A stretch of 64,000 nucleotides of DNA from Nemertoderma westbladi (Eukaryota > Animalia > Xenacoelomorpha), in the NCBI GenBank assembly GCA_032718475.1, contig JAUCBJ010006658.1, positions 1 through 64,000 of the forward strand, given 5' to 3'. The notes below the pieces were generated by a model, which ran no database searches, was not told the origin of the DNA, and saw nothing but the letters and a program-made list of their open reading frames with translations. Positions within the stretch are counted from its first letter, which is position 1. Each line of letters begins with the position of its first letter. Made by a program: the position numbers and the translations under genes. Shown here one piece after another: positions 1-64,000 of the stretch.

Positions 1-56
1 CTAGAAGACATCTTAATTTGGCGGGTTAAACTGCCAAAGGTCTGAAAGCGCGAACA
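1..56 (+). mobile_element. U5 end of an LTR of the same BEL/Pao family as 24103-25262 and 51928-53126 (continues left of the window)
   Basis: 1-56 is a near reverse complement of 24103-24158 (TGTTCGCGCTTTCAGACCTTT...) and ends in ...CGCGAACA. Confidence 0.8.
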
Positions 57-475
57 GGAGTACTGTATAATGATATCTTTCTATGGGTAGCATTCCTTCG
101 TTTTCTCCTGAATTTTGTAGCTAGTCGAATCCCCAAACTCACTCCATCCATAAAAATTGCCTTTCCCAGCTGTAACAAAAATGAAAATTATTTAAAAGTA
201 AAAAAATTAAAAGAATCATTTTATGCACTACTGTACTTCAAAAAATTATATATTATTTTATACGATTATACTGTATAATTATTATACTATTACTGAATTA
301 TATACATTATATTATTACTGAATAGCATGTTGGATAAGTCACTTTTACTTCAAGTGATATATTGTTAATAGGCCTATACTTTTATAAACTGTATACACTT
401 GCTCAAATATCAAACTGAATCTTTCTAATGTGATGCTCATTTATACATCATGCATACAATATACATATAATATAT

Positions 476-618
476 ATGCCGCCTCCGCTTTGCAGGATAT
501 TGCTTTCGCCGTGAATACCAGTGAGTCTGTGCACCCCATGACTTTCTTAAGACGCCTCTTAAAGGATATTGGCCTTGGAGATGCTGATAATTATGGGGAT
601 ATTATGGGGATATTTTAA
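476..618 (+). mobile_element. Degenerate RTE-clade LINE 3' fragment
   Basis: CGCCTCCGCTTTGCAGGA..TTGCTTTCGCCGTGA and CCCATGACTTTCTT..AAGGA match the RTE copy at 14615-14790, with an internal deletion. Confidence 0.7.
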
Positions 619-1882
619 GTATTTAATTTACCGCTGTACCATAGGAAGGCTGATCGGTAAATTGGATCAAATTAAAAAATTTATATTCATTCAATCATAT
701 TTTTTAGCATCTTTTTATTACAACAATCTTCGAATTAAATACATACAGTACCGCTCATGTGATAAATTAAAGTTCATATTTTAAGCTAATAACTGTAAAG
801 TTGTGTCATATATTCGATTAGAAATTAAATTATTAACTAATAATAAAATTTTAAATAATCACCTTTAGTGTCTTTGATGGATGGCGGCGTTTATTATTGG
901 TCCCGATACTGTTGAAAAGCATCACAAGATTGACCTCCATCTTCGCAATGTTCACGTATTGAATGTACAGTATGTACCCCATGCCGTACTACAGTATGTG
1001 CCCAATGCCGTTATAAAAATATACAGCAAATAATTGAGACGAAACCAAAATTAATTTAAATTACAGTTATACAATGCCCTATGTTACAGTATATTACACC
1101 GTTGTTCAGTACTACAGTATTGTATACTTTGCTCCTGAGTTCTGTATGAACCAATATACCACTATTTTACATCATACTTGGGCAGTTCCAGTATTGCCTG
1201 TAATTGGATGACTCATCACAGACACTCGTTCCCATAGCGTGGGAAAGTTTTTCGTTCAGGTAATTATTATTTTGAACGGAAAATGCTTAGCATTGAACTG
1301 CTATTGAACTACGGTTATGAAAAACATAGTTTGAACATTTTTTGAACGACAATTTTAAAAATATCTGAACTGAAATTGAACTGGTTAATTTTTATTGGAT
1401 AATAAACATTATTCAAACCTTCACAATAGCTAACGGAAATATAACTTGCCATTTACTAATCGTTACTTTTCAGTATCTGAACTCAAATTGAACTGGTTAA
1501 TGCTTGGGACGCCATTCAAACGTCCAAGAACATTAACGGAAACTTAACTGATACCATTAATGAACGTTACTTTTCAGTTGAAACACCAACACCATTTAGG
1601 CGTTATTATATGGAGACTAATTTAGAACGTTGAAATCTGGTACAGTATGTGCGACGTTTATGGAGTGGACATGTTCTCAACGTCCAAAAGCTGTGTGTGA
1701 ACGTTATGTGCTACCAATGTACCCATGTACCGATGTACCCAATGTGACCGGTACTACTGTACTATGGTACAGCTGTAGGCCGAAATACTGCAAGCTGTCG
1801 CAAACTATCTGACTGTACCGATCCGGTTTAGCCTTACATAACTATAGACCTTTTCTGGTGAATTACACAAACTGTGATAATA

Positions 1883-2923
1883 ATGGCGCCGACAAAGATA
1901 GATACAAATTCACTTAATGCGCGCATGGACCGGCTCGAAAACCTACTAACTAAAGTATCTAATAACCTAGAGAGAATTGACAACCAACTAAACCCGTCTG
2001 ACGGATCTCCTTCCTTAATACAGTCAATTACTCAACTGAAGCAAGACAATTCAACACTTCGAAAAGATAATGGTAATTTGATATCCGAAATTAACATTTT
2101 ATCTGCGAGAATCGATAAATCTGAACTTGCCAACGATTCCCTTGCCCAGTACGTACGACGTAACAACGTGCTATTCCACGGAATCGAGGAGGGAAATAAC
2201 AAATCCGATAGGTTAGCTATTGAAAGGATCGTAGAGTTTTGCGGGGTCGATATTAATGATATCGACGTATCTCACCGATTAGGTCAACCGAAAGCGGGTA
2301 AGCGTCGTCCAATAGTTGTACGGTTCCTACATCATGCTACTCGTTACGCAATCTTCTCCAGGAAATCCGATTTCAAGGACGGGTTCTATTCGACGGACCA
2401 CCTGACACCATTTCGCGCGGAACTCCTTCGAGAAGCAACGAAATTAAAGAAGGAGGGTAGAATATACGCCGCGTACTCGTCCAACGGAAACGTACAGATT
2501 CGCATTGAACGCGATTCTCTACCGAGAAACATCAACTCATTGCACGATATCAAAGATATTACTGCAAATACATCCACTCATAGTGTTACTCAACGACCGA
2601 ATAAGAAGTCTCTTCAAGGAGGTCCTAGTCGAGACAAACGAGTTACCAGGAGTTCATCTCTAGGGGGTGGCGGGCATTCCAACCGGGATGGTAAGAAGGT
2701 GAATAAGAACGCGCTCCCAGGTTCGTACCCGGCGGTTGATCCGACCCATCCATCTGTGGACGTCAAGCTCTCCTCCAATTCGCCATCGATTAATAACCTG
2801 GAAAGTGAAGACATCATTGTCGACGAAATCGACGCCGTTACCACCTTCCAACAACGCCAGAATAGTTCGCCAATTACTCCCTCTTTAAATCCTTATAACT
2901 CTCTGGACTGTGATGGAAATTAA
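1883..2923 (+). CDS. LINE ORF1 protein (coiled coil plus L1/Transposase_22-like RRM-CTD, disordered tail)
   Basis: ATG at 1883. N-terminal heptads, then QYVRRNNVLFHGIEE, HRLGQ..RPIVVRF, DHLTPFRAELL and NGNVQIR, typical of CR1/L2 ORF1. Confidence 0.88.
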   Translation: MAPTKIDTNSLNARMDRLENLLTKVSNNLERIDNQLNPSDGSPSLIQSITQLKQDNSTLRKDNGNLISEINILSARIDKSELANDSLAQYVRRNNVLFHGIEEGNNKSDRLAIERIVEFCGVDINDIDVSHRLGQPKAGKRRPIVVRFLHHATRYAIFSRKSDFKDGFYSTDHLTPFRAELLREATKLKKEGRIYAAYSSNGNVQIRIERDSLPRNINSLHDIKDITANTSTHSVTQRPNKKSLQGGPSRDKRVTRSSSLGGGGHSNRDGKKVNKNALPGSYPAVDPTHPSVDVKLSSNSPSINNLESEDIIVDEIDAVTTFQQRQNSSPITPSLNPYNSLDCDGN

Positions 2924-3163
2924 TACGCATAGGATCCTAGGAAACCCCTAATCTGGTCATCCAGAAAGGCAATTCAAATTATTATTAACTCTTGGAATAA
3001 TTTACAGAATTAATTTAACTGACTTACAATATCACTAGTGGCCCATATATGGTCAGGGCTTAACGGGATGTACTGATTTATTAATATTATATATTATAAC
3101 ATAGTGTATAATATATATCCATTGTATTAAGCGACAGTATGCAGTGTGCAGGCTGTCAGCTGA

Positions 3164-6100
3164 GGCATTATTGCAGGTGGGAAGATTGATACGAACTCTA
3201 ATTGTAGTAATTCATGTGCTCTCTGTTTTTCAGGATTCAAAAATAACGATAATACCATTTTATGCGCGGTGTGTAGAAACAGTTATCACCAGCAGTGTGG
3301 AACTTGCCTGACATATGGAGAAACCGCAGAGCTTGAACAGTCTCAGTTTTTTACGAGTCACTACTGCATTTTTTGTTTACAAGGGATTTTTCCTTTTAGC
3401 GATATTCCGTCTAACGACTATGATATTTTTGGAATTTCCGACGATTTATACTTGCTCAACGAAAATGCTGATAATCCTAGTTTTGCTACTATTGATCCGG
3501 ATAATAACATTCAAAATTTAGCGCGAAATAGCGAATACTATAATGATACTAAATTTAACAGTGAAATCGAGCGTATAGGTTCTCATCATAACTCTTTTTC
3601 TGTATATCACCTAAATTGTAGAAGCCTAAACAATAATCTTTCTTACACTGCTGAATTTTTAAGTACATTAGACGAAGATTTTGATGTTATCACTTTTACT
3701 GAAACATTAGTAGGTGCTAAAGACAATCACTGTAAATTAAAACTTGACAACTATGTAGGACCGCTACTATCAGACAGACCAGAGGGACGTTCCTCAGGTT
3801 CCGGTTGGGGTGTGGGAATTTACATTAAGGATACGCTAACCTTTACGGAACGAGACGACTTGACTGTGTCGGGAATTCATAATAAATGGATCCAAATTAA
3901 AAAATCCAACAATAAGTCCTTAGTGTTAGGTGTAATATACAGACCACCGTCTGTCAATTACAATAATTTTATTAATATTCTAGAACCCGCATTGGCGAAA
4001 GTATCTGATAAAAATATAGATATCGTCCTCACTGGTGACTTCAATGTTAACTTAAACAAAATGACATCAGAAAGTGCACGATACTTACAGATACTTTCAT
4101 CATACGGATTTTCCCAATTAATAAAACAACCCACTCGAATTGCACACGGTGCTAATTCAACGCTTGACCATATTATTACTAATATTACGAATGATTTTAC
4201 TACTGCCGGCGTTTTTTTATCAGAAATTGGCACAACAGACCACCTTGGAACATTTGCGTTATTTCATAATTATTCTGCTTTTTTCAAACAACCCAATACT
4301 AAAATGTGCTATGATTATAGCAAATTTAACTTAAATAGTTTTTTGCTCGACCTTTCATTACCACCTCTCGCAGCTTACCGATCCCATAATATACCGACAG
4401 ATAAAAAATTCGACACTTTTTACAATTCTTTTGATCAATTATGCCAAAAACACTTACCTAAAAAAATAATTACAAAAAGAAAAATTGCACGCAAACCATG
4501 GCTAACTCCTTTGCTAATTAAATCAATTTCTAAAAAAAATAAATTATATGAAAAATATATTAAATCACCGTGTTCTGAAACCCAAAAAGCCTATAAAACA
4601 TATCGTAATAATTTAACGACTGTAATCAGAGCCGCTGAAAAATCATTCTATAATCAAGAATTTTTAAAAAACAAAGGAAATATGCGCAAGACGTGGTCTG
4701 TAATTAACTCTGTATTACACAAAAATAAGAAATCCCTAAGCCCTACCAAAATTGCTTTCAGAACAGAAGTAGGGGCAAAAATAACGTCTGATCCCCATAA
4801 AATAGCATCTATTTTCAACGAACATTTTTCAACTATTGGACCAAAACTTGCCAGTACAATACCCCGATCTAACCGATGCCCTACCCGCCACATTAACCAT
4901 CGACACTCGAATTCATTTACTCTTATTGAAACTTCTGTAGCTGAAATTCACTACCTACTTTTACAAATAAATGAAAACAGCGCTACTAATGACAACTTTC
5001 CCAGTAAATTATTAAAAATTGCTGCTGAACACATTGCACCTCATCTAGCATATTTATTTAACCTATGTATCACAACAGGTCATTATCCAGTTTCTCTTAA
5101 ACAATCTAAAATAATCCCATGTTTTAAGGGGGGTGATCCACTAGATTCTAATAACTATAGGCCAATATCATTATTGCCAGTTTTTACAAAAATTCTAGAA
5201 CAGGTTATATACTCACAGCTTCAATCTTATTTAGATCGTTTCTGTATTTTGACTGCATCACAATTCGGTTTTCGAAAGAGGATTTCTACGGCTTCGGCTA
5301 TTCTAACGGTTACAGAAAAAATTAGATTTCACCTTGACTCAAAAGAATCTATCTGCGCAATTTATCTAGATTTAAAAAAAGCGTTTGATACGCTGAACCA
5401 CTCTACCTTATTTAAAAAATTAGAATCTTACGGAATTCGAGGCACCCCCCAGACTTTACTTAGGAGTTTTCTAACAGACCGTACACAATCAGTATCCTTA
5501 AATGGCGTAATCTCACCCACTCTTCCGGTAACCTGCGGAACGCCCCAGGGTTCAGTCCTTTCACCATTGCTGTTTCTTTTATATGTGAACGACTTACCGG
5601 ACGCATCCAAATTTTTGACAACTTTATTTGCCGACGATACGACGTTACTGGGCTTCAATTCAGACTTAAATTTATTGATTAACAACACAAACACTGAACT
5701 GGAAAAAATTTCGGACTGGCTTATAGACAACTCATTATCACTTAATCTTAGTAAAACAGAATACTCTATTTTTAGTAACAAAAACTGTCTTGGACTACCG
5801 AAAGTTAAAATTAAAGCCAATGAAATTACTAAGGTAAATAGCACTAAGTACTTAGGTATCTTTATCGATGACAATTTGAGCTGGAAAACGCATATAAATT
5901 ACATCCTTAAAAAAATATCTAGATCCTCCGGACTTTTTTATAAATTAAGACACTTTTTCCCAAGCCAAATTTTACGTACGCTGTATTATACATTAATTAA
6001 TCCTTACATCACTTATGGAATTCTTGCTTGGGGTACTGCCTGCAAATCAATAACACGTCCACTAAGAATTAAAGTTAATAAAATCTTGCGTTGCATAACA

Positions 6101-6457
6101 TTTAGTGACTACCGGGCTCACTCTGTGCCACTTTACAAATCACTAAATGTTTTGCCAATCGAATCTATATTTGAATTACAATTAGGCCAGTTAATGTACG
6201 ATATATCAAAATCTTCTAATAATCACCCTCTTTCAAATTTTTTTACTAAATTGTCTGATATTCATTTATATAACACCCGTTCATCTACTTTAGGCAAATT
6301 CGTAGTACCGTTAACCCGTCTCAATGTAGCACACCAAGGATTATCAGTCACTGGGCCAGTATTGTGGAACAGTCTCCCCTCTAGTCTAATTATTAGCAAA
6401 TCTAAATTTTCATTTAAACGTCAATTTAAAACATACCTATTTGAACACATGACGTAA
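3164..6457 (+). CDS. LINE ORF2: PHD finger, apurinic-like endonuclease and reverse transcriptase; start codon unresolved (no AUG before the endonuclease)
   Basis: Frame open from 3164. PHD CALC..CAVC-x4-H-x2-C..CIFC; APE motifs HLNCRSL, TET, GWGVGIYI, IYRPP, GDFN, LDHI, TDH; RT motifs YRPISLL, QFGFR, LDLKKAFD, GTPQGSVLSPLLF, FADDT, KYLGI. Confidence 0.95.
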   Translation, partial: GIIAGGKIDTNSNCSNSCALCFSGFKNNDNTILCAVCRNSYHQQCGTCLTYGETAELEQSQFFTSHYCIFCLQGIFPFSDIPSNDYDIFGISDDLYLLNENADNPSFATIDPDNNIQNLARNSEYYNDTKFNSEIERIGSHHNSFSVYHLNCRSLNNNLSYTAEFLSTLDEDFDVITFTETLVGAKDNHCKLKLDNYVGPLLSDRPEGRSSGSGWGVGIYIKDTLTFTERDDLTVSGIHNKWIQIKKSNNKSLVLGVIYRPPSVNYNNFINILEPALAKVSDKNIDIVLTGDFNVNLNKMTSESARYLQILSSYGFSQLIKQPTRIAHGANSTLDHIITNITNDFTTAGVFLSEIGTTDHLGTFALFHNYSAFFKQPNTKMCYDYSKFNLNSFLLDLSLPPLAAYRSHNIPTDKKFDTFYNSFDQLCQKHLPKKIITKRKIARKPWLTPLLIKSISKKNKLYEKYIKSPCSETQKAYKTYRNNLTTVIRAAEKSFYNQEFLKNKGNMRKTWSVINSVLHKNKKSLSPTKIAFRTEVGAKITSDPHKIASIFNEHFSTIGPKLASTIPRSNRCPTRHINHRHSNSFTLIETSVAEIHYLLLQINENSATNDNFPSKLLKIAAEHIAPHLAYLFNLCITTGHYPVSLKQSKIIPCFKGGDPLDSNNYRPISLLPVFTKILEQVIYSQLQSYLDRFCILTASQFGFRKRISTASAILTVTEKIRFHLDSKESICAIYLDLKKAFDTLNHSTLFKKLESYGIRGTPQTLLRSFLTDRTQSVSLNGVISPTLPVTCGTPQGSVLSPLLFLLYVNDLPDASKFLTTLFADDTTLLGFNSDLNLLINNTNTELEKISDWLIDNSLSLNLSKTEYSIFSNKNCLGLPKVKIKANEITKVNSTKYLGIFIDDNLSWKTHINYILKKISRSSGLFYKLRHFFPSQILRTLYYTLINPYITYGILAWGTACKSITRPLRIKVNKILRCITFSDYRAHSVPLYKSLNVLPIESIFELQLGQLMYDISKSSNNHPLSNFFTKLSDIHLYNTRSSTLGKFVVPLTRLNVAHQGLSVTGPVLWNSLPSSLIISKSKFSFKRQFKTYLFEHMT

Positions 6458-6701
6458 CGTCATAATAATACATTACACAATATCTCCCTATATGTCTGGC
6501 TCTATCTTATTATATTTCCTTCTCACATACACTGCGACTGGACTGTTTCTTCACTACAGTGTATTGTAAAATGGTTAATTAAATTATTATATTTCCTTGT
6601 GATCCTGATCAACAATTATTAAAGGTTTATAACAGTTCTTATTTTATCTTTTTTCAAATATATAATACTTAGTTACATATACAGTACATTTACCCTTGGT
6701 C

Positions 6702-6739
6702 GGTTGGCAGCCTCGACTAGCCTGGCTATTGCTGCAACC
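6702..6739 (+). other. LINE 3' UTR stem-loop (putative RT recognition signal)
   Basis: GGTTGGCAGC..CTCGAC-TAGCC-T-GGCTA..GCTGCAACC is self-complementary and lies ~110 nt before the tail, as in CR1/L2-group 3' ends. Confidence 0.65.
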
Positions 6740-7399
6740 CTTACCAACCCACCGCCTCGCACACTGCATACACATTTTCTTTTTATTCCATTACAACTAA
6801 ACTGTGCTTTGGTGATGGTTCTAATTATAACATTTTCCTATAAATAACAATAAATAAATAACAATACTAGGGGCAGCCTATATGTAGAAATATGACAGCC
6901 GGTAAAGTGAAACATTTTCTGTAGACAGACTCGGTTGCAACACATTCAGGCGGTCAGACACGCTGAGATTCACGACTTCTGAACTTTGGTAGGCAATAGG
7001 CATGGCCATGGAATACGCATGTAGTCAGTATGACACTCGGTAAAGTGAAACATTTTAGCTGTGTGCCGATCCCCATTCGAAATGCAGTGCATATATTTAG
7101 GCCCTATTAGGTATGGTGGTACCGTCAGACTGCAGACCGTCTAAGGGTTTATAGTGTATGCTACAGGTACAGTAGGTACCATTTCACAGTAGGTGCGATT
7201 TCTAGAATAGATATACAATTAAATTTACCTACTGTACGAGCTGGCGAGACATATTTTTATTTTCATTTTATTTACCGGTACCGGTTAAATATACGGTATC
7301 GACCGTGGTATCTACACTGAAGCAAAATTTAACACAGAAATAAAAGAACTAAGAAACTCCTCCCTCAAAATTTTCCATCAAAATTGTTGCAGCTTGCCA

Positions 7400-8898
7400 A
7401 AAAATCTACCCTATATAACAGACTTTCTTTTAACCCTGAATCAAAATTTTGATATTTTAACCTTTACAGAAACATTTTTATGTGAAGACGACCTACTTAG
7501 TAAAATAGAAATTCCGCGCTATAAATTACCTTTTTTTAGATAACCGATCATCTGGGGTTCTGAAACGCGGTGGGGCGGCAATATTTGTCAAAGATAGCCT
7601 TGAGGCTACTGAGCGTCCTGACTTGAAAATAAGCAGCCTTGAAAACTCTTGGGTACAAATTAAGAGACACCAAGTTCTAAACCACTAATTGTAGGTACAA
7701 TATCTACCGTCCTGAATCTACCACTGCTGCTGATTTTCTATCTCTTCTAGAATCTAATCTATCCCTACTAGCTTCTCGCAACTATGACGTAATTATTACT
7801 GGTAACGTAAACATTAATCTGCTAAAGAATGGACCAATCCGTAATTCATATATCGATCTGATTAACTCATACGGTTTTCTTCAACTAATCAATCACCCCA
7901 CTCATGTTTTTCACAGTGAACTTCCCAACTAAACATTACATTCGGAAACCCTAATTGACCACATTCTCACTGATATAACAACTTCTACCAGCACTGCCGG
8001 ACCCTTTAACTGCAAAATTGGAACTTCTGACCATCGGCCAACCTTCGCTATCTTCCAAAAAATTTCATGCCTCTTTAAATGTAACAAAAATATTACGACA
8101 TACGATTACTCAAAATTTTCGAAACATGGTTTTTTGAAAGACATCCAATCAGAACAATCATGGTCCTACAAGTCTCCTACTGTACGCAACTGCGAAAAGT
8201 TTGATACATTTTACAATAACCTTGAAAACATATGTTCCAAACATCTCACCAAAAAAACCATAACACCTTATAAAGAATTATCAAAACCATGGATGACTCA
8301 TCACTTACTCGATTGCACTATAACAAAAAATAAACTATATCACGCCAATATAAAAAATCCGACGTCAACACATTTCACCACATATAAAAATTATAGGAAC
8401 ACCCTCACAAGCATCCTACGCAATGCGGTAAAAAAACTATTACGCCCATCAATTTGAATTGAATTCAGGTAACACGAAAAAAACATGGCTCATTATAAAC
8501 TCCGCGCTCCATAGGTCTAAAAATTTAAAAACACCGACAAAGCTAACAACATGTTCCAACAATACCACGGTAACGTAACTGACCCTCATAAGATTGCAGA
8601 CACCCTCAACTCCCACTTTACCTCCGTAGGTCCTATTCTAGCTAATGAAGTACCTAAATCTTCCCGCTCACCTCTACGCTATATAAACTACACTCGCTCA
8701 AATTCTTTTACGTTAATAGAAACCACACCTGTAGAAGTCGAATACAACTTACTACACCTAGATCCAAAATCTTCTTCCAACGACAACATCCCCGTCAAAT
8801 TACTACTCTCAGTCGCTAAACCCTTATCACTACACCTCAGTTATCTAATTAATATTTCTATCAAACAAGGTTTTTCCCTAATGCACTTAATGTCGTAG
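7400..8898 (+). pseudogene. Degraded CR1/L2-group ORF2 fragment (endonuclease and linker), a relative of 3164-6457
   Basis: Frameshifted pieces FDILTFTET, GGAAIFVKD, YRP, TGNVNINL, IDHILT, SDH, KFDTFY, KPW, DPHKIA..HFTSVGP, SNSFTLIET, colinear with ORF2. Confidence 0.85.
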
Positions 8899-9544
8899 CC
8901 TTATACTATAAGTAATAGAACCCGCATCAGCCAACACTTTGGTATGCATGGCTCGCCCCTTTTATTGAACTGTCAGACTGTATGTTAGTACAGTACACCA
9001 CGGCCTATAAGAAGCCGTGGCCCCATACCAGTATACAGTAGGCCTATGATATATATATGTTTACTTGCTTATATTATATCAGTTGGGTATTCTCAGCGAG
9101 ATTTCGCTGCTTTGTGAAACCAAATCTCGCTGCCTATTTCCTCACAATTGCAGCCAAATCGGGTTGCCTTTGAGATCTCCGAACATCAAAGGATGCCCGA
9201 CTTGCTACTTGAGATCTGCTAGACATACCTGCTGGGATATGAGTGACATCTTTCTGAGTCTCAATTGCCTAACTACAAACTTCCCCAAGCCGTAGGTATC
9301 ACGTACCTAATAGCAACAGACTCAGACTCCCAAATGGCCACTGGGCTTTAGTCAGATTGATGAATAGGATGGCCGCATCTACCTACAGTAGGTCCAGAGG
9401 TCTATACCAGTATAGAGCTGTGATGTAACTCCTACATGTCTTACTACCAGCGAGGCTTTGTATTCACTTTCACAGGTTTCGTATATCAGTATAATCCTAT
9501 TATATCGCTTAACAATCATGCATTAATATGCTAATATGCAGTAT

Positions 9545-9864
9545 GCACTACTACTAGGATCGGCATGCTGCATTGCAGCTGCATTTTTAAGAATGCTGTG
9601 CCGGCTTGTCAACAAAATTGCACCGCCACAACTCCCTATCACCCATGACATTTGCTAGATCATCCGCATCTTTAAGGCCAGTGTCCTTTAAGATGCGTCT
9701 CAAGAAAGTCATGGGCTGTCCACCATGCTTATTCACTCCATGAGGCTGCCAAAGTACAAGATTATGCACTGGCTGGTCCTCACGGCGAAAGCAATGTCCT
9801 GCAAAGCGGAGGCGATTTTGTTCTAGTGTCAAGCTTGGGGGAACCAATGAGACACCTCCAATGC
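9545..9864 (-). mobile_element. 5'-truncated RTE-clade LINE 3' end with (TAG)n tail
   Basis: Encodes RLRFAGHCFRREDQPVHNLVLWQP; near-identical inverted copy of 14567-14885. Confidence 0.9.
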
Positions 9865-10949
9865 AGTATGCACACTTCAGCACTTACAGTAGAGAATCAG
9901 AAATTGAATACATATCTGTATAAGTAAGTGAATAAGCGTGTATGTATAGATGTACTGACTTCAGTTAGGGAGCACTACCCAGAATGGGGGTGGACGGACA
10001 CCCTGAAAGGGGGTGGACAACTGTCGTCAACTGAGCAATTTTTGACTTGAATTTGTATGTAAAATTACAAAAATCAAGTACGAAAGTTTCGTGTTCGGTA
10101 CGTTATATTGAAATTTATATCATTAGATAGAGCATATCGAAATACATATTTTGTATGTACAAAAATAAATTTCTATGTATAGAAAAAGTTTTATTAGCAA
10201 ATGAAGATGATCCACCCCGTTTCGCAGTGGACAGTCACTTTTTTAACAGCACACAAAAGCCAAGCGGCACTGCCTTTCAACTAGTCTGGAGAAGTGTGTA
10301 GTGGAGATAGAGATGCCTGATAATTGACAGATGCAGTTCTGGCAGAGAGCTCTCTTTATATTTAGGCTATTGAGGTATTGAGCTGTTTAATGGATTGGTT
10401 GTTGGAGACAATTAAATTGAACCAGTACACTGTTGCATTACATTACATAAAATACTGCTGCTACTACCAAGACCCACTCTACTACTAATAACACAAAACA
10501 CCTCACCATGCAGCCATGCCCATGACTAAGAACCAAAGAGACTAAAAGATGGGACTGCAATTAAAGAGTTTATTGATTGCTATTAACTGATTAAGTTAAG
10601 GAATATTTATGCTACAATTTCCAGGAAATGGAATACGGTATAGCCTACATTATTTATTTTGATAAATGATTATATATGCAGATAGGCCTATGTGACATAT
10701 TGTTACTTAAATTATTTATTTATTTTAATAAAATTGAATGGAAGAATGGGGGGTGGGGGATGATCAAGGGGAGGGGGGGGGGGGGGGGGGGGGAGACTCG
10801 ACGCAATCAAAATTAAATCATCTCCAGGGGAAAATCGATGCAAATGACAGCTTATTACGCAATTGCACAAATGACGCAATTCCTTGGCGAATTTGAATAT
10901 TGTCTCCGCGAATTAACAATGTTAATTATTTTGTTCGACATTAAATAAT

Positions 10950-11490
10950 CAGGGGGGACAATAAATTGGGGGACAATTGTCCCCCAATTGCCAATGACAC
11001 TTACCCACAAATGATAAGATATTGTGGGGGGTAATTGCCCAGGGGGCAATTGTCCTCAGGGGGTAATGGTCCTCGGGGGCAATTGTCCAGGGGGCAATTG
11101 TCCGGGGGGCAATTGTCCTCAGGGCAATTATCCCTGGGGAACAATTGTCCTCCCTCACAGCCTCAGGGTGCAATTGTCTGCGGGGGCAATTTTCTGGGGG
11201 GCAATTGTAGGGGGAAATTGTCCACAGGGCTGCAGGGGGCAATCGTCCTCAAGGGATATTGCCCAGGGGGCAATTGTTCGGTGAGCAATGGTCCAAGGGG
11301 CAATTATCCAATTGGCAATTGTCCAAGGGGCAATTATCCAATTGGCAATTGTCCAAGGGGCAATTATCCAATTGGCAATTGTTCAAGGGGCAATTGTCCT
11401 CAGGGTTGCAGGGGGCAATCGTCCTCAGGGGCAATTGTTCTCAGGGCAAATATCCCCGGGGAGCAATTGTCCTCAGGGGGCAATTGTCTG
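10950..11490. repeat. GC-rich minisatellite of ~15-nt units (GGGGCAATTGTCC) with a 30-nt higher-order unit
   Basis: Dozens of GGGGCAATTG motifs; CAATTATCCAATTGGCAATTGTCCAAGGGG x3. The ORFs over it are repeat artefacts. Confidence 0.9.
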
Positions 11491-13544
11491 CTGCTGCTGC
11501 AATTTTAGGATCAGCTGTTATTTTGCAGTTTTGCGTCGATATGACCCTGCCTGCTGACAGAGTGTTGTATTTTAGTGCATTGAGAGTCCTACCCCCCTCC
11601 GCTCCCCCTATACAGCTATACACCATGCCCTGGAATATAGATAGTTTCTTTATTCAGGTTGAAGGTACCGGCGCAGTGGCGGTACTGGTACGGCTAATGT
11701 CGCGTTACGGCTAAATCTCCCAAAAAATAGTTGTAACGCGACAGTAGCCGTAACGCGACGACACCAAAGGTACCTGCCCCCCCCCCCCCCCCCCCCCCCA
11801 CCACCCGCCCAATATTTTTAGAAATCTTAATAATATTGCTTGAAATTTGAAACAGATATTTTTACCTCCCTTCCCTCCTCCTTAGTGGGTGAGGCATGAA
11901 AGGAATTTATTTTTGCTTTCATTCTTTAACTAGACAGCTAGAAGCGTTTAAAAAAAGGTATATCTCCGTCGATATTGCACCAGTTACAGCGCAGTTATTC
12001 TTCAACATCATACAGTCATAGTGATTTGTTGGTACTGTTAGAAAGCTGGCCATGCAAATGTGTAACACAATCAATCTGAATTTCGTTGAAATATAAGATT
12101 AACTACACACATCCATAGCTATCTTATCTCTGGTGCTGAGCTTTATTCCTCCTTAGTGCTACTAGCCCTCTAAATGATTAAGGTAATAATTGTTCCCAAT
12201 AGATAACGAGCCCATAGCTCTCCGGCCAAGGTAAACTTCTGTTAGTCAGTTAGTTACAGCCTTCGATAATGTATTAGTGACTTTGTGAACCTGGCTGCCT
12301 GGGTTGTCGTGGTTCAAGCCCATCAGCCATGGCCCGGCCAGCCCTGCACAATATACTCTATACTCTCTCTAGCTAGGCTGGCAATAAGGTACATTGGCCA
12401 GGCAACCGCCACCCAATCTCCACTCAGTCTTGTATGCTTGGTTACTACGATGGTTTGCTTTCTTGGTTGACTCCATGCTTTGCCTGTCTACTGTTTGAGT
12501 GCTCAGCTGTATGTGGTGGTTAATTATTATCTTTGCATAGCCGCACTGCAGCCTAGTGGTAATCGTAATGGCAATGGGATGAGTCACTGGCATTTTCAAT
12601 GGTCCTTACTACTTGTAGTCTTTCTTTAGGTGGACATGAGTATTGCTTGTGTTTTTATTCCCTATGGCCTAACCAATCCTTCCAGCCCTTTAAACCTTAC
12701 CCCATACCAAGCTCTAGTATGAAGGTAGATGTAGAATATAGATTTTTTTTACAGGAAGTGGTCACACAGACACAAGCAATAACCATTAAGCGCAATTTTT
12801 CCCCTGGAATTTTGACTTATGCAAGTATTGCAAGTATTCTGGGCGACTACGAGGCTGACCTCTCAGTATTTGTCGCCGTCGCCGTAACAACTAATTTAAT
12901 ACACAGTCGTATAAGCAGACAAATCACAATCACAAATCGTGTGAAATGCTATTCCGCCTCCCTATCCATCCGCAGCCTGGGAAACGGCCCCAAACAGCTG
13001 TTTAGTCTGCAAAGGGCCATCCCGCATTGTTAGCTGAAAAAACAAATAGTAAAAAAATGAACTAATATAAAATAACAATAGAAACAATAGAATAAATGGC
13101 CTGCAGCGAACTTTTTCTCAACGAATTTCAGATATTGTTACATATTTGGAATCCTTGCAAGGCAAGCTTTTTAATGATATGAAAAAAAATACGACTAATG
13201 TGAAGAATGTCCACGATACGGAGGAGGGTGCGATTTCGCAAAAGACACTTTTTTAAAACGCTTATAAAAAGAATTTAAAGGCAAAATCGAAAATTCCGGC
13301 TTCATGGGGTCATCGACGGTAAGTAGAACTAGTGGTGTTTCAAATTTCAAGCAATATGATAAAGATTTGTAGAAAAATCTGGGGGGGGGGGGAGGTCCGT
13401 GTCATCAGAAAATGACACTATATTACGGGTCATGGTATACTGTACGATCTTTCACATGAAACCAACGAAAACTGGTAAAAGTTTCCGAGTCGTCAACTCC
13501 ATTCACACTTTTACTGGGCACTATTTCAAACGAAAGAAGGGCAA

Positions 13545-14886
13545 CCTAACACTCTATGGTTCTTTTCGGGGAATCTCATTGATCTCGATTGCTACAAAGC
13601 TATACAATAGAATTATATTAAATCGCATCAGGGATCCCATTGAGAGACTGCTCCGTGGAAATCAGAAGGGGTTCCGTAAAGGTCGTGGGACCATGGAGCC
13701 CATTTTGGCACTTAGAAGGATAATTGAAGAGTTATCAAAAAAGAAAGACAGGCATCTGGCTGTTATCTTTGTTGACTTCTTCAAGGCCTTTGATTCAGTC
13801 TCTCGCTCACGTATGTTCAGCATACTTTCATTATATGGGATTCCTGATGAAATTATTGCAGCAATCAGATCAGTATACGATGGTTCGACAACATTTGTGT
13901 CTACTGTCACACTTGCACCATTCTTGTTCATAATTTTTGTTGACTATGTTCTACGCATGTCCTTAGATCATCATAATGATGATGGGGTGATGATAACTCC
14001 ACCTACTGGCTCCAGAAGTCGAGGAAATCCTGCCAAGTACCTAACTGATCTAGACTTTGCTGATGACTTAGGAGTACTCTCAGAATCACTAGAGGGAGCC
14101 CAACGGCTCCTCAGCTCATTAGAACATGCTGCTTCTAGTGTTGGTCTTTTTATTAACTCCAGAAAGACCACAATTTTGACAGTTAACTTTGAAAGTCCTC
14201 AGCAAGTCTCTGATCGGATGACCATAAGCTCAAAAGATGGTATGCTTGAGCATGTGGATGACTTCTGTTACCTGGGATCATGGATCCGGAAGTCAGGTGA
14301 GGACCTTCGAATACGTAAGGGAAAGGCATAGCGCATGGGCAGCCTTGAATAGGCTTTCCAGGATTTGGAAGTCACCGAGAATTAATCCCACACTTAAGGT
14401 CCGATTATTTAGAGCAGCAGTAGTTCCAGTACTCCTCTATGGGAGTCCATGCTGGGCTCTAACTGCTGAGGACACCAAATCTCTGGATGGCACATTCACA
14501 AGAATGCTACGCCGGGTTCATTGTGTCAAGTACAATGCACACATCTCCAACCAGACACTATATAACATTGGAGGTGTCTCATTGGTTCCCCCAAGCTTGA
14601 CACTAGAACAAAATCGCCTCCGCTTTGCAGGACATTGCTTTCGCCGTGAGGACCAGCCAGTGCATAATCTTGTACTTTGGCAGCCTCATGGAGTGAATAA
14701 GCATGGTGGACAGCCCATGACTTTCTTGAGACTCATCTTAAAGGACACTGGCCTTGAAAATGCGGATGATCTAGCAAATGTCATGGGTGATAGGGAGTTG
14801 TGGCTGTGCAATTTTGTCGATAAGCCGGCACAGCATTCTTAAAAATGCAGCTGCAATGCAGCATGCCGATCCTAGTAGTAGTAGTA
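13545..14886 (+). mobile_element. 5'-truncated RTE-clade LINE (RT to 3' end) with a frameshift and an in-frame deletion
   Basis: FRGISLISIATKLYNRIILNRI, QKGFR, FVDFFKAFDSV, LDFADD, YLGSWI; frameshift near 14330; the GVLQG motif is missing before TLAPFLF; tail TAGTAGTAGTAG. Confidence 0.92.
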
Positions 14887-17800
14887 TTTCAAACGAGCTG
14901 AGTTTTTAATAAACTCAAAATTATTATTAATAAGGAATTATTTCAATTTTCAACACACAAAAAAATCATACTATCGTTATACCACAGTAACAGTTTAAAG
15001 GGAAGTGTATTTTGTGTAATTTATAACTTCCGAAAGGTGCTGAAAAGCGATTGGGACAAAGGTAAAACTGCTAGTCACATTGCGGTGTAGTGTAATAATA
15101 TTTGGCGGCAACACACACTAATATTACTTTGATTACTTTAATGTATATTTCAAAGAATTTATCATGCATGCATCTTGCTTCTCTAATGTGCGGCGGGCCT
15201 TAGATAGCAAAAATACAGTAATAGTAAAGAAAATATTTTCTCCAGAAGTAATATCATTAATGGTAGTTAGAAATATTACTGATAAATCCACTTGCTGTCA
15301 GTTTAATACATATTTAGTGACTTTTCCTCACAACTACTGTACTCGCAATCAGTATGATATTGGTTGCATATGGCAATTACAAACTAACATTCGAATGGGT
15401 TTTATAGTGTCATATTACAACCTATTTTTCCATAATTATTTCTATATTGTAATAAATAATATTTCAATTTTCAAATAATAATGTGGCCCATTTAATGAAT
15501 AAACTATTATTCGCTGCGCTGCTGTGTGTTGCCAATATAACAATAGGGCTGCCTATACACAATTTTAAGGTAGTGAGGGAAAAAACACTGTCCCACAAAT
15601 GGCCCTCTTTTCAACACAAAGTGTTTGTCGGCATCGGCATCTGTGTCTGCACCTCTGTCGGCACTTGTATTGGCAGCTCTTAGCCTCTGTCGGGATCTGT
15701 GTAAGCACCTCTTTCGGTACCTGTGTCATCAGAACGACTACGCCCACCAGAACCACGCAGTAACTGCAACTGGCAAAGACTGCCCTGGCTATGTATCAAT
15801 AAACAATAAGTGATAAGTACTGTACCTACCGTCAACTGGGTTTATATACAACAGTCAATAAGTCTGTCTACACTCTGCATGAATCTCAAGGGATACAGAA
15901 TACTATATTTCAGCGTTTCTCTAAAATATTTAATATTGCAATCACTGTGTTCAAATATTCGCATCGCAACTATGCATCAATCTGGCACACACGCATAAAA
16001 ATATTTTTACAGAGGTTTTTTGCTATTCAGCCCAGCCAAGCAAGAAGCAACTTAAGCAAGGCCATCTACGAAAGGCAATATGTGATTATATTGATGTAGA
16101 TATATAAACCGCCACTAATAGAGACCAAAGGCCAACTAGTCCATGTCCAAGAATTAATTTAGGGAGCCAGCCCATCCTTCCTTCGTATACATACACTGAT
16201 ACAGTTATGGTACCAGTCACCAGTACTGTATAAGTTAAGGAAACCCCAGGCTCAGCCACAGGCCACAGAGCTGGAGGGCAGGAGGAGGCCTTTACATAGA
16301 TTAATTACACTGTGGCTCTGGCACACAAACCCAACTACAGAACTATTGTATTATCCACAGGGCAAGCCCGAGTTAGCAAGAAGTCAATATTTGGTTATTA
16401 GTAATACCTACTTACTGGACACTGGGCAGTTGCTAGCTAGCCTGGCTTGGGCCTGTGCGTGTCTCTGCTGCTCTGTCTGTGCTACTGTGCATGCACCTCC
16501 CATCCCCCAGCCACCGCACCAGCCTGCCTAACTAAATGAATTCATAGACTTTCCTGTCACTCATCCCAGTTGTTGAGCTACCTCAAAGCCAGGCCGCCTT
16601 TACACTATTATTCCTACCTACGAAAACTACTGTGCAGCGAAATCTCGCTGTAAATTGTTTTTGTTGTGTTTATTCGAAAACGCAACATGCAAACAAAACG
16701 TCCAACATACAAATAACGTAGTTTTTTACAGGCTTTCTGATGGTGTAATTTTTGTACTGCAATAGTTTTTGTATCATATGCATATTTTTATTTTAAATTT
16801 TGAAAGGGATTTGTTAGTGATATTTTTAATTTGTGCAGCGAGATTTGGTTGCACGTGCAGCGAAATCTCGCTGAGAATACCCAACTGCAGTCTATCATTG
16901 CCAGTGCTGCAGTGCTCCACCGGCTACGCCGGCGCAGCACATATCACATATCTGCGCCGACCCTTCCGGCTCATTGCCCGGCGTAGCACATTTCTGCGCC
17001 AGCTCCCGGCGCAAGTTCTAGTGCTTCGCCGAAAGTGTTCGGCGTACATGTAAAACTTTTCAATAGCAGAATAGGGCCGGTAGGCCTAATTCGTAGGACC
17101 GGTGCTATCCAGCTATCTGGCTATACTGCTATAGCTGTATAGCTATAGGCCTACTGCAGTAAGCCACTCCCGGTGCAAGATTTTTCATCCGGCAGGGATT
17201 TGTACTCTCTACTGCAGTAGCCTACTGCAGTACTGGCACTGCCTGACTGACACACTGACAGTCCGTGACTTATTCGTTATTCTAGGCCTACTGCAGTACT
17301 GTCACCTACTGGCAGGGGCAGATTGCTGGATTGGACTGGCTACTGACTGACAGTGCAGTGTAGGTGCAGCTGCAGCTGTGGTAGGCCTACCGCACTAGCG
17401 TACTGCGGTAGGCCTAGGCAACTACTGCTGACTAGAATCACCATACTGCCATAACTGATAAACTGAGGTGTTGACTCCCTACTACTGCAGTACTGTCTGA
17501 CTACTGGCCTACTACTGTCTGACTGTACTAGGCACAGTACCTCCCTCGTACCGGTACTTCTTAAAATAAAGGCGCTCAAATGATTGACCAATAGAATTGA
17601 AGTTTTACAAATAATAGTGTATAGGGATAGGGAATAGGCCCTACACGTTTCTCATCGCCTAAATAACTTATCAATAATAATCATCACCAATGATAAACTA
17701 GTTTATAACCAAATTAACTCACTCTATACTCTGATACTGCTACACCAGAATAACTTATAGGGCCTAGTATCATCTGAATAACTTACTCTACAACTATAAC

Positions 17801-18656
17801 ATTATATAGGTACAGTAACTACTCCTACAACCTAAACGTGGCAAGTATCAATAATAACGCACAGGTTACAGTAGTTGCAGACCAAACCCTAATTAAAACT
17901 ATCATTAACACTAAGTCGTAATATCTAATTAATTTAAAGGACTATTTTCATTGTCGGTACGATGGCATTAATAATGTCCATTAAAATTCCACTAAATTTG
18001 TAGATATGCTTTAGGGTTACTGGGTTAGGGTTAAATGACAGTTTTACTTAACGTTTGGTTCTAATCAACTAACTGTACCGGTAGCAAAAATCGAATCCTA
18101 ACAGAAAACTAAACCAACGCCTATTCAGGCGTATCCATATCCGGTACCTAAACGTAAATTAAGATTATGTTAGTGAGAAAAAAGTCCAGTTGGTGAAAAT
18201 GAAGAACAATTTGTGATAAACAAGTCACTTTACAAAATATTTGGATTTGGTGAAAAAAGAAGTCAATTAATGTTGGAGAAAAATACGTAGTCGCAGTAAA
18301 GCTTGCGCTTGCACCATATGTAGAACATTTAGCCTTTGATTGTTAAAAAGTGTATGGATGTTAATTGACAAAGTATCTTTTTAAATTAACAAAGTTGATT
18401 TATTCAAATAGATAGTCGTATTCACAAGATACTTGTTTAAAACTATTTGATAAGATAAAACTAAATAATATGACAAAATATCCTAAATAAATTGACAAAA
18501 TAATCTAATCGTTCCAGTTGACTAATTCTATCTCAACAAATCAACAAGATTTTTTCTAAGAGTGTACCTACTTGTATTGCATGCATATATGTTCTTTAGG
18601 TAAGTAGATGCATTTACTAATATGGTGAATAATATAATAATAGTGTGAATACAGTA

Positions 18657-19268
18657 AACACGTTCGCGGGGACTTCGCGCAGCACGTAGTCGGCAAGCCT
18701 TGGCATACGGTTCATATAGAGCAAATGGGGCATGTCTAGTTTGGACCCAATATCCCATGCTATAAATGTATTCATTCGATATACAATCATATGTTAATCC
18801 GCTAGGTGGTGTCAAATTGTTATTCTGCAATTTCGTACTTACCAGTGCAGCACTGTACAGCAGTACCGTACCGGTAGGCCTATGTCATTACTTCTGAGTC
18901 TCTAGCGGATCCCCAATTAAATGTCTTAACTTTTCAATTTCGTAAAAGATAGAGTTCATGATTCTCTACAGGCCACCAAAATTTCAGCTCAGGAAAATGA
19001 GGCCTTCCCGAGAAATTTAACATTTTCTAAAAACCACATAATCTGTCGTAGCTGACGTCAGACTGCATTATTTTTCACCAAACTTTACAAACTTTCTAAA
19101 CTTTCTCTCTACTACTTACCTACTAAGTTTGGTTCAATTCCGAACCAGCGATGCAGAGAAATTCGCGTTCAAACATTTACCAGACAGACAGACAGACAGA
19201 CGGACATGCCCCATTTGCCCTATATGAACCGTATGCCAAGGCTCGCCGACTACGTGTCTCGCCCCACA
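18657..19268 (-). mobile_element. Non-autonomous Helentron/DINE-1-like element, copy 1
   Basis: Ends AACACG..GGGGACTTCGCGCAGCACG and CGTGTCTCGCCCCACA; ~54-bp subterminal inverted repeat (18683-18736 / 19203-19256); (CAGA)n next to one end; no TSD. Confidence 0.7.
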
Positions 19269-19489
19269 TTATACTGTAATATGCAACTTTACTCAAATCC
19301 TATAATATAATAATACACAATAAGATGGCAGTGTGAGTCAGAATAATACTGACAAATATAGTGTAAGTAACCAATCAGAAGCAATATATTATAACACCAT
19401 AGGCAGGTATTGTGTTGTTGGGCAGTGTGTCTACTGTAATATCCATCCACATGGGGAATGTATCATGGCGTCTGTCTGGCACATTGTAG

Positions 19490-19783
19490 AACTACAATAT
19501 GAACGTTATTTCACTTAAAAATAACGTTGAAAATTAACGTTTATAATTAAACTCGGAATTAACGTTGCTATCGAACGTCATCACACATTGAGAGATCAAT
19601 GAAAATTAACGTTCGAATTTTACGCTGAATTAACGATTATGATTGGTTTATTTTAAACATGTAATTTTTCTAGCATAGTGGAACGTTAATCAAACGTTGA
19701 ACAATATGTTATTTATTCATGTGATTTTCCAACTTAATCCACACCTATATTAACGTAAATTTGACGTACCATGTTTGCAGGGT
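19490..19783. mobile_element. End of a non-autonomous DNA transposon with a CCCTGCAAACA terminus and AACGTT-rich subterminal repeats (EnSpm-like)
   Basis: ...CATGTTTGCAGGG at 19771-19783; the same terminus opens 35337 in the opposite orientation. Confidence 0.5.
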
Positions 19784-19969
19784 AAATCACTAAACCCAAA
19801 CGTAAAAATTACGTTGGATTTTAACATAGATTTTAACGTTATTTTGAAACGTCTGACATTGGTTAAATAGAAACATTTTTGTATAGAAAATTTTAATGTA
19901 CAGTAATTTAGTCACGTTAATATTTATTACACCAGGTCCATTCAGTGTCATGCAACTATCACTCAAGAT

Positions 19970-20560
19970 GTACCTTGGGGTCTTACTTTTGTACCTGGGA
20001 GGGGGGGGGGCGGGGTCTTACTTTTTTACCTGGGGGGGGGGGGGGGGGGGCTCTTCCTTTTGTACTAGGGGGTCTTACTTTTGTTCCTGAGGAGTCTTAC
20101 TTTTGTACTTGGAGGGGTCATACTTTTGTACCAGGGGGGTCTTACTTTTGTACCAGGAGGGGTCATACTTTTGTACCAGGGGGGTTTTACTTTTCTACCA
20201 GGGGGACTTAATTTTGTACCTGGGGGTCTTACACTACTTTTGTACCTGGGGTGTCTTACATTTGTTATTTGTACCTGAGGGGGGGGGGTCTTACTTTTGT
20301 ACCAGGGGGGTCTTACTTTTGTACCTGGAGGGGTCATACTTTTGTACCTGTGAGGTCTTACTTTTGTACCTGGAGGGTTCATACTTTTGTACCAAGGGGG
20401 GTCTTACTTTTGTATCTGGGAGGTCTTACTTTTGTACTTGGAAGGGTCATTCATTTGTACCATGGGGGTCTTACTTTTGTACCTGGAGAAGTCTTACTTT
20501 CGTACCATGGGGATTACTTTTGTACCAGGACGGGGAAGGGGGGGTCTTACTTTTGTGGGG
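19970..20560. repeat. ~21-nt minisatellite GGGGGTCTTACTTTTGTACC(T/A), copy A
   Basis: More than 20 tandem degenerate units; duplicated at 35890-36485. Confidence 0.92.
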
Positions 20561-20809
20561 TCTTTGGTCTTAAGGTGTTGGTTATTAGGTCTTTAATTTG
20601 TACTCCCATAACATAACTACTGTAACTGCAATATTAATTGCATGTTACAAGTTCTTCAATATATTATTATGATGTGCAATATTATTGAATTTATAACGAT
20701 GCAATATTAAATATTTTCGTTTTCGAAACATATCTAAAATATCTGCTGTAAATCAATCCTGTCTATCCACAATATTACTGTACAATTCTGCGTTCACTCT
20801 TATAACACC

Positions 20810-21400
20810 TTTAGACGAGATAGACCTGAACGCGATGGAGGTGGTATAGTCATATATGTGCATGATAGACTGAACTTCATCGAGCTCGAGTCATCGAAGT
20901 CCACACAGTCCGAGATGTTATTTGGAGAATTATTTCTCCCAGATACCAAGCCTTTGCTTATTGGAGCGGTTTACAGGCCTGAGGCAGACACACTGCTGTT
21001 TGAGAACCTAGAAACATGTCTAGATTTCTCAAGATATAATGAAGTTATTATAATGGGCGACACTAACATTGACATGACTCCTGTTGTAAATTCTAAAACA
21101 ATGTCACTCAATAAATATCCATTAACTACCCCCGATATCGATACTGAGCTAAAGAAACTACTGTCATTCACAGGCTCTCCCATGGAATGAACCAACTCAT
21201 AATGGAACCAACCCGCGTCACATCGAATACGGCAACCATCATCAATCATGTGTTTGTTTCAAACTGCAGCATGATCAATAACTACGGTGTAGTCAAAGAG
21301 AAAATAAGTGATCACTACATGGTCTATGCAACTCGTAAAAGAAGGAAACTACTGCCTAGTACACCTATATCCACAAAATGTAGAGCCTACTGTATAAAGC
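20810..21400 (+). pseudogene. CR1/L2-group endonuclease fragment, copy A (copy B ~36730-37320)
   Basis: FRRDRPERDGGGIVIYV, IGAVYRP, IIMGDTNID, NQLIMEPTRVT, INHVFV, ISDHYMVY. Confidence 0.85.
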
Positions 21401-21499
21401 ATACTCACAGGATAAACTTGTCGCTGAACTACACTAGTTTAATGTGATTCCATAAAACAGATAACGAAGATAAAGAAGAGGAAATTAAACTTTCACAGC

Positions 21500-21920
21500 A
21501 ATGGCCCTCTCTACACGCTGGATTTCGATGGGCATGATAAATTTTGTGGCTATCAGAATATTACTTTTCCGCTAGGTAGGCCTATGTACGGATGTTTAGA
21601 TACATTTTCGAGGAAAACCCTATTGTGTAGAGTTATTTATTCCAACTCCAATCCCCATGTTGTTGGGAATTTATATTTTAAGGCCTTCCGGTTTTCGTCC
21701 GTTTCGACAGAGGTACGGAAACGGGAAAAGCTGCCACATTACATGCAGCTTTATTATCATCAGAGTTGGTATTTTCGACGATCCAACTGATGGCGTAATT
21801 TACGGCCCATCCACAAATAATAAAATTGAAAGATGGTGGAGAGAATTAACGGAGCGATTGGAGCCTGTTTTCAAGGTGCAACTGAATGATCTATTACGCT
21901 GAAACCTCTACGACCACCTC
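21500..21920 (+). pseudogene. IS3EU-like DDE (integrase-core) transposase fragment, copy A (copy B ~37420-37840)
   Basis: Across frameshifts: DGHDK, YGCLDTFSRK, SNSNPHVV, RFDRGTENGK, IYGPSTNNKIERWWREL, the D..D..E pattern of eukaryotic IS3-like transposases. Confidence 0.7.
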
Positions 21921-22072
21921 CGATAAACTGATTATACATATATTTTAATTAAATTAATTTATAATTATTAATTATTAGTTTATTAGTATTATATTATATG
22001 CGTTAATCCATAGTTCAATAAACAGTACTAGATCCAGCATCCATCGGTATCCATCTGTACTAAAACAGCTAT

Positions 22073-23703
22073 ACACGGTCGTGGGGCCTTCGCGCAGCAC
22101 GAGGCCCAGTTATGAGATACAAATTAAAATTGTGCGACTGTATCACAAAATCAGGTTATGAGATATTAACCCACACCTCCAATTAATCAAAGAAAGGGGG
22201 ACAGTACGTGTTCACCCCTTTTAATCTGCACCCCCCCCCCCCCCCTCCCCCCACCCACCAATACATAACCGCGACATCTACCACCCACGGAAGGGTAGCA
22301 CGAACTTATTTCCAATCGCACGTTAAATATGCAAAGCCAGGTGGTTTATAGGAATATAATAAACGCAGTACTCGTTTTCATTATAAGCCTCTTTGCGTTC
22401 GTCCTGTTTTGTATTTAAATATATTTCTTAAACGCAGGCTAGGACGATCTTTATAATAATAATAACTAGGGATGCGATCAATATGTGAAGCCAGGTGGTT
22501 TATATAACAATTTAGTCAACGCAGTACTCGTCTTCATTATATGCCTCGTTGCGCTCGTCGCTTGTCCTGTTTTGTCATAAAATATTTTTCCTAAACGCAG
22601 ACTGACGATCTTTATACAGTTATAAGTATGCGAAGTTTCGAAACTGTGCGAGTAACTGTTGATACATCTATGTGGAGATGTGTGATATGTGGAGATGTGT
22701 GATACAACGCCAACGCATCTTATGCCGATGTAGTAATATGGGTATTGAAATAATATTAAATCAATGTACACTCTTAAAGCTGCAGCGAAAAAATGTAGCT
22801 AATTTCCTAGGTTACATATAAAATAATAATATTATTTTTAAGAACATTAATTTTACTACTTTGCAAAAATTCAATTAAAAAATAACCAGACATATACATT
22901 GTGGAATAAACTATTTCAGAAGCCTACACAACAGCCATGCCATGGATTGTATTTATGTTATTATATCAGTCATTTACCTGAGATAGCAATACAACACTTA
23001 TAGTAGAGTCAATACAGGAAGGATGTTGGATTTCAAGAATGATGTCTGGGCTGGAATAGCAATACTGGTTGCCTATTACAGTACAATTCCTCTCTGGTTA
23101 GTCTACAGCCACAACTCCAAGCCAGCTAGCTCCACACCAGCAGAGACTTGACCAATAATCATTCCCAGCAAATAGCTGCCTTACACACACATCCTTCCAT
23201 CGTACCAGCATGTTAGCCAATAAATGAGCAGTATTTAATGAAAATCAATTTTTTATGACGTTTTAATTACTTTAGATCAATTAAAGACACAATTAATAAA
23301 GCAAATCACTTGAACTAATTAAAAATTATAATAGAATGGCGTATGTGGATTACATCTGTATAATTTTTAAGTATAATTATTTAAATCTTATACTGTAAAA
23401 CAATTAATTTCCTTTAAAAGGCAGGTTGAAAATGGTGTTTTTACCGTAATCAACTTAATTAACTAATTAACTGCTATTATCTTAGCTTCTCGAAGGCCAC
23501 ACGGAAATTCTACTTGGAAAATTTCTAAACTTTTGCCAAACAACATGTGTACCAAGTTTGGATAGATTTCATCAAAGATTGGCTGAGTTATTAACGTTTA
23601 AAATTGGACGCGACAGAACGACAGAACGACAGAACGACAGAACGACAGGTTGATTAATGGTACCACTACGCTAAGGCTCACTCACTTCGTGGCTCGCCCC
23701 ACA
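22073..23703 (-). mobile_element. Non-autonomous Helentron/DINE-1-like element, copy 2 (1.63 kb)
   Basis: Same termini (ACACGG..GTGGGGCCTTCGCGCAGCACG / CTTCGTGGCTCGCCCCACA); (GACAGAAC)n near one end; absent from the duplicate at ~38020 (empty site). Confidence 0.8.
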
Positions 23704-23734
23704 GTATAATTATGGCAAGTATGCACCCGAGGGC

Positions 23735-23845
23735 AGGGTTGGGCGCTACGCTACTCCTATCCCAAGATTTGCTCCCAGTAATTTAACTCATTTTATCGAC
23801 CCCAGTAGATTGAAAGTCTGAGTGGACCCTGGCGGGGCTTAACCC
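23735..23845 (-). mobile_element. tRNA-derived SINE fragment with conserved central domain (duplicate ~38055-38165)
   Basis: Minus strand reads GGGTTAAGCCCCGCC (degenerate B box) then GGTCCACTCAGACTTTCAATC..GGGGTCGATAAAATGAGT, a motif shared by widespread metazoan SINEs. Confidence 0.5.
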
Positions 23846-23894
23846 AAAAACAATAGAGCTACCCCGCCTAAAACGGAAAAAACGGGAAAAACGT

Positions 23895-24035
23895 TAAAAC
23901 AGATAAACATTGTGTTAAAACAGATAAACATTGTGTTAAAACAGATAAACATTGTGTTAAAACAGATAAAACATTGTGTTAAAACAGATAAAATTGTGTT
24001 AAAACAGATAAAACATTGTTTTAAAACCGATAAAT
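23895..24035. repeat. 21-22-nt minisatellite AAAACAGATAAACATTGTGTT
   Basis: About six tandem units here and about four at 38208-38305. Confidence 0.85.
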
Positions 24036-24102
24036 ATCAAATTAGTAAAAAGAACTAATAATAAAACTTTTAATATCAATATCAATTAATTCTATGAGAC
24101 TC

Positions 24103-25262
24103 TGTTCGCGCTTTCAGACCTTTAGCAGTTTAACCTGCCAAATTGGGATGTCTTTTAGATGATAGATCGTCTTTAGCCTATGACAAGTATTTGATACACT
24201 ACATTAGCCGAAGCCAGTCTATGCGCGATCATTCACCCGCTGGATATACCCGGGAGACTGGATTCGGAAGCCTATCCGTATTGCGGGGTAGGCCTACTGT
24301 ATTATTCGACTGATCGTAATATATATAATCTCTGACAAATATTATTCACTTTCGGGAAATATTAACAGTTCCTTTTGGACGTGGCGCTCTAAATATGTAA
24401 ACAGAGTTATGACTTAAACTAGACACAACGGGATGGCTATAGATTCACGTATATGGCGCATTCTTTAGGAGATGCTTTGTTATCAGTCACAATCATACAC
24501 AATACTGCACAATGCTGCACACTGATCTGCCGACCTTCACTAATTTTAGTCACATATAAAGAGAACAACAGACAATACATGTAGGGCCTATAAAATAGCA
24601 TTAGATTCACTTCAAACCACTTAATGTAAGTCACAATCGTTATATGTAACCGGTCTCTCTAACCTTTAGTATATCAAAAAGATTGGGGTGTCTGATTATT
24701 TATCAGTATTCCAAATATAATATTCCATCAACAAATATAATGAATAACCGACAGTAAATAGCAGTAAAATGTTAAGATATAAATTGATATGATCGATTTG
24801 GTATGGATTGTTTAGTGATAACAGATATACGTTCTATAATTAAGCCTACTAATGTTGGGCTAAAGACTGAAACACGGAGGTTCCAAAGCCGGTGTTCTAG
24901 GCTGTGGACAAAATCACATACTGACTCAACTCCACGAGTTTCCATATACAATCTCCAACGCAGAGGCAAAAAACGCTCTGATTGGTCGACCGAACAAAGA
25001 AGGAACAGAGAACAAAGAAAAGCTCCATGTGTACAGCTCAGCTGTTAGCCGTCGTCATGGTAGCTACACTGTTTCAAGAGGATCCGGCGTATTGCGTCAT
25101 AGAATTGCTAATTATGTCCGCTAAAGTACACATACAGAAGAAATGGCTTTTATGTCCTCTAAAACACCAGTACAGTAAGGACACGGCCTTTTATGCCTGT
25201 TAAACCAACTACAGAGTACTTTACGGGGAAAATAACCGGCTAATTCCGCAAAAGCCTTTACA
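24103..25262 (-). mobile_element. Solo LTR (1160 bp) of a BEL/Pao family
   Basis: TG...CA ends; 5-bp TSD GACTC (24098-24102 / 25263-25267); single GACTC at the empty site ~38369; first ~800 bp homologous to LTR 51928-52750. Confidence 0.95.
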
Positions 25263-25484
25263 GACTCAATGAAATGTGTAACTACCACGGTATCAGGGAG
25301 AAAATAGTAGTGAAATCTAGTAACAGGTGGGACATGTCCTGCCTCTACCCATCAAAACACGGCAACAGGTGGGACTTGACTTGTCCCGCCTGTTCCCCTT
25401 TAAAACATGGCAATAGGGTGGGACAATTAGAAACAGGTGGGACTGGGACAGTCTACAGTATAACATATTGTAATATGGGAGGTT

Positions 25485-25730
25485 TGTACGGTAGCTGATC
25501 TTTGCCAATTAATTTTTTTTTTCAGAAGTTCTCCATGACGTCATAATTTATGGTCGACCATAAATTAATTTTTGGTCGACTATAAATTATTTTTTGGTCG
25601 ACCATAAATTAATTTTTGGTCGACCATAAATTAATTTTTGGTTGACCATACATTACGACGTCTTGGAGAACTCCTTAAAAAAAAGTAAAAAAAAAATTAA
25701 TTAATTGGCAAAGATCAAACACCGCAGGTT
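25485..25730. mobile_element. Palindromic MITE with internal GGTCGACCATAAATTAATTTTT repeats (duplicate ~38595-38815)
   Basis: TGATCTTTGCCAATTAAT / ATTAATTGGCAAAGATCA and GTTCTCCA.GACGTC / GACGTCTTGGAGAAC inverted arms. Confidence 0.7.
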
Positions 25731-28700
25731 TGCCACTATAATAGCTGTAATTTTCTAATCACCAGCTTTCAGAAAATATTTAGTTTAATGAGGTTCGGAA
25801 CAAAAATTTTTTTGGACAAAATTTGGCTAATATTTTGTAGAATGAACCACCATATATACATACAGTAGGCCTAACCAGATAGCACTATTGTAATAGTAGC
25901 GAATACCGTATCGGTACAAATTGTTACTCTCAGTCTGTCGTGGCACATTTACGTCTACGGGAAAGGCACTCATGGGCAACGTGGAAGAAAAAATTTTATT
26001 AACAAAAAATATTTTATTTTAATTTTGGCCGCACTGGGCCATGTTTTGGCCCAGTAAGGCCATATTTTTTTTATTATTTATGTATTATATTATAATTTCT
26101 TAGAGTAGTCTAGTCTATTTTTGAATGTGTTCAAACTTGGAGTACCAAGGTTATTCAGTACACGTGCATCGTGCATTAACAACACTGGCCGGTAAAAGAT
26201 TCCAAATGTTTACAACGCTGTCTACGAAGTTGTTGCATTTCCTTTGAGTCCTACAGTTCGATCTTTTGTACAGCACCAAGGAAGAACCTCATGTTGAGTA
26301 TTGGTGGAATTCGGAACGAAACTGGAAGAAATTACTTCGCTCAATATACAGTAGGCAAATATGGGATTGGTAGTGGCTAAATATGTAATTGCTCTTATAA
26401 TTTTGTTAATTTTCACTCGAATTGGATGAATATGTTTATCGTAGGTATTGCCCCATAGTATTATTCCGTATAATATGTAGGGTATGTAGTGTAGTATTTC
26501 TACTGTCGGCTGTCTACTGTCGGTGGTCTGCTGTCGGCGTAACGTTTACACCCCAAAGTTTGGTTTAATTTCATCAATATATGACGGAGTTATTGGTGAG
26601 CAAATATTAGACAGTGACAGACAACTCGTCACTTCGCTTACTTTGTGCCTCGTCCCACTTGGTTGGAATACTTAGTCGCACTTTTTTTATCACTAATTGT
26701 CCCGAAATTACTTTTAGATTAGGTGTAAGAGATCATTTCGACTATAAAATTGTGAAAGTTGAAAAAGTGAGGGAGACTTGACTTTAGGGGAAACTTGATT
26801 TTTTTTAATAACTCAAAAACTATTGTAAATTATTTAACAATACCACACAAAAATGTGTAAAATACATGTTGGCTACACCCGCGCAACAATGTTTTATTAC
26901 CTTTTGGTTATTTTTTGTTTTATTGTCAATAAACGTTTTCTGGGTTCAAAAGTAAATTTTTGCCCTTTACAACGAATGAAAAAGCGCATCCTTATTATAC
27001 TGTATGCTAATTGTAATTCACAACATGTGTTGACTAATTATTGCACTATCCTGCCATATATTGTTTTCCAGTTTTGGTTCAGCCGTTTTGAAAGTATATA
27101 AATTAATATAAAAAAAGCCCAAGTGGGTGTGAGGGAGACACCCACGAAGAGAACCATTACACCAGAGCGCTCCAACTAGGTGATTGGCACTTACACAGAC
27201 CAACCTATCAATGGAATGTGAATACAATGGAGTGGCTAGGGAGAGGGAGAGAGAGAGGCCTTGATAAACCCAGCCAAGCCAAGCCAACCAACTCTTCCTT
27301 CCCTAGTGTAGTGTAGTTAATAGCCCGCCAACTGGGTGATTGACAGGTTAAACAAGATGCCACTTCGTCAGAAAGCGGCACACATCAATAGAATTACAGG
27401 AAAACAATTAATATATGCCTGGATTGAAAACTATACAAGATATTCATTAATAGAAAGTACCTTCCCGCGTTAAATTTTAATGCGGTTTTAATGAACTATT
27501 ATTTATTCAGTTCTTGTTGGGAGAACCATGTGAACGACCACCTAAATTTGTATAAAATTTTGGATAATAATTTAACAATCGCATTTTTTGATGTAATTAT
27601 TACACTTCTTCTGCATTTTTGAACGAATTTATAAGTATGCGAGGTGGGGTTCAAGTCTACCACCCTAGTTGTCAAGCCTTGACGCTGTTTCGAAAATACG
27701 AATAATTGGTTTAATTAAAAAAGTTTAAGAGTTGAAAATCTCAAACTCTCACATAATGATACAGTAGCAATCATAAATGTAATGTGAAAAAGTTAAAACG
27801 GCATTGAAAAATTTATTTATCTGTTCTTTAGAGCGATTATAACTTTTGGGGATCAAGTCTCCTTCACTCACTCTACAGGTCCCGTAGTTTACTTTATCAA
27901 TGTCCCATACTTTACCACACAACCATGCTGTACAAAATTAGCAATTTGTCTGATATTTAAATTTTTATTTAAGCTTAAGGGGGGGGGGGGAGCACATCCA
28001 AATTGAACTTCACATTTTTGTGTCTCTTGACCATAAAATTGGGTGAAATTTATTGTTTGTGCTACTAAACATCGTCTGGACTGTGTGTGAATAACCAAAC
28101 CAAAATTTTTTTAAACTGGCCCCAAAATGTATTTTTGTGCTATTCAAAGTGCCCTTTGCGTCAAGGGCTATTTCTCCACCAATACTTGTTGAAATTTTGA
28201 ATATAGCGTCAGAAGAACCCTAAGTTTTGCCTCAAATGCTCCGGAGCCTTTTTAGAACAAAAAGGCCACAAAAAAGGCCTTTTTGGTATAAAAAGGCTCC
28301 AGGGCATTTTCAACCAAATTTGTTCGGAAGAAGTATGGAGAAGGGTAATCTTAACAAGTGTACCAAATTTCAAGTCATTTCAGTTAAAATTGGCGGAGAA
28401 ATAGCCCTTTTCATGAAAAAACGTCATTCTGATGAAATGTTTCATGCTTGCTAAACAGATGAGTTTGAGAAAAGATATGAGAAAACTGCTTGCAGATTTG
28501 AAATCTCCATTAAATTCGGCACATGATAGAATAAAAAAACTTTTTTTGTCAATTTCCAAAATAGGAGGGTGCTACCTACCTACCTACCCCCCCCCCCCCC
28601 CCCCCTAAAAAAACATCTTTATCATAAACATCAACTCAACACCGTACCTGCGCACAATTCGATAAACTTTAGAATTGATCATAATTACGACTCTGTAATT

Positions 28701-29089
28701 ACCTTATTAATTAGACGAGACCATTTAGACGAGACTTTAATTGCGAGACCATTTATAGACAAAAAATTGAGAAAAACAATAAAAAGATGAAAAATTTAGC
28801 GTGGGAATAAGTGGGAATCGTTTGAAGGGGGTGAGGGGGTATCTGACTCGATAATCCTACTAATTTATAACTTTCACTTTGGTTCATTGATTGATTTGGT
28901 TTATGTTGCATTACAATCAGCATCCCTGAAAACATTAATAACCTGAAAATCAATGTATTTGAACCACTTTCCATTTGTTTTATTTTATATTTTTTTCATT
29001 CTAAAACAAACATATTTCCAATAATGATCCGAAACAAATATAGTTCAGTACAAATACAACAATTGTATTTTGTTACCGGTAACTAGAGA

Positions 29090-29307
29090 ATTAACATGGG
29101 TGTTTAGGTAGCCTTGCTGATGGAATTCTTTGACAATAACCGCACTTAAGTTTGATATCTTTATGTACAGAGTCGACATTTTAGTTAGATTTTAGCAACA
29201 AATGATTTTCTCAATTGAAGCAGTTGTACTTAATATCTTTATGAAAGTAGTTCACATGGGTGTTTAGACTCCTTTGCGGGCTGAATTCTTTATTACAATA
29301 ACCGCAC
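29090..29307 (-). pseudogene. Out-of-frame, decayed extra zinc-finger repeats downstream of the ZF stop codon
   Basis: Continues KCGYCNKEFSPQRSLNTHVNYFHKDIKYNCF.. and KCGYCQRI.. after a 4-nt AAAG duplication near 29325. Confidence 0.8.
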
Positions 29308-30642
29308 TTATGTTTGATATCTTTCTTTATGTATAGAGTCGACATGTCGTTTTAGTTTGGCTTTTGTAGCAAATGATTTTCCACAATCAGAACAGTTGTA
29401 CTTGATATCTTTATGAAAGTAGTTCACATGGGTGTATAGATTCCCTTGCTGACTGAATTCTTTATGACAATAACCGCATTTATATTTGATATCTTTATGT
29501 CGTATAGAGTGTATGGAGTCGACATGTCGTTTTAGTTCGGCTTTTGTAGCAAATGATTTTCCACAATCGAAGCAGTTGTACTTGATGATACCTTTGTGGA
29601 CAAAGTTAACGTGGGTGTTTAGACTCCTTTGTAGGCTGAATTCTTTATTACAATAACCGCATTTATATTTGATACCTTTATGTATAGAGTCGACATGTCG
29701 TTTTAGTACGTATTTTCTAGCAAATGATTTTCCACAATCAAAACAGTTGTACTTGATATCTTTATGAAAGTAGTTCACATGGGTGTATAGATTCCCTTGC
29801 TGACTGAATTCTTTATGACAATAACCGCACTTATATTTGATACCTGTATGTATAGAGTCGACATGTCGTATTAGTTCGACTTTTGTACTAAATGATTTTC
29901 CACAATCGAGACAGTTGTACTTGATATCTTTATGAAAGTAGTTCACATGGGTGTTCAGATTAATTTGCACGCAGAATTCTTTATTACAATAACTGCAATT
30001 ATATTTTATACCTTTATGGATAGAGTTAACATGCTTCTTTACACCAAGCTTACATTTAAACTGTTTTTCACAATAATCGCATTTATACTTATTCTTTACG
30101 TCTTTATGAACGGATTCTATATGTCTCTCTAAATCTCCTTTGTTATTAAATAATTCATTGCAATGCAAACAGGAACTGGTGTCTGAAGAAGATACCAACT
30201 CCCCAACAGTTTCATTAGAACTACCGGACTCTGTTGTTGCACAACTGATTGTCGCTTCTGTACCTTCAGTTTCAATAGGCCTACCATAAGAACACTCTGG
30301 GCTGTCGTTTTCCCGTTTTTCAACAATAAAAGAATCTCCAGATGGTTCATAAGAAATATCTTCGTCATCTAGTAAAGGGACAACATCTACTCTACCGAAC
30401 AAATTGTTGTGCTCTTCGATGGGAGATGATCCGTGAACGCAGTTCTCTTGTTTAACATCAAGAGAATAGGGGGTAGAGTCTGCTGGTTCTCTCTTTATAA
30501 TTATAAAGTCTGTTGGTTTTTTCTTTATAATTATAAAGTCTGTTGGTTCTTTGTTTAGGATTATATAGTCGGTTGGTTCGCTCTTTATAATTATACCGGC
30601 ACCAGAAGATTTCTCTTTCAATAAATTAGTATGTTGATCCAT
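29308..30642 (-). CDS. Intronless tandem C2H2 zinc-finger protein (444 aa, 10 fingers)
   Basis: ATG start; ten C-x2-C-x12-H-x4-H fingers at a ~29-aa period with HK(G/D)IKY linkers; acidic N-terminus with IIIKxEP repeats. Confidence 0.9.
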   Translation of the reverse strand: MDQHTNLLKEKSSGAGIIIKSEPTDYIILNKEPTDFIIIKKKPTDFIIIKREPADSTPYSLDVKQENCVHGSSPIEEHNNLFGRVDVVPLLDDEDISYEPSGDSFIVEKRENDSPECSYGRPIETEGTEATISCATTESGSSNETVGELVSSSDTSSCLHCNELFNNKGDLERHIESVHKDVKNKYKCDYCEKQFKCKLGVKKHVNSIHKGIKYNCSYCNKEFCVQINLNTHVNYFHKDIKYNCLDCGKSFSTKVELIRHVDSIHTGIKYKCGYCHKEFSQQGNLYTHVNYFHKDIKYNCFDCGKSFARKYVLKRHVDSIHKGIKYKCGYCNKEFSLQRSLNTHVNFVHKGIIKYNCFDCGKSFATKAELKRHVDSIHSIRHKDIKYKCGYCHKEFSQQGNLYTHVNYFHKDIKYNCSDCGKSFATKAKLKRHVDSIHKERYQT

Positions 30643-30856
30643 TATGAAATCTTAATTAAGTATTAATCGATAAATTAAATACAGGTGGCAGTAGTTTAAT
30701 GTATATCACGCTCTTCTCTATTATAAATTTCAAGCGACTCAATTATAATAAATGATGAGGTCGCTGTAACAGAAAGGAGCGGAGCAGATTATAGTCACAG
30801 TAACAAAAGAACAAGGCACATACGGATAAGATAATTGACAATTGGCATGCTTTTAC

Positions 30857-31313
30857 ATTACAAGAATGCTGTGCCGGCTTGTCGACAAAATTGCGCCACC
30901 ACAACACAACTCCCTATCACCCATGACATTTGATAGATCATCCGCATCTTCAAGGCTAGTGTCCTTTAAGATGCGTATCAAGAAAGTCATGGGCGCCGGT
31001 GTCCACCATGCTTATTCACTCCATGAGGCTTCCAAAGCACGAGATTTGATGCACTGGCTGGTCCTCATGGCGAAAGCAATGCCCTGCAAAGCAGTGGCGA
31101 CTTGGTTCTAGTGTCAAGCTTGGGGGAACCAATGAGACACCTCCAATGTTATATAGTGTCTGGTTGGAGATGTGTGCATTGTACTTGACACAATGAACCC
31201 GGCGTAGAATTCTCGTGAATGTGCCATCCATATATTTGATGTCCTCAGCAGTTACCCAGTTAGAGCCCAGCCCATCGAGGAGTACTGGAACTACTGCTGC
31301 TCTAAATAATCGG
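30857..31313 (-). mobile_element. Degenerate RTE-clade LINE 3' fragment (same family as 13545-14886)
   Basis: MDGTFTRILRRVHCVKYNAHISNQTLYNIGGVSLVPPSLTLE matches 14490-14610. Confidence 0.9.
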
Positions 31314-32179
31314 ATAAATTTTAAATAATCAAGGTACGAGAGACATACATTTTAATCTACATACAATTTTTAAATTCAATTTGTGATTTTAATTAATTGG
31401 TGCTATAAATTAAATATTTTCAGAGATTTTAATGTGATTTTAAGCGTGATTTTACCTTTTAACTTAGCCCCCGTGCATACATTCATAAATTAAATTCGTG
31501 ATTTTAATTAATTTGTGATACCGAGCCTTTAACTTACGTACAGTAGGCCCTACTTACACTTTATACTTTTTAATATTTAATTTGTGATTTTAACTAATTA
31601 GATTTTGTGCCTTGCAGCCTTGTGTTAAATCCGTGTTAAATACTTTCAGTTTGTCATGCATATCTTAACCAGCTGTTGTTTCGTTCCTATACTATATTAG
31701 TCCTCAATAAATAATCTCAATATCAACCAGCAGATCACAGAAAGTTCCACTCCTAAGTCCTAACCTGACTGCCTGAAGACGACTAATTAACATATGGCAG
31801 TATGGTGTAGTGATGTCGGCCACAAGCCTGTATGTCTGTAGGGCCTATGTAGGTGTAGTTTAAGAACTTCAAACAAAACTTATTGTCAATACCGGTACGC
31901 GCTATAACTGTATAAAGTGCCATAAGAGCACTTGTGGCCGTAACGATTGTGACACAAACCTTAGGAATCGTTAATACTGTATTATACAGTATAAATTAAT
32001 TTGTATCATTTATGAAACCGGTAGGATGTAATTATAATTATACTGTAATCAGGTAATGTACACATAATAACAATAACCAAAATATCAGCTTACAGTACTA
32101 CATCTGTACATAGAACAGTAGAACGTATGGCTGCTTACATATAATCTACAAAATTTGAAAGTTATGTTTATTTACTCTT

Positions 32180-32950
32180 GCAATTCTTATTTTAGCACCA
32201 AAAATGGTAGGTGTGTTCAACTGCGGAATTTAAAAAGCCTTCCATTGAAATTGGCGTACCAGAAAACCTGTATGTAATTGAAATAAACACCATCTGACCA
32301 TTCCTACAATACAAGTCTAGTAGTTGTTTTCACTAATTTAAAAAATGCTGGTTACTTGCACTTTTCAGCTTTTCATTTTAGCACCAAAAATGGTAGGTGT
32401 ATTCAACTACGGAAATTAAAAAGCCTTCCATAAAAACCATTCCTACAAGTCTAGTTGTTTTCACTAATTTGAAAAATGCTGTTTACTTGCACTTTTCATT
32501 TTAGACCAAAAATAGTATGTGTGGTGTGGTCTGTGTTCAACTGCGGAATTTAAAAAGCCTTCCATTGAAATCGGCGTACCAGACTGCCAGAATACCTGCA
32601 TGTAATTGACATAAACACCATTCCTACAATTCTAGTTGTTTTCATTAATTTGAAAAATGCTGGTTACTTGCACTTTTCATTTTAGCACCAAAAATGGTAT
32701 GCTGTATGTGTGTTCTGTGTTCAACTGCGGAATTTAAAAAGCCTTCCATTGACAGATTGAAATCGGCGCACCAAAAAACCTGTATGTAATTGAAATAGGC
32801 CTAAACACCATTCCTACAATTCTAGTTGTTTTCACTAATTTGAAAAATGCTGGTTACTTGCACTTTTCATTTTAGCACTAAAAATGGTAGATGTGTTCAA
32901 TTGCGGAATGTAAAAAGCCTTCCATTAAAATCAGCGTACAAGAAAACCTG
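32180..32950. repeat. About five tandem 130-200-bp units inside a probable non-autonomous DNA element (~31935-33280)
   Basis: Recurring TTTAGCACCAAAAATGGT..TTCAACTGCGGAATTTAAAAAGCCTTCCATT; flanked by CGTAACGATTGTGACA and TGTCACGACCGTTACG inverted motifs. Confidence 0.75.
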
Positions 32951-34004
32951 CCCGAAGTCGATATCAATACCTAACCCTAATACCTTACCATTTTTTGAAA
33001 TTCAGATTTACGTGAAAATCGATATTGTCACAACCGTCAGACCGTTACGAAACTATGTCACGACCGTTACGCTGGTTAATTGATTGCCACATTCTCTAAT
33101 GATATTATATTGCCATACTGTTAATTTAATTTGAAACTCTATCTATTAACATGTTAGTCTGACATAAGTCAGTAAGTAACGGCAAATAAGTACATTAAAT
33201 TCGAAAGAAATTTATAGGCCTAATGTGTAGGAGAGTCTCTAAAAAGCTTGTCCATTTCAGGCACGACCGTTACGCCAACTTTAAACCGGAATAAAATCAA
33301 TAAAACGTAATGTATTCCAGAGCGGTTTCGATTTTATATAGGCCTACCGGTAATGGATTCCAATTCCATATTTCAGTATTTCCAAACCTACTCCAAAAGT
33401 TGAATTTTTAAAAAAAAAGTTGAATTTGAAACTCTACTCCAAAAGTTGAATTTTAATAAAAAGTTGAATTTTAAAAAATAAAGTTGAAATTTCAACTCAG
33501 TTGAAAATAGAACTTCTCCCTGACTGTGCATGATGTAGAATTTGAAGCCGGCTCTAACTGTCTAATCACTGAATCAGCTAATGCTGCACCGGTAATGTGT
33601 AATGACTGAATGATACTAATATTTCCGTGCCCAAATGTTATTGACAGTGCCCGTTTAAATTTCAATATTCTGGTATTCTAATGACAGAATGACAGAATGA
33701 TAAGCTATGGGTGAGGGTGACAGCTGGATTTCCACTTACTGACTTAACAGCTTAAAGACGACAGAATCCAGCCAGAATCTGGCTGTACAAAATGATATCA
33801 ACTGGCTGACTGTACCTGCCTTCTGCTGACCTTACTGCTGTAACTGCTGAATATAAATAAATAAATACTGGCAACTGTCCGACTGTGAACTGGCAGACTG
33901 GTCAGCGTCAGCCGGTACCGGTCAGCCGGGAGTACTGCACTGCACTACTGCAGTACTGTACACTTCACACTTGTACTATAAAGGCAGCAAGGAGCAACAG
34001 ACAG

Positions 34005-35218
34005 AGGACCATTCTAGGGCCAATATTGTTTGTAATTTATGTAAATTCCATAGCAAATATACCGGATATACACTTGATACACAGTACGCAGATGATACAC
34101 TTATATACTGTACAAATAAGGATCCTCTAAAAGCATCACAAACCTTAGAAAAACACATACAGTCCCAGGAGATTGTCTTAAAAATTAATCCGAATACGAT
34201 AATTAACCAATCCAAATCAATTAAATATTTAGGAATACTAATAGACAACAGAATGGAATGGAGGGAACACATCAACGATATAAAACATAAAATGACACAA
34301 GCAATCTCCGGACTACGACAGATAGAAAGGACAGTTACCACTCAAATCTAAACTTAATATATACAAGGCGACAGTGCTACCATATCATAACTACTGCTGC
34401 GAGGTCCTAATTTCAATACAAAACAGTTACGGTGCAAAGGGAATACTTTACGGGTTAGAAAAAATACAAAATTACGGCTTAAGGGTAGTGTATAGCAAGA
34501 AAAACAAGGACATGACAGGAACCGAATTACGAACGAAAGCAAAACTTCCTACACTGACAGCTCTACGAGAATACTTTGTATTAAAATTTTACTACAAATA
34601 TATATTTAATCTAAGTACACCATTTAAGAAACTACAACTACCATTTCTTAATACTATAAGAACAAACGCATACTTGATAAATCCCAGAACACATAATATT
34701 AAAATACCTACTACTAGGAACAACTACGGATTTAAAAGTTTAACTGTCAGTGCTACAAAAATCTGGAACGCATCTCTTATTACTCTAAAACAAATACGAA
34801 AACTAAAAACTTACATGGATAGCATTAAAAATCACTATTATACAATATATGACCGTGACTCCATAACATAGCAACAAGTAACTTACACAACTTAGAATAT
34901 ACTGTGATAAAGTAAACAATTAATGTGTGTACGTATGTACGTGGGTGGTGTGGTATGTGTGAAATAATGGTGTTTGTAATTGTAAGTATGGGGTGTTGTG
35001 TGTCTACGCGCCAATGTATTGGGTATGTATGTACAACATCAATATGACTCCAGTGGATACACAGTAATGTAATTAGTGTAGGTCAAGGATTTGTCAGCCA
35101 TACATGACGCTTATTCCCATAAATTATCAGCCGGGGCCACCCTCCATGCTGCCTTCAATTATTTTACATATTTGAAGTTTTGGGAATAAAATAATTTATT
35201 ATTATTTTATTATTATTA
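34005..35218 (+). mobile_element. 5'-truncated, decayed L2/CR1-group LINE (RT C-terminus, 3' UTR, (ATT)n tail)
   Basis: ILGPILFVIYVN, YADDTLIY, IKYLGILID..W..HI, SATKIWNA; AATAAA followed by ATT repeats at 35186-35218. Confidence 0.85.
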
Positions 35219-35336
35219 GACAGATACCGTAGACTGATAGAGGCGTGTAGTGTGTAGCTGTCGTGCTGTATATGCCTAGGGTTAGTGTAGCAGAGCAGAG
35301 GTAAAGTACAGAAATAGCGTTAGGTACAAATCGGTA

Positions 35337-35830
35337 CCCTGCAAACATTTTACGTTAATTACGCTAATCTAACGTTAGACTTTAGTCTGTTTTAGGTTAG
35401 AAAAATAAAGTTATAAAAATAACTTAGAACAAACGTTTTCTAACTTCTTATAATCGTTTACAAACTACATGTCTATAATCAACTAAACCCAAACGTTAAA
35501 CTGACGTTGAATTTTAACATCAATTTTTAACGTTATTTTGAAACGTCTGATATTGGTTAAATTTAATCATGTACAAAAATGACTAAACCCAAACGTTAAA
35601 TAAATGTTGAATTTTAACATACAGTAGATTTGTAACGTTATTTTGTAACGTCTGACATTGGTAAAATTCAATCATGTACATAAATCACTAAACCCAAACG
35701 TAAAAATTACGTTGGATTTTAACATAGATTTTAACGTTATTTTGAAACGTCTGACATTGGTTAAATAGAAACATTCTTGTATAGAAAATTTTAATGTACA
35801 GTAATTTAGTCACGTTAATATTTATTACAC
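35337..35830. mobile_element. Non-autonomous EnSpm-like end with ~100-bp subterminal tandem repeats
   Basis: Starts CCCTGCAAACA; ACTAAACCCAAACGT..ATTTTAACAT..AACGTCTGA occurs three times. Confidence 0.55.
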
Positions 35831-38800
35831 CAGGTCCCCCGGAATATACAGTAGTGTTGTAATTCAGTGTCATGCAACTATCACTCAAGATGTACCTTGG
35901 GGTCTTACTTTTGTACCTGGGGGGGGGGGGGGGGGGGTGGTCTTACTTTTTTACCTGGGGGGGGGGGGGCTCTTCCTTTTGTACTAGGGGGTCTTACTTT
36001 TGTTCCTGAGGAGTCTTACTTTTGTACTTGGAGGGGTCATACTTTTGTACCAGGGGGGTCTTACTTTTGTACCAGGAGGGGTCATACTTTTGTACCAGGG
36101 GGGTTTTACTTTTCTACCAGGGGGACTTAATTTTGTACCTGGGGGTCTTACACTACTTTTGTACCTGGGGTGTCTTACATTTGTTATTTGTACCTGAGGG
36201 GGGGGGGGGTCTTACTTTTGTACCAGGGGGGTCTTACTTTTGTACCTGGAGGGGTCATACTTTTGTACCTGTGGAGGTCTTACTTTTGTACCTGGAGGGT
36301 TCATACTTTTGTACCAGGGGGGGTCTTACTTTTGTACCTGGGAGGTCTTACTTTTGTACCTGGAAGGGTCATACATTTGTACCATGGGGGTCTTACTTTT
36401 GTACCTGGAGAGGTCTTACTTTCGTACCATGGGGATTTACTTTTGTACCAGGACGGGGAAGGGGGGGTCTTACTTTTGTGGGGTCTTTGGTCTTAAGGTG
36501 TTGGTTATTAGGTCTTTAATTTGTACTCCCATAACATAACTACTGTAACTGCAATATTAATTGCATGTTACATGTTCTTCAATATATTATTATGATGTGC
36601 AATATTATTGAATTTATAACGATGCAATATTAAATATTTTCGTTTTCGAAACATATCTAAAATATCTGCTGTAAATCAATCCTGTCTATCCACAATATTA
36701 AAATTCTGCGTTCACTCTTATAACATCTTTAGACGAGATAGACCTGAACGCGATGGAGGTGGTATAGTCATATACGTGCATGATAGACTGAACTTCATCG
36801 AGCTCGATTCATCGAAGTCCACACAGTCCGAGATGTTATTTGGAGAATTATTTCTCCCAGATACCAAGCCTTTGCTTATTGGAGCGGTTCACAGGCCTGA
36901 GGCAGACACACTGCTGTTTGAGAACCTAGAAACATGTCTAGATTTCTCAAGATATAATGAAGTTATTATAATGGGCGACACTAACATTGACATGACTCCT
37001 GTTGTAAATTCTAAAACAATGTCACTCAATAAATATCCATTAACTACCCCCGGTATCGATACTGAGCTAAAGAAACTACTGTCATTCACAGGCTCTCCCA
37101 TGGAATGAACCAACTCATAATGGAACCAACCCGCGTCACATCGAATACGGCAACCATCATCAATCATGTGTTTGTTTCAAACTGCAGCTTGATCAATAAC
37201 TACGGTGTAGTCAAAGAGAAAATAAGTGATCACTACATGGTCTATGCAACTCGTAAAAGAAGGAAACTACTGCCTAGTACACCTATATCCACAAAATGTA
37301 GAGCCTACTGTATAAAGCATACTCACAGGAAAAACTTGTCGCTGAACTACACTAGTTAAATGTGATTCCATAAAACAGATAACGAAGATAAAGAAGAGGG
37401 AATTAAACTTTCACAGCAATGGCCCTCTTTACACGCTGGATTTCGATGGCATGATAAATTTTGTGGCTATCAGAATAGTAGTTTTCCGCTAGGTAGGCCT
37501 ATGTACGGATGTTTAGATACATTTTCGAGGAAAACCCTATTGTGTAGAGTTATTTATTCCAACTCCAATCCCCATGTTGTTGGGAATTTATATTTTAAGG
37601 CCTTCCGGTTTTCGTCCGTTTCGACAGAGGTACGGAAACGGGAAAAGCTGCCACATTACATGCAGCTTTATCATCAGAGTTGGTATTTTCGACGATCCAA
37701 CTGATGGCGTAATTTACGGCCCATCCACAAATAATAAAATTGAAAGATGGTGGAGAGAATTAACGGAGCGATTGGAGCCTGTTTTCAAGGTGCAACTGAA
37801 TGATCTATTACGCAGAAACCTCTACGACCACCTCCGATAAACTGATTATACATATATTTTAATTAAATTAATTTATAATTATTAGTTTATTAGTATTATA
37901 TTATATGCGTTAATCCATAGTTCAATACACTGTCCTACAGTCGAATAGCGATAATCAATAGTTCAATAAACAGTACTAGATCCAGCATCCATCGGTATCC
38001 ATCTGTACTAAAACAGCTCTACAGTAATTATGGCAAGTATGCACCCGAGGGCAGGGTTGGGCGCTACGCTACATCCTATCCCAAGATTTGCTCCCAGTAA
38101 TTTAACTCATTTTATCGACCCCAGTAGATTGAAAGTCTGAGTGGACCCTGGCGGGGCTTAACCCAAAAACAATAGAGCTACCCCGCCTAAAACGGAAAAA
38201 ATTGAGTTAAAACAGATAAACATTGTGTTAAAACAGATAAACATTGTGTTAAAACAGATAAACATTGTGTTAAAACAGATAAAACATTGTTTTAAAACGG
38301 ATAAATATCAAATTAGTAAAAAGAACTAATAATAAAACTTTTAATATAAATATCAATTAATTCTATGAGACTCAATGAAATGTGTAACTACCACGGTATC
38401 AGGGAGAAAATAGCAGTGAAATCTAGTAACAGGTGGGACATGTCCTGCCTCTACCCCATCAAAACACGGTAACAGGTGGGACTTGACTTGTCCCGCCTGT
38501 TCCCCTTCAAAACATGGCAATAGGGTGGGACAATTAGTAACAGGTGGGACTGGGACAGGCTACAGTATAATATCTTGTAATAGGGGAGGTTTGTACGGTG
38601 GCTGATCTTTGCTAATTAATTTTTTTTTTCAGAAGTTCTCCATGACGTCATAATTTATGGTCGACCATAAATTAATTTTTGGTCGACTATAAATTATTTT
38701 TTGGTCGACCATAAATTAATTTTTGGTCGACCATAAATTATGCCGTCTTGGAGAACTTCTGAAAAAAAAAGTAAAAAAAAAATTAATTAATTGGCAAAGA

Positions 38801-39897
38801 TCATCCACCGTAGGTTTGCCACTATCATAGCTGTAATTTTCTAATCACCAGCTTTCAGAAAATATTTAGTTTAATGAGGTTTGGAACAAAAGATTTTTTT
38901 GACAAAATTTGGCTAATATTTTGTAGAATGAACCACCATATATAGGCCTAACCAGATAGCAGTATTGTAATAGTAGCGAATACCGTATCGGTACATATTG
39001 TTACTCTCAGTCTGTCGTGGCACCCATGGGCCATGGTAACATTTACGTCTACGGGAAAGGCACTCATGGGCAACGTGGAAGAAAAAATTGTATTAACAAA
39101 AAATTTTTTATTTTAATTTTGGCCGCACTGGGCCATGGTTTGGCCCAGTAAGGCCATATTTTTTTTATTATTTATGTATTATATTATAATTTCTTAGAGT
39201 AGTCTAGTCTATTTTTGAATGTGTTCAAACTTGGAGTACCAAGGTTATTACAGTACACGTGCATCGTGCATTAACAACACTGGCCGGTAAAAGATTCCAA
39301 ATGTTTACAACGCTGTTTGCGAAGTTGTTGCATTTCCTTTGAGTCATGCAGTTCGATCTTTTGTACAGCACCAAGGAAGAACCTCATGTTGAGTATTGGT
39401 GGAGTTCGGAACGAAACTGGAAGAAATTACTTCGCTCAATATACAGTAGGCAAATATGAGATTGGTAGTGGCTAAATGTAATTGCTCTTATAATTTTGTT
39501 AATTTTCACTCGAATTGGATGAATATGTTTATCGTAGGTATTGCCCCATAGTATTATTCCGTATAATATGTAGGGTATGTAGTGTAGTCTATCTACTGTC
39601 GGTTGCCTAATGTGGGTTGTCGGCTCTCTACTGTCGTTGGGATGCTCTCGGCGTAACGTTTACACCCCAAAGTTTGGTTTAATTTCATCAATATACAGTA
39701 TGACGGAGTTATTGGCGATCAAATATTAGACAGTGACAGACAACTCGTCACTTCGCTTACTTTGTGCCTCGTCCCACTTGGTTGGAATACTTAGTCGCAC
39801 ATTTTTATCACTAATTGTCCCGAAATTACTTTTAGATTAGGTGTAAGAGATCATTTCGACTATAAAATTGTGAAAGTTGAAAAAGTGAAGGAGACTT
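35682..39897 (+). repeat. Composite duplicated block, copy B (pre-insertion state)
   Basis: Matches 19785-26779 but lacks the Helentron-like and solo-LTR insertions; ends at an RTE fragment. Confidence 0.92.
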
Positions 39898-40598
39898 TAG
39901 ACTAGCCTCAGTAAACACCCTAACACTCGGGTCCCCAATGCGACAAGGTGAGCTGACAGCCTTGGCAGATAAGCTTTCTCTTATTGCAGTGGGTGTTCAA
40001 GAGCACCAAATGCAAACTGGACAGACTGATGAGGTTCTGATTAAGGACATGGGGGGCGGTTGGCGACTCGACCTCGCTTCAGCAGATGATAGTGGCAATG
40101 GTGGAATTGGTCTGTTGATGAATCCAACTGCACATGCAGCATTGGACAAAATAGACCACATCTCTAACCGCATCATCCGTTGCCACTTCTCATGTTCTGG
40201 AAGACTGGCTAAGAAGTTTCCTAAGCTTCTGATTGTGTGCTACTCTCCTACTAGTGTTGCCCCTGTAGAGGAGGTGGAAAATTTCTACCAGAATCTACAA
40301 GCAGCTACTGATGGAGTGGATCAGCATGCATTCTTAACATTCCTGGGAGACTTTAATGCAAGTCTGCATCAATCACCTACATCACCCTGGGTCTATAGCA
40401 ATAGTGTTAACCGAAATCCCGTTCATCTTCAGGATTTTATCTCTGGAAATGGATTGTTTTCGGCTGGAACCCAGTTCAAGAAGCGAACTGGAAAGCTATG
40501 GACTCATAGTGGACCCAGTGGTCACAAGTCCCAGATAGACCATAACCTGTTTCGTAGGAAATACAGGAGCTCTATACAAGACTGTAATGCATTTACTA
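39898..40598 (+). pseudogene. RTE-clade endonuclease fragment
   Basis: VGVQEH, GNGGIGLL, ISNRII, CYSPT, FYQNLQ, GDFNA, WTHSGPSG..SQIDH. Confidence 0.88.
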
Positions 40599-41585
40599 CT
40601 ACTACTACTACTAGGTCGAGCGAACTCGGACAGTGGAAATGAGATCCTTCCAGGCTTCCCGATTCTCCATAGTTGTCGCAATTTCGTTTCTCCCAAGTTC
40701 AGTATCCCTTTCAAGTTGATCTATATATGTTATGGCAGGTCGTCCACGACTACGCTTTCCATGAGTTGGTTGCCAGAGAAGTAGATCTGGTATGACCTCG
40801 TCTTTACTTCGCCAGCAGTGCCCACTGAATCTTAATCTGCATTCACTGAGGGTGGTTGATACAGGTGGTATTGTACCATAAAGCTCGGCGTTTGTCATGT
40901 GTTGTCTCCAGCTGATGTTTAGGGCTGCCCTTAGTAGTCTTGTGTAGCAACCATCAATTCGTTGTTCAAGTGATTTAGTCAGTGTCCAGGTCTCACCCCC
41001 GTATAAAAATACACTTTCCACTGTGGCTCGAAAGAACTTGGTCTTCAGGTGCCTGGAGAGATCTGATTTCCAGATGGTATCCATTTTTGATAGAGCTACC
41101 CAAGCCTTTGCTTTCCTAACTTCTATGTCCTTTTTGCTACTCTCTATCCATGATCCAAGGTACTGGAAGTCATCGACCTTCCTTAGTTGATTATTATCAA
41201 TGGTTGTCAAGTTTCCATCAACATTAAAGGTCATGAATTCGGTCTTGGTAGCATTTATATGCAATCCAACCTCCTTAGCAGCCCTCTCCACTTTATTTAG
41301 TAGAAGCTGTGCATCTGCTAGCGTATTAGAGAGCAGGGCGATGTCATCCGCAAAGTCGGTGTCTGTGACTGTAGTTGCCGGATATCTACTACTTCTGCGT
41401 TCTTGAAGTGTGAATCCCAGATCTTCACCCTTTGTGGCCGTCCTCATTGCGTAATCCAGCACAATTACAAATAGTAATGGTGCTAATGTGTCACCTTTCA
41501 GTACGCCAGCCAGGATTGAGAAAAACTCAGTTTCACCATCTGATGAGAGTACCTGCGCTTCTGTGTCACAATATATGATGCATAA
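40594..41585 (-). mobile_element. 5'-truncated RTE-clade LINE (second family): RT C-terminal half with (TAG)n tail
   Basis: GVLKGDTLAPLLFVIVLDY, TDFADDIALL, FQYLGSWI, LYGGETWTL, RLRFSGHCWR; the stop TAG runs into TAG repeats. Confidence 0.92.
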
Positions 41586-42764
41586 TGATAAATAGGCATT
41601 TTTTAATTTTTTATATTTGCCAAAAATATTATAATACTCTATTTGCCATGTCTATTATATGTATATTTAATATCAACTATACATTACGCTCTTTAATATA
41701 CTTTGATAATGTTTACAATTTTATCATTATTCATTTTCATCGTCATGAACCAAGGGGGGGGGGGGGGATTTATTTAAAATTACTTAAAATTTATCAGACT
41801 ACTTTAATGAGCACCGCTCTACACCTTTGCAACATGTATTTCAGAAAACATCACATTCAAACATATCAATCATATACAAACAAATTACAAATCGAAATGA
41901 TATTTACGTAGCTTTCTAATAAGCTATCAAACATTAATGTTGGTTTAATAGAACGAGGTTTACATAGGTTTTAATACAAAACATTAACTAAATTGTCCTT
42001 CGATTCGAATTTAATTTATAAATAAAAACATGTGAGATAGCCAGCCAACCAATCAGAGCCCTAGTATATCCAATGTTATTCCCCATTTATGAGCGGGTTA
42101 AATATCATTTATAATAGTGGGCTACCTAAAAAATATCACTTTTTGCCCATGGGAAAATATCAGTGATATTCCCGCGTTGCTATGCAACTGCCTATTATCC
42201 TACAGTAGGCCTAGCTCTATTAGCAAATCAGATTGTCAGAACCTACCGGTACCACAACACATTTTTGTATCATTATCCATTGTCCGAAATTGAAAGTACG
42301 AGACAAGTACGTTACCCAGCCTGTAGCCAGAGCCAGGCAGTATTGGGCTGACCAAGCTGCTTGGCATGTTATAGGCTTAGTACCGGTACGGATTCCAGGA
42401 CCGGTACATGTGTGTGGTTTTGTTTTTTCATCACTTAATTGCTGTCCGACTGCCTGAGGGATAAAGCTGCGAAGCTCTGAAGCTGTGGACTGGTAGCGAA
42501 TAGCGATACAAGTCTGTACAGCAGGCTAGGTAGACCGTACTGTACATATTTCGTGCTCTGTTCTGTCTTTATATTTAATACGTAAGTTGGACGCGCAGTA
42601 TGGAAATGAATATTGATTTTTTATTTGAATAATAATAAAAAAGCTGGCTTTAAATAAAACTTGTTTTTTTAACTACAGTAAACTATTGATTATGGTAATG
42701 TAACACGGAAACAGTCTTTATATATAGGCCTAACGGATATTTATGCGAAACCGGAATGCAAATT

Positions 42765-42835
42765 TCCCTGGCCACATTCCCGGACTCGAACCCATGTCAT
42801 CTGGAGTCGGAGACCCGAGTTCAAAGCTCCGCTAT
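42765..42835 (-). mobile_element. tRNA-like SINE head remnant
   Basis: Minus strand contains GGGTTCGAGTCC (B box), but no complete cloverleaf. Confidence 0.35.
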
Positions 42836-43082
42836 AATTAAACGGTTAAACCACTACACAATTAATTCCCTTGATATTAATATGTTTACTATAAATGGTC
42901 CCGCATGCACCAGTATGAACTTATACAGTATTTAGTTATGCATTATTTAATCATTCTGAATGCACTAATACAATTTAATGATTTAATATATATTGATATA
43001 TATTTAATCCCCCCAAAATACCAAGCCCCATTTACTTCACTTGCCCCCAAACAAAACCCTTTTAGAATTGTTAATAATGTGG

Positions 43083-43232
43083 AATAACACATTTATTGCC
43101 CGGTTATCAAGTTATTTTCCCTAATATTTTACCCTCGGGCAGGAAACCCTCGGGCTGCGCCCTCGGGTTATTCCTACCCTCGGGTAAAATATACGGGAAA
43201 ATAACTTGATAACCGTGCAATAAGTATTGTTA
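43083..43232. repeat. ~150-bp near-perfect palindrome with four CCCTCGGG motifs (MITE-like hairpin)
   Basis: TTATTGC.CGGTTATCAAGTTATTTTCCC..ATATTTTACCC mirrored around GGGCTGCGCCC. Confidence 0.75.
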
Positions 43233-43934
43233 ATGACTGTCTATGGGGAGGTTACAATGTGTTGTTAGTAGGACAGCTACTACAGTATATCGGGACTGAA
43301 TGCAAATCAACTTTGAGTTGGATCAGCTAAATTGTGATGTAATTGCATATTTACTTGAACTGATTTTATGTTAAATAACTTTATGGGTTTCAAATATTTT
43401 GTTATATATAACGATTATGCAAGGATTAATATCAATAATTAACTTTTTTTACGAAATCAATTAATTCTTGACTATATTGAATACATTATATTGTGTAAAT
43501 TATATAAATTATACACAATATAATAAATATGTTTTAACACTATCAGTTAATACACTATTACTATTAGCTTGTACTAATAATTATTGATCTATATGTAAAA
43601 CTGATTTAATAGTTTTGTTTTTATTTCAGACTACCATGAAGAAACTCTACACTACTCCGCTAACACTGCACACACTGCATAGAGATTGGTTTCTACCATG
43701 TTGAATGGTGTATTTGTGACTCGCGATTGATAATAATATTAATTAGATCTCTGAATGAATTAATTAATTATGGACATAATAAAGGTGATTCAACAATTTA
43801 TTTACATGAACTGATATTAAGTTATATAACTGTGTTTCAAATATTTTGTTTATATCTCAGTTGACATTACCAATAATTAATTAACAATTCTTATACAACT
43901 GAAATTTTTTTAATTCATGTCAAAGACGCTGTGT

Positions 43935-45158
43935 TTAAACACCAATATTTGGGCATCAAAATCGGGGCATCCAGTAAACTGTTCTGTATGCCTATTGGTC
44001 CGTTCCATCCAAAGTTGTTCCGAATGTCCGTACGCCCGGGCACTAGAATGCCCAGACATCCAAAAATCGGGGAAAATGTCCGGATTCTCCAAATAACTGT
44101 CTGGAATTCGGCTAATCTGGGCGTCCAGTAAACTTTTCTGTCAGCCTATTTTACTGTTTCAAAGTCGCCCGGACGTCCGCATGTCCGGACGTCCGCATGT
44201 CCGGACGTCCGCATGTCCGGACGTCCGGGCAAAAGGATGCCCGGATGTCGGGAAATCCGACCAAAATGTCTGTTTTTCCGGACAAACTCTCAAAATGACT
44301 TTTCGGAATTCGGCAAATATGGGCGTCCAGTAAACTTTTCTGTCAGCCTATTTGGCTGTTCCAAATTCGCCCGGATGTCGGGAAATCCGACCAAAATGTC
44401 TGTATTTCCGGGCAAAATGTCAAAATGACTGTCCGGAATTCGGCAAATCTGGACGTTCAGTAAACTTTTCTGTCAGCCTATATGACTGTTCCAAAGTCGC
44501 CCGGACGTCCGGATGTCCGGGCGCAGGGATGCCCGGACGTCCGAAAATCAGGCCAAAATGTCTGTATTTCCGGGCAAATTGTCCAAATGACTGTCCGGAA
44601 TTCGGCAAATCTAGGCGTCCAGTTAACTTTTCTGTCGGCATATTTGACTGTTCCAATGTCGCCCGGACGTCCGCATGTCCGGACGCCCGTGCAAAAGGAT
44701 GCCCGGATGTCGGGAAATCCAACCAAAATGTCTGTTTTTCTGGGCAAACTCTCAAAATGACTTTCCGGAATTCGGCAAATATGGGCGTTCAGTAAACTTT
44801 TCTGTCAGCCTATTTGACTGTTCCAAAGTCGCCCGGACGTCCGGATGTCCGGGCGCTAGTATGTGCGGATGTCGGGAAATCAGGCCAAAATGTCTGTATT
44901 TCCGGGCAAAACGTCAAAATGACTGTCCGGAATTCGGCAAATCTGGGCGTTCAGTAAACTTTCTGTCTGCTTATTTGACAATTCCAAAGTCGCCCGGACG
45001 TCCGGATGACCGGGCGCAAGGATGCCCGGACGTCCGATCACAAGCATGCCCGGACTTACGGAAATCCGGCCAAAATGTCTGTATTTCCGGGAAAACTGTC
45101 CAAATGACTGTCCGGAATTCGGCAAATCTGGGCTTCCTGTAAACTCCTCTATGAACCT
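43935..45158. repeat. CCGG-rich ~160-bp satellite, left part
   Basis: AAAATGTCTG recurs at ~44263, 44393, 44555, 44725, 44887 and 45072. Confidence 0.9.
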
Positions 45159-45760
45159 CCCAGTAAAAAATGCACCGGTGTTGAGCTGGCTGAAACGCCT
45201 TTTTGGTCACTGGCGATAATTCTATCAAAATGTCCTAACCCGACAATAAGGATATACCAGTGTAACTAACCAGTTTTGCACCATTCAGTACCAATTATGC
45301 GACATCGTAATACCGGTGATTAGAACCTGTTTTGTTCTGGAGGACTGGCGCCATTTATTCGCCATTCTAAGTTCAGCTACCCTCAGCGGCGTAACATTGT
45401 CGTATTTACACCTAAGTATCACTGTTACAATAGTGGTAAGACACTGGTGTTTTTACACCAATGTATCGCCATTTTTAATAGTGGTGATGGTGGTATATAT
45501 ATTTAAAAATTACCACCATACAAGCGCCATTTTTTGCATTTTGTTTTGTGGGGTAGTCAGTCAATTCAGCAGGATGATGCTGACAATTAGTCTGACTTTC
45601 AAAAAAATAGGATGTGATTAACAAACATATTATTTTTGTAACAACATATATAACACTTTGTAATAACACTTTATAACCCATATAACACATGTACCGGTAT
45701 AGCATTCCCAGTTTATGCATATGCATGTTTTAATACTCTGAAACTTGAAACTAAAAAGTA

Positions 45761-46021
45761 CGGAGCCCCTAAAGGGACATGAAAAAAAAATTATTATCTC
45801 AGGGCCCCGACTTATATAATAACTCGGGCCCTGAGATAACCAACCAATCAGTGAGATTAATTATCTCGGGCCCCGACTTATAACTCGGGCCCTGACCCTG
45901 AGATAACCAACCAATCAGTGCGTCTTACTGCGTGAGTTGGTTTTTACTGATTGGTTGGATATCTCAGGAAAGTTAGTAAGTCGGGGCCCGAGATAAGAAA
46001 AAAAAAACTTTAGGGGCTCAG
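45761..46021. mobile_element. MITE nested in the EnSpm element, TA-flanked
   Basis: TA|CGGAGCCCCTAAAG ... CTTTAGGGGCTCAG|TA with internal CTCGGGCCC repeats. Confidence 0.7.
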
Positions 46022-46405
46022 TAAAAAAGACAAAAATTGCACGGAAAATACAGAACAAACAAGTCTCTGTTTCAATTCTAGTTGTTATAAATCTAAAAAA
46101 TAATTATTGGTTACAAATATAAAAAAATTTAACAGAATAGATATGTTAAAACCGCCAAAAAAGTAAAATTTAAAAATAGAGGCTGATTACATGGGGAAAA
46201 ATTTGAACTTTTTATATTATGTATCTTGATACTAATTAAAACAAAGTTTGAAAGTGAAAATTTTTTCCATGGATTAAAATGAGAGCATAAGCTAGGTTTC
46301 AAGGACACCTATGATTAAAAGAATAATATATATTAAAGATTTCTGAGCCACGCCACACGCTTTTATCAATATGTATATATGTATATACATTTTATTTATT
46401 TGAAG

Positions 46406-48173
46406 TTAAGTAGCGATGTCGTTAAGACTTTCCAATATAGATAGATCGTCGCCGTCGTTAGCCATTCGTCGGTTGTCTTTGCCTTCCGCCTCCACAGAAA
46501 CCAAAGTAGAACACTCGTTAAGAACTGCCTCCAGTGAATCTGTAACTAAATAAATACAAATAATATAATACATACAAAAATAATTCAATTAAATCTATTA
46601 AATATAGCAATTAAACAGTATTACATCCAAATTTGTCGTTTATATTTACACAAACCTAGATAAGCCTTGGATGGAGTATGGCAATGATTCGGTGAAGATC
46701 GCGAAATTTCGCAAATGTTGTCGCAAAATTTTGTGTTTACGAATACTAAAGGTGGAGCTTCGCAAACATCGCGATCTTCACTAATGCTCTAGAACATATT
46801 TTAAAAAGTAAGAAAATCGAGTGCATGCTGCACTAGTATCTTAAAATATTGTATTGTGAAGATGAAATTAGAGAAATTTTTGCGAAGATCGCGACATTTG
46901 CAAAACTTCATGATTTTCGCCGAAGAAATATTCAAAATCGTTGCCCTAATGCTTCGAAACTACAGTATATGAATAATGCAACTATATATGACGAATTACA
47001 ATAGGCCTACTAGGTTCAATCCCAGTAATGCATAAAATCATGTTTTAGTATAGACAAGTTATTAATCTAACCAGTTGTTTTCCTTTCATCAATAAGAGCC
47101 TTGTGTGCTTGTCGTAGTGCATTTTCGAATCCACTCTCTGTATAGTCCGATCGGATACTATTGCATGTGCGTAGAATTTCGAAAACACCCAACTTCTTAT
47201 ACGACACTTTATTGAATCTACCCGAAATATTACACAACTTGGCAAGCGGTCTGCTTACGAGGCGTTTCAGCTGCCTCTTAACTGCATTATTCAACGTATG
47301 ACCACCAGTGCGGCGTAATGTAGTGGTTAAGTGGGGTTCTTGAATGATGAGTTGTAATTCCTCTACTGTATTGGCAGGTGGTAATTCACACACAATATTC
47401 TCATTTTTAAGATGATTACTGTTTCCATGACTGAGGCCACTACCGGTACCAATTCTTAATACTGAAGACTGTAAATTTTCAACCATGCCCTCTATCCTCT
47501 CAACACGACCTGCCAAGCTTATTAACGAACTCCGATTCGATTTAGCAAGAGAAAACAAACTTTGCAGAATGTATTTAGAAGAACTGTTGTCACGCTCTTT
47601 ACCGATTATTTCCTGGTTTGTATTAAGTTTCAATTCGTTACTAGTGCCAGTGCGAGTGCATTGTGAATTTGGACGATTGCCATTTGTACATTCATCGAAT
47701 AAATTAGTCGAATTTTGAATTTTCTCCATGTTTGTTTCATAAGGAGCAATTGGTGCGATAAACATACTGGTACTCTTGGGTTTATCTTGACGTCGTTGAG
47801 TTGAGTCTTCATCTCCAGATGATGGCTGGGGGAATCCAATTTGTGCATATGATGCAAATCTGATACGTTTTCTTTGATTAAGATCGAATGGTTCCACAAC
47901 ACGAGGTAGTGATCTAAAAATTTGTTTGAAATTATATTCATCCTGTTTTATTTTGCGGGCCTTTTCTAAAACGCTATTAAATCCTTCATCCATGCGTGAA
48001 CCATGGGTGATTATCTCGCAAATATATAGTTCATTGTTATAATTAACTCCATATGTACCGCCATCCAATTTCGGCTCTTCACAGTTATATTCCGGTATAT
48101 CTGATATGCTAGTACAGAAGAAATCGCCATCATCACGGCAGTAGACTATAACATCATCAAATTCCGGTAGCAT
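46406..48173 (-). CDS. Transposon accessory protein with a DUF4806-like C-terminal domain; exon 1 48173-47072, predicted exon 2 46539-46406 (~411 aa)
   Basis: 368-aa ATG ORF with a coiled coil and LPPANTVEEL..LRRTGG..VKRQLKRL..LA..NISG..K motif; donor G|GTTAGA at 47071, acceptor TTACAG at 46540, in frame; AATAAA 10 nt after the stop. Confidence 0.72.
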
Positions 48174-48307
48174 TATTTAACAATATTAATAATACTGTGT
48201 TTATATGATATATATACAGTATATGAAAAATATGATATATAAAATGATATGGTGTATATATGATATGAATACAGAGTTCAAAACCTTACATTTTTTAAAG
48301 TTTATGT

Positions 48308-49660
48308 TTATGAATTACACAACACGGACACATAAAAGACTTTTGTACCATTATATTCATAAGGCATACATATACATCTCTTAAAGTGAGAATCATCCAA
48401 ACGGCCATAAAATGGCTTATCTTTCACAAAATATCCCTCCCCGTAACCAATACTATTGCATGGATAAGTGTAAACACGAAGTGGGGACTTCGCGCAGCAC
48501 GAAGTTGGCAGATCCTTAGCGAATTGACACTGTTAGGGGGTAGGTCAATTTATGCAAATAGTCACGTTGGCCCTCTAGCGGCAGACTGGAGAACTGCAGA
48601 TGGATTCGCCTCCTTTGAAAGTCACAGCTAATGGTCTAATACATATCTGCCAAGTTTCAGCTTAAACGGATTAAAAGCAAAGAAATGGGAGGGCATTTAA
48701 TGTTTAGACATGTGGTCGTCTAGCGGGAGACCATTGCACTGATGGTGTCTGAAAGTCTCTCAAAAATCTCAACTTTTGCTCATATTGATACCTACAAATT
48801 TTCAACTTGGCAGCTTTAAATCCGACAAAGTTATTAGCATGTCAACATCGTAACGACGACGACGACGACGACAACGACGACGACGACGACGACGACAACG
48901 ACGACGACAACTATTTGCATAAATTGACCCACCCCCTAACAGTGTCAATTCGCTAAGGCTCCGCCAACTTCGTGGCTCGCCCCACATTCGCAAAAAAACG
49001 CAAGTAGAAGCCTGAAGGACATCGCTTATAAACGTTGTAATTAACAAAAAATTGAACTCTGAGGAGTCACCCTTAAGCATGAAGCAATCGCCAGCTTTAA
49101 TCTTTAGTGGTATACCCTTTCGACTACAGCTTGCTAATATATGCGCTTTGTTTGCTGCTTCTTTGACCATTTTATTGACTTGTTTTGATTTTAGGGAATA
49201 CTTGAGTTTACTTAAGAAGGTTTCAAACTTAAACGCTGACCAATTATCCAGAGCTCCATATTTTAGTACAAACTGCGGCAAATGAAGTAAAGAATGCATA
49301 TTGAATGTGTACATACGTTTTGTATACAGACTACCCAAATTATCATGGAAGTTTATAATAAGTTCTTCAGCAAAGTCTATATAACGACATTCAGAGACTA
49401 ATTCTTCAGAGATCATCAAACGAATTGCGAGATGAAGGCACATCAGGTTGTCAAAGTATTTACTTGGAAGGAATGAATTAAACAAGGGACTGGCATATAA
49501 CAGTAATGACCTATACTCAGTGGCCTTAAAAAAGCTCACCTCATCAAATCCCCGAACACGCCTGTTGAAAGAAGAAGGCATATATGAGCCAAATTTTCTT
49601 AGAAGTATATTTACATTTCCTTTAGTGCTGGGTTTCATGGTGCACGGCAAAACCATACTT
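48308..49660 (-). pseudogene. EnSpm-type transposase, C-terminal part, interrupted by 48472-48986
   Basis: PSSFNRRVR..FKATEYRSLLLY, YTFNMHSLLHL, YGALDNWSAFKFE..L..LK; resumes after the insertion as YPCNSIG...VSVLCNS*. Confidence 0.88.
48472..48986 (-). mobile_element. Non-autonomous Helentron/DINE-1-like element, copy 3
   Basis: Same termini as copies 1 and 2; ~65-bp inverted repeat (48498-48562 / 48910-48974); (GAC)n microsatellite; splits the transposase. Confidence 0.8.
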
Positions 49661-49771
49661 CGTTTAGTGCTTATCCATGCCTTAATAAGTGTTTTCATAG
49701 CACCTAAACATACACAACGCCATTCTACACCAAACGTACACCGATATAGCACTGGATCATTTTTTACTGGG

Positions 49772-50992
49772 CTATTTGACTGTTCCAAAGTCGCAAGGAT
49801 GCCCGGATGTCCGGAAATCCGACCAAAACGTCTGTATTTCCGGGCAAACTGTCCAAATGACTGCCCGGAATTCTGTAAATCCGGGCGTCCATTAAACTTG
49901 TCTGTTCGACTATTTCTCCGTTCTAAAGTCGCCCGGATGTCCAAACGCCCGGGCACTGGAATGCCCGGAAATCCAAAAATCCGGCAAAATGTCCGGATTT
50001 CCGGGCAAAGTTGTCCAAAAATGCCCGGAATTCTGTAAATCCTGGCGTCCATTAAACTTGTCTGTCTGATAATTTGACCGTTCCAAAGTCGCCCGGATCT
50101 CCGGATACACGGGCACTAGAATGCCCGGACATCCAAATATCCGGCAAAATGTCCGGATTTCCGGGCAAAGTTGTCCAAAATACTGCCCGAAATTCCGTAA
50201 ATCCGGGCGTCCATTAAACTTGTCTGTTCGACTATTTGTCCGTTCTAAAGTCGCCCGGATGTCCGGACGCCCGGGCACTGGAATGTCCGGACATCCAAAA
50301 ATCCGGCCAATTTTCCGGATTTCCGGACAAATTTCTCCAAAATACTGCCCGGAATTCCGTAAATATTGGCGTCCATTAAATTGTCTGTCCGACTATTTGT
50401 CCGTTCCTAAGTCGCCCGGAAGCCCGGGCACTGGAATGCCCGGAAATCCAAAAATCCGGCTAAATGTACGGATTTCCGGGCAAAGTTGTCCAAAATACTG
50501 CCCGAAATTCCGTAAATCCGGGCGTCCATTAAACTTTTCTGTTCGACTATTTGTCCGTTCTAAAGTCGCCCGGATGTCCGGACGCCCGGGCACTGTAATG
50601 CCCGGACATCCAAAAATCCGGCAAATTTTCCGGATTTCCGGGCAAATTTCTCCAAAATACTGCCCGGAAATCTGTAAATCCGGGCGTCCATTTAACTTGT
50701 ATGTTCGACTATTTGTCCGTTTCAAAGTCTCCCAGACGTCCGGGCACTAAGATGCCCGGACGTCCTCGAATCCGGCCAAATTACTGTATTTCCGGGCAAA
50801 TTGTCAAAATGACTGCCCGGACATTTGGCAAATGTGGGCGTTCATTAAAATTGTCTGTCCGACTATATGTCCGTTCCAAAGTTGCCCGGATGACGGGCGC
50901 TAGAATGCCCGGAAATTTAGAAATCCTGCAAAAAGCCTGGATTTCCGGGCAAAGTTTTCCAAAATACTGCCCGGAATTCTGTAAATCAGGTA
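49772..50992. repeat. CCGG-rich ~160-bp satellite, right part
   Basis: AAAGTCGCCCGGA recurs about every 155-162 nt. Confidence 0.9.
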
Positions 50993-51006
50993 AATCCGAA
51001 GTAGAA

Positions 51007-51150
51007 GTACAATGTACAAGTACAAGTACAAGTACGAGTACAAGTACGAGTACAAGTACAAGTACAAGTACAAGTACAAGTACGAGTACAAGTACAAGTA
51101 CAAGTCCAAGTACAAGTACAAGTACAAGTACAACTACAAGTACAAGTACC
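51007..51150. repeat. (TACAAG)n hexamer microsatellite
   Basis: More than 20 units with TACGAG variants. Confidence 0.95.
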
Positions 51151-51927
51151 AGTAACCGATACCAATAACCGATATTGATATTGTAATCGACATTGAAACC
51201 AATGGCATTTCATAGCACAGCATATATAATAATAAATTTCGAATAAGGTTATTCTTCATACTGATTCTCAGTTCTGTATATAAATAGAAAGATCAATTTA
51301 CAGTGAATCTAAAGAACTTTAAACCAGCATTTTTCATCCACTTGAACCCAAGATACAGCTATCACAATATACCCATGTCCCACACTATGCATTATTTTCA
51401 AAGAAATAATATCCCGCCCTTCATTAATTCAACAATAGGAATAGTGTTACACACCACCATGTGGCACATTACGAATTTACATCCGACGCTAGAGACGCTA
51501 CGAACAGACGGCCCGGGGGGGGGGGGGGGGGGGGGGGAGTAGCCGCTGGAGACAATTATAAATTATATTAAGTTTAATATTAATATTATATTAAGGACTG
51601 GCCCTTACCATGGTATTGCCATAGTTACTCCATGTTATTCTATGGAGCGATATTGGAAAAAAAACATAATGTCAATTCTGCTATGCCCATTGGCTGCCTT
51701 AGACACATTTTTAAAAGACACTTTCACAAAAATGTCTTTGATTTTCAAAAAACGTCTTTCAGACATTTCTGCAAACTATAATCTTCAAATATTATTGACT
51801 TCAATACCTACACATTTCTGCTGTTAATTAAGTGAAAATATCAAGTATTTTTCTACGTCCTCTTCTTATCCTTTGTTTCACCTAAATAACAGCTAAAAAG
51901 TGAGATTCGCCTTATCTTTCGGAAACT

Positions 51928-53126
51928 TGTACGCGCTTTTGAAGACCTTTAGCAGTTTAACCTGCCAAAATTTATATGTCTTTGGTTTATGTTCAGACTT
52001 TAGAAGATGACAGATATTTAATTCCAATAAACACAACATTAGCCGAAGCCAGCCTAGTGCGCGTCCATTCACCCGCTGGATATTCCCGGGAGACTGGGTT
52101 CGGATGTGGCTTAGTTTTTGTTATTGCAGTGAAGCCTACTGTATTATTCGATTGATCGTTAATAAATAATTCCTGACAAATATTATTCACTTTCGGGAAA
52201 TATTAACAGTTCCTTTAGGACGTGGCGCTCTACCTAAGTAAACAGAGTTATGACTTATACTACACGCAACGGTAAGGCTTATAATTCACGTATAAGGCGC
52301 ATTCTTTAGGAAATGCTTTGTTATCGGTCACAATCATGCACACTACCGGTACCGCACAATACTGCACACTAATCTGCCGACCGTCAATGAATTTGATCAC
52401 ACATAAAGAGAACAGCAATTGACCTATGTAGTGTCTATCAAATAGCATTAGGTTCACTACAAACCACGATAACATAAGTCGCAATTGTTATATATAGCCT
52501 GTCTCTCTAACCTGTAGTGTATCAAGAAAATTGGGAAATTTGGGTTCTTTATAGATGTTCTCCAAATAATAATATTCAACCAACTGATAAACACAACAGT
52601 AAATAGCATTAAGACGGTAGGTTAAGATATAATATGATTAGACTGTATGCTGATTGGGTCGGTTGATAACAGTTATACGTTCTATAATCTAAGCCTACTA
52701 ATGTTTTACTAAAAGTCTGAAACAAGTCATTCCAAAAGCCGATGTTCTGGCGTAGGATGAATAACAACACACACCTCTGTCCCTGTTGCAGGTATCTTTT
52801 ACACAGAGAGGAATAGCTCTCATTGGCAGAACACCAGAATCCACAGGTTCCACGAATGTCTAAATGCCGAACTATCAGGATTTTGGCATCCCTTGGCCAA
52901 CACACAAAATGAGTCACTCCGCTCGGTTGTCCTGGTTGCATACTCTGCTGCTATAGCTCTGGTTGGCCGGTAGAACATAGCAAAGATCCCCTCGTACAGC
53001 AAATCAGCCAATCAGCCGGTCGCTTGTATCATTCGAGTTAGTGAGCCTTTTAGAGTATTCCAGCGCCTGGGGGGAAACTGGATTGCAAAGCAAAAGGGCC
53101 AGTTATATCCCACAGAAGCTTTTACA
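51928..53126 (-). repeat. 3' LTR (1199 bp)
   Basis: TGTACGCG...TTTTACA; the right end is defined by similarity to the solo-LTR end (AAGCCTTTACA) and the adjacent PPT at 53127-53134. Confidence 0.9.
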
Positions 53127-53204
53127 CCGCTCCCAGAAAATGGGATTTAAGTCTATAAAATATACAAAATCACAGTTTCTAATATACGTAAATACTCTAA
53201 ACAG

Positions 53205-54801
53205 TTAGTCTTTCTTACGCGGACGGCGTTTACGCAGTTTTTTTTTTAAAGCTAGCCAGAGTCTTTTTCTCTTTGGGGCGAGCCACTTTACAAGGAGGGC
53301 TATAACTCCTGGGTGAAGGGTGCAATATGATTGCATCAGAGGGTGTAGGATTATGGTCGGTGTATCCGCCAGTCGAAGTGCCGGGTTGATTGACATCAAC
53401 GTCGGGGGAGAGGGGTCTAACGGCCTTGAGAGCGCGTTTTAGGACAGCCGCTCTTACGGGTCCTTTACGAGTGGTCTGAACGAGAGCCGTGGGTGGACCA
53501 TAGGCAGTCAGAAACCACCTGGGTTTAATGGTTCTTTCCAACTCGCGTTCGCGGGCTCGGTATTCGTAAGGCCGTCGATATACTTCCTGTAACTCGGGGT
53601 GTGAGTTAACAAATAAGTCTCCATAGTCCGGGTCCTGACGGATATAATTGATTAAGTTATAGGAATGAAGGTCGCTAGGATTAACACTCCTAAGAAATTT
53701 GCGTACGAATTTGGTTGAAATACATTCTCCGACGCGCTTCAGTAGTTCGTAACTCGATATGCGTGATTTCTGTTCGACAGAAGCGAATAGATAAGGATGG
53801 AACGCATAAACTCCTTAGTAAGCGCGTCCAGGATAATAGCGATGGCACGAATCACAATGTAAATCAGCGTTCGCTTCCCAAGCTCTGATGTAACGTAGTG
53901 TGATCATTTCATCTACGCTTTCCAAATCGTGACCAAAAGGGCAATCGAAACTGGCGTGTCTCTTTAGTTGACAATGGTGACATTGAGTCATAAATTGAGG
54001 GCAAACCGCAAAAATGTGCAAGTTATTGAGTCTGCAATAGGCACAATAAATTTCCATCTCCGGTTGTTCGTGGAAATAGGAACAGCGGACGTTTGTGTCT
54101 TTCAGTTTGTTGGTTAGGTCTAGGGCATTCGTCACAATAATACCAAAGACGTACGTCCTGTAAAGAAAGCGCGGGTGATCGTTCTCCAGTTTTGCAATAT
54201 TTTTCCATTTGTTCAAAAGTATCCGGGATAACAGGTAGTGGACGATCGGCGGTAAGATACATCATAGTGAAATAGAGCCGTTTGAGTTCTACCATAGGGT
54301 CATGATGTATACCTTGAGGATATCGAGTCTCTAGGTTCTGATGACTGGCGATGTTGAGATAGGTTTCTCTCAAAATTCCAGGTAGTCGTTGAAGTCGATG
54401 CGTTTATCCGGTTCTTCAACGTTTTCTCTTTCCAGTCTGTTACGAATAGAATTTTCGTGTTCTATTCTCGGTTTATCGTTACGACTCCGCTGGGTATGAT
54501 ATTTAAATAGAACCATTTCCCTTTCGGTGTCTACATCGTCCGTATCATGTAAATCGATAGGATGGCAGGTAGTTAAGAAGTCCATATACGTACCATTACG
54601 ATGCGTATAGTGAGCGGTAAATTTTCGATAGTCCAGTTTACGCGTAAGTTGCTCTTGGGACATCGGCGGTTCGATATAACGACCATCGCCCTCCGTAATG
54701 GTTGGATCGGCTTCACCGCGTATCAAGCTATCCACAAATGCTTGTAAAGGTAGAGTATATCGCTCCCTGATACCAAGATCATCTTCTATCAACTCCGTCA
54801 T
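53205..54801 (-). pseudogene. Disrupted accessory ORF (~520 codons) in the env position, with two CCHC knuckles and a basic C-terminus
   Basis: ORFs 54801-54370, 54373-, 54216-53815 and 53541-53230 join via two frameshifts and one TAA (the frame stays open from 53814 to 53230); CAYC-x5-H-x4-C and CHHC-x4-H-x4-C; KKKLRKRRPRKK in the adjacent frame. Confidence 0.65.
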
Positions 54802-56474
54802 ATCTGCTATTGGGGTTTATTAATATTATAAAGAGTTTATGTTTAGGCGAGCGGGCGTCGCTGCCTACCTTTCTTTGCCCCCGGACAGTGGGATTCTCAG
54901 CGCCGATGTACCGTCGTCGAGACGCCAACATGTAGCAACAGCACGACAACGATAACCGGCACAAGTCACTCCACTGTCCATCCCAAAGGCTTGAATCCAC
55001 TTTAGGTTCTTTCTATAGGAGAGTTGGGCTACTTTCACAATTGCGACTAGCTACTGTAAACATACTTTAGCAGTAACATTCACCTATAAACGCACAAATT
55101 CCACACAACTGTAACCAATTGTACACATACAGGCCATTTGTCCGTTAGTCAGTGCCTTCCAGAATGTCACGTTATTACTGTGTATCCTTGGATACTAACA
55201 GTGTACTACGTATTCTCTATGCTAGGCAATGGGACAAGCTTTCTATTGTTCTTTTAATTTGCTTCTAATTCTAGCGTGGGTGTTGCTATGGTGACATTAT
55301 GGAAAGCTAGCGGTAGAATTAGGGTAATTCCAATGCATACAGATCTGGAATGCTATTTAATAGTAATTCTTTAATTGTCAATATCCTCTTTATGTATGAT
55401 TTTATTAATTTTATCGGCTATTGACTATAAGTTGGAGATTCTCGCACTCTAATACACTCAATAGGATGGATCTCCGCTCCCATGATCTATTAATTAATGG
55501 AATTTTGGGAATGTTATAAATTGCACAAATGACAATTTATGAAATTCATTTAAGATATGAATTTAAATTTATTCCCGTGAATTTTATTATTTGATGGTAA
55601 AATTGACACAATTTTATTCCAGAGCATGTCTGGGGACCTAGGATCCTTAATGCTGTAAAATTGTCTTTTAAGAGTATCGGTAAGTGCTACGATATCTTAA
55701 TTGACTAGAAATTTTAAAGGATCTAAATTTTACAGATTTTAATAAATATTAAATTAATATTTAAGATGGGCACCGATTTATTCCAGAACTTGTCTGGGGA
55801 CGTTAACCACTGATTCTAGAATTTGTCTTTCAAGTATATACTTGTCTGGGGACGTTAACCACTGATTCTAGAATTTGTCTTTCAAGTATATCGGTGGGTG
55901 CCGCGATATCTTAATCGACTAGAATTACAGATGGTCAAAAGGTTTAACAGATTTATTTGCGTTTTACGCTACTGTTATAGGGACATCACGCTACTATATG
56001 TATTATTTAATATAAAGTAGAAGAGCAATATCGCACGAAGCAATGTCAGTATGAAGAGGCAAGTCGTTTCCAAGGTCTACCCAGAGCTTGGTTTAGCCGA
56101 GACACGAGGATCTGAACTTTGCATTCCTAATACTCTGCCTACCAATAATACTTAAGTATAGTAGGAGCTTTATTGTACTTTAATAAGTACGGACATTTCA
56201 TCTTACTGTAGTCACGTATTTATAATATGATACGGACAGTAAGGAAAGAGAAAAAATAATTATTTCTCGCCGTCGCACTAAATATATTATAAGTAATTAC
56301 GTACGTAATAAACACTAATATATTGCACTAATCTACTAAATAATCACTAAAATAACATTCTACTAAATAAAATTAAAGGAAACGATTATAATAAAATTAC
56401 ATAATAATACATACATAAATATAAAATAAAAGCAAATATAAAATGATATAGTCACACACCCACTCCATATGTTA

Positions 56475-59400
56475 TTACGTTATGGAGTCCCTAGATATTT
56501 GTCGGATTAGGGAAGTGGTCGTAGGAAGAGTATCTTGCCTTCCATAGTTTCCGGACAGTTTTCGGTCTCTTTCCAGTAAACATAAACGACCAGCTGGGCG
56601 ATTGAGTTGTTGTGTTACTTTCTCCGCTCCCTTGGCCTGTCTAATCTCCGCCGTGGTAAGATGAGGAGGCCATTCTTCTTCTTCTTTACTTAAGAAGTCG
56701 GATCCACCTAACCAGCCTGGAGTATCTATCAGTTCTTGAGGAGTTGCTCCTCTGGAAGCGATGTCGGCTGGATTAATCGTCCCAAGGCAATGTCTCCATT
56801 GATCTACATTGAAGTTAATATCGTCATTATCTGAGGAGTATGGTGTTCCCTCAGTTAGTTCGTCCACCTCACTGCTCTCCACTTCCCATTCCCTTACTTG
56901 GTATACCTGTTGTTGAGGTAATCTCTCTTTGAGAGTTCTACGGGAAGGGCCAGTGAAGTACCAACCTACTCTAGTTCTTACCGCATAGGTTTGTAGTGGC
57001 TGTGGTTGAGCAGGCCGTTTCTCCAATGTCTCTAGCGCCTCATGCACGTTTTGGCCGATGAGTATTTGCACTCCAGGATAATCTGTGTGGAATCGAGGTA
57101 TCTTAAGATGTTGGATGCTCTCATCCTCGTCCCAATTATAAAGGTCTGCTTGGGTAGTAGCGAAGTTCTTTATAGCCACCATTTTTACCGACCTTATACC
57201 TTGTGCTCCTAATTTATCCTGGGGGGTGGACAACACACCTACATAGTAGTCTGCCGTTAGGGTAGATTTCCAAACCTGCATAATTCCTGACATATTCAAT
57301 TTAGTCCGGAATTTGGGTTGTCCAGCAAAGATATCTTCGGCTAGTTCTTGATCGATGAATGTTCTTGTGCTGCCGGAGTCAAGGAGGGCGTTCACTATGT
57401 AACTTTTGTTAGGACCATGAACTCTTACCTGCACTACAGGTAATTCTCTGATTCCTACGTTGGAAGTTGGAGCTTTCCAAGATGGTTGTCTGGCAAAAGT
57501 AGTTGGGGGGAACTCATTGTCGGTGTCCTTTTCATAAGTAAGTGCTCGATACACCGCGGTATTGATTAGGTAACAGGATTCATTGGCGTCGGAAAATTCG
57601 TCCGTATAGAATCCTTCCATCTCAGATTCTTGATCAGTGTCATTTACATCACTGAATTGGACATGTAGTTCGGGCTCACTTACCTGACTCGGGTTGTTTC
57701 GTTCGAATTCACTGTGTAACAAGATGTGATGTTTCGCACCGCACTTTGCACACTTTACGTCGGAGTAACAGGTTCCCCGTTGGTGTCCTTCTCTGAGGCA
57801 ATTATAGCATAACCGCTTATCCCACATGACTTCACGTCTGTCTACCAGGGATTTCTTTAGGAATTCAGCACACACACTCAAACGGTGGGGCCCGTCGCAC
57901 AGCGCACATTTTGGTTTGATGTTACTCACTTTACCTTGGGTAACGTTATGCACTCTCGCTCTTTCTTCGGGCTTTCTTCCGTGAATTCTCTTAGGAGACG
58001 TAGGAGGAGTTGTTGTTACCTGTTCTCTCCTGTCACTGGTTCGAGACTTATATTTACTTACGTCTTTATAGGTCTTGTTGTCATAGTAAGATTTTGCTGT
58101 GTCTTTCCCGCTGTCCTCTTCTCGAGAAGCTTGGCTTTCGCCGTCGTCAGTATAACACACTGGTGTTACCCTTCTCCTAGAAACGGGTTTCTCACTTACC
58201 TTATTTTCCGATGTTTTCTCTCTGGACTGCTTTATGAGTTGTAATTTTACTTCACTATCTAAGAAGGACATGAGATCAGCCATGGTAGGGCCTCGTCGTT
58301 GCTGCTCATTCATATAGAACACTTGCTTGTCCCAGCGTGTACATACTCCACCCTTTGGTAAAGTAGAGACTACGGCTCCAATAACCATGGAACTCTGATA
58401 TTCATGAGACTTACCTAACCAGTCCAATTGTCTACAGATCTCCTGAATCTCATCGGAAAACTCTATAATCCCGCTACTAAGGAACTTTCGGGGGGCTACT
58501 AATTTTGCATACAAATACTTAGCTATGTTATCCTTGTTACCATACCTGATGTTTAATGTATCCCAAACTTGTCTTAATCCATCTGGATGTCCAATAAACT
58601 TTAACGCCATTAACTTGGGAGGTCCTTCCAAGCACTTGATGAGGAATCTAAGTTTCTCTCCGTTAGATAGTACAGAGTTCTGTATGCTATATTTGTAATA
58701 TTCATTGAAAGGTAACCATTTCATCTCATCTCCATTGAATTTGACGATTTCTCCCACTTTGACCGCTTGGCGGGCTTCTGTTCTAGCCATCTGACGCGTA
58801 AAGCTTTCTTGGGCCATCGTGTTATTTAATATCGAATTATCGGTATATAAATTTCCCGGATTATTATCAGGTCTATAGGGAATATCATTAACAACAGGTT
58901 CATAATCACCCTTAATAGGGTTTGCTATAGGAGTTTCTACTTCACTAGCAGTATAGATGCGTGTAGGCTCCACACCTTGCGCATGTAATACTTCAGACCT
59001 AACAGGTTGACACAATGTTACAGGGGGTATTGGTATACCCTTTTGTATATTGACTAAGTTGTGCGTTCTAGCGCGATACTTTGCTGCACTTCTTGCAATT
59101 CTACCCTACTTTCCCTTAATGTTCCCTTGAGTTGGTGGACAGTCTCCTGCATCTGTCCGAGCAGGAGATTCATCCCCCGTCGTCCCTCCTCTACCCACTC
59201 GACCGCCAAAGCGTGAGTCGCCAACATTGTAGCGGGCAGACGCGGGACGACGGGAGACAAATCTTTGATTTCTCTCTCAGCGTCCAGGACAGGGATATTC
59301 TCATGGACTGTTCTACCGGGTACAGGCAGTGTAGTACTGTGTAAAGGGAATTTAGAGTTAAGCTCTGGAAGTACAGGGGTCTCTAGCACAGGAGTGGCTT

Positions 59401-60592
59401 TGGGAACGACAGGCCTAATTATTTCAGGCTCATCAACAATGGTAGGGAGTCTTTTGACCTTAATAATTTGGTCTGTGGGTTCTTTACTACCTAAGTCTGT
59501 GCTAGCTAGTTGTCTTCTAACCGCTGGGGGCAAATCAGGCAATTTGTGACGGTGAGATGTTTTTCTACGCCTGCTTAGACGAGATCTATTTCCTCTGCCT
59601 TCAGGATCTGTAGTCTCGCCTTCTTCCGATGATGTGTATTCTTGGCGTTTGGGAGTAGATCGACTCATCATCTGCATTTGACTAGCAGTTAACTGTTTAT
59701 TTATGCAGTCTTGCGTCTCTTGCAGATTTTCCAACTCCAGTTGGGTAGTCTCCTCAGACGCTCTCCGTTCTGCTTCTGCCACTGCCTTTGCCGCATTTCT
59801 TTCCGCTTCTGCTTCTGCCATTGCCGCTGCCGCCTTTCTTTCCACTTCTGCTTCTGCCATTGCCGCTGCTACTGCTGCTGCCTTTCGGTCCTCTATCTGT
59901 TTTTTCTTTATTTGTTCTTCTTGGACTCTAACGAGGTGGAGTTTTTCATCAAATTTAGCTTGGTTTGCAGCTAACATTTCCGCATCGATTGCGTCCAACA
60001 CAAGCTTGGTTCCTTCACTATTAGGGCGAAGTCCAGACAGTCATCTCCTCAACTCTTCGTCTCCTAGGAATCGCTGATAGTCTGACAGATAGATGTCAAT
60101 GGCGTCTCTAGTTTGCGGCTTCTCTGCTGCTGTTAATTCGCTTTCCACTTCGCTTTCCACTTCGCTTTCCACTTGAGAAGAAGTGGCGTCAGTTGATTCT
60201 TCATAGGTTGGCCACTCATCATAAACCGTATCCGCCATCTTCGCTCCGCGTTCGGGCGTCCGCTCAACAGTATCCGAACTACTGGAGCTATCGGGCCGCT
60301 GAGAACTAGGTTCTTGGCTAGGAGGTTGCTGCTGTTTGATAGCTGCTTCTTGATCCCGCTTGACTTGGGCCCGAGTGCCGATGATAGACCTACGCTGTTC
60401 TACTAGCCTAGGGTCTGACACTACTACTGTAGGGATGGCCTTTCTTACAATAGTAGGTGACTTAGACTTGGATCTAGGATGTTCTATACTTTGATCTTGG
60501 TCACAGATCCTTTTAATACGCTGTCTAAGTCTAATACTCATTCTAACACTTTCTAAGATACTATCTGACAGTGATTTGGTTGCGTCTGACAT
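56475..60592 (-). pseudogene. BEL/Pao gag-protease polyprotein with pol deleted; one premature stop (60041-60043) and one frameshift (~59055); 846-aa open segment 59015-56475
   Basis: DUF1759-like KFNGD..W..F..LSNGEKLRFL..LEG..RYG; triple knuckle CALC..H..C, CYNC..GH..C, CAKC..HHILLH; protease ALLDSGS..ILIG..TRVGW..GP; remnants WRHCLGTINPADIASRG and RPAGRLCLLE. Confidence 0.92.
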
Positions 60593-61974
60593 GTTTGTTT
60601 ACACAGTTGAATGCCTACGGCTATAAATACAGTTAAAGTAAGTCTAGTAATTCAGTATCACTGTTAGCCTAATAATTAATTACCGATACTGCTACTCAGT
60701 GTAGCGTGATATATATATAATATATTAGAATACCAGTATGCTTATAGTATATATATAAGTATTATTACAGACTAGATTTGTCACAGAGTACCGGTATATA
60801 ATTTTAGCACAAATATATATAAATATATAATAGGCCTATCGTGAATACCGGTATACAGCTGACACTTATAGTATATATAAGTATAATTATTACAGACTAG
60901 AATTAATTACAGAATACCGGTATGATTTCAGCCTAAATTTATAGAATAAATATAAAAAGCCTATTGTAAATACCGGTATGTCAATTATTTTAAAAATAAT
61001 TGAATTTCTGAATGTTAGGGGTTACTTGGTTACTTTACTAACTCTATTACCGTTATTTAAGCAGCAGTCCAACTGATATTAAGACCTAAGTGTTGTATAA
61101 CAGGCCTACTATTTTATTAATAGATTTAGTGGATTTATATGTACCCGTATGAGGGGTTTTGTTACAATATTGAAATAGCTGTTATTATTTCTGGGAAATA
61201 ATCACTACACAGAAGCTGTGCGCTCTCAGTGAAGTGCTACTTATTGGACACTAAAACAAATAATTCTACTTCCTAAGTTACTTATCTACGAATTACTTAC
61301 GATACGGGTGAGATTAAATCTCTAAATAAACACAAAAAATTACAAAAAAAACACAAATACGAATTTTTAGGGTAATTTTACAAGAAGTCTACAAACCAGC
61401 CTAACAAAGGGTTAGAAATCTGGTTATTACAAACGGACAGGATACTACGGTATTTGAAAATAATAAGTAGTAGTAAATACACTGCGTTGTCCAGATAGGA
61501 AAATACCACCGCCTGACGACCTATAGCCGTATCGCTATAGGTACTACGTTATGTATCACGGAGTGTCCCTACCTAGAAGTTAATTACCGCGGTCTACCAG
61601 AACCAACGTGCCTATTAACCACTTTACAACACAAATATACTGCCTACACACTAATTACCTTCGGAAAGCACTGTACACTAAACCCTAAATTAGGTACAAA
61701 TACTGGTACAACAAATAATCAGTAGTTAAAAATACTTGAACAGCTAAAAGAACCACGGCATCTGCTGGAGCGACCGGAGCACAAAGTCACCAGTCTTTAC
61801 CTACGCCAAGCAGCCCGTGTAGTACCGGGGTTAATTTAACTATAGCGGTATATATAACAAGCACAATTACTGTAGGAATAAACTTGGGGACATGAATGTT
61901 GCGAATAATCGCATAAACTCTGAATAATAAATATTACGCTACCCGTACAGAATACTCAAACAAAATACAAACCA

Positions 61975-62500
61975 AACGCTGGCAGACTACCACCAAGCCT
62001 AAATAAACTACAGTATGTGCAGATTCTGAAATGGTTAGTTAGTATGCGTTCTAACACGGTAGTACGACTTATTCTTTAGGAGGGGGTTGACCTTACACTC
62101 AAGTTGCCCCAACTTACTAACTGGCACTTTATCAGACAAACTCTACACACGCAGCAATCTCTTCAGACCTAATAACAGCCAGACAACAATCCAGCCTACA
62201 AAATATCTGAGTAATAACTATTACGGTACCTGAACAGACCACACAAACAAACACAGACTAAAAAGCTGGCAGACTACTATCAAGCCTAAATAAACTACAG
62301 TATATGCAGATTCCAAAACAGTTAGTTAGTATGCGTTCTAACACGGTAGTACGACTTATTCTTTAAGAGGGGGTTGACCTTACAACTTAAAATGCCCCAA
62401 CTTACTAACTGGCACTTTATTGGACAGACTCTACATACGCCGCAATCTCTCCAGACTCAACAAAAGTCAGACAGCAATCCAGCCTACAATTATCTGAACA
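61975..62500. repeat. Two ~230-bp direct repeats in the long 5' UTR of the BEL element
   Basis: GCTGGCAGACTAC..CAAGCCTAAATAAACTACAGTAT...CAATCCAGCCTACAA at ~61978 and ~62265. Confidence 0.85.
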
Positions 62501-62862
62501 ATCTGAGCAGACTCACACGTCTTCAGCTCAATATTAACTTACATGTAAATAAAACCGACAGAAATAAGTAAGCTCCAAAAGAAACAAGGGGTGTACAGTC
62601 CCTAATCTCTTAAACAGCCTACCGGTATGCAATAATCAAAATCGAATAATACTAATGTACTTATACTGGAAGTACCGGTTAGGACAGTTGGGCCTACGGA
62701 CCTACAGAAGTACCGGTTCTGGCAGTTGGACCTACGGACCTACAGCAGTACCGGTTCTGGCAGTTGGGCCTACTGACCTACAGAAGTACCGGTTCAGGTT
62801 TACCGGTCGACCGGTACTTTCAACTTTATTGCTTACTGCAATAAAGAAGCAATAACTGTTAT

Positions 62863-64000
62863 TGTACGCGCTTTTGAAGACCTTTAGCAGTTTAACCTGC
62901 CAAAATTTATATGTCTTTGGTTTATGTTCAGACTTTAGAAGATGACAGATATTTAATGCCAATAAACACAACATTAGCCGAAGCCAGCCTAGTGCGCGTC
63001 CATTCACCCGCTGGATATTCCCGGGAGACTGGGTTCGGATGGGGCTTAGTTTTTGTTATTGCAGTGAAGCCTACTGTATTATTCGATTGATCGTTAATAA
63101 ATAATTCCTGACAAATATTATTCACTTTCGGGAAATATTAACAGTTCCTTTAGGACGTGGCGCTCTACCTAAGTAAACAGAGTTATGACTTATACTACAC
63201 GCAACGGTAAGGCTTATAATTCACGTATAAGACGCATTCTTTAGGAAATGCTTTGTTATCGGTCACAATCATGCACACTACCGGTACCGCACAATACTGC
63301 ACACTAATCTGCCGACCGTCAATGAATTTGATCACACATAAAGAGAACAGCAATTGACCTATGTAGTGTCTATCAAATAGCATTAGGTTCACTACAAACC
63401 ACGATAACATAAGTCGCAATTGTTATATATAGCCTGTCTCTCTAACCTGTAGTGTATCAAGAAAATTGGGAAATTTGGGTTCTTTATAGATGTTCTCCAA
63501 ATAATAATATTCAACCAACTGATAAACACAACAGTAAATAGCATTAAGACGGTAGGTTAAGATATAATATGATTAGACTGTATGCTGATTGGGTCGGTTG
63601 ATAACATTTATACGTTCTATAATCTAAGCCTACTAATGTTTTACTAAAAGTCTGAAACAAGTCATTCCAAAAGCCGATGTTCTGGCGTAGGAGGAATAAC
63701 AACACACCTCTGTCCCTGTATCTTTTACACAGAGAGGAATAGCTCTCATTGGCAGAACACCAGAATCCACAGGTTCCACGAATGTCTAAATGCCGAACTA
63801 TCAGGATTTTGGCATCCCTTGGCCAACACACAAAATGAGTCACTCCGCTCGGTTGTCCTGGTTGCATACTCTGCTGCTATAGCTCTGGTTGGCCGATAGA
63901 ACATAGCAAAGATCCCCTCGTACAGCAAATCAGCCAATCAGCCGGTCGCTTGTATCATTCGAGTTAGTGAGCCTTTTAGAGTATTCCAGCGCCTGGGGGG
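62863..64000 (-). repeat. 5' LTR (partial)
   Basis: Matches 51928-53073 with about six substitutions and two short indels counted by eye. Confidence 0.95.

What the first reader, a model, noticed from the sequence alone, without database searches (positions are those of the whole stretch)
2931..6771. Long-range complementarity between the LINE inter-ORF spacer and its own 3' UTR, covering the AUG next to ORF2
Seen: 3137-3156 GTATGCAGTGTGC-AGGCTGT is the reverse complement of 6751-6771 ACCGCCTCGCACACTGCATAC (13 bp perfect, 19 pairs with one bulge and one mismatch), 3.6 kb away and just 3' of the terminal stem-loop. Weaker complementary blocks: 3068-3075/6682-6689 with 3085-3095/6657-6667, ~3010-3040/6552-6585 (core TTACAATA/TATTGTAA) and ~2931-2945/6592-6606. 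The strongest helix would sequester the AUG at 3139. Inference: an RNA bridge looping out the whole of ORF2 could license ORF2 translation only on RNAs with an intact 3' end, or switch between translation and reverse transcription, by analogy with 5'-3' bridges of RNA viruses. I do not know of this being described for CR1/L2-group LINEs.
Basis: partly seen in the sequence, partly recalled or inferred. Interest (0 to 1): 0.75.

Follow-up and report, generated by a model that had tools for sequence, protein, structure and literature searches.

The report
Retrotransposon tail pairs with ORF2 start
In this intact animal jumping gene and in many distant relatives, the start region of the copying-enzyme gene is complementary to the element's own tail about 3.6 kb away, a predicted RNA bridge that likely controls how often that enzyme is made and would tie its production to the tail it must bind.

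Summary
The main match is real: 3137-3156 pairs with 6751-6771 (-29.6 kcal/mol), and the best spacer-by-3'UTR duplex is reached by 0-1 of 2000 shuffles. The bridge appears in the predicted fold of the whole 4-kb RNA with a further 6-bp helix, and it displaces a terminal hairpin. AUG 3139 is out of frame; ORF2 has no AUG, and its likely start is ACG 3191.

The bridge recurs. 15 of 62 other CR1-group LINEs show it at P<0.01, against 0 of 28 LINEs of other clades. In one 15-family clade the arms keep their position and complementarity while the sequence turns over (0 of 100,000 permutations). It is patchy among this element's closer relatives (4 of 18 clear).

No copy of this family and no RNA data were available, so pairing and function are untested. 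Best reading: a switch that damps ORF2 initiation and frees the tail when opened. No paper describing it in LINEs was found in nine searches. The scan noted a similar bridge in a plant LINE (e1-10620961).

The parts
1883..2923 (+). ORF1, 346 aa: N-terminal coiled coil plus a predicted L1-ORF1-like (type II) RRM/CTD region
   Evidence: no Pfam hit above cut-off; Atlas look-alikes at 0.93 include a PF25298 Baculo_FP_2nd cluster (the FP25K-L1 ORF1 kinship is recalled); PDB search gave only coiled-coil chance hits
2924..3163 (+). Inter-ORF spacer. AT-rich (30% GC over 2924-3129), ending in a G-rich island 3130-3182 (38% G against 15%)
3137..3156 (+). 5' arm of the main long-range helix (core 3137-3153)
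3139..3189 (+). 16-codon uORF, out of frame with ORF2. Its AUG lies inside the 5' arm and its TGA ends one base before ACG 3191
3151..3163 (+). Alternative predicted helix (13 pairs, 3 G-U) with 6700-6712, the 5' strand of terminal stem-loop 1; competes with the end of the main helix
3176..3181 (+). Third predicted arm, 6 pairs with 6748-6753, stacked on the main helix in the 4-kb fold
3191..3193 (+). In-frame ACG eight codons before the first Cys pair of the PHD finger; likely ORF2 start (near-cognate, or a mutated ATG)
   Evidence: several PHD-bearing homologues start with Met about 2-10 residues before the same Cys pair; inference
3164..6457 (+). ORF2, 1097 aa stop to stop: PHD-type finger, APE endonuclease, reverse transcriptase; no in-frame ATG before residue 300
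3254..3298 (+). Weaker nested helices with 6529-6575 in the 4-kb fold
   Evidence: best duplex of this region reached by 58 of 2000 and 20 of 2000 shuffles, so weak
6458..6865 (+). 3' UTR with an AATAA-repeat tail (about 6841-6865)
6696..6747 (+). Terminal stem-loop 1, predicted ORF2p-binding element; a like hairpin is predicted in relatives such as L003, L011, L090, L094 and L150
6749..6818 (+). Predicted hairpin 2. Its 5' strand is the bridge's 3' arm, so hairpin 2 and the bridge exclude each other; a second hairpin closing at AATAAA is also predicted in L004, L087, L090, L094 and L150
6748..6771 (+). 3' arm of the bridge, followed by a pyrimidine tract

Best explanation
The ORF2 start region of this LINE is complementary to its own 3' tail and is predicted to pair with it across 3.6 kb, likely acting as a switch that keeps ORF2 initiation low and would free the tail's fold when a ribosome opens it. 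Shown: the complementarity, its excess over shuffles, and its recurrence at the ORF2 start in several CR1-group lineages. Predicted: a closed state (3137-3153 with 6754-6771, plus 3176-3181 with 6748-6753) that buries the decoy AUG 3139 and stands 10 nt before ACG 3191, and an open state (local spacer hairpin plus terminal hairpin 2) only about 9 kcal/mol higher. Inferred: ribosomes that re-initiate after ORF1 or the uORF only occasionally melt the bridge and start ORF2 at ACG 3191; melting lets the 3' end refold on the RNA that is making ORF2p, which would favour binding in cis.
For: This element. Main helix -29.6; best spacer x UTR duplex reached by 0-1 of 2000 shuffles. Net binding after unfolding local structure is -20.9 kcal/mol, reached by 2 of 300 shuffles and 0 of 38 other tiles. 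The bridge is in the fold of 2880-6866, and the best fold without it is 8.6 kcal/mol worse and restores hairpin 2.

Relatives. 15 of 62 CR1-group elements against 0 of 28 other-clade LINEs at P<0.01 (Fisher 0.004). In a 15-family, mostly single-ORF clade, 12 of 15 have P<0.01 and all 15 have P<0.06. The cognate pairing is the best of its column in 13 of 15 and of its row in 8 of 15, with 0 of 100,000 permutations as good; four sister pairs at 68-72% amino-acid identity share only short chance-level nucleotide matches in the arm regions. L127, L233 and L234 bury an in-frame AUG just before the endonuclease in 12-14 consecutive pairs with the 5' strand of their terminal stem, with an A-U to U-A swap in L234; five relatives with other loop sequences lack the match. 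In this element's own group L070, L110, L113 and L116 have P of 0.0011 or less.

The 5' arm always lies at the ORF2 start (about -225 to +50) while the 3' arm moves about in the UTR, and single-ORF elements have it, so it is tied to ORF2 initiation rather than to ORF1. L2-clade ORF2p binds the cognate 3' stem-loop (PMC4176376, abstract). Low ORF2p output is argued to be advantageous (PMC3894237, parts 1-2 of 3 read).
Against: No RNA, probing or reporter data, and no second copy of this family. The direction (repress or enhance) is inferred from geometry only. The opposite strand of this element pairs as well or better (-35.5, 0 of 2000), so the data do not show that the sense RNA is the selected molecule here; in the 15-family clade the sense excess is borderline after background correction (Wilcoxon 0.055). 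12 of the 15 positives of the fixed test belong to one clade; outside it only 3 of 47 pass (each P of 0.0002 or less). 14 of 18 members of this element's group are not clear positives (L031, L117 and L011 borderline). A first test on 34 elements looked flat. In many relatives the 3' arm lies just behind the stop codon, not at the terminal stem, so tail unmasking cannot be the general rule. Long-range minimum-energy predictions are unreliable (noted in PMC7969010, passage).
Confidence: 0.45

Rival explanations
1. The bridge is real but stimulates ORF2: it would bring the 3' end (poly(A)-bound factors, or 40S subunits recycled from the ORF2 stop) next to the ORF2 start, so that only RNAs with an intact tail make the enzyme. 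This is the first reader's licensing idea, like viral 3' translation enhancers and tombusvirus readthrough.
For: In the 15-family clade and in L113, L116 and L117 the helix ends 11-178 nt upstream of the AUG, and its partner starts 2-155 nt after the stop, a geometry suited to closed-loop recycling; U- or pyrimidine-rich tracts often flank the outer end. Here the main helix ends 35 nt before ACG 3191 and masks an out-of-frame AUG. A 3.5-kb bridge is required for polymerase readthrough in a tombusvirus (PMC3234231, abstract).
Against: In L127, L233, L234 and L070 the AUG itself lies inside the helix. Helices of -25 to -45 kcal/mol in a scanned leader usually impede scanning (general knowledge, recalled).
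Confidence: 0.25
2. In this particular element the match is chance, or a decaying inverted duplication, whatever holds for other families.
For: A 13-mer somewhere in the element is expected (108 of 200 shuffles). The scan reads very many windows. Both strands pair alike. Most close relatives lack a clear bridge (14 of 18). G-rich against C-rich patches pair easily (at least 12 of 526 window tiles under the loose model).
Against: The location matches that of the relatives' bridges. Local-composition shuffles give 0-2 per 300-2000. Two adjacent terminal segments both find their best partner in the same 50-nt island. The method gives 0 of 28 on other-clade LINEs.
Confidence: 0.13
3. The pairing matters for reverse transcription or RNP assembly (compaction, template handling, or pairing of the cDNA strand) rather than for translation.
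For: The opposite strand pairs equally well here; 10 of 65 elements pass P<0.01 on the opposite strand. Ty1 CYC5/CYC3 is a cyclisation pairing among the cis elements for retromobility (PMC7969010, passages).
Against: The 5' arm tracks the ORF2 start codon, not the element's 5' end, in two-ORF and one-ORF elements alike. G-U pairs are frequent on the sense strand in the 15-family clade (mean -31.6 sense; opposite strand weaker in 12 of 15).
Confidence: 0.1
4. The fold-back shields the RNA from nonsense-mediated decay by bringing the poly(A) end close to the ORF1 or uORF stop codon.
For: Folding the poly(A) tail back near a stop codon suppresses NMD in human cells (PMC2689704, abstract). Here the bridge would shorten a 3.9-kb distance to about 300 nt.
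Against: The most regular bridges are in a clade where 14 of 15 have no upstream ORF over 90 aa, and there the 3' arm is next to the ORF2 stop and usually well short of the tail.
Confidence: 0.07

Closest known systems
Tombusvirus PRTE-DRTE long-range interaction (PMC3234231; abstract and section list seen)
   Same: About 3.5-kb pairing between the start region of the polymerase frame and a 3'-terminal replication element with mutually exclusive folds; proposed there to cull truncated genomes and give cis preference.
   Different: There it drives stop-codon readthrough in an RNA virus and is shown experimentally. Here ORF1 and ORF2 are separated by a 240-nt spacer with several stops in the ORF2 frame, so readthrough from ORF1 is excluded, and nothing is tested.
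Ty1 CYC5/CYC3 cyclisation (PMC7969010, passages) and HIV-1 RNA circularisation (PMC1976439, search listing only)
   Same: Long-range 5'-3' pairing in a retroelement RNA.
   Different: LTR elements; end-to-end pairing for replication, not anchored at an internal ORF start.
SART1 ORF2 translational coupling (UAAUG plus a downstream RNA structure; passages in PMC3708506 and PMC3894237)
   Same: An RNA structure at the ORF2 start of a LINE affects initiation; a stop lies close to the probable start (uORF TGA one base before ACG).
   Different: The SART1 structure is local and ORF1 overlaps ORF2. Here the partner is 3.6 kb away.
L2 lineage subgroup 5 of Metcalfe and Casane (PMC4120745, passages); 'Crack-like' label recalled
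   Same: L1-like ORF1 with a PHD finger at the start of ORF2; APE-RT without a C-terminal CCHC.
   Different: No Repbase reference sequences were on hand, so clade placement is by architecture only; no such RNA bridge appears in the passages seen.
3' tail stem-loop of zebrafish and eel L2 elements (PMC4176376, abstract)
   Same: A stem-loop near the 3' end, predicted here at 6696-6747.
   Different: Binding is shown there and only inferred here; the abstract reports no long-range partner.

Membership tests
CR1-group (L2/Crack/Daphne lineage) LINE | APE endonuclease plus RT in ORF2, no C-terminal CCHC or RNase H | tested here: met
   Pfam Exo_endo_phos and RVT_1 above cut-off; ORF2 ends about 200 aa after RT with no further hit
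CR1-group (L2/Crack/Daphne lineage) LINE | RT phylogeny with named reference elements | not testable with these tools
   Trees hold only unnamed loci; the element groups with 18 loci (support 0.79) apart from the CCHC-bearing LINEs
L2 subgroup 5 (type IIB layout) | Transposase_22-like ORF1, and PHD at the start of ORF2 | tested here: inconclusive
   PHD-type Cys/His pattern present, weak RING hit; ORF1 has no Pfam or PDB Tnp22 hit, only an Atlas lead
Stringent-type LINE | 3' stem-loop recognised by the cognate ORF2p | tested here: inconclusive
   Stem-loop predicted and similar in relatives, but the fold z-score of the last 200 nt is only -0.43; binding not testable
Viral-type long-distance RNA-RNA interaction | Complementarity beyond chance at a fixed functional site | tested here: met
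Viral-type long-distance RNA-RNA interaction | Partner specificity or covariation across relatives | tested here: inconclusive
   Met in other lineages (15x15 matrix; L127/L233/L234); not testable in this family for lack of copies
Viral-type long-distance RNA-RNA interaction | Physical pairing and function shown by compensatory mutants | not testable with these tools
   needs bench work
Tombusvirus-type readthrough signal | Upstream ORF in frame with the polymerase across a single stop | tested here: not met
   ORF1 ends at 2923, and the ORF2 frame has several stops between 3074 and 3163
2A-bearing single-ORF CR1-group elements (PMC3708506) | NPGP-type 2A motif near the ORF2 N-terminus and no ORF1 | tested here: not met
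   Absent in this element; present in 12 of the 15 families of the most regular bridge clade

The most novel reading that the evidence does not exclude
CR1-group LINEs have repeatedly evolved, and keep re-matching, a bridge between the ORF2 start and their own 3' UTR that works as a translation-sensing switch. It sets ORF2 output and couples it to an intact, correctly folded tail, giving a sequence-encoded mechanism for both ORF2 initiation control and cis preference in one of the most widespread animal retrotransposon groups.
Probability: 0.35. Interest if true: 0.9.

Novelty: new variant of a known kind. Interest (0 to 1): 0.78.

Why it matters
How LINEs with long spacers initiate and limit ORF2 translation is stated as an open question (PMC3894237), and why ORF2p prefers its own RNA in stringent elements is only partly explained by tail binding. 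A start-to-tail bridge that keeps its complementarity through complete sequence turnover gives a concrete cis element that can be broken and restored in reporter and retrotransposition assays. It would extend virus-type long-distance RNA control to non-LTR elements. It could also matter for LINE-based gene insertion tools, where UTRs are trimmed or swapped. Because the arms share no sequence between families, alignment-based searches would have missed it.

Tried and rejected
No whole genome is held, no RNA holder was listed (no evidence either way), and the window holds no second copy of this family, so there was no within-family covariation or splice test. Rfam gave no match in 1500-7500. The ORF1 homologue search found none at 1e-10. 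Viral collections gave no usable relatives.

The first cognate versus non-cognate test on 34 elements showed only a few outliers; the signal became clear with 65 elements. The direct-repeat control passed P<0.01 in 3 of 65.

In the second pass over 20 further broken or short-flanked elements (wider window, chosen after seeing data), 5 had P<0.01. I dropped L177 (a 120-nt inverted repeat, probably flanking DNA) and L105 (hit at the window edge, 413 nt after the stop) and kept L070, L110 and L113. 20 of 48 other-clade contigs were dropped for short ORFs or flanks before the 0 of 28 count.

The constrained energy printed (-728.8) is an artefact of the constraint and was replaced. The maximum-likelihood tree did not finish; FastTree was used.

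Splicing of ORF1 to ORF2 (donor-like sites after 2297 and 2690, acceptor-like site at 3176, all phase 1) remains untested. A +1 frameshift from the uORF at a CUG-AGG-C site (likeness to the Ty1 site is recalled) is possible but unlikely.
Full report
The element. Window 1883-6865 is an intact two-ORF LINE: ORF1 1883-2923, a 240-nt spacer, ORF2 3164-6457 (1097 aa stop to stop), and a 3' UTR ending in AATAA repeats. ORF2 carries an N-terminal PHD-type finger, an APE endonuclease and an RT. This layout matches L2 subgroup 5 of PMC4120745 (passages), but ORF1's Tnp22 kinship rests on an Atlas lead only and no named references were available. The nearest database proteins are 30-35% identical. No genome, second copy or sequencing run was available.

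The observation. The main helix (3137-3156 x 6751-6771) scores -29.6 kcal/mol in a local duplex model that allows only 1-nt bulges and 1x1 mismatches; no shuffle of 2000 reached it against the distal UTR. For the whole spacer against the whole UTR, the best duplex (-31.5; 3130-3163 onto the stem-loop, core 3151-3163 x 6700-6712) was reached by 1 and 0 of 2000. Against this: a perfect 13-mer somewhere in the element occurs in 108 of 200 shuffles, and with looser loops 8 of 2000 shuffles and at least 12 of 526 window tiles did as well. Within the element the island is the best partner of both halves of the terminal region on either strand. Net binding is -20.9 kcal/mol (2 of 300 shuffles, 0 of 38 other tiles). 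The fold of 2880-6866 contains 3137-3149 x 6759-6771, 3150-3153 x 6754-6757 and 3176-3181 x 6748-6753. Penalising these costs 8.6 kcal/mol and restores a local spacer hairpin and terminal hairpin 2, so two states are predicted.

The start codon. AUG 3139 begins a 16-codon uORF in another frame; its TGA (3187-3189) lies one base before an in-frame ACG at 3191. Several PHD-bearing homologues start with Met a few residues before the finger, which is where this ACG sits, so I infer it is the start, either natural or mutated from ATG. AUG-less or broken ORF2 5' ends are common in the set (15 of 65 marked 'stop', this element included). In-phase splice-like sites exist but could not be tested.

Relatives. 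I gathered LINE loci from metagenomes and from eukaryotic contigs lying in prokaryote bins. A first test on 34 elements was flat apart from a few outliers. On 65 non-redundant intact elements, a fixed zone around the ORF2 start against the first 500 nt after the stop gave P<0.01 in 14 (this one included), and was the best zone of its element in 16; the direct-repeat control gave 3. With a wider zone, 15 of 62 CR1-group elements other than this one passed, against 0 of 28 LINEs of other clades from the same bins (Fisher 0.004, not corrected for kinship).

Twelve of those 15 lie in one well-supported clade of 15 families with long ORFs, mostly a 2A-like motif (12 of 15) and no ORF1 (14 of 15; compare PMC3708506, passages). 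There the 5' arm lies 39-225 nt before the AUG and the 3' arm 2-177 nt after the stop. Cognate pairs average -31.6 against -16.5 for non-cognate, are the column minimum in 13 of 15 and the row minimum in 8 of 15, and 0 of 100,000 permutations match. Sister families at 68-72% protein identity have unrelated arm sequences at similar coordinates.

Other lineages. L127, L233 and L234 bury an in-frame AUG shortly before the endonuclease in the 5' strand of their terminal stem-loop, with one A-U to U-A swap inside coding sequence, while five relatives with other loops lack it. L127 and L233 were missed by the fixed zone because their first Met lies further upstream. L020 has a -42.5 helix at the start of ORF2. 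In this element's own group of 18, L070, L110, L113 and L116 are clear (P of 0.0011 or less, three of them from the post-hoc second pass), L031, L117 and L011 are borderline, and the rest are negative. The L117 arms are essentially invariant among nine loci, some of them the same contig, which is uninformative. The trait is thus recurrent but patchy, and most loci come from few hosts and from what are probably collapsed repeat contigs.

Mechanism. Shown: complementarity above chance at the ORF2 start in several lineages, with partner specificity. Predicted: pairing, and exclusion of a terminal hairpin here and of the terminal stem in the L127 group. Inferred: function. Because the 5' arm follows the ORF2 start whether or not ORF1 exists, ORF2 initiation is the likely target. 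Because the AUG is buried in several cases and a stable helix precedes it in the others, damping is somewhat more likely than stimulation (0.45 against 0.25). Opening by an initiating ribosome would let the tail refold on the RNA being translated, and L2 ORF2p binds its cognate tail stem-loop (PMC4176376, abstract). The strand under selection is not settled: here the opposite strand pairs as well (-35.5), and in the 15-family clade the sense excess is borderline (P 0.055). Chance for this copy (0.13), a role in reverse transcription or packaging (0.10) and NMD evasion (0.07; PMC2689704, abstract) remain.

Known or new. Long-distance pairing is known in plant RNA viruses (PMC3234231, abstract) and in Ty1 (PMC7969010, passages). 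Ten literature searches were run; nine were aimed at LINE translation, classification or long-range pairing and one at Ty1 cyclisation. None listed a paper describing an ORF2-start to 3' UTR bridge in LINEs. Term look-ups in PMC13343379, PMC11203168, PMC4120745 and PMC3708506, and two of three parts of PMC3894237, showed none. The library lacks most subscription papers and Repbase reports, and no supplements were read, so prior mention cannot be excluded. The scan has an unchecked note of a similar bridge in a plant LINE (e1-10620961); it is a lead, not support.

Verdict. The main observation is confirmed and the side blocks are not. New variant of a known kind; interest 0.78.

Noticed in passing
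window 2297-2298, 2690-2691 and 3176-3177: Two donor-like sites in ORF1 and an acceptor-like site just inside ORF2 are all phase 1, so splicing would fuse ORF1 to the AUG-less ORF2. L008 also shows a donor-like site after ORF1 and a pyrimidine tract with AG just before its ORF2, whose PHD finger begins ahead of the first Met.
   Followed up: partly
window 7313-8871: Second, broken LINE of the same group (about 40% amino-acid identity to ORF2), same strand, just downstream; further LINE fragments near 13513-13944, 26381-26482, 34202-34348 and 39372-39575.
   Followed up: no
window 480-608 and 9642-9814: Inverted repeat pair (47 nt at 89% and 77 nt at 78%) about 9 kb apart, enclosing both LINEs; possibly the ends or two copies of a short repeat.
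   Followed up: no
window 29094-30033: 84/168-nt tandem array on the minus strand that looks like a C2H2 zinc-finger exon (28-codon period; label inferred).
   Followed up: no
L057, L236, L247, L250, L254, L255, L285-L292, L311: A 15-family clade of mostly single-ORF, 2A-bearing CR1-group LINEs in which nearly every family pairs its leader with the sequence just behind the stop codon; the strongest case of the bridge and the best test system.
   Followed up: yes
L127 (about 70 nt before the endonuclease), L233, L234: In-frame AUG region complementary to the 5' strand of the terminal stem-loop, with a compensatory change that alters an amino acid.
   Followed up: yes
L070, about 100 nt up to and over the ORF2 AUG: G-rich spacer tract predicted to form a duplex of about 80 nt (-75.8) with a C-rich part of the 3' UTR.
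   Followed up: partly
window 11027-11488: 15-nt minisatellite of about 31 copies with internal self-complementarity, between poly-G and poly-C runs.
   Followed up: no
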